Origin: Auanema rhodensis
Taxonomy: Eukaryota; Animalia; Nematoda
Reading direction: 5' to 3'
Assembly: GCA_964057225.1 (NCBI GenBank)
Contig: OZ059894.1
Coordinates: 13,640,001 to 13,704,000, forward strand
Length of the DNA stretch: 64,000 bases
Shown: one piece after another, positions 1-64,000 of the stretch
Layout: each line of letters opens with the position of its first letter
Position numbering within the stretch: position 1 is the stretch's first letter
Notes under the pieces: generated by a model
The model's input: only the letters and a program-made list of their open reading frames with translations
Told to the model about the DNA's origin: nothing
Databases searched by the model: none
Translations under genes and position numbers: made by a program

Positions 1-797
1 ATATTTTTATATTTTTTATAAATATAAAACATTTAACTATTCGAAACTGTTTGTTCAAATTTAATTATGTCAAAATTTATTTTTCTTTTTTTTTTATTCA
101 AACTTTTGAAAGTTCCGTAAATTTTAAATAAAAAAAACAGAAAAAAGATTTTTTGGATGAATCGAAAATGTAACAAAAATTAAATATATGAATAATTTTA
201 CATATAATATATATTTATAATGTAATTTTACTTTATAAGGTTTATATTCCAATTTTTTAGCTTTTGATAATGTAAAAAGTAAAACAAAATATTTTTTTTA
301 TAATAACAGGTCAAGCTAAAATATCAAACAGTTTTGTGAGTTTAATGAAAGAGCTTTAAACAAAAAAATTTTAAATTATATGCATGGATTTTCGAAAAAA
401 ATATGAAAATGCTTCCTTATTTACTGTTTGAAAATAATTTCTTATTATAAATTTAGTTAACTGTAATGAAAAATAGAAAAATAGAAATATTTGTTACTGT
501 TGCAAAGCAGTGGGATAAATCATGATAAATGATTTAAATAATTAGAAAAATGTAATAGTTAATAGAATTTGAACAAAAAAATGGGAAAGAAACGAAATAA
601 ATTATGTATGAAATAGAAATGAAATTCTATTTTATGTTGGTAAATAGAGTACTACGTTTGTATGCAATAAAAAAAAGAAAATATTCATAATCAATTGGTT
701 TTCAACTTTTTTTTTTAAAAATGTTAAAATAAAAATAAGAAAGATGTTTCTATATCGATGTTAAAAACGTAAAATATTCTATTGCAAAGTGACTGAC

Positions 798-2905
798 CTC
801 TGTTGAGAACTTCCAGAGCGGGTCGTATGCATTGATGATGGATTCTTCACCGAATATACGGATTCGTGCATGTTTCTTGGCAATGGACTGAAATGATTGA
901 ATAATCACAATAGAATACAGAAATAAATATAAAACTAAAACCATATATGTATATATAATTATAACTTTTTTTTTCATTTTTTTTCAAAAATCTTAAAAAA
1001 TAAACAAAAAAAAAGAAGAATTGTTTAAGTACCTAGGTAAAATTTAAATTTTAAGCTATCTGATCTCTAGTTTTTTTAGATTTTGAAAAACATTTAAAGA
1101 AAATAGAATAGAAGATTGTTTTTTTAATTGCACAGAATCAACAACCGCTTCATTCAAATACTAAACAAAAAAGGAAATTTAAGGTTTTTAGATGCCACGT
1201 GAACTTTCACGTCGATATCAGCTTGGCATAACTGGTTGAGTCAAGCTTGTATATAGCACGACTAGTAGGTAAAATAAAAAAAATTTGTTATTTGTTTCAG
1301 TCAAAACACAACATAAACAGAGGACAACAAAACATAAAAAATAGATAATAAATAGAAAATTAAGATTAAGTAATATATAAATCTCTATAGCATATTATAT
1401 TATGTAGATATAGTAAAAAGAAGTATTAAGAATTGGTTTCAGGTAAACTAAAACTAAAAAGATATGAAGATATCCAAATAAATGTATGTATACATACACG
1501 TGATCGAATATACATATGTATATGTATATATCAAGAAGTTTGTTATATTAGAACCGTGGACATTTATATATTTTTGAATAGAAAAAAATGATATTTGATC
1601 TATCATTATTATAATTCTGACCACTTAAAATATTTTTTTTTATAAAAAAACGGATTGTTGACAAATTATTGGAAAAACTAATGAATTGGTAATCTGATAA
1701 ACTTTGCTAGGTTCTGTTTAGTGTTCAAATCATGCATTAGGAAAATTAAAAGATTTTCGTAGTAAGTAAAAGAGCTACACCATGGACATTCACAAATCAT
1801 TGTGAAAAATAGAAAAAACTGAACTTGAAATGAGAAATTGACGTCCATTTTAGAAAAAAAAAGCAAAAATAAAATAGAAGCACTTTGGTGTAAGTGTTCA
1901 GAAAAATCAAAAGGATTCGTAAATTGAAAAGAATACATTGAACATACCTGAATATGAAGTTATGAACAGCAGTCAAAGTCATGGTGACTTTTGCAAAAAT
2001 AAATAAAATCTTTTTCCTTTTTCTGTCAAATAAACTGAACTTTAAAAACTTAAACCAGATACGAAACTTAAATTGAAACAACATGATAACGTTCTTTTGA
2101 ATTTAAAAAATATCGAATTTTAGAAAACAATAGATGAATTTTCTCCAGATTTCATGCATGAATATTTGAATAAAATAAGAATATATAAAGAAATTAAGGA
2201 AAAATTGAAAAAAATAGGAAAATCTAAAAAGAAGAGCTGGAATTAATAAAAGTGAATTTGGAACAATGAGATATGAGGTCATAAGCATTTGAAAGTAATG
2301 AAATATTTAGATGGACCTACATAGCTATGTGAAACGCAAACAACAAAAGGTGTCCGATTATTGAACGAACATATAGAGTTAATTGATTTAAAGTTGAGAA
2401 AAGTAAAAGAGAGATATTAGTAGAGAATATATAATTGAAATAACATGAATAAAAAGAAAAGTAGTAAGTTAAAAGAGAAGATAACAAAAGGAGTGAGAAG
2501 TTTAAGCAGAAAGAGCAACTGTACTTGAAATATGCATACACATGGATATACTTACATTGTATGAAAATCAAAATAGACGTTTATAAATAATTTAAAAAAT
2601 GGAAGTAGTATAAGGATTTTCTTTAAGAAGTTGTTTGGAATTGAAATAAAAGTTCAGTACATGTACATAGATACATGTATACATATGGGAATGTATTATA
2701 TCATTAGATATAATTCTATTTAGTAATATTACCTATTATTACAAATAAATTTAAAAAATATATTATTTAAAATTAATATTTTTTATTATTATTTTATATA
2801 TTATTTAATTATAACTTACGGAGGTACTGGCGGAACATAGGTACCCATAAAAGGATGATACACACCTCGAGAGGAGTGTTGGCTGGATAAACGAGCTGAT
2901 TTCAT
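798..2905 (-). CDS. 5' part of an unidentified protein-coding gene continuing beyond the left edge (exons 2905-2820 and 887-798; probable 5'UTR exon ~3062-2955)
   Basis: Two GC-richer islands with consensus sites (CC|GTAAGT, TTTCAG|T, AG|GTCAGT) join in frame, phase 2: MKSARLSSQHSSRGVYHPFMGTYVPPVPPPLPRNMHESVYSVKNPSSMHTTRSGSSQQ. No family recognised. Confidence 0.6.
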
Positions 2906-5244
2906 CGTATGTTCTAAATATGAAGTAAATAATAATATTTTGATTAAAAATTACCTTTTCTTTATAACTATTCTAACCCGGCGATTTTCGAATTGTATTC
3001 ATGTTATGAATTAGATCAAATTGATTGCCGTCTTCTTCGATTTCGTTATCGTCGCCTTTTTCTTAAAAAAAATATTGAGTCTATATTATTATATATAGTT
3101 AGTTATATTTATATAAAAAAAAAGAAAATAATTAATAAGAAAAATTGCTTAAGAAATAGTGGAGGAAAGACAACTATATCTCATCTAGTGTGGTCAACAG
3201 AAAGTTTTGGCAACTGAATGTCTTCAGTCAAATTGGTCAGTGAGTTTCATTTTTTGAGTCAACTTGTCAAAGATTTTGAACATAACTTTTGAGATATGCC
3301 ATTGACCGGACATTGCTGATAAATCACCAGTTGGTGACAAACAATAAAACTGTTCAACAAAAAGTATTGGATATCTGATATGTACAGAATATTTCCTTGA
3401 ATTGGCATCCTTATGTTGACGCCTTTCCATTGCTTCATGTATTCCAAGACTTCAGACTTCTAGAGTCAGGGTCATCGATGTCATCGTCAATTGGGTAAGC
3501 TATTTTGTTGCTGAGGTTGACATCGTTGGATAAAGCTTTACAGGGTGTCCCCACCCTCTTTTCTCTTTTCTTTCGAGCAGCTGTGGGGTTACAAGAGATG
3601 TAGAGTTAGGCTCATATAAGGAAAGAGAGTACTCCCATAGGAGTATAAGCAGCCGAACGATAGCTCTTCCGTTTCCAGTAAATAATGTGTCCCCTTGTCG
3701 GTCAGTTAGAAGACAAGTTTGAAAAGAACGAACCATGTTCTTTTTATTCCATTTATTCATCGTAATTTTGTAATATCTTCGAATAAATAATTGAATTTGA
3801 GTAATACATAGACAGTCAGTTATATACTGTAGATAAGAATAATGAAATATAAATTGAGTAAAAGTTCACCAAAAGAAGAAAATACTAAAAGAATTTCAAA
3901 AAATATCATTTTCAAAATAATGAAGATTTCTAAATTTCTCATATGTGAAATACAAATTATTCATAAACTACGATCAAAATAAAATAAAATTTCTGATAAA
4001 CTAATAAGTATTAAGAAATCAAAGAGAATATGTAAAATAAAAAAATATCTTATGAAAAGAAATTATTGAAAAAAAGGTTTAAAACGTATGTTGAATAGTT
4101 AGATATCAGATAGAGATGGGTTCCGCGTATCTGAACTTGTAGTCTACATCTACTAACTGAGGCTGTTTAGTATTGTCTGAACTGGAAATCAGTTATTGGT
4201 TCGCAACCGAAGAAGATAAATGACCAATTAGATGCGTGTTCCTATGCCATCGTCCGTCACGTCGTCTGAGAGCAGCATGGAGTTGGGTTGGGACTATTCG
4301 AGATTCTTCTGATATCTTTACTGCAAATCTTGCCATATTGAGTAGTAGGATGTTGGAAGCTTGATGCATGTGTCTTTTCAATTCGATATAGATAACAAGC
4401 TAATGCCTTGAAGTCAACTACACAAAAAAAGTAATAAAGAAGAAACATTGAATAAACGAAGTTTTTTTTTTCTTTTTGAAGTAAAAGAATATGAAACATT
4501 AACTATATAATGATGATGTGCACATGTATATTAGTGTATGTAACATCATCAAATGTTCAATTCATAATGTAAAGAATATCTAGTTTCTTAATATTTCATT
4601 TGAAAATTGACTCGACTTGAATAAATATGTTCATAAACGAACATTGAAGCTTCTAATGAGCGGTTATATGAAACAAATGAAATCAGAAGTAATATTATCC
4701 AGGGTAAGCATGGATACCTTGTCTCTTTATAAAACAGACTCAGAGATAAAAAAAGGAAGAGGAAATAGAAAAAGAGAAGATGACGAGGATAGAACAAAGA
4801 GAAAAAGAGTAAGTCACGGCACATCTGAGTGACAATCGGATGAGAAATAGCTTGTCCTTCGCCTTCTACTTGATTTTCTCTTTTTAAATAAAGCTGGATG
4901 ACAAATCTTTGCCAAGTATGAAGCTGGATTATAAATTGTTTAACAGAAAAAAAATAAAGAAGAACGCAAGTTATAGGAAAATCTATTATGGACAAAATAT
5001 TTCAGGTGAAATGATTTAAAAATCATAACGTTAGTTTGTTTTTGGATTCGCAATATTTGGAAGTGCCGATTACGACAAGCTTCGCTGTTCAAATGAGAAC
5101 AGCAAGAGAACATGAGGTATAGGCTGAAGTTGGGCATAGCCAAGTTGAACTACACTGCTCACACTTTTTCATTTTCCTTTTGTCTCTCTTTTAGCTCTTT
5201 ACTCACGTTCGCCTATTCTCTCTTCATTTCTTTCTCTCTTTTTA

Positions 5245-5250
<6 letters not shown>

Positions 5251-5297
<47 letters not shown>
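5251..5297. repeat. (TC)n microsatellite within a pyrimidine-rich tract
   Basis: About 23 consecutive TC units are directly visible. Confidence 0.95.
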
Positions 5298-5305
<8 letters not shown>

Positions 5306-7328
5306 GGGCATTCAGTTATCTTGCTCTTGATCTCATTCCTACCTCAAACTATGTATCCCAGCAAGTAGTCTCCAACAAAAACTTAAAGAGCAGTTTTGAA
5401 GGAGAAAGGAGAGAGAGAATGAGATGAATATAGGAAAGGTAACAACTAACTCGAATGGTAGATGGAGAGACAGAAAGGAATTTGAAGAAAGAGAGAGTGA
5501 GATGTTTTAATAGGTGGGTTTGAAAGAAAGAGGCTAGTAACCCTTCATAAGCACTGAGACTACCTATTCTGTTCCTTCCAGCCAAACTATTCTCCCAAAC
5601 TTCATTTCTTTCTTTATCTTAAACTACGAGCTTTCTCAACAATTTGCAACCTAAAAGCTGGCAAATCCGCATAGTCTGGACCCACGTCAATGATAATTGC
5701 AGGAATTGGGAAGTAAAGCAGAGCGTTTTGCTTGAAATAAAGTTCAAAAACAATATAAAAGAATAAAGTTATTATTAAACCTACATTTCTCTGTTTCAGA
5801 TTTTCCATCTCCGTTTTATAATTCACATATTTCCCTTTTTTTTGAACAATAATGTGAGAAGTCGTTTAAATCATTTAAAAGTTTTTATTGAGAATATTCC
5901 ATAATTCCTTCGTTTTTTTTCAAAAATATTATTTGAAGGCAAATACAAAACAAAAAAATAGATGCTTTATGAGTATAATAAATCATTGTTTTCTTCAAAA
6001 AAAATCTTATTAGAGATTGTCTTACGTTAGTAACCAAATAACAAAATTTCAACGATTATTTCAGGTAGAAATATGAATTTTCATTGGCTGTATTGGAACA
6101 TTATATTTGTTTACCATTCGGAGCAATTTTTATGAAAAGAAGCTAGTGGTATTGTTAATCTTAAAGCTTAATTCATACTATTATTATAAAATTATAATTT
6201 AAAAATAATAAAATATGAAATCTTAATAAGTAATATATTCATATTTGTCATCGATATGTTTAGGGTTTAACATTTTTATTTTAAAAGTTTTTGGCAATGA
6301 GAACGGTTGAGTTTCACTTCCTGCTTAATAATTAAAATATTTAAATATAATAAAGTATATTATAATTCAAATTCATATAATATATAAATATGATATTAAT
6401 TAGTCTTAAATTTATAACTGATTATTTTAAAATGAGATATGAAAAAGTAAAAAACGGAAGTTCGCATGGTAACTGAAATGAGCTTAAAATATATTTTCAA
6501 ATAAGTTTAAAAGAATGTGCTTAAATACATCGTCATTCCATCATGGAAACCAAAGCAACCACTTTGACCACCCCTCTGCTACTGCAATCACGATTTCTGC
6601 ACTTTATTTGAATGACAAAGAGTAAGAAAAGCTGGCAATTATATAACTATACAAGTGCTGCAGCAACCCGTTGCACCTATAGGCGATGAATTTTAATAGT
6701 ATACAGCTGTAGCTTTTCAAGTTCTACTTTTTCAATTTGAACGTTTTGCTCAACTTTAGCATATGATTTGATTGATTTTGAATTGTACATTGTTTCAAAC
6801 AACATTTATAATATGTAGTTTGAGAAGAGTAAAAAAACAATAGAAAACTAAAATATTTTCATAAATAAACTATATAATATTTGTATATCTATGTATATAA
6901 TAATAATAATAATATTTTGAAGCAATAACCCGAATAAAGAGAGAATAAAAATCATATATGACATAGTTAGTGAAAACATTTCAGAGAAAAAAAAGATTTA
7001 AAAAACCGAAATGAGTTTCAGACGAAACGTTCATGTAGTTTTGAGAAAAAAAGTAATAATCACAGATGGATTGAAAGCAAGTAATACATTTAAGGAATAG
7101 TTGAACCGTTTGCAGATCATATACATATAGTCATAGAAATATAATTTGTTCATGAAAATTAAGGAAAAAAGGCTTTTGAGATTTTGAATAAACCCGGGAG
7201 TTTTAGAGATTTAAATTTCAAGAATCATGAAAAGCTAGAACTAAGCGTAACTAAGAAAAAATACTTTGATTTTAAATGTTAAAGGATTAATGAAATTTGA
7301 TTTTTTCTGTTCAAATACTATGAAGTTG

Positions 7329-7842
7329 TTACACAACAGAGTTAGTTAATGAATCATCATCAAACACCTCTTCACATGCTAAGCTAACTTGAGGTTCATC
7401 ATCTGGCGTTAGATTACTTGTACTGAAAATATATTTATAACATATTAATTATTTCAACGGAGCATTCCTATGAAACTCACTAAACAACTGATTCAGATTG
7501 AGGACGAGTACTTCGAGAAGGCAATTGAAGCTGATCATTTCTCATCGAATATGGCACATTCCCGGATGTATCTGATCCATCTGTAGTACCTACAGACAAA
7601 TCCGGAGAAATGGAGCTGGATACAGCTGATACTGTTCGAAAGCGTACTCCTCGCCTAAATAAGATAAAATGAAAAAGAGCCTAGTAGCAAAGGATAGATG
7701 TAAAGTTAAAATAGTGAAATAAGTTTAAAAAAAAAAAGAAAGAAAAGATTGAAGCAAATAATAGAAATAAAATAAAGAAAGCTTTTAAATGTGAAACATC
7801 ATGCACATGCATAAAATAGAAATGTTATTAACTACTAAGGTG

Positions 7843-7880
<38 letters not shown>

Positions 7881-10800
7881 ATTGTATTTTAACTATATTA
7901 AAAGTGCAAATTTGATGTGAATATAGTTATAAACTTATATGAAATATTCAAAATATTCCAATATTACTGTGATGGAACGCACTTATAATTGAGAGAAAGA
8001 CGATCTCGAAATGAGCTATTATGTCGGGGACTCAGCCAATCACTTAGTCCTCCACCTGTATTATTTGACCTGAATGGGGGGTATATAAGCTTAAGTTTTG
8101 CTATAGTTATATCATAAAATAAGTTATTAATATGTTGGAATAAGATATACATATAGGATATATTATATTAGATATAATTAAGTTGGAAGCAAAATAGCTT
8201 ACATATTAGATGAATATGTTTGCTTATAATTTAAATGCCCAAATTTAAAATATAGATTATACGATTATAGTTAGATGAAATAGAAGATTTAAAGTTGTAG
8301 GCATAGAAGTTGAAAAATTTTTATAAATCAGACAATACCTCTTTCGGCATTCTGCTACTGCATTTGCTTTACAGTAACCGTGGACTGACAATCCACAATC
8401 TTTGCATTTCCATCCTTGTCGTATTAATCCCCATAACTGATAAAATAATAAAATATAAAAAAAAGAAAGAATATATAAGAATATTAATACCATTTTTCCA
8501 CAATGATTACATGTTGTTGGTGTAATAAATGTAGTTTCATAGAAATCATGCTTAAAACCACTACGAAAAGCAACTGAATCTTTATTAGCTTTTATGAAAT
8601 AAGCTTTTAATTCTTCTTTTGATATTTGCCCATCTCTGAAAATAATTTTTATTTATATATATAGTATTATCATGTTTAAATATATTTACCTATCTAAGTC
8701 AATGGTTCCAAATGGTTCAATGAATGGAAAATTTCCGGAAATTTGTCGAAATTCACCTTGACTAATATATCCATCCCTATCATGATCATAATGTTTAAAA
8801 ACCTGAAATAATTGAATTTAAAAATTAAATTAAAAAACAACAAACCGCATCAACCATAGCTGAGACGTGCTTATTTACGGTATCGGGGTCAGGTGCTGCT
8901 GAAACTCCCGAAGCCCAATCAGCAAAAACTACAGGTCTAGCATTGGATTCAAACTATATTATAAATTAGAAAATTGTAAAATATATCGAATATAATACCG
9001 AAATAAATGTTTTTGGCTCTCTTCGTTGCGATAATTCATAAATATCTTCTTCTTTATATCTAATATCGAGAGATACCTGAAATATAATTAAAGTGATAAC
9101 TATATAACTTATGCTTTCAACTGACTTTCAAAGTATTAACTAAATCCAAATTAGCTTCAGGAAAGTTGTGAGGCATTTGTTTGCAAACAAGAAAATTTGA
9201 TAAAATTTCTGCTAGTTGAGTAAGTCTGCAATTTTGTTTGTCTTCAAAACTAATAACTTGTCAGCTTACTTTCTCTTTGTAATTGTTTTTGATTTTTCAA
9301 AAGTTTGTCCAACACAGTTAGCAGCAATAAGATCTTTCAAATGAACACCCCTAAATATTTCAAAAATTAATTTAAATAAAAATATTCAATCTTACACTAT
9401 AGGAATTTTAAAACTTGTTCCGCAGCTTGCCAAAACTTTACGATATTCCGCAAAATTATTTTGAACAGAAAGCAAAGTAGTTAGACCATTAAGATCCTTA
9501 AAGAAAAATTATAATTGAAAACTTGAAATATATCGAATTATATGAACTAATATGCATAAATATAATAAAAATTTTAAAAAGACCTTTTTAATATCAGCTG
9601 GAAGATATGCATGGCTTTTTGATAATCTTGCTATATTACTATGTGTTACACCTCCTATTACAGCCATTAATGTATTAAAATTCGAAAGCCTTCGAAGATG
9701 CTAAATATAATTTTATATTATTAATTATTAAATTCAAACTCAAACCTTTCCAACATTAACAAACTTAATTATTATGTCTGCTCTTTCTTTTGGATTTAGT
9801 TTACTAAGAATCATACATTGTACCCAATTTGTTAAATTCTATATTATATGAATTATAAGAATAAATAATTCAATTCTTACATTAAAAATGGTAATAGATC
9901 TTTCCAATAATGGTGTGGATTGTAAATGACCCTCTTTTATATATAAATGTAATTCTTCAACCTAAAAGTTATTTATATATACTATACACATATAGTTAGC
10001 CTTACCGTAATACGGCTCAAAACTTTATAGTCAATATGACATAACGATGTTGATATATCTTCTGGACTCCATTGATCAAAGGATAAAGAAACCTAAAATA
10101 TTAATATTAATGTTTAAAAATTGATTTTCTCATTTACCTGACGAGCTACACGACATCTCATAGAATGATTTCTCATCCAAGCATATGATGGTCTATAATA
10201 CATCTTAATATTATAATATTATAATTATAAAATATAATTTAATTTAAGACTTCTAGTTTATCAAAATAATTGAGAAAATATAACTAAAACAAAAAGAATA
10301 AATATTAAATTATAAGACTAATTACTTCATTCGTCTTTTTCATGTTCAAATGAAAAAAAGCTTACAGATTGCTAACATCTAATGCTGCTCGAACTGAGTC
10401 TGGCACATCTTCAGCTATAGTTCGTAATCGAACAACAAAGGCACAAAGCTGTGGTTGACCATCAAAGTGCATTGGGAAATAGCGAATCCACATAGCAACT
10501 GCTTTGCAAACTTGTTCACGTTGTTCATTATCACGAGAATCCTTAAATAGACATAGTATAACTTAAAAACTTAAAAACGCTTTCATCATTATTTCAAATT
10601 AATTTCTATAAACTCACCTGGAAATGAGTTAACAAGAGACTAATCAACTGGGTACTGTCCAGAAACCATTTGTGAGCCAAAAATAAACAATATGGTAAAT
10701 CATCAATAGTTTTATCTTTCCCTGAATCATCTGAAATTAAAAAAAATTATTTTGAATAACTTGAAGACTGCTGTATATTGATCTTTATCCTCCCTAGAGA

Positions 10801-11248
10801 CAGAAAAGTTAAATCGTTTATTCCAAAAGAAGTTATACATATAGTTATTTTTACTCAAAAGGAATATTTAAAACATACAATATTGAATAGAAAGTTTTAA
10901 TATTTCAATTAATATATAACCATATTGAATACAAAAAGTTTTTATTGATGATTGTTTGATTGAAAATATTAAAATTCAATGAATATGTCATCAATTGATT
11001 TACATATCATCATTGATTCAAAATAATATTAAACTAAAAAGATGAACTTTCAATAAACTTTTCAATAGTTCCTATCGAAATGTTTCATTTTAAACATGTT
11101 TTTTTTGGAATACTATATTATATAATCTTTTATATCAAATAAACAGCAAATAATTTAAATGTAAAACTCAAAACTCACCGGCAAAACAGTTAACCGTATG
11201 CGCTATTAGCTGCGGGGCTGTCAGAGGCTGATCTCGCAGTGACCCCAT
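7329..11248 (-). CDS. rgef-1: RasGRP-family Ras/Rap guanine nucleotide exchange factor (REM, CDC25, EF-hand, C1 domains), multi-exon
   Basis: Spliced product starts [23 protein letters not shown]. It contains CDC25 motifs ([26 protein letters not shown]), EF-hands ([18 protein letters not shown]) and a C1 domain ([42 protein letters not shown]). It ends [14 protein letters not shown]. Confidence 0.93.
7846..7877. repeat. (TA)n microsatellite in an rgef-1 intron
   Basis: TA run directly visible. Confidence 0.9.
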
Positions 11249-12219
11249 ATATGGAGCTGGAGATTCTGCCTGTCAATCCGTCAGGATTTAACACGCCGGC
11301 TTTCCGGCTCCGACTAACTGTCGGCTCTCTAGTTCTATGTTCTCTGGGGGTAGACTGAAGCTGTTGGCTAAAACGTAGTCAGTTCCCGCCCGCTCGACTG
11401 ACTGGTGATAGGCTGGCTGGCCGGCAGGCAATTCCCAACAGATTTTCAGAAACAGAAACAGATTGGGGCTTGTATCAGAAAAATTCGGTAGCTACTCAAC
11501 GTAAGGACAGTCTTTCACAATACTATTCTAACAGTTTCGAGAAGCTCAACCGGAACGGCTATAGAACATAGTCCAAAATCGATACGTGCTTGGGGGCATG
11601 GACGAGAAGCGCGGCAGGATCGATGGCAAACCACGCCTTCTTTTGGCACTAGGCCAAAGCTAACTTGCAGCTTCATCGTCTGTTGTAAGCTTTATTTGGA
11701 TATATCGTAACTGCTAGTGGCATCTTCCAGAACAACACAACAATTGCAAAACTTCAGAACAAAAAACACAAAAGAAGCACGTAAAAATTTATTCATTTAT
11801 TTCAAATTGATATAATGTTAAACTATAACTGCACCATCACTGTGTATTATAATATATACATATTCTACACATTCTATGACATGACTATATCAACCGAAGC
11901 GTTATTATTATGAAAAAATTGGACCCTAGATATAAATACATTACTTACAAAAGACTAGTAATTTTACATCAAACAGAAGAACATTTGATTAGAAGAGGCA
12001 TTTGAAAGGCTTTCCCAAGCAAATTAAAGCAAGAATGCGCGATTTGAGAAGTAATATTGGGATAGTGTGTTACAGGGCAGTAACTTTTAAAAAAACAATA
12101 GGCATACACATAACTATGTCGGAAGCATGATATAGAGCGTTGTACAGCTGCATAAACAAAAAGTTTGCAGATATACCAAAATTTAGGAATTCGTTCATTA
12201 AATGAATGAAAACAAAAGT

Positions 12220-15200
12220 CTATCCTCTGAGCCAAGTCATAATTCGTTTACTTGCCGTTAACGGTCCTTCCGATCCACGGATGAAATTGCTTACACGATC
12301 CAGGGTTAGGGAGTTATATCGTTCCTCGTCTTCCCTTCTGAAAATTCGAATGTTTAATACATGAAATTTTTTTAAGAATATATACAGCTGCTCCTCAGTT
12401 GCAAACAACATTTTCATCAAATCTTCTTTTCGATCAATTGCCTCCAAATACGACTTCATTACACGATCAGTTCTTTCCTTTTCATCCAAAGATTTGTAAT
12501 AATCTAAAAGCAAAAACACATACAGAATTTTTAGAATACGCCTTACCATCGTCGTCATCTGTACTAGCAATATCCACTAATTCTTTATTTAATTTCTCAA
12601 TATCTCTTGCTACTTGTCTGCAAAGGTATAAAAAATAATGAAGATATTTTAATAATGAAATTACCTTATATTTTCAATAATATTGAAATATTCTTGTTGG
12701 CCAACCAAAGAATTTTTCTCTTCAGTTAGACGGAGGTAGGTTTCTAAAAGCATTTCTTCTTCAGAGCTTCCTTTTTCTGAAACAAATAAATTAGGAAGAG
12801 CGCAATTTCATTTATAAAACAATAAAAATTATTATTATTTATTATTATTTAATATTATTTAATTATAAAGATATTCGTTACGGTTTGAAAATTCAAGATT
12901 ATTACCTGTTTCGCGAATTTTATTTTGAATAGCATCCGCTTGTTGGGTTATATCAGCCAAACGAGTAGTGATCTCCTCCTGCTTCTTTTGGCAGCCCTCT
13001 TCATCTTCAACATCGCGCTATAATCAAGGGTTTTAGAATAGGAAATCATATATTTGAATACCTCCCACTGTAGTTTATCAATTTTTTTTGTTGGAGTAGC
13101 GTGCTCATTCAACGACAGTTGGGATCCTCTCAGTGGATCTTGCATCTAAATTATACATATTATACAGAATCTTCTAGTTAAACGTTATAGTTCTCATCAT
13201 AAACATAAACAAATAATAATGTTGTACAAATTGTTAGTATGAACATAGAAAAAACAATAACACACAACGGACTTACAAGTTGAAAAACCAAAAATGTTAA
13301 TGAACTTACTCCGTAATTCTTCGCTATTTGAGAAATACTTTCCCTTAGTTCTTGTCCTCGCATACTACCGAATCGCCTAACGCGATCAAAAGCAGTTACT
13401 CCAGCATCGACATTTTGCTACAACCACAATGGATACACACAACACAAACAAAAGGAAATTAAATAACAGAACCATCACAACATATGTATGAGAAAACTGA
13501 TAAATAAAAATATGAAAAAGCGTACCTTTATTTTATCACTGAGCATTTGTGTTGGTCTCCCCATGGCCGGAATAATTGGACTATCAAATTCATCTGAAAA
13601 CAAAACTATGAGCACAATCCCCGTGATAACTATTTCAAACTAAAGAGAAATACAGAACAAGAACAATTGAACTTAATATTACATTGCTTCCTCTGAAGAA
13701 CTGGTGAAGGGTCCCTCTTTTTGAACGACTGTATAGTTACAGAAGGTCGAACTAATTCTAAACACACATCACTACAACAATAAGCACTAATAATCCTTGA
13801 TACCAATTTTCCGAAGATCTGTGGAAGAGCCACCCAGTGAAGTTCTAGACCGAGTGGAAGCGGAACGATTTAAGTTAGATCTCACTCCAGTTGAACATAA
13901 AAGTCACAAACAATATATCAACACTTGTGCATGCATGTAAGCGATAGGTAAACAAACTTACTAGAACTAGTATTAGCTGGTGTATTCACAGCATTCTGAA
14001 TTAGTCTCCTGGCTTCCACTCTCCGTTTTTCGCTATCAGCACTCTGTAATTCAGTCAAAATTAGACTAAGATGTTATATGTGATAAACATTTGTCTCAGT
14101 TACAGCTTGCATAGGATTCTCCAACATTTGTTTAGCTTTCAAACGCAGTTGCTCTTGCTTCGATGGACTAATCGACCGCCCCTTGAATTAAAAATATATT
14201 AATAAATGAAGCAATATGGCACGTACAGATGATCGTATGCTCGATAATCGTGGTGTGGCTAAGCTAAATGTAGGAAGATCATTGTTGCTAAAAATAAAAA
14301 GCTATAGATGAAGAATATAATTTTAAACAAACTTATCGGTATGACCAGCAGTTTCCGCATCTTCATCAGCTGACTCAACATCTTCACTATCTTTAGCATG
14401 AACCTGATAAAAAAAAATGAATACATTTTTAATAAACATTTAAATACCGAATCAACAAATTCGTCTTCATTGGCTTCTCTTTTTTGCTTCATCCTTCTAA
14501 TTTCATCAATAACTTTCATTTCAGATTCGGACACTGGGAACAATTGGGATATTCGATGGTCAGAAACAGTAGTCGTGGGTGTTGAATGATCAGTGATTCC
14601 TTCGAACGCACGACGCATACTGAAAAAAATATATAATATTAAGAAGAAAATGACAACTAACCGTTCCAATAATGAGAAAATTACTTTTTTATCAGGGGTT
14701 AATATATAACTCTCGTCTGGGATATCATTTAAGCCAATTAATTGAGCAGATGCTAATACCTTCAATTTAAAAATTATTCAACAAACTTCAAGCAATCTCA
14801 TACCTTTTTAACATTATTCTTCCGTCCATGCATAGAATCCGAAAAATCTAATCCATCGTAATCAATAAGATCAGATCTGTAGGCATGAAGAATAGCACAC
14901 AGAGCAAGCCCATTTTGCCAGCATTTTCTAAAATGGATAAATAAGGTACATTATTCTGAATAGAAAACTAACGCAGTGTCATTTAACTTTACATTATAAT
15001 AACCGGATGTTACCCGTTTGGCCCATGCTTGCAAGTCTTCTCCTTCAACCTTTTCAAGTTTCCTTTCTCTAGAAGGTGCTCGTGGAGAATGTGACCGTCT
15101 ATATAGATAATTTGGTATTATAAACATGTACTGAACAAGCACTCACGTCCTTGCAGTTGGTAGTGGTTCAGGTGTTAATCCTAACTTGGTTGGAACAAAA

Positions 15201-16428
15201 ACGGGTTGACTTTTTTCATTTACCTACACAATTAACAGTTTAAACTCATTTTGGACTCGTAAAAACCTTGAAAAATGCTTCTGTTGAAATATTCAACGAC
15301 TCTTGAACAGTGGGCTCTTTGGGAACAGTGCTGGTAACTCTCCATGGAGGTCTCTCCCTGCTCACTATAAAGAAATATGTAACAGTGCAAAGAAAGACAT
15401 AATTCAAGTAAATTAGAAAGCAAAAAATATCATATATAAAATTACCTTCTGGTTCTGTTTTAATTTTTTCTTCCCTTAACTCTGGAAGGATATCAGGACT
15501 ATTATCACTCCACTGCTTGATGTTCTCAGAAACAGCTGCAATCTCCTGGCCAGCTGATTGTAATACTTAAATCTTATGTACAAAGTGTAAAAAGATAATA
15601 ACAAACTCGAATCCTTTTGTTCATGGCTACCATCCGTTACGCTAATCTCTCTGTTGTTTTTTTCAGGTTGCGATATAGAAGAAGCCGTACTGATGTCATC
15701 TCTACTAGAATTTAGAAAATATAAATTAATAAATAGTAGTTAATACGTACAATCCTTCCTTCACTAAGTTACTACTCAGAACAATTTCCAAAGAGCAATG
15801 AGTTAAATGAATACAGAGGGGACGTAATTTTAATTTAACTTGGGTGCGCTGATCGGGAGCATCCATAATAAATAGGCGAATATTCAACGATACAGCAGCA
15901 ATCGGACGACGTTTTCCTTTTTTATTAATTTCTTCAACAACTATAGTCCATTCCTGGGATAGAAATAATTATTATGAGTAAATTTTAGAAACATACCTTA
16001 TCATCAAAAGCATCATCTGTGGTAGATCTATATAAAGTTGTAAGAATATCAACATGTTCAGGAGCTTGTTCTGGCCAAACTATAACAGTTTGTTCAGGCT
16101 TACTGAAGGAAGGTTCCCATTGCCGCTCACGAGAAGTTATCTTTCGCCGCCTAAATCAGGAAAATAAAATAATGAAAAAACGGAGAGCAACCGCAAAAAC
16201 GCAAATTGCAATAAAAATGACTGATGTATGGATGAATTCGCGTTGTATTCATATCAGAAAGAAATTTTAAAAGACCAATGTTTACCTGTGCATAAAAGAA
16301 ACCAGGATAGTTTCAGGCTTATTAGCTTCATCATCCACTGCTAAGCGAAGTTCTTGAAGAGCCGCTGTGAAACGATATTTAGCTGCTTTTTTATTAGTAC
16401 GCCGCAGTCTTCTCACAATACCAGACAT
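12220..16428 (-). CDS. ehbp-1: EH domain-binding protein 1 (NT-C2, calponin-homology, C-terminal bMERB coiled coil), multi-exon
   Basis: N-terminus MSGIVRRLRRTNKKAAKYRFTAALQEL and FDDKEWTIVVEEINKKGKRRPIAAVSLNI mark the NT-C2 domain. CH domain: LQAWAKRVTSGY...GLALCAILH. C-terminal coiled coil ends KRIMTWLRG*. Confidence 0.92.
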
Positions 16429-16836
16429 TATAACTGCATTATTGTATTGATAAACATAACTAAAAAAAAATACTGAGAAGTTATACAATGAAAGCTGTTT
16501 AATGGCAAGATGTTTTAAACGAGAAAACTGAACCCAACCGCACCCATTAACCAATCAATAAAGTATACTTATTCAGATTCGTCATTGTTTTTCATTCAAA
16601 AACAAAAATTAAATATTCAAAATTAAATAATATAAAATATTACAATATAGTTAACATAATGCATGTACACTATTAGCATAATATTACAAGACTTTGTATA
16701 ATTAATGTGGGACAGTAAAGGTTTCCGTCCGAGACTTTTTTAGCCGTAGAGCATTTAAACGAAAACAATGTCTTGTAAGTTTTTAATTCATTTTAGTTTT
16801 CCTGAATTTCTTTTTTGAACTTTAAGTAAAGCGTTT
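16429..16836. promoter_or_regulatory. ~400 bp bidirectional promoter region between divergent ehbp-1 and RAP
   Basis: Start codons at 16428 (-) and 16837 (+) face away from each other, with a small GC-richer core at ~16705-16750. Confidence 0.6.
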
Positions 16837-18195
16837 ATGAAGCATCTTCTATTCTATATTCTTTTGATATGCATTTCATTCGCATATGCATCAGCAAGAA
16901 ACTATCGTTCTGCTAAGATAAATTTTGTTTATAACAAGGCTTCTCACCATATTAGTGACAAGAAGCGACTAACTAAATTAGAGGTAAGTAAAGTAATACA
17001 TAAATTTAACCAAATATATATTTTATATAATTATTACTTTTCTTGATTTCACAAAATTAAAAGAAATGATATTCAATGAAAAATTTTAGGATGAGTTGGT
17101 CAAATTTGATAATATGTATATGGACAGCAAAGATAAAACTTTAACAGGAAAAGGGAAAGACAAGGACATGGAAATAATTGATCAAAAATTATTTGCTTTA
17201 TTAGAACGATTTGACTTGCATATAACGAGTGAAACTTTTAAAGAGGTATGTAACTATTTTTAAAATATTAAGGAGCATTGAACACAATATTCAAAAACAT
17301 TAAAATTTTTGTTCTATTTTAAGAAAATGAAACACATGAATTTGTTCAAACGCGAGCTGGGGGATGTTCTATCAAAAACGTTTGATGATAAGGACATCCA
17401 TAAGATATGGAGCAAAGTAGTAGCTTCTGATATTCCAGAAGATTATAAATTAGGTACCTGATCAACTTTTTTCATGCTAATATTTTTTATCAGGATTGCA
17501 CGATCGATTAGATAAATTGTACAAAAAACTTACTCAGTTTCAAAGTGAAAGAGATTTATTAGATGAAGTAAATTGCTTTGAATGTTTTTTACTTTTACTC
17601 GTATTGTTTTTAGGAACACCACGAGAATTCTGTTCATTTGAATGAAGACGTTGATTCAAAGGTTTCTTTCACTTTTCGTATCCTGATTTTCTTTTATCTT
17701 TTAGAGAAAGATTACCGATCAGAATATGAATGATGTCCGAAATGAAATAAAGCATATACGCGACGAAGTTAATGTAGAAATAGAAAATCCTTTTGAGGAT
17801 GAGCACATTCGCAGCTTATGGAGAAAGGTGTATTTATTTTTCCTTTCTTTCATACATTATCTTTAAAGACTCAACTCGATAAGAAACTATCACGTAAAGA
17901 TCTTGAGGAACTGAAAGGTCATTTGGAATATTTTGATCATAGCTTCAAAAAAAGAAGTTATATCAAGGTATTTTTTGAATTTTTACTTCAAACGCCTATA
18001 TTGTTATAGAAGGAGCTAGATGCATCCCCTGATGGGAAAAAAATGTATGCTGAAGACGAAGACCTAAAAACTAAATATGAAGAATTAGACAGGTGTAAAG
18101 TGATTTGCTTCTATATTTCTTATCATTCTTTCTTTAGGACTTTTACGAAAGCTCTGTCTTACCTGAAAGAAAAGTACAAACATACAGAGTTATAA
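16837..18195 (+). CDS. Alpha-2-macroglobulin receptor-associated protein (RAP/LRPAP1-like ER chaperone for LDL-receptor family), multi-exon
   Basis: Signal peptide MKHLLFYILLICISFAYA, then YRSAKINFVYNKA (RAP D1-like) and NPFEDEHIRSLWRK...ELKGHLEYFD (D3-like). C-terminal ER-retention signal HTEL* at 18181-18195. Confidence 0.85.
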
Positions 18196-18622
18196 GAAGT
18201 TTTCATAATCTTATCATTACTTATTTATTATAATGTATTTTCTTAGCACGTCTATATCTTATCATCTTGTTTTTAGTTAGTGCTCAAATGATATATGTTG
18301 TGATATAAGAGAACTGTGAAGATTACATACTGGTTTCTGGGGTGAGACCCACCTACTCTTGAATAGCGTGCCTAATGATATGACGTCGTCTGTTTCTTCT
18401 TAGCATTTGTTTACTTCTACGGAATTCTCTATTGTCTATTATATGTTTTCCTAGTCTGCATAAGATTAATATATTTAATTTTTTGATAAGGATGCATTGA
18501 ATAAAAGAATATTCTTATCAATATTTTCAGTTTCCTTTAATCACTTAGGTTCAGCACTCCTATACTGTTCAGTTCACTTCTGTATAACGTTTTTCTTGAA
18601 TTTTGTAGGTGCTGTCAACAAG

Positions 18623-18913
18623 ATGTTCGAGAATATCAGATCTTTCATCAGCAGAAAGCGCCCAGCTGAGGATGTGCTCGTTGTTTTAGACCTTTCTCAA
18701 AAGGAAAATCAATTTGCTCCTCCTCGTAGGATTCCTGACTATAATTTGAAGTTTTTAACTTTGATACTTGTAGAGAAGAAGGAGAGACCGGTTCAAAAAG
18801 TTTGCCTCAAATGTTTAGCTGGCGAAGGCGGGCACATTACTCATATTCTAAGTGAAGTTCCCAAGGTAATTTCTTTTAAACAAAGTTTTAGTTAAGTGTT
18901 GCAATTTCAGTAA
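18623..18913 (+). CDS. 65-aa microprotein with C-x2-C-x6-H-x2-H motif, C10orf143-like (exons 18623-18725, 18774-18865, stop-only exon 18911-18913)
   Basis: Acceptor TTTTGTAG at 18608 and GT-AG introns give MFENIRSFISRKRPAEDVLVVLDLSQKENQFAPPQKKERPVQKVCLKCLAGEGGHITHILSEVPK*. AATAAA at ~19162. Confidence 0.75.
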
Positions 18914-19261
18914 ACCATTATTTGTTTTGTGTATATTCTGTGAAAACTGTATATTTCATGTTCTGTGTTATTATTCAAATCTCGAAGTATTACCGTGAGG
19001 TTTTATTATTTTCTTATTAGTTCTCCCACGAACTTTTGGTTTACTCTTAATTTCCCTTTCTTCCTACATACAATGTTTCATTTTGTTGGTTCCTCAACAA
19101 ATCTGTTGTGGTATTTTTGTAGTTATCGTCCGTCAAATCGTGATTGTTGTGTTTACGAAACAATAAAAAAATTTCGTTTTCTATAGTATTACCCGTTTTA
19201 GACATCATTTATTTCTTTTTCATTAGAAAGTAATTGCATGTATAATTTGAGCGTATTTTGG

Positions 19262-21678
19262 TTAGAAACATTGACTTTCGATAAAATGCTTAAAGGAATT
19301 TTTGTTTTCTTCTCTCATTTCGTTGTAGTATTTATGAATTTTCAACTCTTCCAATTGGCACTTGGTCAGAACAAATTTTGTTGCCATTATCTAAAAACGT
19401 ATTGGACATCATCAGTAAAATATCTTTCCTCTAAGCTTCTTGCATATTACTTACTTGTATTTGAAACAAATTATATCGATAGGCGAGAAGAAGAATAGTT
19501 TCTTCAGTTAAATCAGAAATTTCATATGAAGTTAGAAATTTTTCTGCAGCATTTTTGACTGTTTCAACTTGATATTTTTCTGCTAAATACAGCATAGCTT
19601 CCACATTATTTTCTTAAAAAAAAAGAAATGAAATCATTAACTGACTAGTTCAAACCGTTTGGAATAAAATCGAAATTGTATATAATGGACAAGAAATCAT
19701 AGAATTCAGTTGTATTGCAATCATCTAGTGATAATACTTTTTCTGAAAAATAACAAAAAGATTATTACTTTCAAAATAATAGAAGTATACTATCTTGTTC
19801 TGATGTCTGAAAAAGTTTTATGTATTTATTTTTTAAAATCTTAACAAACCGTGGATTGTTGAATGATATTTTTGAAAACACATGAATGAATGCACAATAT
19901 CTGTAATCGCAAACATTTATATTAAATTTGTTTAAATACTAAGCTTGACTATGACTGAACAAAATCTCTCCAGTCTGAAGATAAATAATTAAGTCAGAAT
20001 TTTCTAAATTAGGATTTCTAAAATCACAGAGAGGTGAGCATCTGGAAACATCACATATTTCTGTATGAATATATATTAATATATTACTGGAATCCCATAA
20101 CTTGATTGATTCTTAAACCCAATTCAAGCTGAACGCTACCAATTTTGAAAAGAGTATCAAGAATGGGCAGACTATATGTACTCAAAACACAATAATCAGA
20201 ATTTCCTTTGCTATGAAAATTCATATTATATGTCTGTAATGCTCTTATTTACAAAGCTGCCAAAACTATCATAAAGATGTGTACATTATGAATTACTGAA
20301 GATTTAGGTCCTTCAGCTGATTTCACCATTATTTCACAATCAGCGTTTATTGACCATGATTTCGGTGCGTCAATGCCGGGTATGGCTTGCAAACGTACTA
20401 CTCTATTTTCATTAGGGTTAATTAGTATTTTCCTATAAATAATAAAGAAAGAACTTGATATAGTATTGTCCTTACCATCTTAATGGCCCTGTGGTGAAAT
20501 GGTGGCTAGTGTCTGGCTTGTTTGCTTCCTCAGACACATTTCTAATCATGTAATTGTACTTATATGGCATCATATCAGCACTCCTTGAAGATATCAAACT
20601 AACTACCCCACACATCTTATAGATGTTTAAGACAAAGTTACATTTATCTTACTTCAATCCAAAAACTTGAAATTTCGAGAAAGAAATTTCAATTTCCATT
20701 TTCATGCATTCATTTTTTCCTGTCCTGAATATTCCGCCGGGCATAGTAAACAAATCTATCTTCATGAAATCACTTTGATTCTCATGTTCATGCGACGATT
20801 CTGCTGTGCCCTATATTGAATGTTAAAGTCTCGAGAGTAATAAATTGATTAAACTTCTTTAACTAGATGAAGATCTCCCAAAGACTTTGTTGCGATTTTG
20901 GCTTTGTAATCTGTTTCAATTTTACTTAAATTATCAATTAATTCTGTATTTGATGGATATACTAATAGACATATTTGAAAATAATTATCGTTATCTGGTT
21001 GTGATCTGGCTGCTAATTTTCTGAATAAGAAATAAATTATAGTGTGTTTAACAAAAAATACGAACAATTGGAGATTTTTATGCTCAATGTATTTCGACAT
21101 AGAAAAGGATGAGCTTATTTTTTGAAAACAATGCGAAATACTGAAGCCTGTATCTCTGAAAACGATTAATATTATGGTTGAAGAATTGTATAATAGTAAT
21201 AGTAACCTTAATCCTATCAATTTTGTTATATTAAGATCGGCTTCGACAATGATTCGATCATCAATAAAATATCCAGCTTTTAATTTATCGATAGATATTG
21301 GAAGCCAACAATGATTCCAAAATATATTATGTGGAAATAGTCGAGCACCAGCTCTGTTAAAGAATAAGCCATCTTTTTTTATAATCATGTCAGCAACATC
21401 ACTTTGTTGAGACTTTATTTTGAAAATACAGTCCGCAGTGATATTCCATAAATGGGGTAACTCATGAGTTGGTTTACCAGATATAGAAAATAGAAAATGA
21501 TCTTCTCTATTCATATTTTCTCCACGAATAGATAATTGCCTAGAAGTACTGTATACTTTATAAACATGTTTGTGCATTACCAACTAATAGAATTTTTCAT
21601 AACAATGTCTGAAAACTTCACAATGTTGTGGCTTATACTATCAAATTGGGTGAATGTGTAAGAAAATGACAAATGCAT
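19262..21678 (-). CDS. Divergent multi-MATH plus BTB domain protein (bath/math-like Cul3 adaptor), multi-exon
   Basis: MATH-like segments (WNITADCIFKI...GYFIDDRIIVEADLNI; WSINADCEIMV) are followed by a BTB domain (SDLIIYL...LFSHSQILCIHSCVFK...FYDFLSIIY...ENNVEAMLYLAEKYQV). Includes a 16-nt microexon at 19791-19806. Confidence 0.8.
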
Positions 21679-22205
21679 AATGAGCCTGAATAAATAAAAT
21701 TAAAGCAAACTATCGCAACTTTGTCCTAAATTATTTATTGGAAACTATACATGACTATCAAATGTATTTCTTATCTGTACTAAAAAAATCATTAGTAGCA
21801 AGTAGAAATACAATTTTTTAAAAGATATAATTTCAATGTATGAAATTGAGTTACTGAAGCTGAACTAAAGATCAATTGGAATGAGTAACTCGGCAAATAC
21901 TAAACATGACATTATCGCAAAATGAAATGGACACCAGGAAAGTCTGATAAATTTATCTATGTAGAATCATTCATAAAAATTTATCAATATTATAAAATTT
22001 ACTATATTTTATTGATTTAACAGTTCATTAGTATACAAAAAGCTTTATTGTAGATTTGATTTTTCAGATGAAAATAACACAGTGACAAGCTTTTTACTTT
22101 TTCTTAAAATATACTGTTTCAACAATGATATAATTTGTATCTTATAACTAAAAACAATAACAATGTAATAACGAATAACAAACATCAACACAATCAACAA
22201 CATTA

Positions 22206-25200
22206 TTAATTTGTAGGTTTTCTTCCAGATTGACGCAATAGATAATTACGCAAACTTTTTTGTTGATCACGGAAAGATCTTTGTCGGTTCTTTCCACGAA
22301 CTTTATTTTTAACCATATCAAACACTTTGTTCTTAGCCATTTCACGATTAGTTCTTCCAACATGTGGACCCTAGGAAAGTAAATACGAATATTTAGTTAA
22401 CTAAAAATTAACAAAAAACTTACATTCTTTTTAGGCTTTCCAAATTGTCTTTCATCATCACGGCCTTCAGCAATAGTAGCCATTCTCTCTTCTTTTGTTT
22501 GCTTTTTCTTCTTGTGGAATTGTTCAATATCTTTCAGACGTGGTAAACCATCACCTTCACTTCTGAAAACAAAAATAAATAAAAAACAAAACGAAATAAT
22601 TATATCATACTGATTAAGTTTTTCAGACATTGCTTCAATTAAACGAACATCGTCGTTCTTTCTGTTCTTTCCGAGAAGTTTCTTCATTCTCTTTTCTCCA
22701 ATAATTTGTTTCTTTAATTGATATTCTCGAATACGCTTGAACTCTTCCTGAATACATAGATAAAAAATGATCAAAATAGAAAAAACAAACTTGTGTAAGA
22801 ATACGATTTGTACTGATTAATTCAGCCTTCTTTTTCGGGTCTATTTCCGCTTCAACTTGACTAGTGCTACTGACATTCTGGTATTAACATATATTATAAG
22901 AAAGAAAGATATGAGGCTTACCTTCCATTCCTCTTCATCTTCTCCTTCAACTTCTTCCCCTTCGTTATCCGATATTTCTTCTCCTTCCTCATCGTCGTCG
23001 TCGTCGTCATCATCCTCACCATCATCATCATCCTCGTCGTCACCGTCATCTGTCACCCATCCATCTTCATCTAATTCTTCATCATTTTCTTCCTCATTAC
23101 TTTGAGAGCTCTGATAATGGTAATATATAATAAATATAAGATATACAAACTATTTGCTAACCTTTGTTTTTTTCACCTTCTTCATAAGGGGAGCTTCGTC
23201 ATCCGTATCAACCTCGTCCGTGTCAACATCTGAATCAAATATTCAGAATTTTTTAAGGACACCTATCGCCTACCTGATACTTCGATATCGCTATCACTAT
23301 CATCGTTATCGACTTCCATTTCGCCTGTCTCTTCTCTTTCTTCTTCCAGTACCTCTGCACCAGATACGAAATCAGCAACAGCGGGACGAGCGAAACCAAC
23401 AAATTCTTTCTCGTCTTCTCCATCTGTTGGACGTCCTCTGTCTCTTCTGGCCAACAGTTTTGGATTAACTGTACGGAACAATGTAATAATAGCGCGAGCA
23501 GCCATAGAAACATTCTTGTTTTTATAGGTTTTGTACTAAAGAGGAAAATGAAGTAAACAATACAAAAGTGAAACCGACTTCTGCCAAATCTCTCAACAAT
23601 TCTTCGGTTGCAGCAAATGGACAATTATGTAAAATTTCTCTGATTGCATTTATACCCACAGTCATAGCTTCGGGTGAATTTCTGAAAAAAACATGCAAAA
23701 AATGATTTTTTAAATTTACCTTCTTACCTATCAGTAACAAAATTGTTAGCGATTACTTTCACAAGTTGCTCTACAGTGTCTGGAGGTACTAATTCATGGC
23801 AAGCCTGAGCACCATATAAAAGAATTCTAGTAACCTAAGAAATAATTTGTTCAAATTAAATATGGTGAATATTTTACGTCTCTTTGTTTTGGTTGCAGAT
23901 AACGATGCAAATATGAATAAAATCCCAAAGTTACTAAACGGTGAATACCTATAACACGGGCACAAAGAGCTATGCGGAAAAGACGAACCTAAAAAAAACC
24001 TTAAACGAGCCTATATGGAGTTAACCTACTTCAAACTTTTCGACTTTCTTTCCTTCTAACATTCCAAATAATCTATCCACAAACTCCTGAGGATCATATA
24101 AAGACTGAATAGCAAATAAATTACATTCTTTACTTCTACCCTCTGTAAATAAATTAATTTAAGAGCAAATTATGGACTATACATACCTTTCTTCTCTTTT
24201 TTCTTTTTTGAAATAGTTTTCTTAGCTTTATCGAAATCCCTTGTCCTTTTTCTTGTTTTCTTTGCATGACGAAAAGCGGACATGACCTTAGACACCTCGA
24301 TTCAGCAAACAAAAACAGAATAAAACAAACCTCTTTCAAAGATTTAGTATCCTCTTCCTTTTCTTCCACTTCTTCATCACTCTCATCACTACCTCCTTCT
24401 TCATCCTTTTTTGATCCCAAAAAGAATTTCATTGAAGTGACCTATTAAAAAAATGAATAAAAGGACTACATTTCATAAATACTTGAATCTTCGGGATTTT
24501 ATGGAAGCAAGCTTCAGATATAACGTTAGCTGTCTTTGAATCCCTCCAGTACTTCTTACGGAAAGCATCAATGGCCACAAGTTGGGCAGCACGAGCAACG
24601 ATAGCACGTGAATCCTAAGTTGAATAATCAAATGTGTCGATAAAAATTACAAACTTTCATCTTTGCAAATACAAAAGACTGGATTTTGCCTAAGAGTTTC
24701 ATATCTTTCTTCACGTTGTATAACCTCTTAAGATGCGCTGAAATAGCACCAAGAATAAATTTCCTAAAACAGCATTTATTAGAAGAAAAAAGCTGAAATA
24801 AAATACCTTAAATGTTTATCTTCTACTTTGACAAGCTCGAAGAAAAGCTCCATCAACTCCATAGGGTCCATTAAGTTTTGGTTCCTCAACATAACTAAGG
24901 CTTTACAAAATGACATACGAACCTAATAAAATATAAAAATATTTATTATACAAGTAAAACATACGTGAGGATCTAGTCCCGAGCCTTGATCACGGAGAAC
25001 AGATACCATATTTCCTGAGAACTCTTTAGCGTCCTCTTAACATAATAAATCAGTAATATCATAAAAATATAATACTTACTGGGAAAATATTTCGCTAATC
25101 CTGACAAGAAAGTGACACTTTCCAATAATGGTTGAAGTTCCATTCTATGTTGCTGGGGTTGTAAATGCAGCAATTTCATAGTATGAAGATAATGATCGAA

Positions 25201-25383
25201 CTGCTCTCGGAATTCCTGAAAACATTAATTATCAGAATGCTTAATCCAGCTTCGATATACCTCTTGATAAGACTCAGGATCTTTTCTAATAATTTCCATC
25301 ATAAGTCCAAGATTTCTCTCAGACATTGTATAGCGACTAGGTCGCAAGTTAGTAGGTGCTCCAACCATCGCTGCTGTGGCCAT
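22206..25383 (-). CDS. pro-3: SDA1/SDAD1 60S ribosome biogenesis factor, multi-exon
   Basis: Motifs [71 protein letters not shown], an acidic tract, RILTQEEFKRI, and a C-terminal [11 protein letters not shown]. Confidence 0.93.
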
Positions 25384-25665
25384 CTTGCCTTCAAAAAAAA
25401 AAAATTATTATAAAGAAATTATTATCAAAAACAGTGATCATAAATATCAAAAACAATGAGTTATAACTGAAATTATATATGCATTAATGATAATACATGC
25501 AAAAAGCATTTTTTGGGGGAAACAAAAAATATAAATGGGTTATACGTAGCACACGTATTCATTTTTATCCGAACGATAAAAACCGTTTTTTTTATTATAA
25601 TACTATATTTTCGGTGTATAATTTATTATTGCTTTGACATTTTAATTTTTTGTTTAATTTTAGTC
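25384..25665. promoter_or_regulatory. ~280 bp bidirectional promoter between SDA1 and NOP53
   Basis: Divergent ATGs at 25383 and 25666. Each is preceded by a trans-splice-like acceptor (TTTTGAAG at 25389 on -, TTTTAG at 25663 on +). Confidence 0.65.
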
Positions 25666-27395
25666 ATGGTTGAAAGTCATTCTGTCAAAAAACCAGCAGC
25701 AAAACGAGCTGTTAAGCATTCTAAAAAATATTGGCGCAAAGGTACTGATGTAGGAGAATTTGAAGAATCAATCCGTAAGTTTGTTATCGCCATTAAATCT
25801 CGTTTTCAAATCTACTAAATTTAAGATCAAATTGCTGCTCAGAAGAAAACCGTAGGAGTTGTATCCGAGCTAGCAGATTCTGATTTATTTAGTGTTGACA
25901 GAAATCCTTCAGAACCAGAGCTTAATAAAAAGTTCACAAGAAGGCAACAGGCTGCACTAGATAAAATTACTAAAAGTATTAGGTATTTCCATTTTATATT
26001 TGTACTTTATGCTCATGAATGTTTTTTTCAGTGATGCAGAACCAGTTACTTTGCCTGAGCCTAAATTTCCACAAAAGGCTTCTAGGCGTAAAAGGAAATC
26101 AGAGATTTCAAATGTAATAACTGTTGAGAAATCAAAGGCATTGAAAACATACGACCTTTGGGATACAGGTATATTCTGCTGAAATCATAGTTTTCAAAGA
26201 TATATTCAGATTTCACCCCCACTGTTAAATTGAGTGATAAAAAAGCCGGAGACCACTATTTGAATTACACGAAGAAGAAAGTTCCTAATGCTCCTGTTAC
26301 ACTTAAAAAGAAAAAATCTCTTCTTAAAGCTGTTACTATTCCTGATGCTGGAGCATCATATAATCCAACTGCAGAAGATTATGAGGTTTATAATATTATT
26401 AGAATCAGTTCAAATTTGCATATATTTAAGAGATATGTCTCTGAAATAGCTAAAGATGAAGAAAAAGTAATCAAAGAAGAAGAAAAAATAATCAGAGGTA
26501 CCAAACCACAATCTGAATCTTTTGTTACATATGTGAGTTGTCAATATGTTTGCTTCTTAAAACCTATTCGTAGAAAGAACGTGAACTGGAACATGCAGAA
26601 GGCTTACCAATTCACCCCAATTATGAGTCAGATGAAGATGTAGATGAGACTTCCGCAACCGAGGAACAAGAAGAAAAAAATGCAGGTTAGATAAAAACAT
26701 AAATATTTACGTTTTAATCCGAACGCTTTAGATGAAGATGTTGTTCTTAACAAACCGAAAACCAAAAAACAACGTGAAACTATTAAACGTATTCAAAAGG
26801 AAGAAAGAATTCGTCTCCAGAAAAAGTCTGCTGAAAAGCACCAGCATGATATCTTCAAGTTTTAAATTTTATTTTTATCTTGACACATTTGGAATTTTCA
26901 GAACTAAGAAAATATTGAAAGAAATTGAAGAAGAAGATAAAGAAAAGGACAAGCTTAATTTAGAAAAAACTAGGAAGAAGTTACTCAGAAAGGTTAGATT
27001 AGAACATTTTTTGTTTTAACTGATATGCCTCTTTAGTACACAGAGCGGCAAAAATTAGGCAGAGGAAAGTTTGAAGATGAAGAAGCTCCATTCTTGCTAC
27101 AAGTTGGTAAATTGAACTGTGGACTTTACTAATTTAACATTTTTGAGGAGGAATTACCAGATAGTTTGCGAAAACTTAAACCTCAAGGAAATGTTTTAAC
27201 TGACAGAATGAAGAGCATGCAAAAAAGAAATCTTTTACCTATTGGTGGCCCACGTAATAAGCGTAAGCTGAAGAAATCATTAAAGGTATAATATTTTTCG
27301 TTTGAATAATTTTGCTATGATAATTATATTTGCAGGTTAAAGTAGTTGAAAGTCGTGCAGCTAAGGAAATTAAAAAGGGAACTAAACTTATCTAA
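25666..27395 (+). CDS. nop53: NOP53/GLTSCR2/PICT1 60S biogenesis factor and exosome adaptor, multi-exon
   Basis: N-terminal KHSKKYWRKGTDV, Mtr4 arch-interacting motif LFSVD, GASYNPTAEDY, and C-terminal EELPDSLRKLKPQGNVLTDRMKSMQKRNLL. Confidence 0.9.
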
Positions 27396-30300
27396 CTTTG
27401 CATCATTACCAACAGAAAATTGTTCATTGTTAATTGTTAATTGTTCAAAAGTTTTTGATGTCTTTTATGTTTACTGTTCTGCCCATGTTTGTTGTTTTTG
27501 TGGCCCTTTGTTGTTCAATAAATTTTAATTTTTTCAAATTTTACTTATTATTATTACATTAAATGAATATATTCTTCTTTAATGTTATTCTTAAGTACAG
27601 CTAAGAATAGTTATTTAAGATAAATGAATACATATATCGTAGGTAGTGATGTTGCATTTCAAAATCGTTTTAACATTAAATCTTTTATTCGATATTTTAA
27701 TCTTTTGTAATTTTGTTTTTTTTCCCGGAAGTATATGTCGACATCTCTTGTCGCCTTCCGTTCCTAAATGCTTCAAAGATTCGAAGCGTCTGAGCGCTTT
27801 AAAACTCAAGAGATGGAGAAACGATTTCAAACAGGAGCATAGTGAATTCCCAGAGCAAAACATCCGAAACTAGTCTAAACCACGTGGTAATCTCGTCTGA
27901 GAATACGAATATGAAGTGTAAGCTGAAAAAATTTGCTGTATGGAACATTTTCTTCTCAAGTTCACTCATTTAACCTTTAAGCCGTAACACACTTGAAAAA
28001 AGTCATATTTTATGGGATATTATGGCAACTCCCTTGTTTTGGCTTCTTTGAACTAACCACATTTCTCTAGTCAAATGTACTAATGAAACATATTTTCCAT
28101 TAATCACATACAAATTTTACAGCTCCATTAAACATGTATCTTATAAAATTTAAATTAAAAAAGGTCTTAAATTCAGAGTATTTAGCTTTCTCTCATTTTT
28201 TTACCTGCGTCTTCGCTAATGAGCATTCATATGTTAATTTCCGTTCAACGGAAAATGATGTCTATTTTTAATGCTGATGGCGTAACACGCGGTTGTTTTT
28301 TCGTTTCTGCTATCTAATATTCGAACATACTTTATCTTTCTTTTTTTCCAGAAAAGTCTACACATATGAATGTAGAAGATAGTGTTTTTGTGTTGTTCTG
28401 TTATGATCCAATGAACTTAACAAAGCTGAATACTGCGAAGGCCGTGATTTATATGTGAGAAGCAAAATGTTCATGAAAATTTTGAAAAGAGTTTTTGAAA
28501 ACGTCAAAAGAATATTACACTTCAGCTTACGTTATAAACCATAATTCTCATAACTGAGAAAAAAGATGAAAAAACAACAGGTTATGTGAATAATGTTTAA
28601 AATTCTGGTAAACATGAAATTGGTTTGCTGTGCAATTTCTAAAGAAATTGTATTTCTTTTTCCAATTTTCGAATTTGTACGTTGTCTGAACTGATTAGGT
28701 CTAGCTCTCCAAGTTTTCAATTCAGCTATGCATGTCTCTTTGGAAAATTGACTCAATTCTTGTTTATCCTTTAAAAACATTTGTCATTTAACATTTGTAT
28801 TATTAATTCATGAAGCTGAAATTAGTCAGGCAGGAAGATGACGATGTTTTGATACAGCTCAAAGATACCTTTTTTTAATCTCAAACATGTCATTCATGTC
28901 AGTTATGCTCATTAACTTCTTTCAAAACTCCATTCCTAAACTACTTCCCATAGGCGTGGACCCCTTTCAATAGACAGCTAGAAGTCTCTCGAATTATAAA
29001 AGTAAAAAGAGTGAAATTGGTGTCAAAGGATGAAGTATATAACTTATTTCCTCAATTTTTTGTCAGTTACAGAACTTCAAACATGCGTTTCAAAGCATTG
29101 CTTTGTACATGTGTCGGTTAATTCGCTTGCTGGTCAAGCTAAATGACGTGAGACCGAATGAAACAACGTTTTTTCCGAAACCTCTTTAGAAATATCTAGG
29201 TTTAATAAAGTTGGCTAATATTTTCTCAGTGGGAATGTAACAACTTCATCGTTCAAGTATATTATGGTAAAGGTTTGTTTATGACCAATTCATTCAGCCC
29301 CAATAAGACGTTCTTCCTTTTTTTTTTCAAAATTGTTCCATCGTCGATAAAAACCTCAGTCGTATTAGATTTTTAAAGCTTTATGAGAAAATCATGGGTG
29401 GATTAGCTTTACTTCAGCATCTCATTCTTTGATGTCAGTTAGCTTCTACTGCACTTTGAACGAACAACTAACTTTTTTAAAAACCTAAATCTTGGAAAAA
29501 GGATGTTGTTGAATAAACAGTTAAATGATATTTTTCATCTCTTTTCTTGTGTTTTTCAACTGTTTTTCATGATTAGAAAAGATAGTACAACTGGAAAGAA
29601 AGTATTACTGTCCTCATCGAAACATCTTTCCTTTTTATTTCTTTTATGTCTTTTTAAGCCTTCAGAATTACTATAATAGCTGTATACTGCTACATTTCGA
29701 CAACAAATTAATTTTTCTTTGAAATATTTCATTTGGTTAACTTTATTTTCATAAATTACTTTACCTATTTGATTTCACATGCTAACTAATGAAATCTATA
29801 TCAAATTTTTGGCGAAGATTTTTAAAAATATTTTATTGTTTAAAACAAAAGATGTTTCTATTTTTATATCAATTTTTGAATACTTTTCACTTAGAGTTCT
29901 ATAGTGTTAGTTCATGTTTCTAACATATGTAATAGACTTATGAATGGCAGAACGTTTTTGCAAATATCTCTTGGAAAGAACATAAACTCTCTATGTGAAC
30001 TGAGAGTTCGCCTAGAAATCCGGCGACATTCCATGTCCGTTCCTTGTTTCTGATCCCTTAGCTCTCATCTGGCCGATGGTTATAGTAGTTGTGGACGTAA
30101 GGTTCTCATACTTTTTCTTCTTTGTTCAACTACTTATTTCCGCAGGGGTATAATCTATTGTTTGATTTTTTTCAAATTATTTTGAATATTATATTTCTCT
30201 TGGAAAATTTAAAAAAAATTAGTCAAAAACTCATGAAATTCGACTCTATCATCTCAATATCAAATTTTATTAAACGCTTTTTAATAAATTTTCTTTCTGG

Positions 30301-33300
30301 TTCAAATATTGAAGAGTGGTTGTAGTTTTCGAACTTACTTACTACTAAATTGGGTCTGCAAAAAGTTGCTGCAAAATTTTATTTCTGTTTAATAGACTAA
30401 TTTTATATTTTACAATTTATTTATCACATAATGCTATTGCTCTTTTCTTTAGGTATGATTTACTTTGACTTGTTTCTAGAAAGTGTTCGTTATTTATCAT
30501 CTCTATATGTTTTCCTTCTTGCTCCTTCTTTAGCAACTTTTCGATTTCTTTCTGAGAAATTTTGCCATAATCGACGCGCTAAACATTCTCTTGGGGCATC
30601 ATTTCATAGGAAAGGAAAAGCTTTTTTCCTTTTGGTCATTCTCAGTTTTTTCGTTGCTAAAGCTTTAAATCATTTGTCATGTTCATGTCAGATTTATCGT
30701 CAATCAATTTTTATTTTGAAAACTGATGTATCAAACAAGCAAGAAAGATATATAAGCTATCAATTTAATTTTCCAAACCTTAGCGTATTTCGTGGCTATT
30801 TTGGCACATTAGTAGCATTAAGGTCAGGTTATTATTAATGAAAAACACAAGGAATTTTAATAAAAAAAGAAACAATTTGAAGAACATGATTATAACAATT
30901 TTGTAATTTTTATTATTTTGTGTCTCATTTTTCTTAAAAAATCAACAAATTAAAAACTTGATTCTGTTTGTGTTTTTTCTATTGTTAGTCTATATAATCT
31001 TTTTCTTTTTCTTTTTTTTTCAAAGTTTCTGATAGATAATTGAATTGGTCAAATTATTTCTCAAAAAATTAAAAATGTTAACTATCAATTTGAAATTGAA
31101 ATTTTGAAGAAAAGTTGCAAACGAAACCTGTAATTTGGATATATTTAGCATAGATTGGGAGCACTAGCATTTATAATATGTATATCAAGTTACGTCTCAT
31201 GTAAGAACAGTAATATTCGAATGACAGCTTGAACTAGTCTTACCCTTGGGGACTAGAAGCCTGTTTTGGTATTGTCTACCACTGATAATGCTCTAGCAGC
31301 GTCATCGTTTTCTGTCAACCTTATCCAGTTCCCCACACATATATGCTCCCTGGATTTTTTCATTCATATGTATGTAAATGTGAATGTATATATAAACTGT
31401 TTCAACAAAATGATCTGAATCTACACTTTGTTCTAAGCTAAAATGACGTTGATGATCATCTTGATAATTCTTTTTTCATAAGAGAAAAACAACAACAATT
31501 GAAATAAGGCTTCAAGATCGGAGAACAATGCTTCCTTTTCAAACTTTGTTTCAAAGCCATCTATCATTTTTCTATAGTAAATATTCAAACAAATCGCTTA
31601 TTTCCCTATTATAAACCATTTTTATTATGAGTAGATGTTAGGGCTTTCTTATTACTGAGAAATATTTAGATTGAATATTGCCGTACTTTTCTGTATAATC
31701 CTTTTATTTGTAAATTTTACTAGAAATTCATGTTCAATCACCCCTATCTGTCCCTCTTCTCCTATTTCTCTACTTCTCTTCTTATTTTTCTATCTCCCTT
31801 TTCTTTCTCCATCGTTTGTTCGTTTTCATTTGACACATCCCAAACCCCGGCTTACTTTTTCCATCTTACTCCAACCTTCATCACAATTTACATATGCTAC
31901 TCTGTTCAATATAGAGAACGAAAAAGAGATAACGTCTCCAGGGCTTGAATCGTTTTTCCTTTCGTTGCCTCTAACTTGCTCTTGATTTAACGATGTAATG
32001 CACTTTAGTTCGATAGCTGTCACATCATAAAGTTTTTAGATTTCCCATCTAAAACATTGATTCTGAATATACTTATTAATTTGACTCATATATTCATTAT
32101 AAAGTATTTATTTTTGTGTTTAATTGTCATTAATAATTTTTCTTGCTTCAAAAGTTTATGTATTTATTTGGAACGAAGTATTTACTCAACTTTCTTATTA
32201 AACTCAAAAAGTATCTCCCTATCCACAAATTTTTGAATGTATCATATCTTCTTTTAAAATTTTGAGTGGAAAATTTTGGTGAAACTTGAGAAGCACCCGG
32301 TGCACGCGTTCAACCTGATAAAATATTGTTTTTAAAAATATTTAAACATTGAAAAACAGGCTTTAGTTCAAGAACTTTTTTTTTTTCAAATTAATATAAA
32401 TTTTTTTTTTCAAACAGTTTCTTTGTTTGATTCAAGATATTATAATAAGCAGGTATAGAATTTGTGAAAAGTTAATATTCGCAATCTTGAAGTAAAGAAA
32501 TGAGAGAGATTTCATATTCTATTTCTATACAAAGCTGTAACACTTAATTTATATTAGTTAATACATATAATATATGAAAAAAAAATTATATTTATCATAC
32601 CTTTGCCATCGTTTTCTAATGTATGCTCATATACATTCAGAGGTTTCTACTAACTATAGTGCTGAATATACATATAATTAGTGACATTATATATAAAACT
32701 ATGTAGATATACCTAACTATATATAATATAGTTTTCTAAAAATATTCTTTTTTTTTTCTTAAATTTTCTTGACTCATTTATAATATTTCTGTTTTCTTCT
32801 AAACTAAAGCATATGTAGTTGTTACTAATCTCAATTGTTCAGCAACAATTTGTCTCAAATTATCCTTCTTTCGAGCAATATGTTTTTTTTTCGCAATTTC
32901 TCTTATTATTTGCTGTTTTGCTAGACTGTTTCTGAGCTTTAATTCTATAATTGAAAACCTTAAATTTTGATCATTTTCTTATGAGTTGTTTTTCAATATA
33001 ATTGTAACTAAACCATCTGTAAACGTGAAATAGAAAAGATTGAACAACACAAGAACTATTAGGTAAACTCAATAAATGCTATTAGAGTTTGTTTTGGCAA
33101 ATTTTGAATCTGAAGTTTTCTAAATTCCTCCTCAAAAACAATTAGGTATCTCCTTGAATTTTTAAAGTGCATTGATCCATCAATATATTAAATAATTGAA
33201 AAAACAGTTAATTTTTTTTTTTTAATATATTTTATTAATTATTTAATTGAATATAAATATTATTTTATAAATTAAAATTAAAATTAACATATATTTATTG

Positions 33301-34721
33301 ATTATATAAATATTATGAAAGAGTTTCAAAAAATCTAATGTTTCGTTCTTTAAACCACTTCTATTTCAAACTTTTTTTTTCTCCAAAGAAGTAGCCAAAT
33401 ACTCATCCATATCCTCTATAGGACGAAAAATCATCGTTTCATATTCAGTAAACAGATTGAAAAATATATATGTATAAACTTCCATTTTAATCTAACTTTT
33501 GAAGCTTTAACACGAGAAGATTCATGATCAAGCCCTTCATTTTTTAAACGGTCCAGGCGTTTACTGTTCGATGAAACACATTTAGCGAATGATACAGGGA
33601 TAAGAATAAGAGGAATATATGAAAAAGGTTTAAGATAGGAAGGAAATAAGAGCATTGAGTGATCGATCATCATAGAGCAACCATCACGGAAACAGCAGGA
33701 ACGATCATTCTGACATTCTGCTCCGCTACCTACTTAGGCTGCTTACGTCCACTTATGCTGAATAGTCGTAAGAGTATTAAGCTTAAAGCTTCAATCTCAG
33801 TCTGTGCCAGGTTGCTTCTTGCTCCAATCACAGATATGTAAAGACATAGAAACTTGTAGATGTTTTTCTAGAATCTTCATTCATAATTTGAATCGGCACA
33901 ACATATAAAGTGTGAAACTGACTAAAAGAGAAAGCAAAAAAATATTTTTGACACTCTCTATAAGCTCTTTGAGCTATGATTTCTTCTTAAGGACATCTTT
34001 AACAAAAAAAAATACAGTTTTGCAATGTTATAAAATGAAAATTTGAAAGCTTCTATGCTATTTATTGTTATTTCTTTCGTTTTGTTTTCTCAATTACATA
34101 CATACATATATACATATGCTTAATAAATACGAAGCTCATCTGTAAGGCTAATTTTCTTTGAAAATGATGAGCAAAAACATTGATCCGAAAAATAACTGAG
34201 AAAATTTTTTTTCATATCATATTTCATGAGTTCGGTAATTTCCTTATATTGTTATGAATATAATAAACATATTTCAATGTTTCTTTTTTTTTCTGTTTTC
34301 ATTTTTTTGGTAAAAAAATAGAAAAAAAAAGAGAAAATAGAATGAGATGGTAAGATATTCCGTGAAACCTATTTGACGAGATGATGACTAGTTTCATCCA
34401 CATCTGCTACTCAATTTATTTTTACTACAAATTTCTCTAAAAGTAGATAAACAATATAAAAACTAGTTAAATTACTCTAAACTCTTCTTCTTCTTTTTTT
34501 CATATGATATTTTTCTATTAATTCTGGTTATATATATATATATATATTATGCTTTGTTATACTTTTAACTACTTCTTCATTTTTTTCTGTTGTTGTGTTG
34601 TTGTTAAAAAAAAATTATTGTACTGAAAGTATCACAATATATCACAAGTTGTAGTACTTTACTATGAAAAACCATCAGTTCATCTTCTTTCTATTCCATC
34701 ATTTTTCTTTCTTTCTATCTA

Positions 34722-34739
34722 ATGATGATGATGAGGATG

Positions 34740-34771
<32 letters not shown>

Positions 34772-34779
34772 GACGATGA
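34722..34779. repeat. Imperfect (GAT)n microsatellite, non-coding
   Basis: GAT trinucleotide run directly visible. Confidence 0.9.
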
Positions 34780-36524
34780 GCAACATTTAACAACGACATT
34801 AAAATTGGGTGAGAAACAAGCATCTTCATCTGAAACCTCTAATCATCTCCCATTTTCAGAACGGCTTAAATACACGACATAGTCACTATTACGTGTCGTA
34901 TTTGTTTCAAACACAACTTAACATTCCTGTTTTCTTTCCTATCTATTTCACAAAACAATATAAACATTACTAATACAATTATAGCTAACAATGACACAAT
35001 ACCTGTGTAATGATGCCTAGGACTTTCACAAAGATTTTATGTGTTTTTAGTTAATATTTTTTTTCAATTCGTTGCTATTTCATTGAATATGAAAATCTTT
35101 TCAAATCTATGTAACTTTCGTTTTCATGTCAGCCGTTTAGGAAGACGACCCTTAGCTTTAATTCCCAAAGGTATTCTTTTAGTTAAATGCCATTTTATCC
35201 ACTCTCATGCTCTATACTTTCACTCCTTTTTTGCTCATCATTCACATCTCTATTTCGTTTTTTTCTCAATCTTTTCTCTTTTACTCTCTCTCTACTTTAC
35301 TAACTCTCTAACGTAATCATGTCTCACCCCCTTCATCACCCCTATTTTCTATCTTATATATCTGTCCTCAGCAGTCGTTACGAACATTCTACTAAAGAGC
35401 ACATTGTATGGTGTTTCTACCCTAATATTTTCTTAATTATACTATATCATTCGTTTTGTTTAACTTGGTTGCCTTTCCAGCCGTTAGAGAAAACTCTTTT
35501 CTCTCTAAATCCTTTGTACATAATTCTGAACTATTCTTTGTTACCATTTTTTTTAAATTGCCGACCACATACGATCGTTTTTATTAGAAAAAAATCTTTT
35601 AAATTAGTCATAAACTTAAATTTTCATTTACTTTACGCTAAGCATTTTCGTTTGCCATCAATATGATATTCCAAAGCTCAATGGTCAGTTCACGGCAGTT
35701 ATCTCAAACTCTCACGATCGAGCCGACTGACAAGAGCCTAAGGGGATGTGAATTCAGATTGAAATCCTTCGTTCTTTCTCAGATCTTCTTGAACGACTTC
35801 TTTTGTCCATTCAGACCAGGTTGGAATAGCGAAAGTCCTTATACGTTGCATGTTGTTGGACCATCTCGATACATAGCAACAGCGTTTGGGAATACATTTA
35901 AGTTCCTCAAGTAATTATCTTCTTTTTCCTGAAACCGAATTTCTTAAACAGAAAGAAAGAAATCATTTTTGTGATTCTTTAAAGTTCAGGACCGATATCT
36001 CAGAAACACTTCAAAACTAACTAAAGATAATTTGGATGTTGTTATACGGGATATACATATTAGGTCATATTGAGCATTTTCAATAGAGAAAATTCACAAT
36101 TTATTCTTCAATAAACGTCTTATTCTCATATTTATTCATGTATTTTTACAATTTCGTTTTTGGGAGATGTCTAACCAAATGTTTCTCTCCTGTTGTCAGC
36201 CGTTTTTTCATAATTCAACCTGAAAAGCTTTTTACTATTCTCAACATTAACCGTGTTGTGTTGCGTTTGTTGCCAACATTATTGGACACGGACACAAACA
36301 CAAACTGAAGAATTTGATTTTGTTTCCGTGGTAATCAGCATGAAGATTTGAGAGATAGAGATAGAAAAAGGGGAAGATAGAGAGAGAGAGAAAAAGAGAG
36401 ACAAAAATGCAGACAATTTTCATCGTTTTCTGCTTCTTATTCATCCGTGTCTTCAGTGAACCACTTCCATGCTCTTTTCTCTAGAACTCAAAAGTAATGG
36501 TGAGAGGGGAATGGGGCAGTGGTT

Positions 36525-36556
36525 ATGATGATGATGATGATCATCATCATCATCAT
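36525..36556. repeat. Perfect 32-bp palindrome made of (ATG)n followed by (CAT)n
   Basis: ATGATGATGATGATGA followed by TCATCATCATCATCAT. Confidence 0.95.
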
Positions 36557-38991
36557 TATTATGTTGTTGGTGAGTAAGAAAACTTATGTGATGACCACGG
36601 CATTGCAACGAAGCAGCTACTTGAAGTCTGCTGCACCCTTTGTTAGGTTAAAACTCATCCGTCGGTTGTCGACTCACAATCCTACAAGATATCTGAATTA
36701 CACTTCGGAAGCTTCAGAGATTCTTTTTAGATTCTTAAAATTGGAGAGGGACACTTATCCAATAATTCCGACGGCTAACCACTTTTCAGAAATTTGTAAT
36801 ATCCCCCCATTTCGTCATACACTGTTCCATTTGATCTCGTCGTATCCTAATATGCACATAAGTTTTTCCGTTTTCAAACCCAGTTGTTGTTATAAGATGA
36901 CTGTATTTTTGAAATTTTCATACATTAAACAGACCATTTAAGTAATATTATAAAGAAAGTTTCAAGTTTATTTCAGCATAACTCATTGTTTTCAGCATTA
37001 TCTTAACAATAAACTTATGAATGCACTTCATCATAGACATATTGTTGTAAGAAAAGTTCGCTTTGTGGAGAAAATATTGAAATACATATGCACGTTTTTT
37101 AATTTTCAACTAACTTCTCTCGAAATTCTTGGAGGTAAATCTTGAAAAATATCAGTCATTTGTTTTCTTTCCGTTTTTCTTTGTAGTTTTGAACTAATTC
37201 TGCACGTGAATTTCATATATTATTTTTCAAAAAGTGATATGTGGTTTGATCAAGATGATTTGTGCTTTATTTATACTTCCAATTACTTTGAATAACTTCA
37301 ATTTCTTGAAGTTTCAGTTATTTTTTGAAAATCTTCTCAATATCAATATGAACTTCTAGTTTTCAAAAACGTTTCTTCATCATCACAAGCTTCGAGCATC
37401 TTTTGCACAATCTGTGCAGCTCATTCAACTCATTTCTCCCTGAACACTTTTTTCATTAAAAATGTTTAAAAGTTTTCGTTAAAATTTACGAACATTAGAA
37501 TAAATGTAGTATATTGCCCATTTAAAAGAGGACCAAGTTCAAGTTTAATGGAAGAATGAGAAATAGACACAAATTAGTTCTGTTTGTTCAAATATTTCAT
37601 TGGAGAGAGTATGTGAATATCTTCCGGATTCTCTTTCATTTTTATGTTTTTTTCTTCACACCCTTTTCAAATTTTTATTCTGACAACCCGGCTTTTTTCA
37701 ATATTTCTATGTTTTTTTTTAAAACTCAAAATCATCAATCAGATTTGTCACAATTTCATTCATCTGAATCTCTTCAATATTCAGTATTTCCTAATAAAAC
37801 CATGATGCAAACAGAATTATTATTACATAATTATCCAATCATCTTCGTATATCTAAACATATTTTATAAAAATTGAATTGAATTAAATTCTTTTTTCTCT
37901 TTAAAATCATTTTATTTAGGTTATCGGAATTAACAAGAGCAAGACATTCTTCTTTTGAGAAATAAGAAGAGAAATTTTATTTCTTGTTTCTTGTTAAAAT
38001 AGTGGAAAATCTATGATAGTCAGCTGTCGTTCCTATCTGGACCTCCCTCCCCCTTTTCATTCTTTTTCTTTCCTCTACATAGTCGGTTCTCTCTCAAATC
38101 TTGATTGTATTTTTCAAAAAATTTGCTTTTGCTCCTCACTGATCAGATACAATCAGTACCGAGGAGTCTAGGAGGTGCCTCCTCCTCTCGACTCTCTTTA
38201 TCCTTTCTTTAGATTTTCATTTATTTATCTGCTCTGATAACATGTGTCGATAAGTTGTTAGTCAGATTAGCTTCCTTTATATCTACTAATATTCTTGAAC
38301 TTTAATATATTAATTAAATTTCCATAATATTTCCAGTTAAATATTTGTTTTAAGCATCTATTCATTTAGTTAGCAATGTTTCTTTGTTATATCATATATC
38401 TCACTCAACTATTAAAAAGAAGAAATATTACATCTCAATGACTTAAAGATACAAAGATCTTTTTTTGCATATCTTTCTAATAATTATCCTATCTTGATGC
38501 GAAAGTTTGGATAACTATTCTTCGATATATGTTTCCTACTATAATCATTTTGATTTTTATTCATTTTTTAAAAATATTTTCGGGATTTTTTTGAACCTTT
38601 TATGCAAAATTATAATAGAAAAGATTAGCATGTCTAAGTTAAGTTTGTGTCGCCCTTTCCTAGAATTTTCAAACTTATTATTATTGTAATTCTGTGGATG
38701 CCCACTGGCGAATACTTTATCCGTGAGAATTGTTGGATTTTTGACCCTACTAAGATCAGAAATATTCAACAGAGCATCCAAAGTGTAGCTATGATTTTCG
38801 AGCTTCATAAGTGAAAGAATAGAAAAAGCTTGGAAAATTAAAAAGTACTAGGGTAAGTTGAGGATAGAGATAGAGAGATGAAACAGGAAATTGCTTAGAA
38901 AGAGTAAAATGACATGAGGTGTAGAAAGAGAAGCAAATTGGGAAAGTTAGAACGATCATGAGAAAGTTAGTTGTAGTTGTACTACTGCTTT

Positions 38992-39038
38992 TACTACTAT
39001 TACTACTACTACTACTACTACTACCAGTAATAGTAGTA
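38992..39038. repeat. (CTA)n microsatellite with fold-back inverted arms
   Basis: TACTACTATTACT (38992-39004) and its exact reverse complement AGTAATAGTAGTA (39026-39038) flank a CTA run. Confidence 0.85.
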
Positions 39039-39695
39039 TAGAAGTGGTAATATAACAAGAGGTAAAACAAAAGCAATAATAATGTCAAATTGATTGAAGA
39101 ATTTTAGAATCAGTGAGAACATACAACATCAGATGTCAAACTCTCACTGTTTGCAATTGTACGTGAATTAAGCATGAATGATTTCTATTCATAGATTATC
39201 AGCAGCGTGCATGAAAAAACTTGAAAAAAACTATTTCAATTCAACTTGTGTAGTTTTTAGTTTACGTTTTTAAGGGAAAATTTATTTGATTTCTATAAAC
39301 GTTAACAACAAAGATCAATGAAATCACAAACTTAAGCTTGAAGAAGTCGCGTAGATACTTGTTGAGCAGAGCGTGGATGCATACCGGATGAAGGTTCGAG
39401 TGCGTCAACTAGGACACACTATCTTTGCCATCTTCGTTGTTCTCACAAACCTCACTACTTTAGCTCAGATCTCTTATTATGGCATTTCTCTCTCTCTCAG
39501 TCTTTTTCTTTCTTTCTTTTTTTTCCTTAGTATTCTTCTTCCTCGTTGCGTATGAGTTTCGTTTACTCACTCGATGACGTCTAGCTTCGCATTATTGGTT
39601 TCATCGTCGACAACCGACGAATATCGTATTCAGAATCCCAAAATGTGTGTCTACCTCCCTGCCAATGGACGTCGAACTAGTGTAGCGTGCTGAGG

Positions 39696-42600
39696 ATGAC
39701 ACCGATCGTCTTCTTCAGTAGCAGTAAGAATATGCTGAAGTTCATGTCACGGAATCTTACTAAGAAATCTTTTCACCTTTTTATCTCGTATTCTACTATA
39801 TATCTAGTAACAATCTAGAATATTTCTCTTTTACTTCATAATACATATGATGAATCTAAGTCATCATCAATTCTATTTAATAATTTATTTTGATAACACG
39901 AATTTTACATTTGTATTCATTTTTAGTTTTCTTTGGACAGACTATAGCATGTGATTTATAAACATCAACAACTTAAAATAATAATTAAGCTTTCAAGTTT
40001 AAACTTTTTCAAGTTGCAAAAGATAAGAATCATTGATCATTAAAAGTCTTTTATTTAATTTCAAATAATCTTAAGAAATGAAATAAAAGTTTTTCTTTTT
40101 TAAAAAAAATTTCTTTGAAAATGTTCAATATTTTACGTTTTTCTATTTAATTTTTAAACTTTTCGAATGAAATGACATTTGAATTCATTAATTTGTCTAG
40201 AGCATTATACAGTTAAACTAATTTAATTAAGAAATAATTTATTGAACTGAAAAATCAATATTACTAAGAATTCCGGAGAAAAAAAAGATTATTGTTTAAT
40301 GAAAATGATGAATATAATGATACTAAAATTCGTTCAAAATATTCATCTTAGTATAGAATCTCATATAAAAAATATTTCAAAACCCTACAATAATACTGAC
40401 CATTAATGAAAAAAGATATTCAAAGCTATGACATTCTTTGATCAAATTGAATTTTTTAAAATTTGTACCTCCTTTTTCATATTTTTTTCTTATAAATATA
40501 AAATCTACGTATTGCTGTAATTATGATAATTCAAATATCTTACAACATCTATCATCGCCAGCTTTCTTATTTTCTTTTCAATCTTACTCTCTTATGTTTG
40601 ATGTCAGTTTAGTTATAAATTCAGATTATTTCATCAAACTCCTATTATTCTTCTATACTAGCTTGATTGAGATGATATGATGATAAGGTGGAGAAGGTAA
40701 AAGTACTGAATAGATATTCACAGACATCTATATCCATGTTATGTATTTTTTTCGTCTGTCTGGCTTTCATTATATAAGAAATTACCTGGATATCATACAT
40801 ATTAGCATATAGATATATGTATATATAGCATAATTGATGTTCAACTTCAAACTTTGATACTTAACATCAAAGTATAAATATATGTAATTAGACATACATA
40901 TAGATGTTTTTTTTTCATTTCACTAGGCAATAAAAGAAAAACTTATTTTCTTCAGACATTAAATCCTTGGCAGCTAAAGTGAATAGTTGTGCTGCAAATA
41001 AAAGAAAAAAACAAAAGAATAACACAAAAATCACGACAAGTCTAAGGCAGATGACAATGTTACATTCATTTACCTATGCTTTCATGTCTCAAGCTCAAAC
41101 TCTTGTGTTCTCTTAGCTACCACTAATATTTATCATAGTGTCAGCTTGTGTCCTTTTTTATTTGAAGTAAGCTTAAAGATTTAGACTGAAATAGATCATT
41201 ATATAAGAATGTTACAATGTTTTTTCTTCAAAAAAAGTTAAGAAAAAAATTTTTCTTCACTCTTAGGCTCTTAGTAAAAGCTATTTTAATCCTTCACTTG
41301 CCGTTTATCATAGACCTTTCGCTTCATATATGAATTGTTTTGTTTTTTTTTTCCAAAAAAAATTGAATCGTGCGCTTGGTGTACATGTAAAAACCTCATG
41401 TTCATTCTTATATTGCTTTGAACTCCGAACCCAATTCAATAAAAACTTTTATATTTCATATGAAAACAAGTTGAAAACAACATTTTCTTTTTTTGTCAAC
41501 TATAAGGGATGAACAAGAAAATCTAATTAATGCCGGTAGATAGTTTTTTTTTTTCTCGAAAACTCATCTTTTTATCATGATATACATACATATATACAGA
41601 AATTGATATACAAACATATTTATGTATATGAATAATAATAAATATTATTAATTTTTATAAATACTTTTATCTATATTTATATTTATAACTCAGACTACTT
41701 TATTTATTGTTATGATTTTTTTATTCTTTCTGCTCATAATGAAGTCAAACTCATTTATGTCGTTTATATACTACGGCATGCTGCTCTGACGTCGGCATCT
41801 TCAACGAGCGTCGTGGCGTCGTTGTCGCTGTGGCCGCATTTTCATATTTTCTTTTACCTTGTTATAATCAATTCTTCTTTTCAAATTGATATAAATTGGT
41901 GATAAAGCCAACTTGTTTTCTCATCCTCAGACTAAAAAAATTTTTGATTGAATCCCACCTCACGTAAATTTTATTTCACGTGTATTTCATTTCATTTATT
42001 CGTTTGACGTAATCCGGCTGGTTATAAACCAAAATTTATAACTTCAAAACTAATATTCATGTAGCTATTGACTTACACAGATATATGTTCTTATATCTAT
42101 GGCTGACAAAGAAAAAAAAAGTTCAAAAATATTTTTTTCACAATCCTCAATGTCATTCTCATCATCACTGACGTCTGGTTGTCTTTACAAAATTCGAAGA
42201 TGAAGACATCTTTTTTTTCAAAAATGTGTTAAAATTTGCCGGTCTTAAAACTTTTCTCCTTCTTTTTACACTGAGTGGTACTTTGTTCTATTCAATTCAA
42301 TTTTATCCGAATTTTGTTCATTTTCCTAAAGCAAAATGATGTTTTTCTTAGATTATATATATATATGCATACATATGAAAGAAAATTAAATTGTAGAAAC
42401 TTCCAAGAGATTGCATATATAATGACCACATCGGAACAAATCTTCTCATATTTTTTTTGGTTTTTCTCAGATATTTTCTTTTTATCTAGCATACTATGTT
42501 ATTCTTTAAGGTCATTTTTCAATTTATCTATTTATCAGACTAGATTCAGCTTGCAAAAGTTGAATGAGTTTGAATAAGGAAAGCTAGACAAGAAACAATT

Positions 42601-45600
42601 TTTGTGTGCTCGTTTACGATTTGTACTTCCGCTAACAAATCAACCCGATTTTTTATTATTTTACTTTCTTTCTTTCTGTATACACACACACACACACACA
42701 TATGTATGTATATGTATATACTATGTAGATGTAAATACATGGAGAGAAGATTGTCCTTTACTGTTTTCACGGTTTCAGTTTCTTCCCATTATGAATATCA
42801 TGGCTTCTCCTTCACTTTCTCCACCTTCTCAATCACTTTTGTCACTTTTTCCATTTACTATGTAATCTAATTCAATTTTCTTCTTATTCAAATAATTTTC
42901 TACGATTAATAAATCAATTATTGTTACTACAGTTACATATCATAGCTGCTATTTGCAATGAAGCTATCAATACAGATATTTTTTTCCAAATTCAATACTA
43001 TTTTAAAAAAAATTTTTTTTTCGTAAATTTGTCTTTTTACATAGGATCTGCATACACATCTCATATACACATACACACTCACACACTCATACACAACCAC
43101 CATACACACACACCCAGATTCACATCAACTTGTTTCAATTCGCTTGTGACCATTCAATATGTGGCTTAAAGACAAATTTCATTCTTTTTCTCGTTATAGT
43201 ATTCATTGCCATTCATCCGATACACATGTATTTTTAATTTTCATTTTTAAAGTTTAAATCCATAACTCTTCTATCATTTATCTATTTGATTATACTTCTA
43301 TATATGTATATGCATGTCTATCTATGTATCTATGCTTATATACTTTTTTTTTCATTTTACTTCAATTCTATTTCATTTATTCGTGAAATTAAAGTATTCC
43401 TAATCAATTTATTGTTTAAAGGCTTTGTCTTTTTATTCTTTTCATAATTCTTATCATTTGTTGTCTGATTTTATAATTTTCGCTACAGGCGGTTTATGGA
43501 TGAGCGAGAACGAGTCTTGTATCCACATTGCAGCCGCCATTCGAGCACAAGGCATCGATGACGTCACGGCGTAAGTTTTTTGATTCTTCAGGATATGATA
43601 AGAATGCATTAGATATAGTTATTATAATTACGAAAACATCACTAAACACTTCATGAAGAATATTTGAAGAAGTTTGGATGTTTTTGTGCAATATTAACCT
43701 ATCGCTTCTGGTGCTCTCTAATGACACTCATAGTCATCATGTTTCCAATATCTCTATCTCTTTGGAAGACAGTTGCTGTGAAGAAAAGTGCTAAAAATTT
43801 GAGAAGATAGTCCGTAAGCGAACTATTTAGCAAATCATCTAGTTCGCATGAGAGCGAATATTTAAAGAAAATAGTTAATTATCTTTTGAAATATTGAAAT
43901 AAAAAACTATAGTTTAAATAATTAGTAGTTTGTTATTTCTAGTAAGGATCATAAACTTCGGATGTTAGTAGTAGAGGAAGGCAGAGAAGGAAAAGAGAGA
44001 AGAGCAATATATTTAGCTGAATATATTCAATTGTTTCTATCTTTTAAATGTTTTATGTGATTAGAAATGTAATGAACCGATGAAATGATATGAGAGAACA
44101 TTCACATCATTGTTCAACGATGTTTTGAAACATACTTTAAAAGATTTGTTTTTATAAGGAAACACTGTTCTATCTTTTTTTTCTTTAAATATATGTAGAT
44201 ACTATATAGAGAGAGGGGGGGGAGAAAGGTTAAGTAAAACACTAGAAACCACAAAAATGTGAGCGAAGATGAGAAGAACAAAATGATCGGAAGCTATTCG
44301 GAGAATGTTACGAGAGCTGATTCCAAGCTCAACTTTTCCCAGTTGATCAGAGTTCACCATATCGTTCACTTTCGAAGATGATGATGGTGAAAATAGAATA
44401 AAGACCAGACTAGTCAAAAACTAGAGCATTTTTTTCTTCATAATGTTAATTTGAAAATTACATTAGAATATGTACTAATTCACAATTGTATTTGATTTCC
44501 TGAAATGATCACAATTTCGGCCAATAGTAATAAATTCATGGCGAAGGGATGAATTAGTGAGAAATATGAGGAAGTAAAAACTAAGTGAAGGGGGAGGGAA
44601 GTGTAGACATTTTAGTTATTTTTCAGTTCTTTCTAGATGGGGGGGCTTCTATCATATCAATATTCGAGGTTAACAAATATGAGTGGAAAACTCATATGCT
44701 TCAAAAGATAAAAGAATCATGAAACATTAGGCTAAATAAAAAATTATTCAAGTACTTAAGAACACATGTATGTCTATGAATCTAATACATGACTTAATCC
44801 TATATTCAAGCAGTAGTTGAATGTTATCTTTAAATCAGTAGATAACAAAGCATTTCTAGATATTATTCTTCTAAAAATTTATTTATATTCAGGCATTTGA
44901 CGGTGAAGACGTTATTCACTCTCATCTACAGTATTCTCTTTGTGGTAGGACTATTTGGTAACGGTGGTGTATTATGGGCAGTTGCTCGAAATCGACGATT
45001 ACGAAGTGCTCGAAATATATTTCTCCTAAATCTCATTCTATCAGACTTACTTCTTGTACTAACAGCAGTACCAGTCACACCATGGTTAGTTATATAATGA
45101 AACATATTGAAACTTAACATAATCAATTTTAAGGTATGCAATAACTAAAGATTGGCAATTCGGATCAGCAATGTGCCATCTTATGCCTCTCATTAATTCA
45201 TGTTCAGTATTTGTTACAAGGTTTACACGGACTTTATTAATTATACATAACTATATTAATTTTAGTTGGAGTCTAACAGCAATATCATTAGATAAATTTC
45301 TTCACATTATTGACCCAACTAAAGCTCCGGTTACTGTATGTTTTTCACAAATTGCTTATAGAATATTATTTTCATAAATTACAGAAACGACAAGCTGGAG
45401 CAATAACTATTCTAATTTGGCTTGTATCTTCACTAATAAATGTGCCTTACTTATTAAGTTATGAGCTGGTAGACGGAAGGTTTGGTCTATTTAGTCATTG
45501 CATGTAGTTAGGACACACATACTCATATAATCATGAAATATAAATCAAATCATGAGACGTAGACAATCTGCATGAGCAAAAATCTTTTTGTCTCATTTTG

Positions 45601-48042
45601 AGAGAGAAAGCATGAAAAGAAAAAAAATATTCAAATCCATACTGTTTTCTCGTACACGTGATAATTAGCATAAATAACGGTATTTCTCACGTGGCTGACG
45701 GGGAATCAGACACTTATTTTCTTTGAATTGCATGACGCACAATTTTCGGTTGAATTCAAATAAAATTCAAATATACACAATTTTTATTAAAATTTTGGTT
45801 TATAGATATTATGTACCACCTGATGGAAAGCCTTATTGTGGACAATTTTGTGATGAAACCAATTGGCAAAGCGAAAATTCTCGCCGTCTCTATGGAACGA
45901 TGGTTATGCTGCTACAGGTTTTTTAATAGATTGATTAATATTAGAAAATGCTTTTATTTACAGTTTGTCATACCTATGGCTATAATTACATATTGTTATT
46001 TTCGTATTCTTAAAAAAGTTTCAAAGGATATGATAATTCAAAATGTTCAATTTTCCCAATCATTAACACAAAAGCAACGAGGCGATGCAATCAGTAGAAA
46101 GAAACGAGTGAGCTAAAATTATAAGATTATATTATTTCATATCTAATAATGTTTTAGGTAAATTATATTTTGATTGGAATGGTAGTAACTTTTATTGGAT
46201 GTTGGTTGCCACTGACCGCTGTTAATCTTGTTAAAGATTATAGTAAGATTTAATTATATAAAATTGTTAAGCATTAACTTCCGAAATAATATATTTTAAT
46301 ACTATAATATAAGATATATTTAATTTTCATTATTACTAATAATATATTTCAGAGATGGAGCCTTCTTTTCTACTAACACAGCCATTTCTGTGGGCACTGG
46401 TTGCTCATGTTATAGCAATGTCACTGGTTATTTGGAATCCTGTACTGTTTTTCTGGCTCACACGTAAACAGAAAAGAACAGGCTTAAGCAAGATTATAAA
46501 TACATCTGAGGTAACCTTGAGTGAGGTAAATTCGCGACCCGATTTCTATTACATGGCACCAGCATCATCTTCTAGTCTATCGCAAACTTCTAACTTTGCC
46601 TTTGTTAATTTTGTTTTTTCGAACAGTTTAGAGTAAAAAGTCTATTAAGCAATCTATAAGATTAGCATGTTAATTCATCTCTAGAAGCAAATTCGAAAAG
46701 TTTTTGTTCCTGAACAATTTTTGAAAGCTTTTTGAAGTGCATGTCGGCCATGTAACATTAGTCGGTTAAATTGAAACAGCATGAGCATGAGCACACTATT
46801 TCTGTAACTGTTTAATAGTCAGAGAATAACAAACAGAAATATAGGATTCATTTTCTTTTTTATTTTCATTTTGTTCTTGCACTAATATATCCTTATTTAT
46901 CTTTTAAATATACTATTAATGTTTAGGTTATGGCTTCATTTGCTAGTCGTATTGGTAGCAGTATCCGAAGAATGTCAACAAGAAATAATAGTGGCAAAGA
47001 AAAGTAAGTTACATCATTTCCATTATATCTAATCTTTTTACAGTAAAAAATATATAAATTTTCGTATATTTCCCAACAGATTAGCTCATTTGATTCATCT
47101 TATTCTTTCTTTCAATTTTTTTTTCATTCAATCGTTTCTACATTTTCATTTTCCCAACTTCATGAGATATATTTACAATAAGTTTTTCTTTTATAAAAAC
47201 AACAATCTACAGAAACTTAAGACGTAAAAGAAAACAAAAAATAATACAATTGTAGCATTCTCGATCAATGTCCTATTTTTTGTTATCAAGGATATGCTTC
47301 ATTCGAAACACCCTTGTTTTTTTTTTAAACTTAACCTGAAAAATAAAAACTGATTGATTGACTTTAGACAGATTAGATTGACCAACCGCGAAACTTCCTC
47401 ATCGTCTCACAAGTTTCTCTGATGGCTATCAGTAAGCTCTGTCAGCAAACGTTTGATGTGAAGCTTGTCATTCGGCGATTAAAAAGAAAAATATTTGAAA
47501 CTACGGATATTCACTTCAATACTGATCCAAAACATGATACGTGGCTTATCCAAAGATTTATGTTGAATCTTCAATGGTTTAAGAAAATCATGTGAATATT
47601 CGTATGATTCTTGTCCGTTTTACGAGTGTCAAAAACCTCATTCCCTTCATTTTTCAGATTACACTCTCTATACTCTTAAAATTATAACTTTTACTAAATA
47701 TGATGTGAGATTACAAATAAAAAAAAACAGAACGCAACCAATTCTAACGCTTGTTCAAAATAAAATATAATAATTAGCATATCAGCAATATGGATGCTTG
47801 TTAAGCTATTATGCTAATGTTAACTACCTCATTGAACCCTATGTTCTAACTTACTTCTTTATTAATTGACATAATTCATGAATATAATACGAATTTGATA
47901 TGATATAGTTAATTCTCTCTATTTCAGACGCAAACGGCAACAAATGATGGATTCAGAAGTTGTCACGTGCACGACAACTTCACGTCCTCTCATCATTCGT
48001 ACGGAATTATTAAAGACATCCCTATCAACAGAAATGCTATAG
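39696..48042 (+). CDS. npr-5: Neuropeptide-Y-like GPCR NPR-5 (FLP-18 receptor family), multi-exon. Well-supported coding start at 43500; optional in-frame upstream exon at 39696-39723
   Basis: Spliced protein MSENESCIHIAAAIRAQGIDDVTA...FGNGGVLWAVARNRRLRSARNIFLLNL...SWSLTAISLDKFLHI...PYCGQFCDETNWQSENSRR...VSKDMIIQN...WNPVLFFWLTRKQKR...TSRPLIIRT...EML* closely matches my recollection of C. elegans NPR-5. Confidence 0.92.
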
Positions 48043-49516
48043 AATTCATTTCGCACACAGCGTTAACATAATCAGTCACATCATCATCTGATTCTAAGCA
48101 TCCAAGCCTATGCTGTATCATGCGGGTTGCTCATTTGCCATCGATAGTATCTAGGAAATAAAGAAGAACAAGACACATTAACTTGAAACAGGTTTCATTC
48201 AAAACTGTCGTTGGTCTCTCACTTTTCTGAATCTGCCTTCTGAAGGTGGTTGAGAGAATGATGTCGTGCCACTAATCAAAGCTTCATTCTTTTACCGCCT
48301 CGTCTCTGTGCATAACCGGTATTCCTTACTCATTCCTTCTCAACAACAAAATTTTGAAAAATTAATAACTATATTTGATTATTTTTATTTTGAAAAACAG
48401 TTAAAGAAGTTAATCAAGTTTTCTCTCAATATATTTTCATCTCTAGACATATTTCCAACAGAAAATATAATTTTTATATAATACCTGTGTTGATTTTTTT
48501 AATTCAGATTAATCAATTTTTTATATTTTGCTGTTGTTTTTGTTTATGCTTATGTTAGGCCTTAACTGAATTTCTTTAGAATTTTTTTCTGAACATGTAA
48601 ATGCGGGTACAGTTTTTATGCTCTAAAATAAATCTCGTTATTTGTAAATGTTGAAAATCTATATTACATTTAGAATTAAATTGAAAAAAACATTAACAAG
48701 GAGATAACTTTTAAGAAAAATTAGCATGCAATGCAATTTTCTATTATGATTGAATCTAAGCAAAAGATTTCAAATTTCTTTGAGGTCAAAACGATATCAA
48801 AGCCAACACATAATTCTTATTAATCTCTCAGTAGACCAGCTATTTATCTTTTCCAATAAACAGTTGGTCAAACGCATTTGAAGTGAGCAAGGCTTTATGT
48901 CGGAGCTTTGACGAGAAGAAAGACTAATACTTCTGTCATGCAGAATGATAACAATTCATCGAATTCAAGGGATCTGCTTGATGAAATAAAGTCTTCGGTA
49001 AGATAACAACAGAAGAAAATTTAAAACAGAAATATTTATGTCAATTCTGATGAAATGCAATACCCATGAAGAGAGAACGCAAGTGTCATGGCGTTTCTAG
49101 TCAATGCCGGAAATTCACACAAAGGATCATGTACAGATTGTTTAGAAGAGAAAAAATTAAGAGGAAAGGATGATATAGTATAGATAATAACAATAACATA
49201 TAAGGAAATTGGAGTGAGTGAGAGAAGAAAGCAAATGCGGAAGAAATGGGCAAGCTGAAGAATATATTAATAGATCATAAAATGGCGAATTAAAGTGCAA
49301 TAAGTACACACACTGGATATGAAAGAAGAGATTTTCATCATTAATTTGCTAATCTAAGTCTTAATACAGTTTTTCTTTAAAAACGTTTGAGTTAAATAAT
49401 AATTTGATAAGCGAAAATTATCGTTTTCTTCAGCATTCCAAATTTTTGCAACTCGTTGAGTATCTTTGACAATAAACTATGAATTAGATTATCAAAAATA
49501 ACTAAAGTAAGAACAA

Positions 49517-52450
<2,934 letters not shown>

Positions 52451-55400
52451 TCCAGAGGAAGAAGAAGATACCTACACAAAAATACAAAACTATATAAAAG
52501 TAATATCAACCATCAAGTAGGATAAACATTCCATATCTCCGAGCATATATAATTGCCTTCACAACATTAATTGGGAAAAGGGGATAGTAGAATACATTTC
52601 GGTAACTTAAAATTTCAATTTTAATAGCGTGCAGGAGACTGTAGGTCTTTATTAACACTCAGCATCGTGAGTAACTTAAATGAATAAATGTTAGAATCAG
52701 CGCTTTTAATCAAATATATAGCTATGGTTCAGGCTCTAGCCTTCTACTTGAAGCAAAAAAACAACTAAAGCTCGGAAACATAATCGATGTTGAAAGAGAA
52801 AAGAAGGCCATGGAGAATCTAATGTTTGGTAATGGCAAAAAACCGACATTTCAAATAGGAGGGAAGGTTCCTATTTTTTGGGAACAAAAAGAACGATGTA
52901 GATGAAACATCTGAATCAATATAGGAAATCATACAAAAAACGCCGAAGGAGAAGAAAAGAAGGACGTTTGTTCACCAGTGCTTGCTGATACAGCTCTTAT
53001 TTTCCCTTAAATGAAAATGGAAAGCACTGTCAGCATAGATGAACGAAAAGAAGAACTGATAATAGTTTGGCAGTCGCCAGCTCGTCTCGTGCTTTTGAAT
53101 ACATCCCGCCCAGCATGCTCTTTGGGATGATTCTTACGATGTTTTAGCTGGTATTTGGAAGATATTGAATAAGCCATTCGAATTATAAACATACGAGACT
53201 GCACACGTCAATGCTGGATGCAAGATTTGATCAAAGCGGAATGGTGGCACAAAGGAGTGCAAGTTGCGATGGTAAACTATTTATCAAATAAGTGAAAGGA
53301 AAATCATGACAAGCTGCTATCAGTGACTCGAGGAACTGTACAGGCAAAACACGTAACAAACAAATTCCACAGATGGTCATCTACATGCTTTCAAGCAAAA
53401 AAAAAAGTAAAGAAGTAAATATTATTTTCCCCTAATTAATAAAGGTGCACAAGGTCAGTATCAAGTAAGCATTGAAACTCTTAGTATTGTTTTCGGACAG
53501 ATACATGAAGCTCAACCGCATATGTGCAATCCGAAACAAAAAAATGAGGTTGTGTACGCAGAAGCACATATTCCCATTCCATGGCACGCGATATTGCACA
53601 CGTATTTTCAGAAATATCAATTCTCTCCACATGGAATTCTTTATCCAAATTGTGTGGGCATGTGGATTGTGATATCATTTGTTTCGCTTTTAATGATAAA
53701 AGTGTCAAAATTTAAATTTGCTCTTATGTGGCAATATGTCGAGATATAGATTGTAAAAGCAAATGAGTAAAAAGGGAAATCATACCCGTTCCCGACTCCT
53801 CAGCGTCGAAGTAGCTCCCGCGAACAGATTTGCAAATTTTTGAAAAAATGGTTTACAATCTGAAAAATAAGACTAATTATTGGATGAACTTTGGAAAAGT
53901 GGAAAGAAGTGCAAAAATGGAAAATCTACCGAGAGATAAGTTTTGGAACGCAATTTTTAACGCTTTTAATCACAAGATTCAGTGGATGATTAGACAAAGA
54001 AATTGAACTATTGTTAGATACATTAGAACATTTATCGATATTAATGCAAGGTAGTGAAAAACAAGAAAATAATATATTGAAAAAGGATATAATGTTTTTT
54101 TAAGGAAAGTTTATGAAGAAACTTTCTGTCATTTGATGTCGTGAGAAAAAGAATTTCAAGTTAACAGGTGAACAAAATAATTCATAGAACAGTAGATTCT
54201 GATGTGGTTCAGCATCAAAATGCGAGAAAAAGATTTTATGTAAATGCTTATGTTATAAGTGACAGATAGAAATATTACATAAGATGATGTATGAAGCTAG
54301 ATTTTGATACGTAAAAAACAATGAAGGGGGGAAAGTTTAAAGAATTAATGTAAGATATTAAGAGGTGAAACAAGCATTGAAAAACAGGAAGACAAATCAT
54401 CACATCAAAAGTTTAGTGGACCAGATGGCAACATATAGAAGAAAAGTAATAAAAGATACACGAATCTTCTTTTACACTTGCAATAATCTCACGCAGATTG
54501 CAAAGAGGATGGGTGAATGACAACGAGATAAGTAGGAAAGGATATGAGAGAAGAGAAAATATGAGTTGAGCGAAGACTGAAGAGGTATATTTTAGTATAT
54601 AGGTAGATTTCTAGTTACTAATACGGCCTAAATAAACTTCGATATTTTAATCGAAAATATTGAGAAAACTTGAATGCTAAATACTGCAGCTGATGTGAGC
54701 ATCCTCTACAGCCTTCTTATCCAGCTGCTGTCAAGCTCATGGATGAGGACCTATGTATGTATAAATTGCATTCTCGTACGAATCTCTTTTCACTTCTAAC
54801 AGAGCTGATTAGTATCTCTGCTATTTCTATGTCTTTCTTCCCTGTCAATCCTTTCCTCATTATCTAAAAAGACTTAATATATATAAAAAAGAGTTAACAC
54901 CTTATAAGGATTCAATTCAAGCATGGAAGGATTAGAATATAGAAATCGAAAATTATATTTAATCAGAAAAATGAGACGTCAATGAACATATGTATCATAT
55001 GACGCATAATGAATTACAGCTATTAAGAGGTGAGAAGAAGCAAGAAAGAAGTTAATAGTGTTAAAGGAACAAGAGAGAAAAGAAAAAGAGAGAGATTGTC
55101 GAGAACAAGTGTTGAGAAAAAAGGAGGAGTTTCGAAGGACAGGTTGTCGGTCCACGTCGTCCAGCAGCATATCATTTCAGGCCTTCATAGCAAAAGTATG
55201 TATGTCAGAACTGAGCGGAGGTAACAGTTGTCTGGACTGGTGGCCATTCATTTTGCTGTATCGATTAGAAGATATTAGAAACAAAAAGAGCTGAATGGAG
55301 AGTAATCAAAGATATGAGAGATGGAGAAGAATAAGAACATGAAAGGCAAGTGAGGAAAGAAATTACAAGCTTCAAGTGAGGATGAAGGATGAAGGATGAG

Positions 55401-57393
55401 GGAACGAAAAACAAAAAATCGTGGAGTGTTTGAATGTGGTTCACATAATCTTTATAAAAAAAAAGAAAACTTTATCTCGGCATTTTGTGGTTATGGAGTA
55501 TTGGCCTCACATGAAGGTGATTCTGCAAAATATGTCTTTGGATGAGAGGTTTTTAAGCTTTACTGAGACGTGTATATAAAAGAGATGCTCGTTTATTGGT
55601 TGGATTCATAAAGGAAGTGGATGGAGAGAGGAAAAAAGAGAAAAAGGATGAAAGAGTCAAAGGGAGAGTGGAGAATAGAGAAAGAGAGAGAGAACGAGAA
55701 AGAGAGAGACAACAGAAAATAACACTGAAGAGAAGACCATATTAAGATAGAGAATGAAGAGAAAAACGGAGTTATTAAGAAGATGGGTAGAAGAATTGCG
55801 ATCGTTGTTTTATCTCTCAAAGGTAATTGTGATTATTGAACGATAGACTAATATTTCCTATCGGTATATGTGTATGTATCAAAATGGGTTTGTTATCATA
55901 TGATCGGAACGGTGTGAGAGCGTAATTTAATGCTGGACGACAAGTCTCAAACGCTCGTCGTACAAGGGTATTCATTAGTGAAAATAAGATGTTTAAATAT
56001 ATTAACAATATTAATTAATATAATAATAATAATATATTATTCATTATTAATGTTTTTTTAAAGAAGAATCAAGCTATAAATTAGTTTAGTTTAACGTTAT
56101 CTATACCACATATTAAGAAAAAAAATAAAACTATTATGTTATAGATAAAAACTCATTTTCTTGCAAAAATTGTTTTATTCATCGGTTGAATTTAAAATTT
56201 TCAATGAATAATTGCAGAAAAACGGTTTTATTAATCGACAATAAGAGATTGAATATCTTTTAATAAATTATATTAAATTATTAAATATCATATAATACAG
56301 GATAACAATAGGGAAGAAATGATAAATTTTGGATCACAAAAAAGCTTTTATAGAAAAACAAGAAATTTGGATCTACATAGAGTTTCTCCTCATCAAGAAT
56401 ATCTTTTCTTTTTTTTTCTATCGTTCTCTCTCGTTCTCTCTTAGTCTCTTTATCTCTTTCTCTCTTATTTTCTTTCTCTCTTCCTTTCTTTATCTCTTTC
56501 TATTTTTGTCTCTATTTTCTTCCTATTTTTTTCCTCTTATTTTTAAAGCTTAACTGATGCTGAATAAATTGGGAAAAGGAAAGAAACTAAACAAAATGTT
56601 TATTTGATCTATTGTAAAATAATAGGAAATACAAGAGGAAATTCTGTCGAAAAATGGTGCAATTCGTATAATATAAGAATTTACGAAATATCTATCAAAA
56701 TAGAGCATTAGTACAAGTTAAGTTTTGGAATTTTTCACGTAATTTTACATGAGAAAATAGAAGAAGCGCATTATCGTAACATTATATATTCTATAATATT
56801 TTTTCCAAAAATAAGGAAACAACTACATTTGAAATATATAATCGTATTTTCTTAAGATTCATAGGAAATGTAAGTGGATTATTCTCATTATTGCTAAAAA
56901 ACTAATTTTATAAAGATTTATACGAGAGAAAAATATATTTAACAATACTCAAACATATTCTTATTTTTCATAGCATAACAAGTTGAGAAAACTCTCTTAA
57001 ATTTCTTAAAAGTAATCGATAATAGGGAACAATTTTTGGAACATAGTTTAGTTGGTAAAGAAAAAACCGAAAAACATCTGCCGTTTTAGTATATCTGATG
57101 CAATTGTAGAGATATTCATGTATGTTATTTGTATGTATATTATTTACATATGTATATATGTATATATATATATGTATATGTGTATATATATATATATTTA
57201 TATTTAGGTTGAAATACTCTTGATACTATTTATTATTGGTATAGGAAGCATTTTTTATGTAAAAATACAATTAAATCATCCTAAATATATTTATCGATCA
57301 CATATAATGAAAGATTTCAGATGAAAATTAACACAAAAATATTAAAATTATCAGACGTAGTCTATACAGAAACTCGACAACGTTTCCTTGTTC

Positions 57394-59227
57394 TTATGGG
57401 TTTTTCAACAGAACAATAGTTAGTTTTTCTTCAAAAGACATTTTATTTGATTGGTTGTTGCAATAATCTTTAATTTCTCTTTCACCACACCGAGTAGTGT
57501 TCTTAACAGCTGGGAAACAGCCTGAAAAAAACAATCAAAGGTTAAACTCAGTAGCAATTGCAACAGGAAAAACTTCAAAATAGTTGATCAGTGTTATTTT
57601 TTCAAAACTTGCAACATTTTTTGTTTTAGATGTATGCTATTACCTGAGTACAGAATGTTTTCCCAATCACGTCGGTCAACTGTTACGGGCACAGCGGCAG
57701 AGAAGCAAGTAGAGTTCAATTGAGCCTAAAAGTAACATTTACGATGTTTGAACTTAGGACAAGTATTTAAAATTAGATTTGCAACATTAGGCTACATCTA
57801 AGTTTAATTTTTGCTATCTCAAATTTAACTCACTACATTGGCCGCTTTCAGAAGTTCGTCTCGAGTTGGAGCTAATTTTCTCCATAACAACAAGCAGCAT
57901 TCAGGTAATGGCAAAGGTGGGTTTTTAGGACGAGAGAGGATAACAATGGGGGCACCCGCTGCAATATTATGGTGATTATCGGGATAATAACAAGTTTTCA
58001 ACAATTTTACGTTTTAAATGTGCTTTAAGATGATTGAAGAACTTAGCTAGATCTGATATCTCATGAGTTACTTCATTGATAATGATGAAGTCGAATTGAC
58101 CAACCTGCAGATAAACTTTTTGGTTGTAGTAATATTAATCAAATTTAATACAATATCTGAATGACAAGAATGTTAACAATCTCTTTTAATTCTCATCTTA
58201 TTTCTGCACACTTCTCAAAAAAAGGAAAAGAAGAAAAAAGAAAGAAAGAGAGGGCAAACTTCTGTTAGCTAGCAACACATCCATTTATCTCTCTTCTATC
58301 AGCTTCATGTAACAATCCCTCAACATAATTTCCTCATTCTTATCAATTTCTTTCGAAAAGATCATCAATGATCCCTTTTACATTGTATTCTTTGGGATAT
58401 TGGAGGAGTTCTTCTTTAGAAAGATATAAATCTCACGTTATCGATATCATCAAAGTTCTTGCGGAAGTCCACTTTCTTGAAATTTATATTACTTGGGAGA
58501 TCGAACGCAGGTTTTTCTCCACGAGCAGCAATTGTTAATCTAAAAAATGAGTTAATTAACTTAAAGTCGTCGACAACGATAGGAAGCACAAACTTGTTGC
58601 TTGTGTTGTTTTCAACAAGTGATAATGCAAAAACACAAGCTTCTTCTGACACATCAAGAATATCAAGATTATCATTCTTTCCGACCTAAAATCACATATT
58701 CTTGGTTTTTAAGAGTTTTTTACTAATCTATGTTCAGTAGCTAGTCAGATTTATAATCTCTAGATACGAATATAAAAAGTGTATATCAGATAACGCCTCA
58801 TTACAACTTTGTGAACAAGAACGGATCATCTAACTTGTTTTTTCAGTCATTTAAAAAAACTTAATATTTGATGTTATACCTTATCCATAATCCATTTCCA
58901 AATATCGGGGTGATGTTGCATTTCAAACTTCTTCATCACATCATACTGTTCTTTGCCAAACTTTACTTGCTATAAACAATTATCTTTAAAAAAATTCACA
59001 TTTAAGGCTTATTAGTTATAAATTCAAATAGCTTTCGCTTAAAAATTTAAGCACAAACAATAAATTGATTAATTTATTATTGTATTTAAAACTTGTTAAG
59101 TTATCATGGTTAAAAGGTAATCTAGGAAAAACTTGCTATTCCTCAGTTCATACTTTTTGAATTTCCAAAATATATTTTACAGATTCTAATCCGTTTCAAG
59201 AGAGTGAAGACAACAACTTACCACCAT
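57394..59227 (-). CDS. ~240-aa class I SAM-methyltransferase-like fold protein with degenerate motif I; 8 exons, first coding exon only ATG GTG
   Basis: All introns are GT-AG and in frame. Segments NLDILDVSEEAC, FKKVDF and GQFDFIIINEVTHEISDLAKFFNHLKAHLKPGAPIVIL resemble Methyltransf_11 motifs I, II and III. Ends IVLLKNP*. Confidence 0.75.
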
Positions 59228-60266
59228 TATTAGTTTTCAGCGAAGTTAAATGTTCAATTTAAGACAAGAATGTGATCACAAAGATTCACGATAGGATCAG
59301 AAGCCGCCGAGTGCTGGCAGCAGATAGAAGATGAGCGATCCGACTGAGATGAATTGGCCAGCCTCCAAGGCGCAACAGAGCTCAAAGCAAGAGGTGGGAT
59401 GAAAGGTTCAACACGTATTTCAAAACATTCTGATCGATGAAAGCTTCTGGAAAAACAAAAAAAATGCTGATCTCCCATCAGCAGAATTAAACATTATATA
59501 TTTTAATTATATAGAACTCGGACGAATTACCTCATTTCATATAAAATTTTCTCAATAGTCAATTTCAATATCAATCCATTCCTATCCTTATGTTTCCATA
59601 TTTCAATATTTTTAGTGACAAAATCATTAAAAGACACCTGATGTGACAAATGAGGAAACGAGAACGACAAATAAAACAACGTCATCGAAGTCACCCTTGT
59701 TCTTATATAAACTTGACTCCAACTCAAAACATATTTTCAGAAAATTAACTTCCACCGAGGATCATTCCTCCTGACAACTCACAAGATTAATTTCACTTTA
59801 AATTTAAAAATCACAAACATGAAAAAAGGTTGAAAAATGTTATTAAAACTCAACTTAAAAGTTTATATGCACACACAACAGTAGAACATGAGAGAAATGT
59901 TTTTTTCTGTTTTCAAACCTTACAATTTTAATCAAAATACAACAAAACCCACTCCTAAAACCCAATTTAGATATGTGACATATAAATTAATATTTATATA
60001 TACATCTTAAGATTAACCATGACTCAAAAAAAATGGCCTAGAGAGGGTTTCTTTATATAATAAGAAGTATCTCCAGATATAGAAGTAAAGCAAAAAAAAG
60101 TTAAATAACCGGCTACTTCTCAAATGCTAAAAGCAGGATATATCATACATTAAGTGCCCGTAGTTTTTGAAATGCGGGAATTTGGAGATGATTCTTTAAA
60201 GCCACAGTAAAAACTGAACGGCATCCGACTGTATTCGACTTTAACGAAATCTTAAATTATTTCACT

Positions 60267-62859
60267 TTATCTATCTTGCGAAGGTTCAACAGTTTCTTTC
60301 TTTTCCTTTGGCTTTCCATTTGGAGGTTTTGGTCCTCGTTTAGCGACTGAAAATGATTATTATTTCATATATATTTGGATTATTCTCTAACACAAAATCT
60401 TACATGGTCTATTAGATTTATCCTTCATTTTTGCTCGTTGTTGAGCTAATGTTACTTGTGGAATAACATTAACTACAGTTCCAACAGCTTTAGTACGTCC
60501 CTCACGGAACACCATTCTAGTTCCTGTAGAGTGAAATATATGATGTAACCAACATAAATATCTTTTAGCATCATACCTGGTCTTATATACTCAGGATACC
60601 GAATGAATTTGAACATAACCTTGTCTCTATCACCAGTTCTCAAAACCTCTTGCTAGAAGATTTGGTGTATTATAAACTTAGAAGAAAGAGTAATACCTTC
60701 CCCATACTCACTAAAGTTGCCGTTTGACGGATTGAACCAATATGGAGCATAGCCTGATAGTTAGGCTTGATAGTAGTTGGATGATGTAAGATAAGAACCT
60801 GAATAAAAAGTTGGGAGAAGTTATTATATTACAAAAGATACTTCAGCTTCGAAGGACATACTAGCCATAGGCTCTAACTTTGGATCTACCATTACCATTC
60901 CTTTACGAACTTCACGCTTAGTTATTTTTCTACAATGTTAATGAATATAATGCATTTTAAAAAAACAAATTAAAAACCTTAAAGCGAAGGAAGCAGTTTG
61001 TCCACATCGAACTGTGTTAACTGGCATTCGTTTACGATGAATCGACTTCACTGGTAATGGGATAAATTCTCCAATCTAAATTTGTGAGCTTTAATAAATA
61101 AAAGAAATTGCACAATACCGAATTAGGGCCTAAAAGCAAGGTATCATTAACACGGACAGTTCCAGCAAGCATGGTTCCGCTTACAACGGTTCCAACACCT
61201 TCAACCCAGTAAACATCATCGATCTGAAAGATAATCAAAGATTAGAAAGTTTATCCCAATGATTAATATACTTGAAAATGAGCAGGATCATTTTCATTTA
61301 ATGTTCGTCTTAGTGGGACAATATTCAAAAATTGTCGTAACAAATCCAGATTAGTACCGTCAACGTTTGAAACTTGGAATATAGGGCAAACTCTGAAGAT
61401 AAGATAATATTAATTTATTAAAAATATGTTTGAAACCTTTTGCTAGGAAAATTAACAGCTGCATGAATTACGTCATTTGTATTTCTAACCATTACAGGAA
61501 TTTTTCTAGCGCCCGCGCCTGAATCAACATATAAATGATTGAATATACAAGTTTTTTATAAACTTTTTACTAGTCTTCCTATATTCTTCATAGTTTCTTC
61601 CAAAATTTGAGGTGGGCACATGTCTATTTTAGTTACCTTAATATAATATTATCATGAATAATATTGAGAAATCATAAAGAAACTTTGAGGAAGTAGATAA
61701 ATGATGACAGAAACTTACCACGATGAAAACAGGAACAGACAAAGATAAAGCCAAGGATAAGTGTTCCTTTGTTGTTCCAATAATACCCATATTAGCTCCG
61801 ACCATAAGCATTGTATAATCAGGCATATGACCGGTCATTCCAAATATAGTAGTTTTCAAATATTTTTCATGGCCAGCCAAATCAATAAATGTTATAAGCT
61901 AAATATAGTAAAATTTAAAAATAAATACCGAAAAAATTTACCTTACTACTATCTCTACTAATTTGCACCCAATCAAGGTTATGATTATGAGGGTCAGGCT
62001 TATTAACAACCTGGAAAAACAAAAAATATTTTAATGAAATCAAATCAAAGCTAACCCCTCCGTGTACACCAAACCCTAAAATATCATTGCCAACAGAAGA
62101 AGTTCTGCCCGATTCAAATTCATGCTTATGTCTAAAACAAATTTATGACATAAACTGGGAAAACTCAAGTACCTAAAAAGTTTAGTTCTAGCTAAACCAC
62201 GACCATCATCAAGAGAACTATGCGTCAAAACACCCAAAAGCGTTGATTTACCAGCATCAACGTTTCCTACGACTGCTACACGTACCTATAAGTCATAATA
62301 TTGTATAGAAAATTGAGAAAATTATTACTTCAATAAAATCATCTTCTGAAGGAGGGTCTCTCAGAAGCCAAACTTCAGTAAACTTCTTTCCATTTTGTCG
62401 AGTTTCATATTTTGTGCCCACAGCAGGGACAGATTTAATAATTTCGTTATGCTGTTCTACAGCTTTTTCGAGATCTTTTTGATTTAAACCAGACCCTGTA
62501 CAACTGAATAAATAAGAAATATACTAGAAAATACCTACCTCTTCCTGTGCTTCCAATTGGAACACCAAGTTCTATCAAAGTTTCACCTTCTCCTTCGAGA
62601 AGCTGTTTTCTCAAATGAATAATATATTTTTCTACTTCTTCAGGCTTATTCCGAAGAAGGAATGATGAATCTAATCCACCTTCCTTCTGTTCCGAACTTT
62701 CGTCATCAGAATCTAGGGCAGCAAAAAATATGTACAAAGGAAAATAAGCTACAAACCATAAAGCCCAGCTAGACTTTCGACTGCTTTCTTAGACTTCTTG
62801 ATGTTTTCTTGTTCGATCACATCAGTTGAAGCGATATTAGAGTTTGATATTCGATCCAT
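60267..62859 (-). CDS. cgp-1: GTP-binding protein 1 (GTPBP1, eEF1A-like translational GTPase), multi-exon
   Basis: Motifs [65 protein letters not shown] and [11 protein letters not shown]. Confidence 0.92.
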
Positions 62860-63766
62860 AAGCTGTTATTTAATAGTAAAATAATCACAAAGACTACAAC
62901 TGCATCTGACGACAACAATCATATGAAAGAAAGGTAAAGTAGGGCGGGTCATAACAAATTTCGACATAGCCTGACTGAAACTATTGCGCAACATGACGGA
63001 TGAAAAAGGAAGAAGATTTTAAACTTTCGAAAGAATATTTTGAAAGCATGTAAAGATCACTAGGCAACTATGTCTAAGGGACGAGTTTCCAAATAAAAGA
63101 AAAAACATATCCAATCGATAATACCACACAGCAATTCAAAACTATTTTTAAACTGTGCCACCTTGATTGAGGTCACATAATCAATATAGAATGAGTAGTG
63201 CCGCCGAAAATTATTTTATTTTCCAAATATGCTATAGTTGGAAAGCAAATAAAGAGAATAAGCAAATTTTCAATATGACGTCAGTACGTGGTACTTTTTT
63301 TTTGAATTTGGGATAAAATTACTCGGTCACATACATTAGTAGAAATAATAATTATAATGGTGCATAATATAACTAATCTATTCAGCTTCTGACATTAGTT
63401 TCATCTAGTTGTGAGACGAAGCAACAATGACAATTTGTTTACGAAAAGCAGAGAAAACATCAAAAAGATGCGGATTCATTCGTTCGCCGTTCTTTTTCTC
63501 TCTTCTCTATTCATCGTAACTCTCCCTTTCCTCGCGTTTTCACTTTATCTTTTCTCATCGTCTATCTACCCACCCCCTCTTCAGCGAATCACTAACACTA
63601 ACTTTCGTCTACTACGCGTTCGTTTGATATCATGATAGCAAATATTTCTGGATTCAAATAATATGGAATAATGATATAATAATGTAATGCTTAGATATCA
63701 TCTAGCTTTATAAAACACAAATAGCTTTTACTGCAGATTTTCACGTGACAAAATGTATCGTACGCG

Positions 63767-63950
63767 ATGTTGCTTGACATCTTCCAACATTTAATAAACA
63801 GCGATGTTCCACCTCACCCAACCGGGCTGCATTCACCTGATATGGTCACTGCGTTACGGCTTCATTCTCACAACAATTGCCATTGTGGCGCGATCACCTC
63901 ATGTCTATCAGGCCGTTTGATAACAGGAGCTTCACGGATTGACCACGTGA
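63767..63950 (+). CDS. Possible first coding exon of a gene continuing beyond the right edge
   Basis: GC-richer island bounded by acceptor TTTACTGCAG (63736) and donor AA|GTAAGG (63951). Frame MLLDIFQHLINSDVPPHPTGLHSPDM... stays open to the donor. No homology recognised. Confidence 0.35.
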
Positions 63951-64000
63951 AGTAAGGCTGACTATATATAAACTGAAGACAGCCTAGGATATGACGTCCA

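What the first reader, a model, noticed from the sequence alone, without database searches (positions are those of the whole stretch)
16837..19190. Candidate operon: LDL-receptor chaperone RAP followed by a C10orf143-like putative zinc-binding microprotein
Seen: AATAAA at 18500, a U-rich spacer, then a TTTTGTAG acceptor at 18608, giving the ~100 nt spacing typical of SL2 operons. The downstream 65-aa product has RKRPAED and CLKCLAGEGGHITHI. Recalled: human uncharacterised C10orf143 has RRAED and CPRCIAGESGHFSH. Inference: a deeply conserved, functionally unknown microprotein (basic NLS-like patch plus CCHH-type metal site) that annotation easily misses. Its operon context offers a first functional handle.
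Basis: partly seen in the sequence, partly recalled or inferred. Interest (0 to 1): 0.7.

Follow-up and report, generated by a model that had tools for sequence, protein, structure and literature searches.

The report
RAP gene plus C10orf143-like microprotein, nematode operon
In this Auanema-like roundworm, the gene for the receptor chaperone RAP is followed about 430 bases later by a real gene for a 65-residue protein that is the worm version of the uncharacterised human protein C10orf143 (C. elegans C15C8.7); the pairing is kept across nematodes and looks like an operon, so a genetically tractable animal is available for studying a human protein of unknown function.

Summary

- **RAP gene.** 16837-18195 (+) is a 9-exon, about 305-aa RAP/LRPAP1 ortholog. 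It ends in HTEL and is collinear with C. elegans C15C8.4.
- **Microprotein gene.** 18623-18913 (+) encodes a 65-aa protein. Against Auanema sp. JU1783, exon 2 has 15 synonymous and 0 non-synonymous codon changes.
- **Family.** Searches link it to nematode orthologs, including C. elegans C15C8.7 and C. briggsae CBG08576. They also link it to nemertean, brachiopod, oyster, echinoderm and hemichordate proteins, and to vertebrate C10orf143 homologs. The nematode-versus-vertebrate profile comparison gives 98.6% probability, E 1.2e-15. All 43 members carry C-x2-C-x2-G-E-x-G-H-x2-H close to the C-terminus. Forty have a basic RKR/KRR patch near the N-terminus.
- **Linkage.** RAP followed by the microprotein on the same strand is found in six other nematode genera. 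A fused gene model in Ostertagia ostertagi implies it there too. It is absent in the two non-nematodes checked.
- **Operon.** A conserved AATAAA lies about 100 nt before an acceptor-like TTTTGTAG. Published 5' tags put SL1 and SL2 on the C. briggsae ortholog.
- **Function.** Zinc binding and nuclear localisation are inferences only.

This is a new member of a known but uncharacterised family.

The parts
16837..16983 (+). RAP/LRPAP1 ortholog, exon 1 (49 aa; hydrophobic signal-peptide-like N-terminus)
   Evidence: weak Pfam Alpha-2-MRAP_N hit, E 0.0068, below the cut-off; matches exon 1 of the RAP genes in Auanema JU1783 (E 9e-16), C. elegans (5e-11), C. briggsae and M. belari.
17090..17245 (+). 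RAP exon 2 (52 aa)
   Evidence: collinear hits in L001 (E 2e-20), Steinernema (4e-12), M. belari, C. elegans and C. briggsae.
17324..17453 (+). RAP exon 3 (donor GTACCT at 17454)
   Evidence: frame and splice sites read from the sequence; 59% identical to L001 6654-6785.
17494..17567 (+). RAP exon 4
   Evidence: collinear hit at L001 6849-6920.
17614..17661 (+). RAP exon 5
   Evidence: 87.5% identical to L001 6961-7008.
17705..17827 (+). RAP exon 6
   Evidence: 80% identical to L001; weaker collinear hits in C. elegans, C. briggsae, M. belari, Steinernema and Ancylostoma.
17869..17967 (+). RAP exon 7
   Evidence: collinear hits in all RAP loci tested except Steinernema.
18010..18092 (+). RAP exon 8
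   Evidence: 89% identical to L001 7364-7447.
18138..18195 (+). RAP exon 9, ending KHTEL and stop TAA (18193-18195); H-x-EL is an ER-retrieval-type C-terminus
   Evidence: 94% identical to L001. All eight nematode RAP loci examined (six species) end in H-x-EL.
18257..18376 (+). Strongly conserved non-coding block in the RAP 3'UTR/intergenic region (contains UGUGAUAUA); role unknown: 3'UTR regulatory element or internal promoter element
   Evidence: 88% identity over 121 nt to Auanema JU1783; no Rfam match and no stable fold (z +1.7).
18477..18519 (+). Conserved block holding the only AATAAA (18500-18505) of the gap: probable RAP poly(A) signal
   Evidence: 95% identity over 43 nt to JU1783; the AATAAA lies 120-123 nt before the microprotein ATG in both species.
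18506..18600 (+). Probable intercistronic spacer (44% T); contains a second acceptor-like TTTTCAG at 18524-18530
18601..18608 (+). TTTTGTAG: candidate trans-splice acceptor, 14 nt before the ATG
   Evidence: JU1783 has ATTTTAG 11 nt before its ATG. M. belari, Caenorhabditis and Ancylostoma have an acceptor directly abutting the ATG; a C. briggsae SL1 tag starts exactly at the ATG.
18623..18725 (+). Microprotein exon 1 (MFENIRSFISRKRPAEDVLVVLDLSQKENQFAPP plus the first base of Q)
   Evidence: 85% identical to P0001; 17 synonymous against 5 non-synonymous codon changes.
18726..18773 (+). Intron 1 (48 nt, GTAGGA...TTGTAG)
   Evidence: the annotated JU1783 protein joins PP-Q-KKERP exactly as this splice predicts. 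The intron sequence is not conserved, while both exons are.
18774..18865 (+). Microprotein exon 2 (QKKERPVQKVCLKCLAGEGGHITHILSEVPK), carrying the C-x2-C-x2-G-E-x-G-H-x2-H motif
   Evidence: 15 synonymous and 0 non-synonymous changes against JU1783; the family motif is invariant in 43 proteins.
18866..18910 (+). Probable intron 2 (45 nt), placing the stop codon in the last exon
   Evidence: GT(A/G)A...TTCAG|TAA is conserved in JU1783, while the read-through tails differ (VISFKQSFS against VS). Not confirmed by transcripts.
18911..19167 (+). Stop TAA (18911-18913) and 3'UTR up to AATAAA at 19162-19167; conserved block 18928-18956 with two UGUAUAUU motifs

Best explanation
The region holds two same-strand genes of a rhabditid nematode close to Auanema sp. 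JU1783.

**Gene 1 (16837-18195)** is the ortholog of C. elegans C15C8.4, the homolog of human LRPAP1/RAP. RAP is an ER-resident chaperone of LDL-receptor-family proteins, and this gene ends in the ER-retrieval-type signal HTEL.

**Gene 2 (18623-18913)** encodes a 65-aa protein, or 74 aa if the last intron is not removed. It is the ortholog of C. elegans C15C8.7 and C. briggsae CBG08576, and a member of the bilaterian family that includes vertebrate C10orf143.

**Most likely transcription.**
- The pair is transcribed from the RAP promoter as one precursor.
- RAP mRNA is cleaved after the conserved AATAAA at 18500.
- The microprotein mRNA is trans-spliced about 85-100 nt further on, at 18608.
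- The leader is probably SL2, with some SL1 from an internal promoter (a 'hybrid' operon), as the C. briggsae tags suggest.

**Most likely nature of the protein.** It is mostly disordered. An N-terminal RKR patch is inferred to be a nuclear-localisation signal. A C-terminal 14-residue C-x2-C-x6-H-x2-H knuckle is inferred to bind one zinc ion and to be the functional core.

**Shown here:** gene structures, coding selection, family membership, and conservation of the linkage.
**Inferred:** co-transcription and SL2 use in this species, metal binding, and nuclear localisation.
For: **Gene models and selection**
- Gene models.
- Exon 2 has 15 synonymous and 0 non-synonymous codon changes; exon 1 has 17 and 5.

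**RAP identity**
- Collinear exon hits to C15C8.4 and other RAP loci.
- Pfam Alpha-2-MRAP_C on record for the orthologs.
- H-x-EL ends.
- PMC3789837.

**Microprotein family**
- Searches give a graded chain from nematodes to proteins named C10orf143 homologs. E values are 2.5e-4 to 2e-3 for shark and lamprey against 5.8 billion sequences.
- hhalign: 98.6% probability, E 1.2e-15.
- Language-model lead to a C10orf143 cluster, score 0.90.
- All 43 members have the motif 1-18 residues from the C-terminus, and 40 have a basic triplet within the first 26 residues.

**Linkage (RAP stop to microprotein ATG, same strand)**
- This window: 427 nt.
- Auanema JU1783: 446 nt.
- C. elegans: 494 nt.
- C. briggsae and a sister species: about 490 nt.
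- Steinernema: 597 nt.
- M. belari: 4.4 kb.
- Ancylostoma: 3.3 kb.
- An Ostertagia gene model fuses the two genes.
- No linkage in Tubulanus or Lingula.

**Operon signals**
- Conserved AATAAA block and acceptor.
- TEC-RED tags in C. briggsae: CBG08577 -162 nt- CBG08576, with SL1=1 and SL2=1. The SL1 tag starts at the ATG after CTTCCAG, which matches locus L006.

**Disorder plus a small knuckle**
- AlphaFold2 with a 43-sequence alignment: mean pLDDT 62; the only secondary-structure element is a helical turn at residues 46-49.
Against: - No transcript evidence for this species.
- In M. belari and Ancylostoma the genes are 3-4 kb apart, so tight spacing is not universal.
- The C. briggsae ortholog also carries SL1, which points to an independent promoter as well. 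The C. briggsae operon is only 'predicted' there, and its RAP tag is of a lower-confidence category, 2c.
- I found no record of whether C. elegans annotates C15C8.4 and C15C8.7 as an operon.
- In C. elegans a C15C8.4 reporter is neuronal, whereas C15C8.7 is listed among germline-expressed genes. That fits poorly with strict co-expression.
- The homology to C10orf143 rests on 21 aligned columns.
- Metal binding has no direct support: no Pfam or PDB relative, and the structural model is of low confidence.
Confidence: 0.62

Rival explanations
1. The two genes are merely neighbours. The microprotein gene has its own promoter in the 427-nt gap, for example in the conserved block 18257-18376. Its transcript is SL1 trans-spliced or not trans-spliced, and the conserved linkage reflects shared regulatory DNA or low rearrangement rather than co-transcription.
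For: - SL1 tags are present on the C. briggsae ortholog.
- The gaps are 3.3-4.4 kb in Ancylostoma and Mesorhabditis.
- A strongly conserved non-coding block lies upstream of the microprotein gene.
- Caenorhabditis has a GC-rich box followed by TATAAAAG about 175-180 nt before the ATG, which could be a promoter rather than a poly(A) signal.
- Different expression is reported for the two C. elegans genes.
Against: - An SL2 tag is also present on CBG08576.
- The annotated 3'UTR of CBG08577 ends 162 nt before the downstream ATG, just after the TATAAA, as expected if that hexamer is a poly(A) signal.
- Same-strand adjacency of two unrelated genes is kept across clades IV and V and is absent outside nematodes.
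- The distance from AATAAA to the acceptor is about 100 nt and is conserved in both Auanema-like genomes.
Confidence: 0.28
2. It is an SL1-type or very short-spacer operon. The strong consensus acceptor TTTTCAG at 18524-18530, only 19-25 nt after the AATAAA, is the true trans-splice site. RAP 3' end formation and trans-splicing of the microprotein mRNA would then occur at practically the same place, giving a 92-nt 5'UTR.
For: - TTTTCAG at 18524 matches the nematode acceptor consensus better than TTTTGTAG does.
- There is no ATG between 18531 and 18622.
- SL1-type operons without a spacer are described in C. elegans and C. briggsae (text of PMC9258526).
Against: - In JU1783 the corresponding site is degraded (CACTTT-AG), whereas an acceptor close to the ATG is present in every species examined.
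- The C. briggsae tag starts at the ATG itself.
Confidence: 0.05
3. The C-terminal motif is not a zinc site. It would instead be a short linear peptide motif, such as a docking site, a redox-active CxxC, or a site for a modifying enzyme, in an otherwise disordered protein.
For: - The protein is predicted to be disordered with no confident fold (the Atlas model has pLDDT 0.28).
- The invariant G-E-x-G between the Cys pair and the His pair is not needed for simple metal ligation.
- No known zinc-finger family matches.
Against: - Two Cys and two His are invariant in all 43 proteins, from nematodes to mammals, with fixed spacing. This is the classical signature of a tetrahedral metal site.
- The C-x2-C...G-H arrangement resembles the retroviral-type zinc knuckle C-x2-C-x4-H-x4-C (general knowledge, not tested here).
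Confidence: 0.3
4. The resemblance to C10orf143 is convergent: two unrelated small proteins share a similar short Cys/His motif by chance.
For: Only 21 columns align between the nematode and vertebrate profiles, and the rest of the proteins is too divergent to align.
Against: - E 1.2e-15 and 98.6% probability for that stretch.
- Seven invariant positions.
- The same placement at the extreme C-terminus, the same N-terminal basic patch and a similar size.
- A continuous series of intermediates in nemertean, brachiopod, mollusc, echinoderm, hemichordate, lamprey and shark.
- Strongyloides and Parastrongyloides carry the mammalian-like GHF(K/R)H variant.
Confidence: 0.03

Closest known systems
C. 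elegans C15C8.7 / C. briggsae CBG08576 (uncharacterised 74-aa proteins)
   Same: - These are orthologs. They share the N-terminal MF(E/D)...RKR and the C-terminal QKVCLKCLAGE(G/S)GHITH(I/V)L.
- The position is the same, directly downstream of the RAP gene on the same strand.
- CBG08576 has SL1 and SL2 tags in predicted operon CBROPX0269.
   Different: - The window protein is shorter (65 aa against 74 aa).
- Its middle part is diverged (46-50% identity).
- It probably has an extra intron just before the stop codon, and its acceptor lies 14 nt before the ATG rather than abutting it.
Vertebrate C10orf143 (human 108 aa; mouse 9430038I01Rik; zebrafish-type name si:ch211-221j21.3)
   Same: - Same family by profile search and by profile-profile comparison.
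- The motif C-x-R-C-L-A-G-E-S-G-H-(I/F)-x-H sits at the C-terminus, and there is a basic KRR/RRR patch near the N-terminus.
- Function is unknown. In human it was recognised as coding only through PhyloCSF, and it is broadly expressed (PMC6886504).
   Different: - The vertebrate proteins are 92-119 aa and have an additional conserved KR-x-C-x-G(L) element and a Trp-containing middle region that nematodes lack.
- They are not linked to LRPAP1 (LRPAP1 is on human chromosome 4 and C10orf143 on chromosome 10; general knowledge).
- The human sequence itself was not retrieved here; the closest mammalian sequences seen were marsupial and monotreme.
RAP / LRPAP1 (alpha-2-macroglobulin receptor-associated protein); C. 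elegans C15C8.4
   Same: - About 305 aa, with a signal-peptide-like start and an H-x-EL ER-retrieval end (human RAP ends HNEL; general knowledge).
- The orthologs carry Pfam Alpha-2-MRAP_C, and in Steinernema Alpha-2-MRAP_N as well.
   Different: The window's own exons are too short and too diverged to reach Pfam thresholds one by one. The best is exon 1, E 0.0068 against Alpha-2-MRAP_N. Membership therefore rests on orthology.
SL2-type (and hybrid SL1/SL2) operons of rhabditid nematodes
   Same: - Two unrelated same-strand genes.
- A poly(A) signal about 100 nt before an acceptor just upstream of the downstream ATG.
- Linkage kept across nematodes.
- An SL2 tag on the ortholog.
- PMC7668243's abstract reports SL2-type trans-splicing as a widely conserved nematode trait rather than one confined to Rhabditina; Auanema belongs to Rhabditina.
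   Different: - Not demonstrated in this species.
- The ortholog shows mixed SL1/SL2.
- Spacing is loose in two genera.
CCHC zinc knuckle (C-x2-C-x4-H-x4-C) and classical C2H2 finger
   Same: A compact Cys/His motif with a C-x2-C turn and a Gly-His pair.
   Different: The spacing is C-x2-C-x6-H-x2-H and the last ligand is His. There is no match to any Pfam zinc-finger model at a meaningful E-value. It works perhaps like a knuckle, but it is not a member of either family.

Membership tests
C10orf143 / C15C8.7 family (no Pfam model) | C-terminal motif C-x2-C-x2-G-E-x-G-H-x2-H within about 20 residues of the C-terminus | tested here: met
   Window exon 2 has CLKCLAGEGGHITH, 7 residues from the predicted end. 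The motif is invariant in 43 family members.
C10orf143 / C15C8.7 family (no Pfam model) | Statistically significant sequence relationship to proteins named C10orf143 | tested here: met
   Profile search: E 2.5e-4 to 2e-3 for shark and lamprey C10orf143 homologs in a 5.8-billion-sequence database. hhalign of nematode against vertebrate profiles: 98.6% probability, E 1.2e-15 over 21 columns.
C10orf143 / C15C8.7 family (no Pfam model) | Small protein (about 65-190 aa) with a basic RKR/KRR patch near the N-terminus | tested here: met
   The window has SRKRP at residues 10-14. Forty of 43 members have a basic triplet within the first 26 residues.
RAP / LRPAP1 | Pfam Alpha-2-MRAP_N / Alpha-2-MRAP_C domains | tested here: inconclusive
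   Searched exon by exon, only exon 1 gives a sub-threshold Alpha-2-MRAP_N hit (E 0.0068, 16.9 bits against a cut-off of 29.7). The joined protein was not searched, by operator rule. The orthologs in M. belari, C. elegans, C. briggsae, Steinernema and Ancylostoma carry PF06401 on record, and the window exons align collinearly to them.
RAP / LRPAP1 | ER-retrieval C-terminus of the H-x-EL type and an N-terminal signal sequence | tested here: met
   The gene ends KHTEL-stop. All eight nematode RAP loci examined (six species) end HSEL, HREL, HTEL or HVEL. The N-terminus MKHLLFYILLICISFAYA is hydrophobic; no signal-peptide predictor was run.
SL2-type nematode operon | Same strand, short intercistronic distance (about 100 nt from 3' end signal to trans-splice acceptor) | tested here: met
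   AATAAA is at 18500 and the AG of the acceptor at 18607-18608. The layout is conserved in JU1783.
SL2-type nematode operon | Downstream mRNA carries SL2 | not testable with these tools
As a surrogate, the C. briggsae ortholog CBG08576 has both SL1 and SL2 tags (PMC9258526, supplementary file 7).
SL2-type nematode operon | Polycistronic precursor spanning both genes; no obligatory internal promoter | not tested
   No transcript data. The SL1 tags in C. briggsae suggest that an internal promoter exists as well.
Classical zinc fingers (C2H2; CCHC knuckle) | Canonical ligand spacing (C-x2-4-C-x12-H-x3-5-H, or C-x2-C-x4-H-x4-C) and a match to the family model | tested here: not met
   The spacing is C-x2-C-x6-H-x2-H. 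No zinc-finger Pfam model matched better than E 0.07 in any of 30 members scanned. No PDB sequence match was found.

The most novel reading that the evidence does not exclude
The C10orf143/C15C8.7 proteins define a previously undescribed minimal metal-binding module, C-x2-C-x2-G-E-x-G-H-x2-H, at the tip of a disordered and probably nuclear microprotein. The module would have been conserved since the bilaterian ancestor. In nematodes the gene has been locked into an operon with the receptor chaperone RAP since before clades IV and V split. The stronger version is that this pairing reflects a real functional coupling between the two products.
Probability: 0.35. Interest if true: 0.6.

Novelty: new member of a known kind. 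Interest (0 to 1): 0.48.

Why it matters
C10orf143 was recognised as a human protein-coding gene only through comparative genomics. It is broadly expressed, and in the literature searched here it appears only in gene lists.

This work shows that it belongs to a family with one invariant 14-residue Cys/His motif running from nematodes to mammals, and that C. elegans (C15C8.7) and C. briggsae (CBG08576) carry orthologs. The function of the human protein can therefore be approached by knockout, tagging and motif mutagenesis in a worm.

The nematode-wide pairing with the RAP gene is a clean example of an operon-like gene pair retained across distant nematode clades, and it gives a ready test case for SL1/SL2 'hybrid' regulation. 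For function, the operon context is only a weak hint, because operon partners in nematodes are usually unrelated in function.

Tried and rejected
- **Reads.** Splice sites, the poly(A) site and leader use are unverified for this species.
- **Pfam and PDB on single RAP exons** gave only one weak hit. RAP identity was established through orthologous loci instead.
- **Pfam on 30 microprotein family members** and a **PDB profile search** gave nothing. The weak zf-Tnp_2 hit (E 0.1) is probably chance. It may perhaps account for the automatic 'Transposase' names on two orthologs.
- **AlphaFold2 with a 43-sequence alignment** gave a low-confidence, essentially disordered model. I therefore ran no fold search, since the matches would be meaningless.
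- **Conserved 3'UTR block as a structured RNA.** There is no Rfam hit, and the fold is no better than shuffles. Rejected.
- **C. elegans operon or SL2 status of C15C8.7** was not found: no paper text mentions it, and three supplement searches were blank or not held.
- **Gnathostoma (clade III).** The contig is too short to test the linkage.
- **SL1 and SL2 leader 3' halves** are not present in the window.
- **Earlier findings near this place:** none.
- **Human sequences.** The human C10orf143 sequence itself was not retrieved, and no human contig was fetched.
Full report
**What is in the sequence**

The window is AT-rich (30.7% G+C), and its genes have introns of about 41-106 nt. The plus strand from 16837 to 18195 carries nine exons. 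Each one translates cleanly and is flanked by GT and AG. Together they give about 305 codons, starting with a hydrophobic signal-like peptide and ending in KHTEL-stop.

After a 427-nt gap, an ATG at 18623 opens a second gene.
- Exon 1 is 18623-18725.
- A 48-nt intron follows.
- Exon 2 is 18774-18865.
- A probable 45-nt intron follows.
- The stop TAA is at 18911-18913.

The gap holds a single AATAAA, at 18500.

**Are these real genes?**

A word-indexed search with the unspliced ORF found a 67-aa protein of Auanema sp. JU1783 (P0001) and a 73-aa protein of Mesorhabditis belari (P0002).
- P0001 joins ...FVPP-Q-KKERP... exactly as the predicted 48-nt intron requires.
- Codon by codon against the JU1783 locus, exon 2 has 15 synonymous and 0 non-synonymous differences in 30 codons. 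Exon 1 has 17 and 5 in 34 codons. That is strong purifying selection on the protein.
- The intron itself is not conserved.
- The last intron is less certain. Its GT...TTCAG|TAA boundaries are conserved while the read-through tails differ. Without transcripts, a 74-aa unspliced variant cannot be excluded.

All nine exons of the upstream gene have collinear matches at 54-94% identity in the JU1783 locus.

**Identity of the upstream gene**

Single exons are too short for Pfam. Only exon 1 gave a sub-threshold Alpha-2-MRAP_N hit (E 0.0068). Orthology fills the gap.
- The gene directly upstream of the microprotein ortholog carries Pfam Alpha-2-MRAP_C on record in M. belari, C. elegans, C. briggsae, Steinernema hermaphroditum and Ancylostoma caninum.
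- The window's exons align collinearly to those genes.
- Every one of them ends in H-x-EL, the ER-retrieval type of ending known from human RAP (HNEL; general knowledge).
- The C. elegans gene is C15C8.4, called the LRPAP1 homolog in PMC3789837.

**Identity of the microprotein**

The searches were run in this order.
1. The exhaustive HMMER search with a four-row nematode alignment returned only nematode proteins (Teladorsagia, Mesorhabditis, Caenorhabditis angaria, Heligmosomoides, Panagrellus, Gnathostoma) and two unnamed assemblies.
2. Re-searching with that wider alignment added C. elegans C15C8.7, C. briggsae CBG08576 and Steinernema. It also found the first non-nematodes: a starfish, two acorn worms and a nemertean.
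3. A third round seeded with these reached crinoids, Lingula and an oyster. It also reached proteins that NCBI names C10orf143 or C10orf143 homolog: Heptranchias E 3.5e-4, Lampetra 2e-3, Mobula, Amia, a marsupial and two monotremes. These E-values are for 5.8 billion sequences.

As a separate test, a profile of 18 nematode proteins was compared with a profile of 12 vertebrate proteins. The result is 98.6% probability and E 1.2e-15 over 21 columns. A protein-language-model search had independently ranked a 'C10orf143 homolog' cluster second, at 0.90.

In an alignment of 43 members, seven positions are invariant: C-x2-C-x2-G-E-x-G-H-x2-H. The motif always lies 1-18 residues from the C-terminus, and 40 of 43 proteins have an RKR/KRR-type triplet in the first 26 residues. 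The caveat is that only the C-terminal 21 residues align across phyla.

No Pfam family and no solved structure match. AlphaFold2 with the full alignment predicts a disordered chain with a single helical turn at the C-x2-C.

**Operon question**

The RAP-then-microprotein order on one strand is found in the following genomes. Distances are from the RAP stop to the microprotein ATG.

| Genome | Distance |
|---|---|
| This window | 427 nt |
| Auanema JU1783 | 446 nt |
| C. elegans | 494 nt |
| C. briggsae and a sister species | about 490 nt |
| Steinernema | 597 nt |
| M. belari | 4.4 kb, in two copies |
| Ancylostoma | 3.3 kb |

In Ostertagia a gene model fuses the two genes. In a nemertean and a brachiopod the microprotein gene has other neighbours. 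The pairing is therefore nematode-specific and old, covering clades IV and V.

In the window and in JU1783, the AATAAA sits in a 43-nt block of 95% identity, and an acceptor lies 11-14 nt before the ATG. In Mesorhabditis, Caenorhabditis and Ancylostoma the acceptor abuts the ATG.

The only experimental evidence I could reach is published.
- The TEC-RED 5'-tag study of C. briggsae (PMC9258526, supplementary file 7) lists predicted operon CBROPX0269 as CBG08579 -5777- CBG08577 (SL2 tag) -162- CBG08576 (SL1 and SL2 tags).
- The SL1 tag sequence and its CTTCCAG acceptor match locus L006 exactly at the ATG.
- The gene immediately upstream in that locus is the RAP ortholog.
- The same paper lists C15C8.7 among germline-expressed orthologs.

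Taken together, this makes a co-transcribed pair with mixed SL1/SL2 use the most likely arrangement.

Points against a strict operon:
- the wide spacing in two genera;
- the SL1 tags;
- the different reported expression of the two C. elegans genes;
- a strongly conserved non-coding block (18257-18376, 88% identity) that could be either a 3'UTR element or an internal promoter.

A second, better-consensus acceptor (TTTTCAG, 18524-18530) right after the AATAAA allows a minor SL1-type alternative. It is not conserved in JU1783.

**How it probably works**
- *Shown:* two conserved genes under selection, in a conserved arrangement.
- *Inferred:* RAP acts in the ER as a chaperone of LDL-receptor-family proteins. 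The microprotein is a disordered, basic protein that is probably nuclear. Its invariant two-Cys/two-His knuckle probably holds a zinc ion.
- The spacing C-x2-C-x6-H-x2-H fits neither the C2H2 finger nor the CCHC knuckle. The protein may work like a knuckle, but it is not a member of those families.
- A non-metal reading of the motif remains possible (about 30%).

**Novelty**

The family is already annotated as 'uncharacterised' (C10orf143; C15C8.7; CBG08576), and the C. briggsae operon is already listed as predicted. This locus is therefore a new member of a known kind.

What the analysis adds:
- an explicit, statistically supported link between the nematode genes and vertebrate C10orf143;
- the invariant motif;
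- the depth of the RAP linkage within nematodes.

No functional study of C10orf143 or its mouse, fish or worm orthologs turned up in the literature searched.

**Limits**
- There are no transcript data.
- The joined spliced proteins were not searched.
- The human C10orf143 sequence itself was not retrieved.
- The C. elegans operon annotation was not found.
- Clade I-III nematodes were not tested.

Noticed in passing
window 18257-18376: This non-coding block between the RAP stop and the AATAAA is 88% identical to Auanema JU1783 over 121 nt, better conserved than most of the RAP coding sequence. It contains UGUGAUAUA, which fits the FBF/PUF-type consensus UGUDHHAUA (general knowledge). TTGTGAT-type repeats also recur in the corresponding gap of three Caenorhabditis loci. 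There is no Rfam match and no stable fold.
   Followed up: partly
window 18928-18956: The microprotein 3'UTR has a 29-nt block that is nearly identical in JU1783. It holds two UGUAUAUU motifs (PUF-like) and may be a target of post-transcriptional control.
   Followed up: no
window 19000-22150: The window has about 2 kb more than JU1783 between the microprotein gene and the SDA1-like gene. A minus-strand ORF at 19431-19604 (MEAMLYLAEKYQVETVKNAAEKFL...) may belong to an extra gene that is absent at this place in JU1783.
   Followed up: no
window 11770-16445 (minus strand): The gene upstream of RAP, transcribed divergently, is the ortholog of the NT-C2/CH/bMERB (EHBP1-type) gene. The same gene sits beside RAP in JU1783 and M. 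belari but not in Caenorhabditis.
   Followed up: partly
L002 7978-8060 (M. belari): The annotated 73-aa M. belari protein is marked 'partial' and starts at an internal Met. An in-frame ATG 24 nt upstream, directly after TTTTCTAG, gives MFESVCNW..., which restores the family's MF(E/D) start.
   Followed up: partly
L002 and L003 (M. belari contig CAUEEP010000742.1): The whole EHBP1-RAP-microprotein block is present twice on one contig, about 1.4 Mb apart, with nearly identical layout. The long microprotein intron holds a roughly 200-nt inverted repeat that looks like a small transposon (L002 8590-8790).
   Followed up: no
P0012 (Ostertagia ostertagi KAK6027676.1): This 272-aa gene model named 'Alpha-2-macroglobulin RAP protein' is a fusion. 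RAP exons run straight into the complete microprotein (MFEDVQRTISRKRP...), skipping the RAP C-terminus. It is probably an annotation artefact caused by the gene pairing.
   Followed up: partly
P0013, P0019, P0006 (UniRef names): Orthologs in Haemonchus placei and Panagrolaimus are auto-named 'Transposase', and the one in Heligmosomoides 'RMI1_N domain-containing'. Nothing here supports these names; the best Pfam hit to any transposase zinc-finger model is E 0.1.
   Followed up: partly
L004 5790-5840; L006 and L005, same region: In Caenorhabditis the RAP-microprotein gap has a conserved GC-rich box (CCCCGCC) followed by TATAAAAG about 175-180 nt before the microprotein ATG. JU1783 has a C-run at the analogous place. 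The hexamer could be the RAP poly(A) signal, the TATA box of an internal promoter, or both.
   Followed up: no
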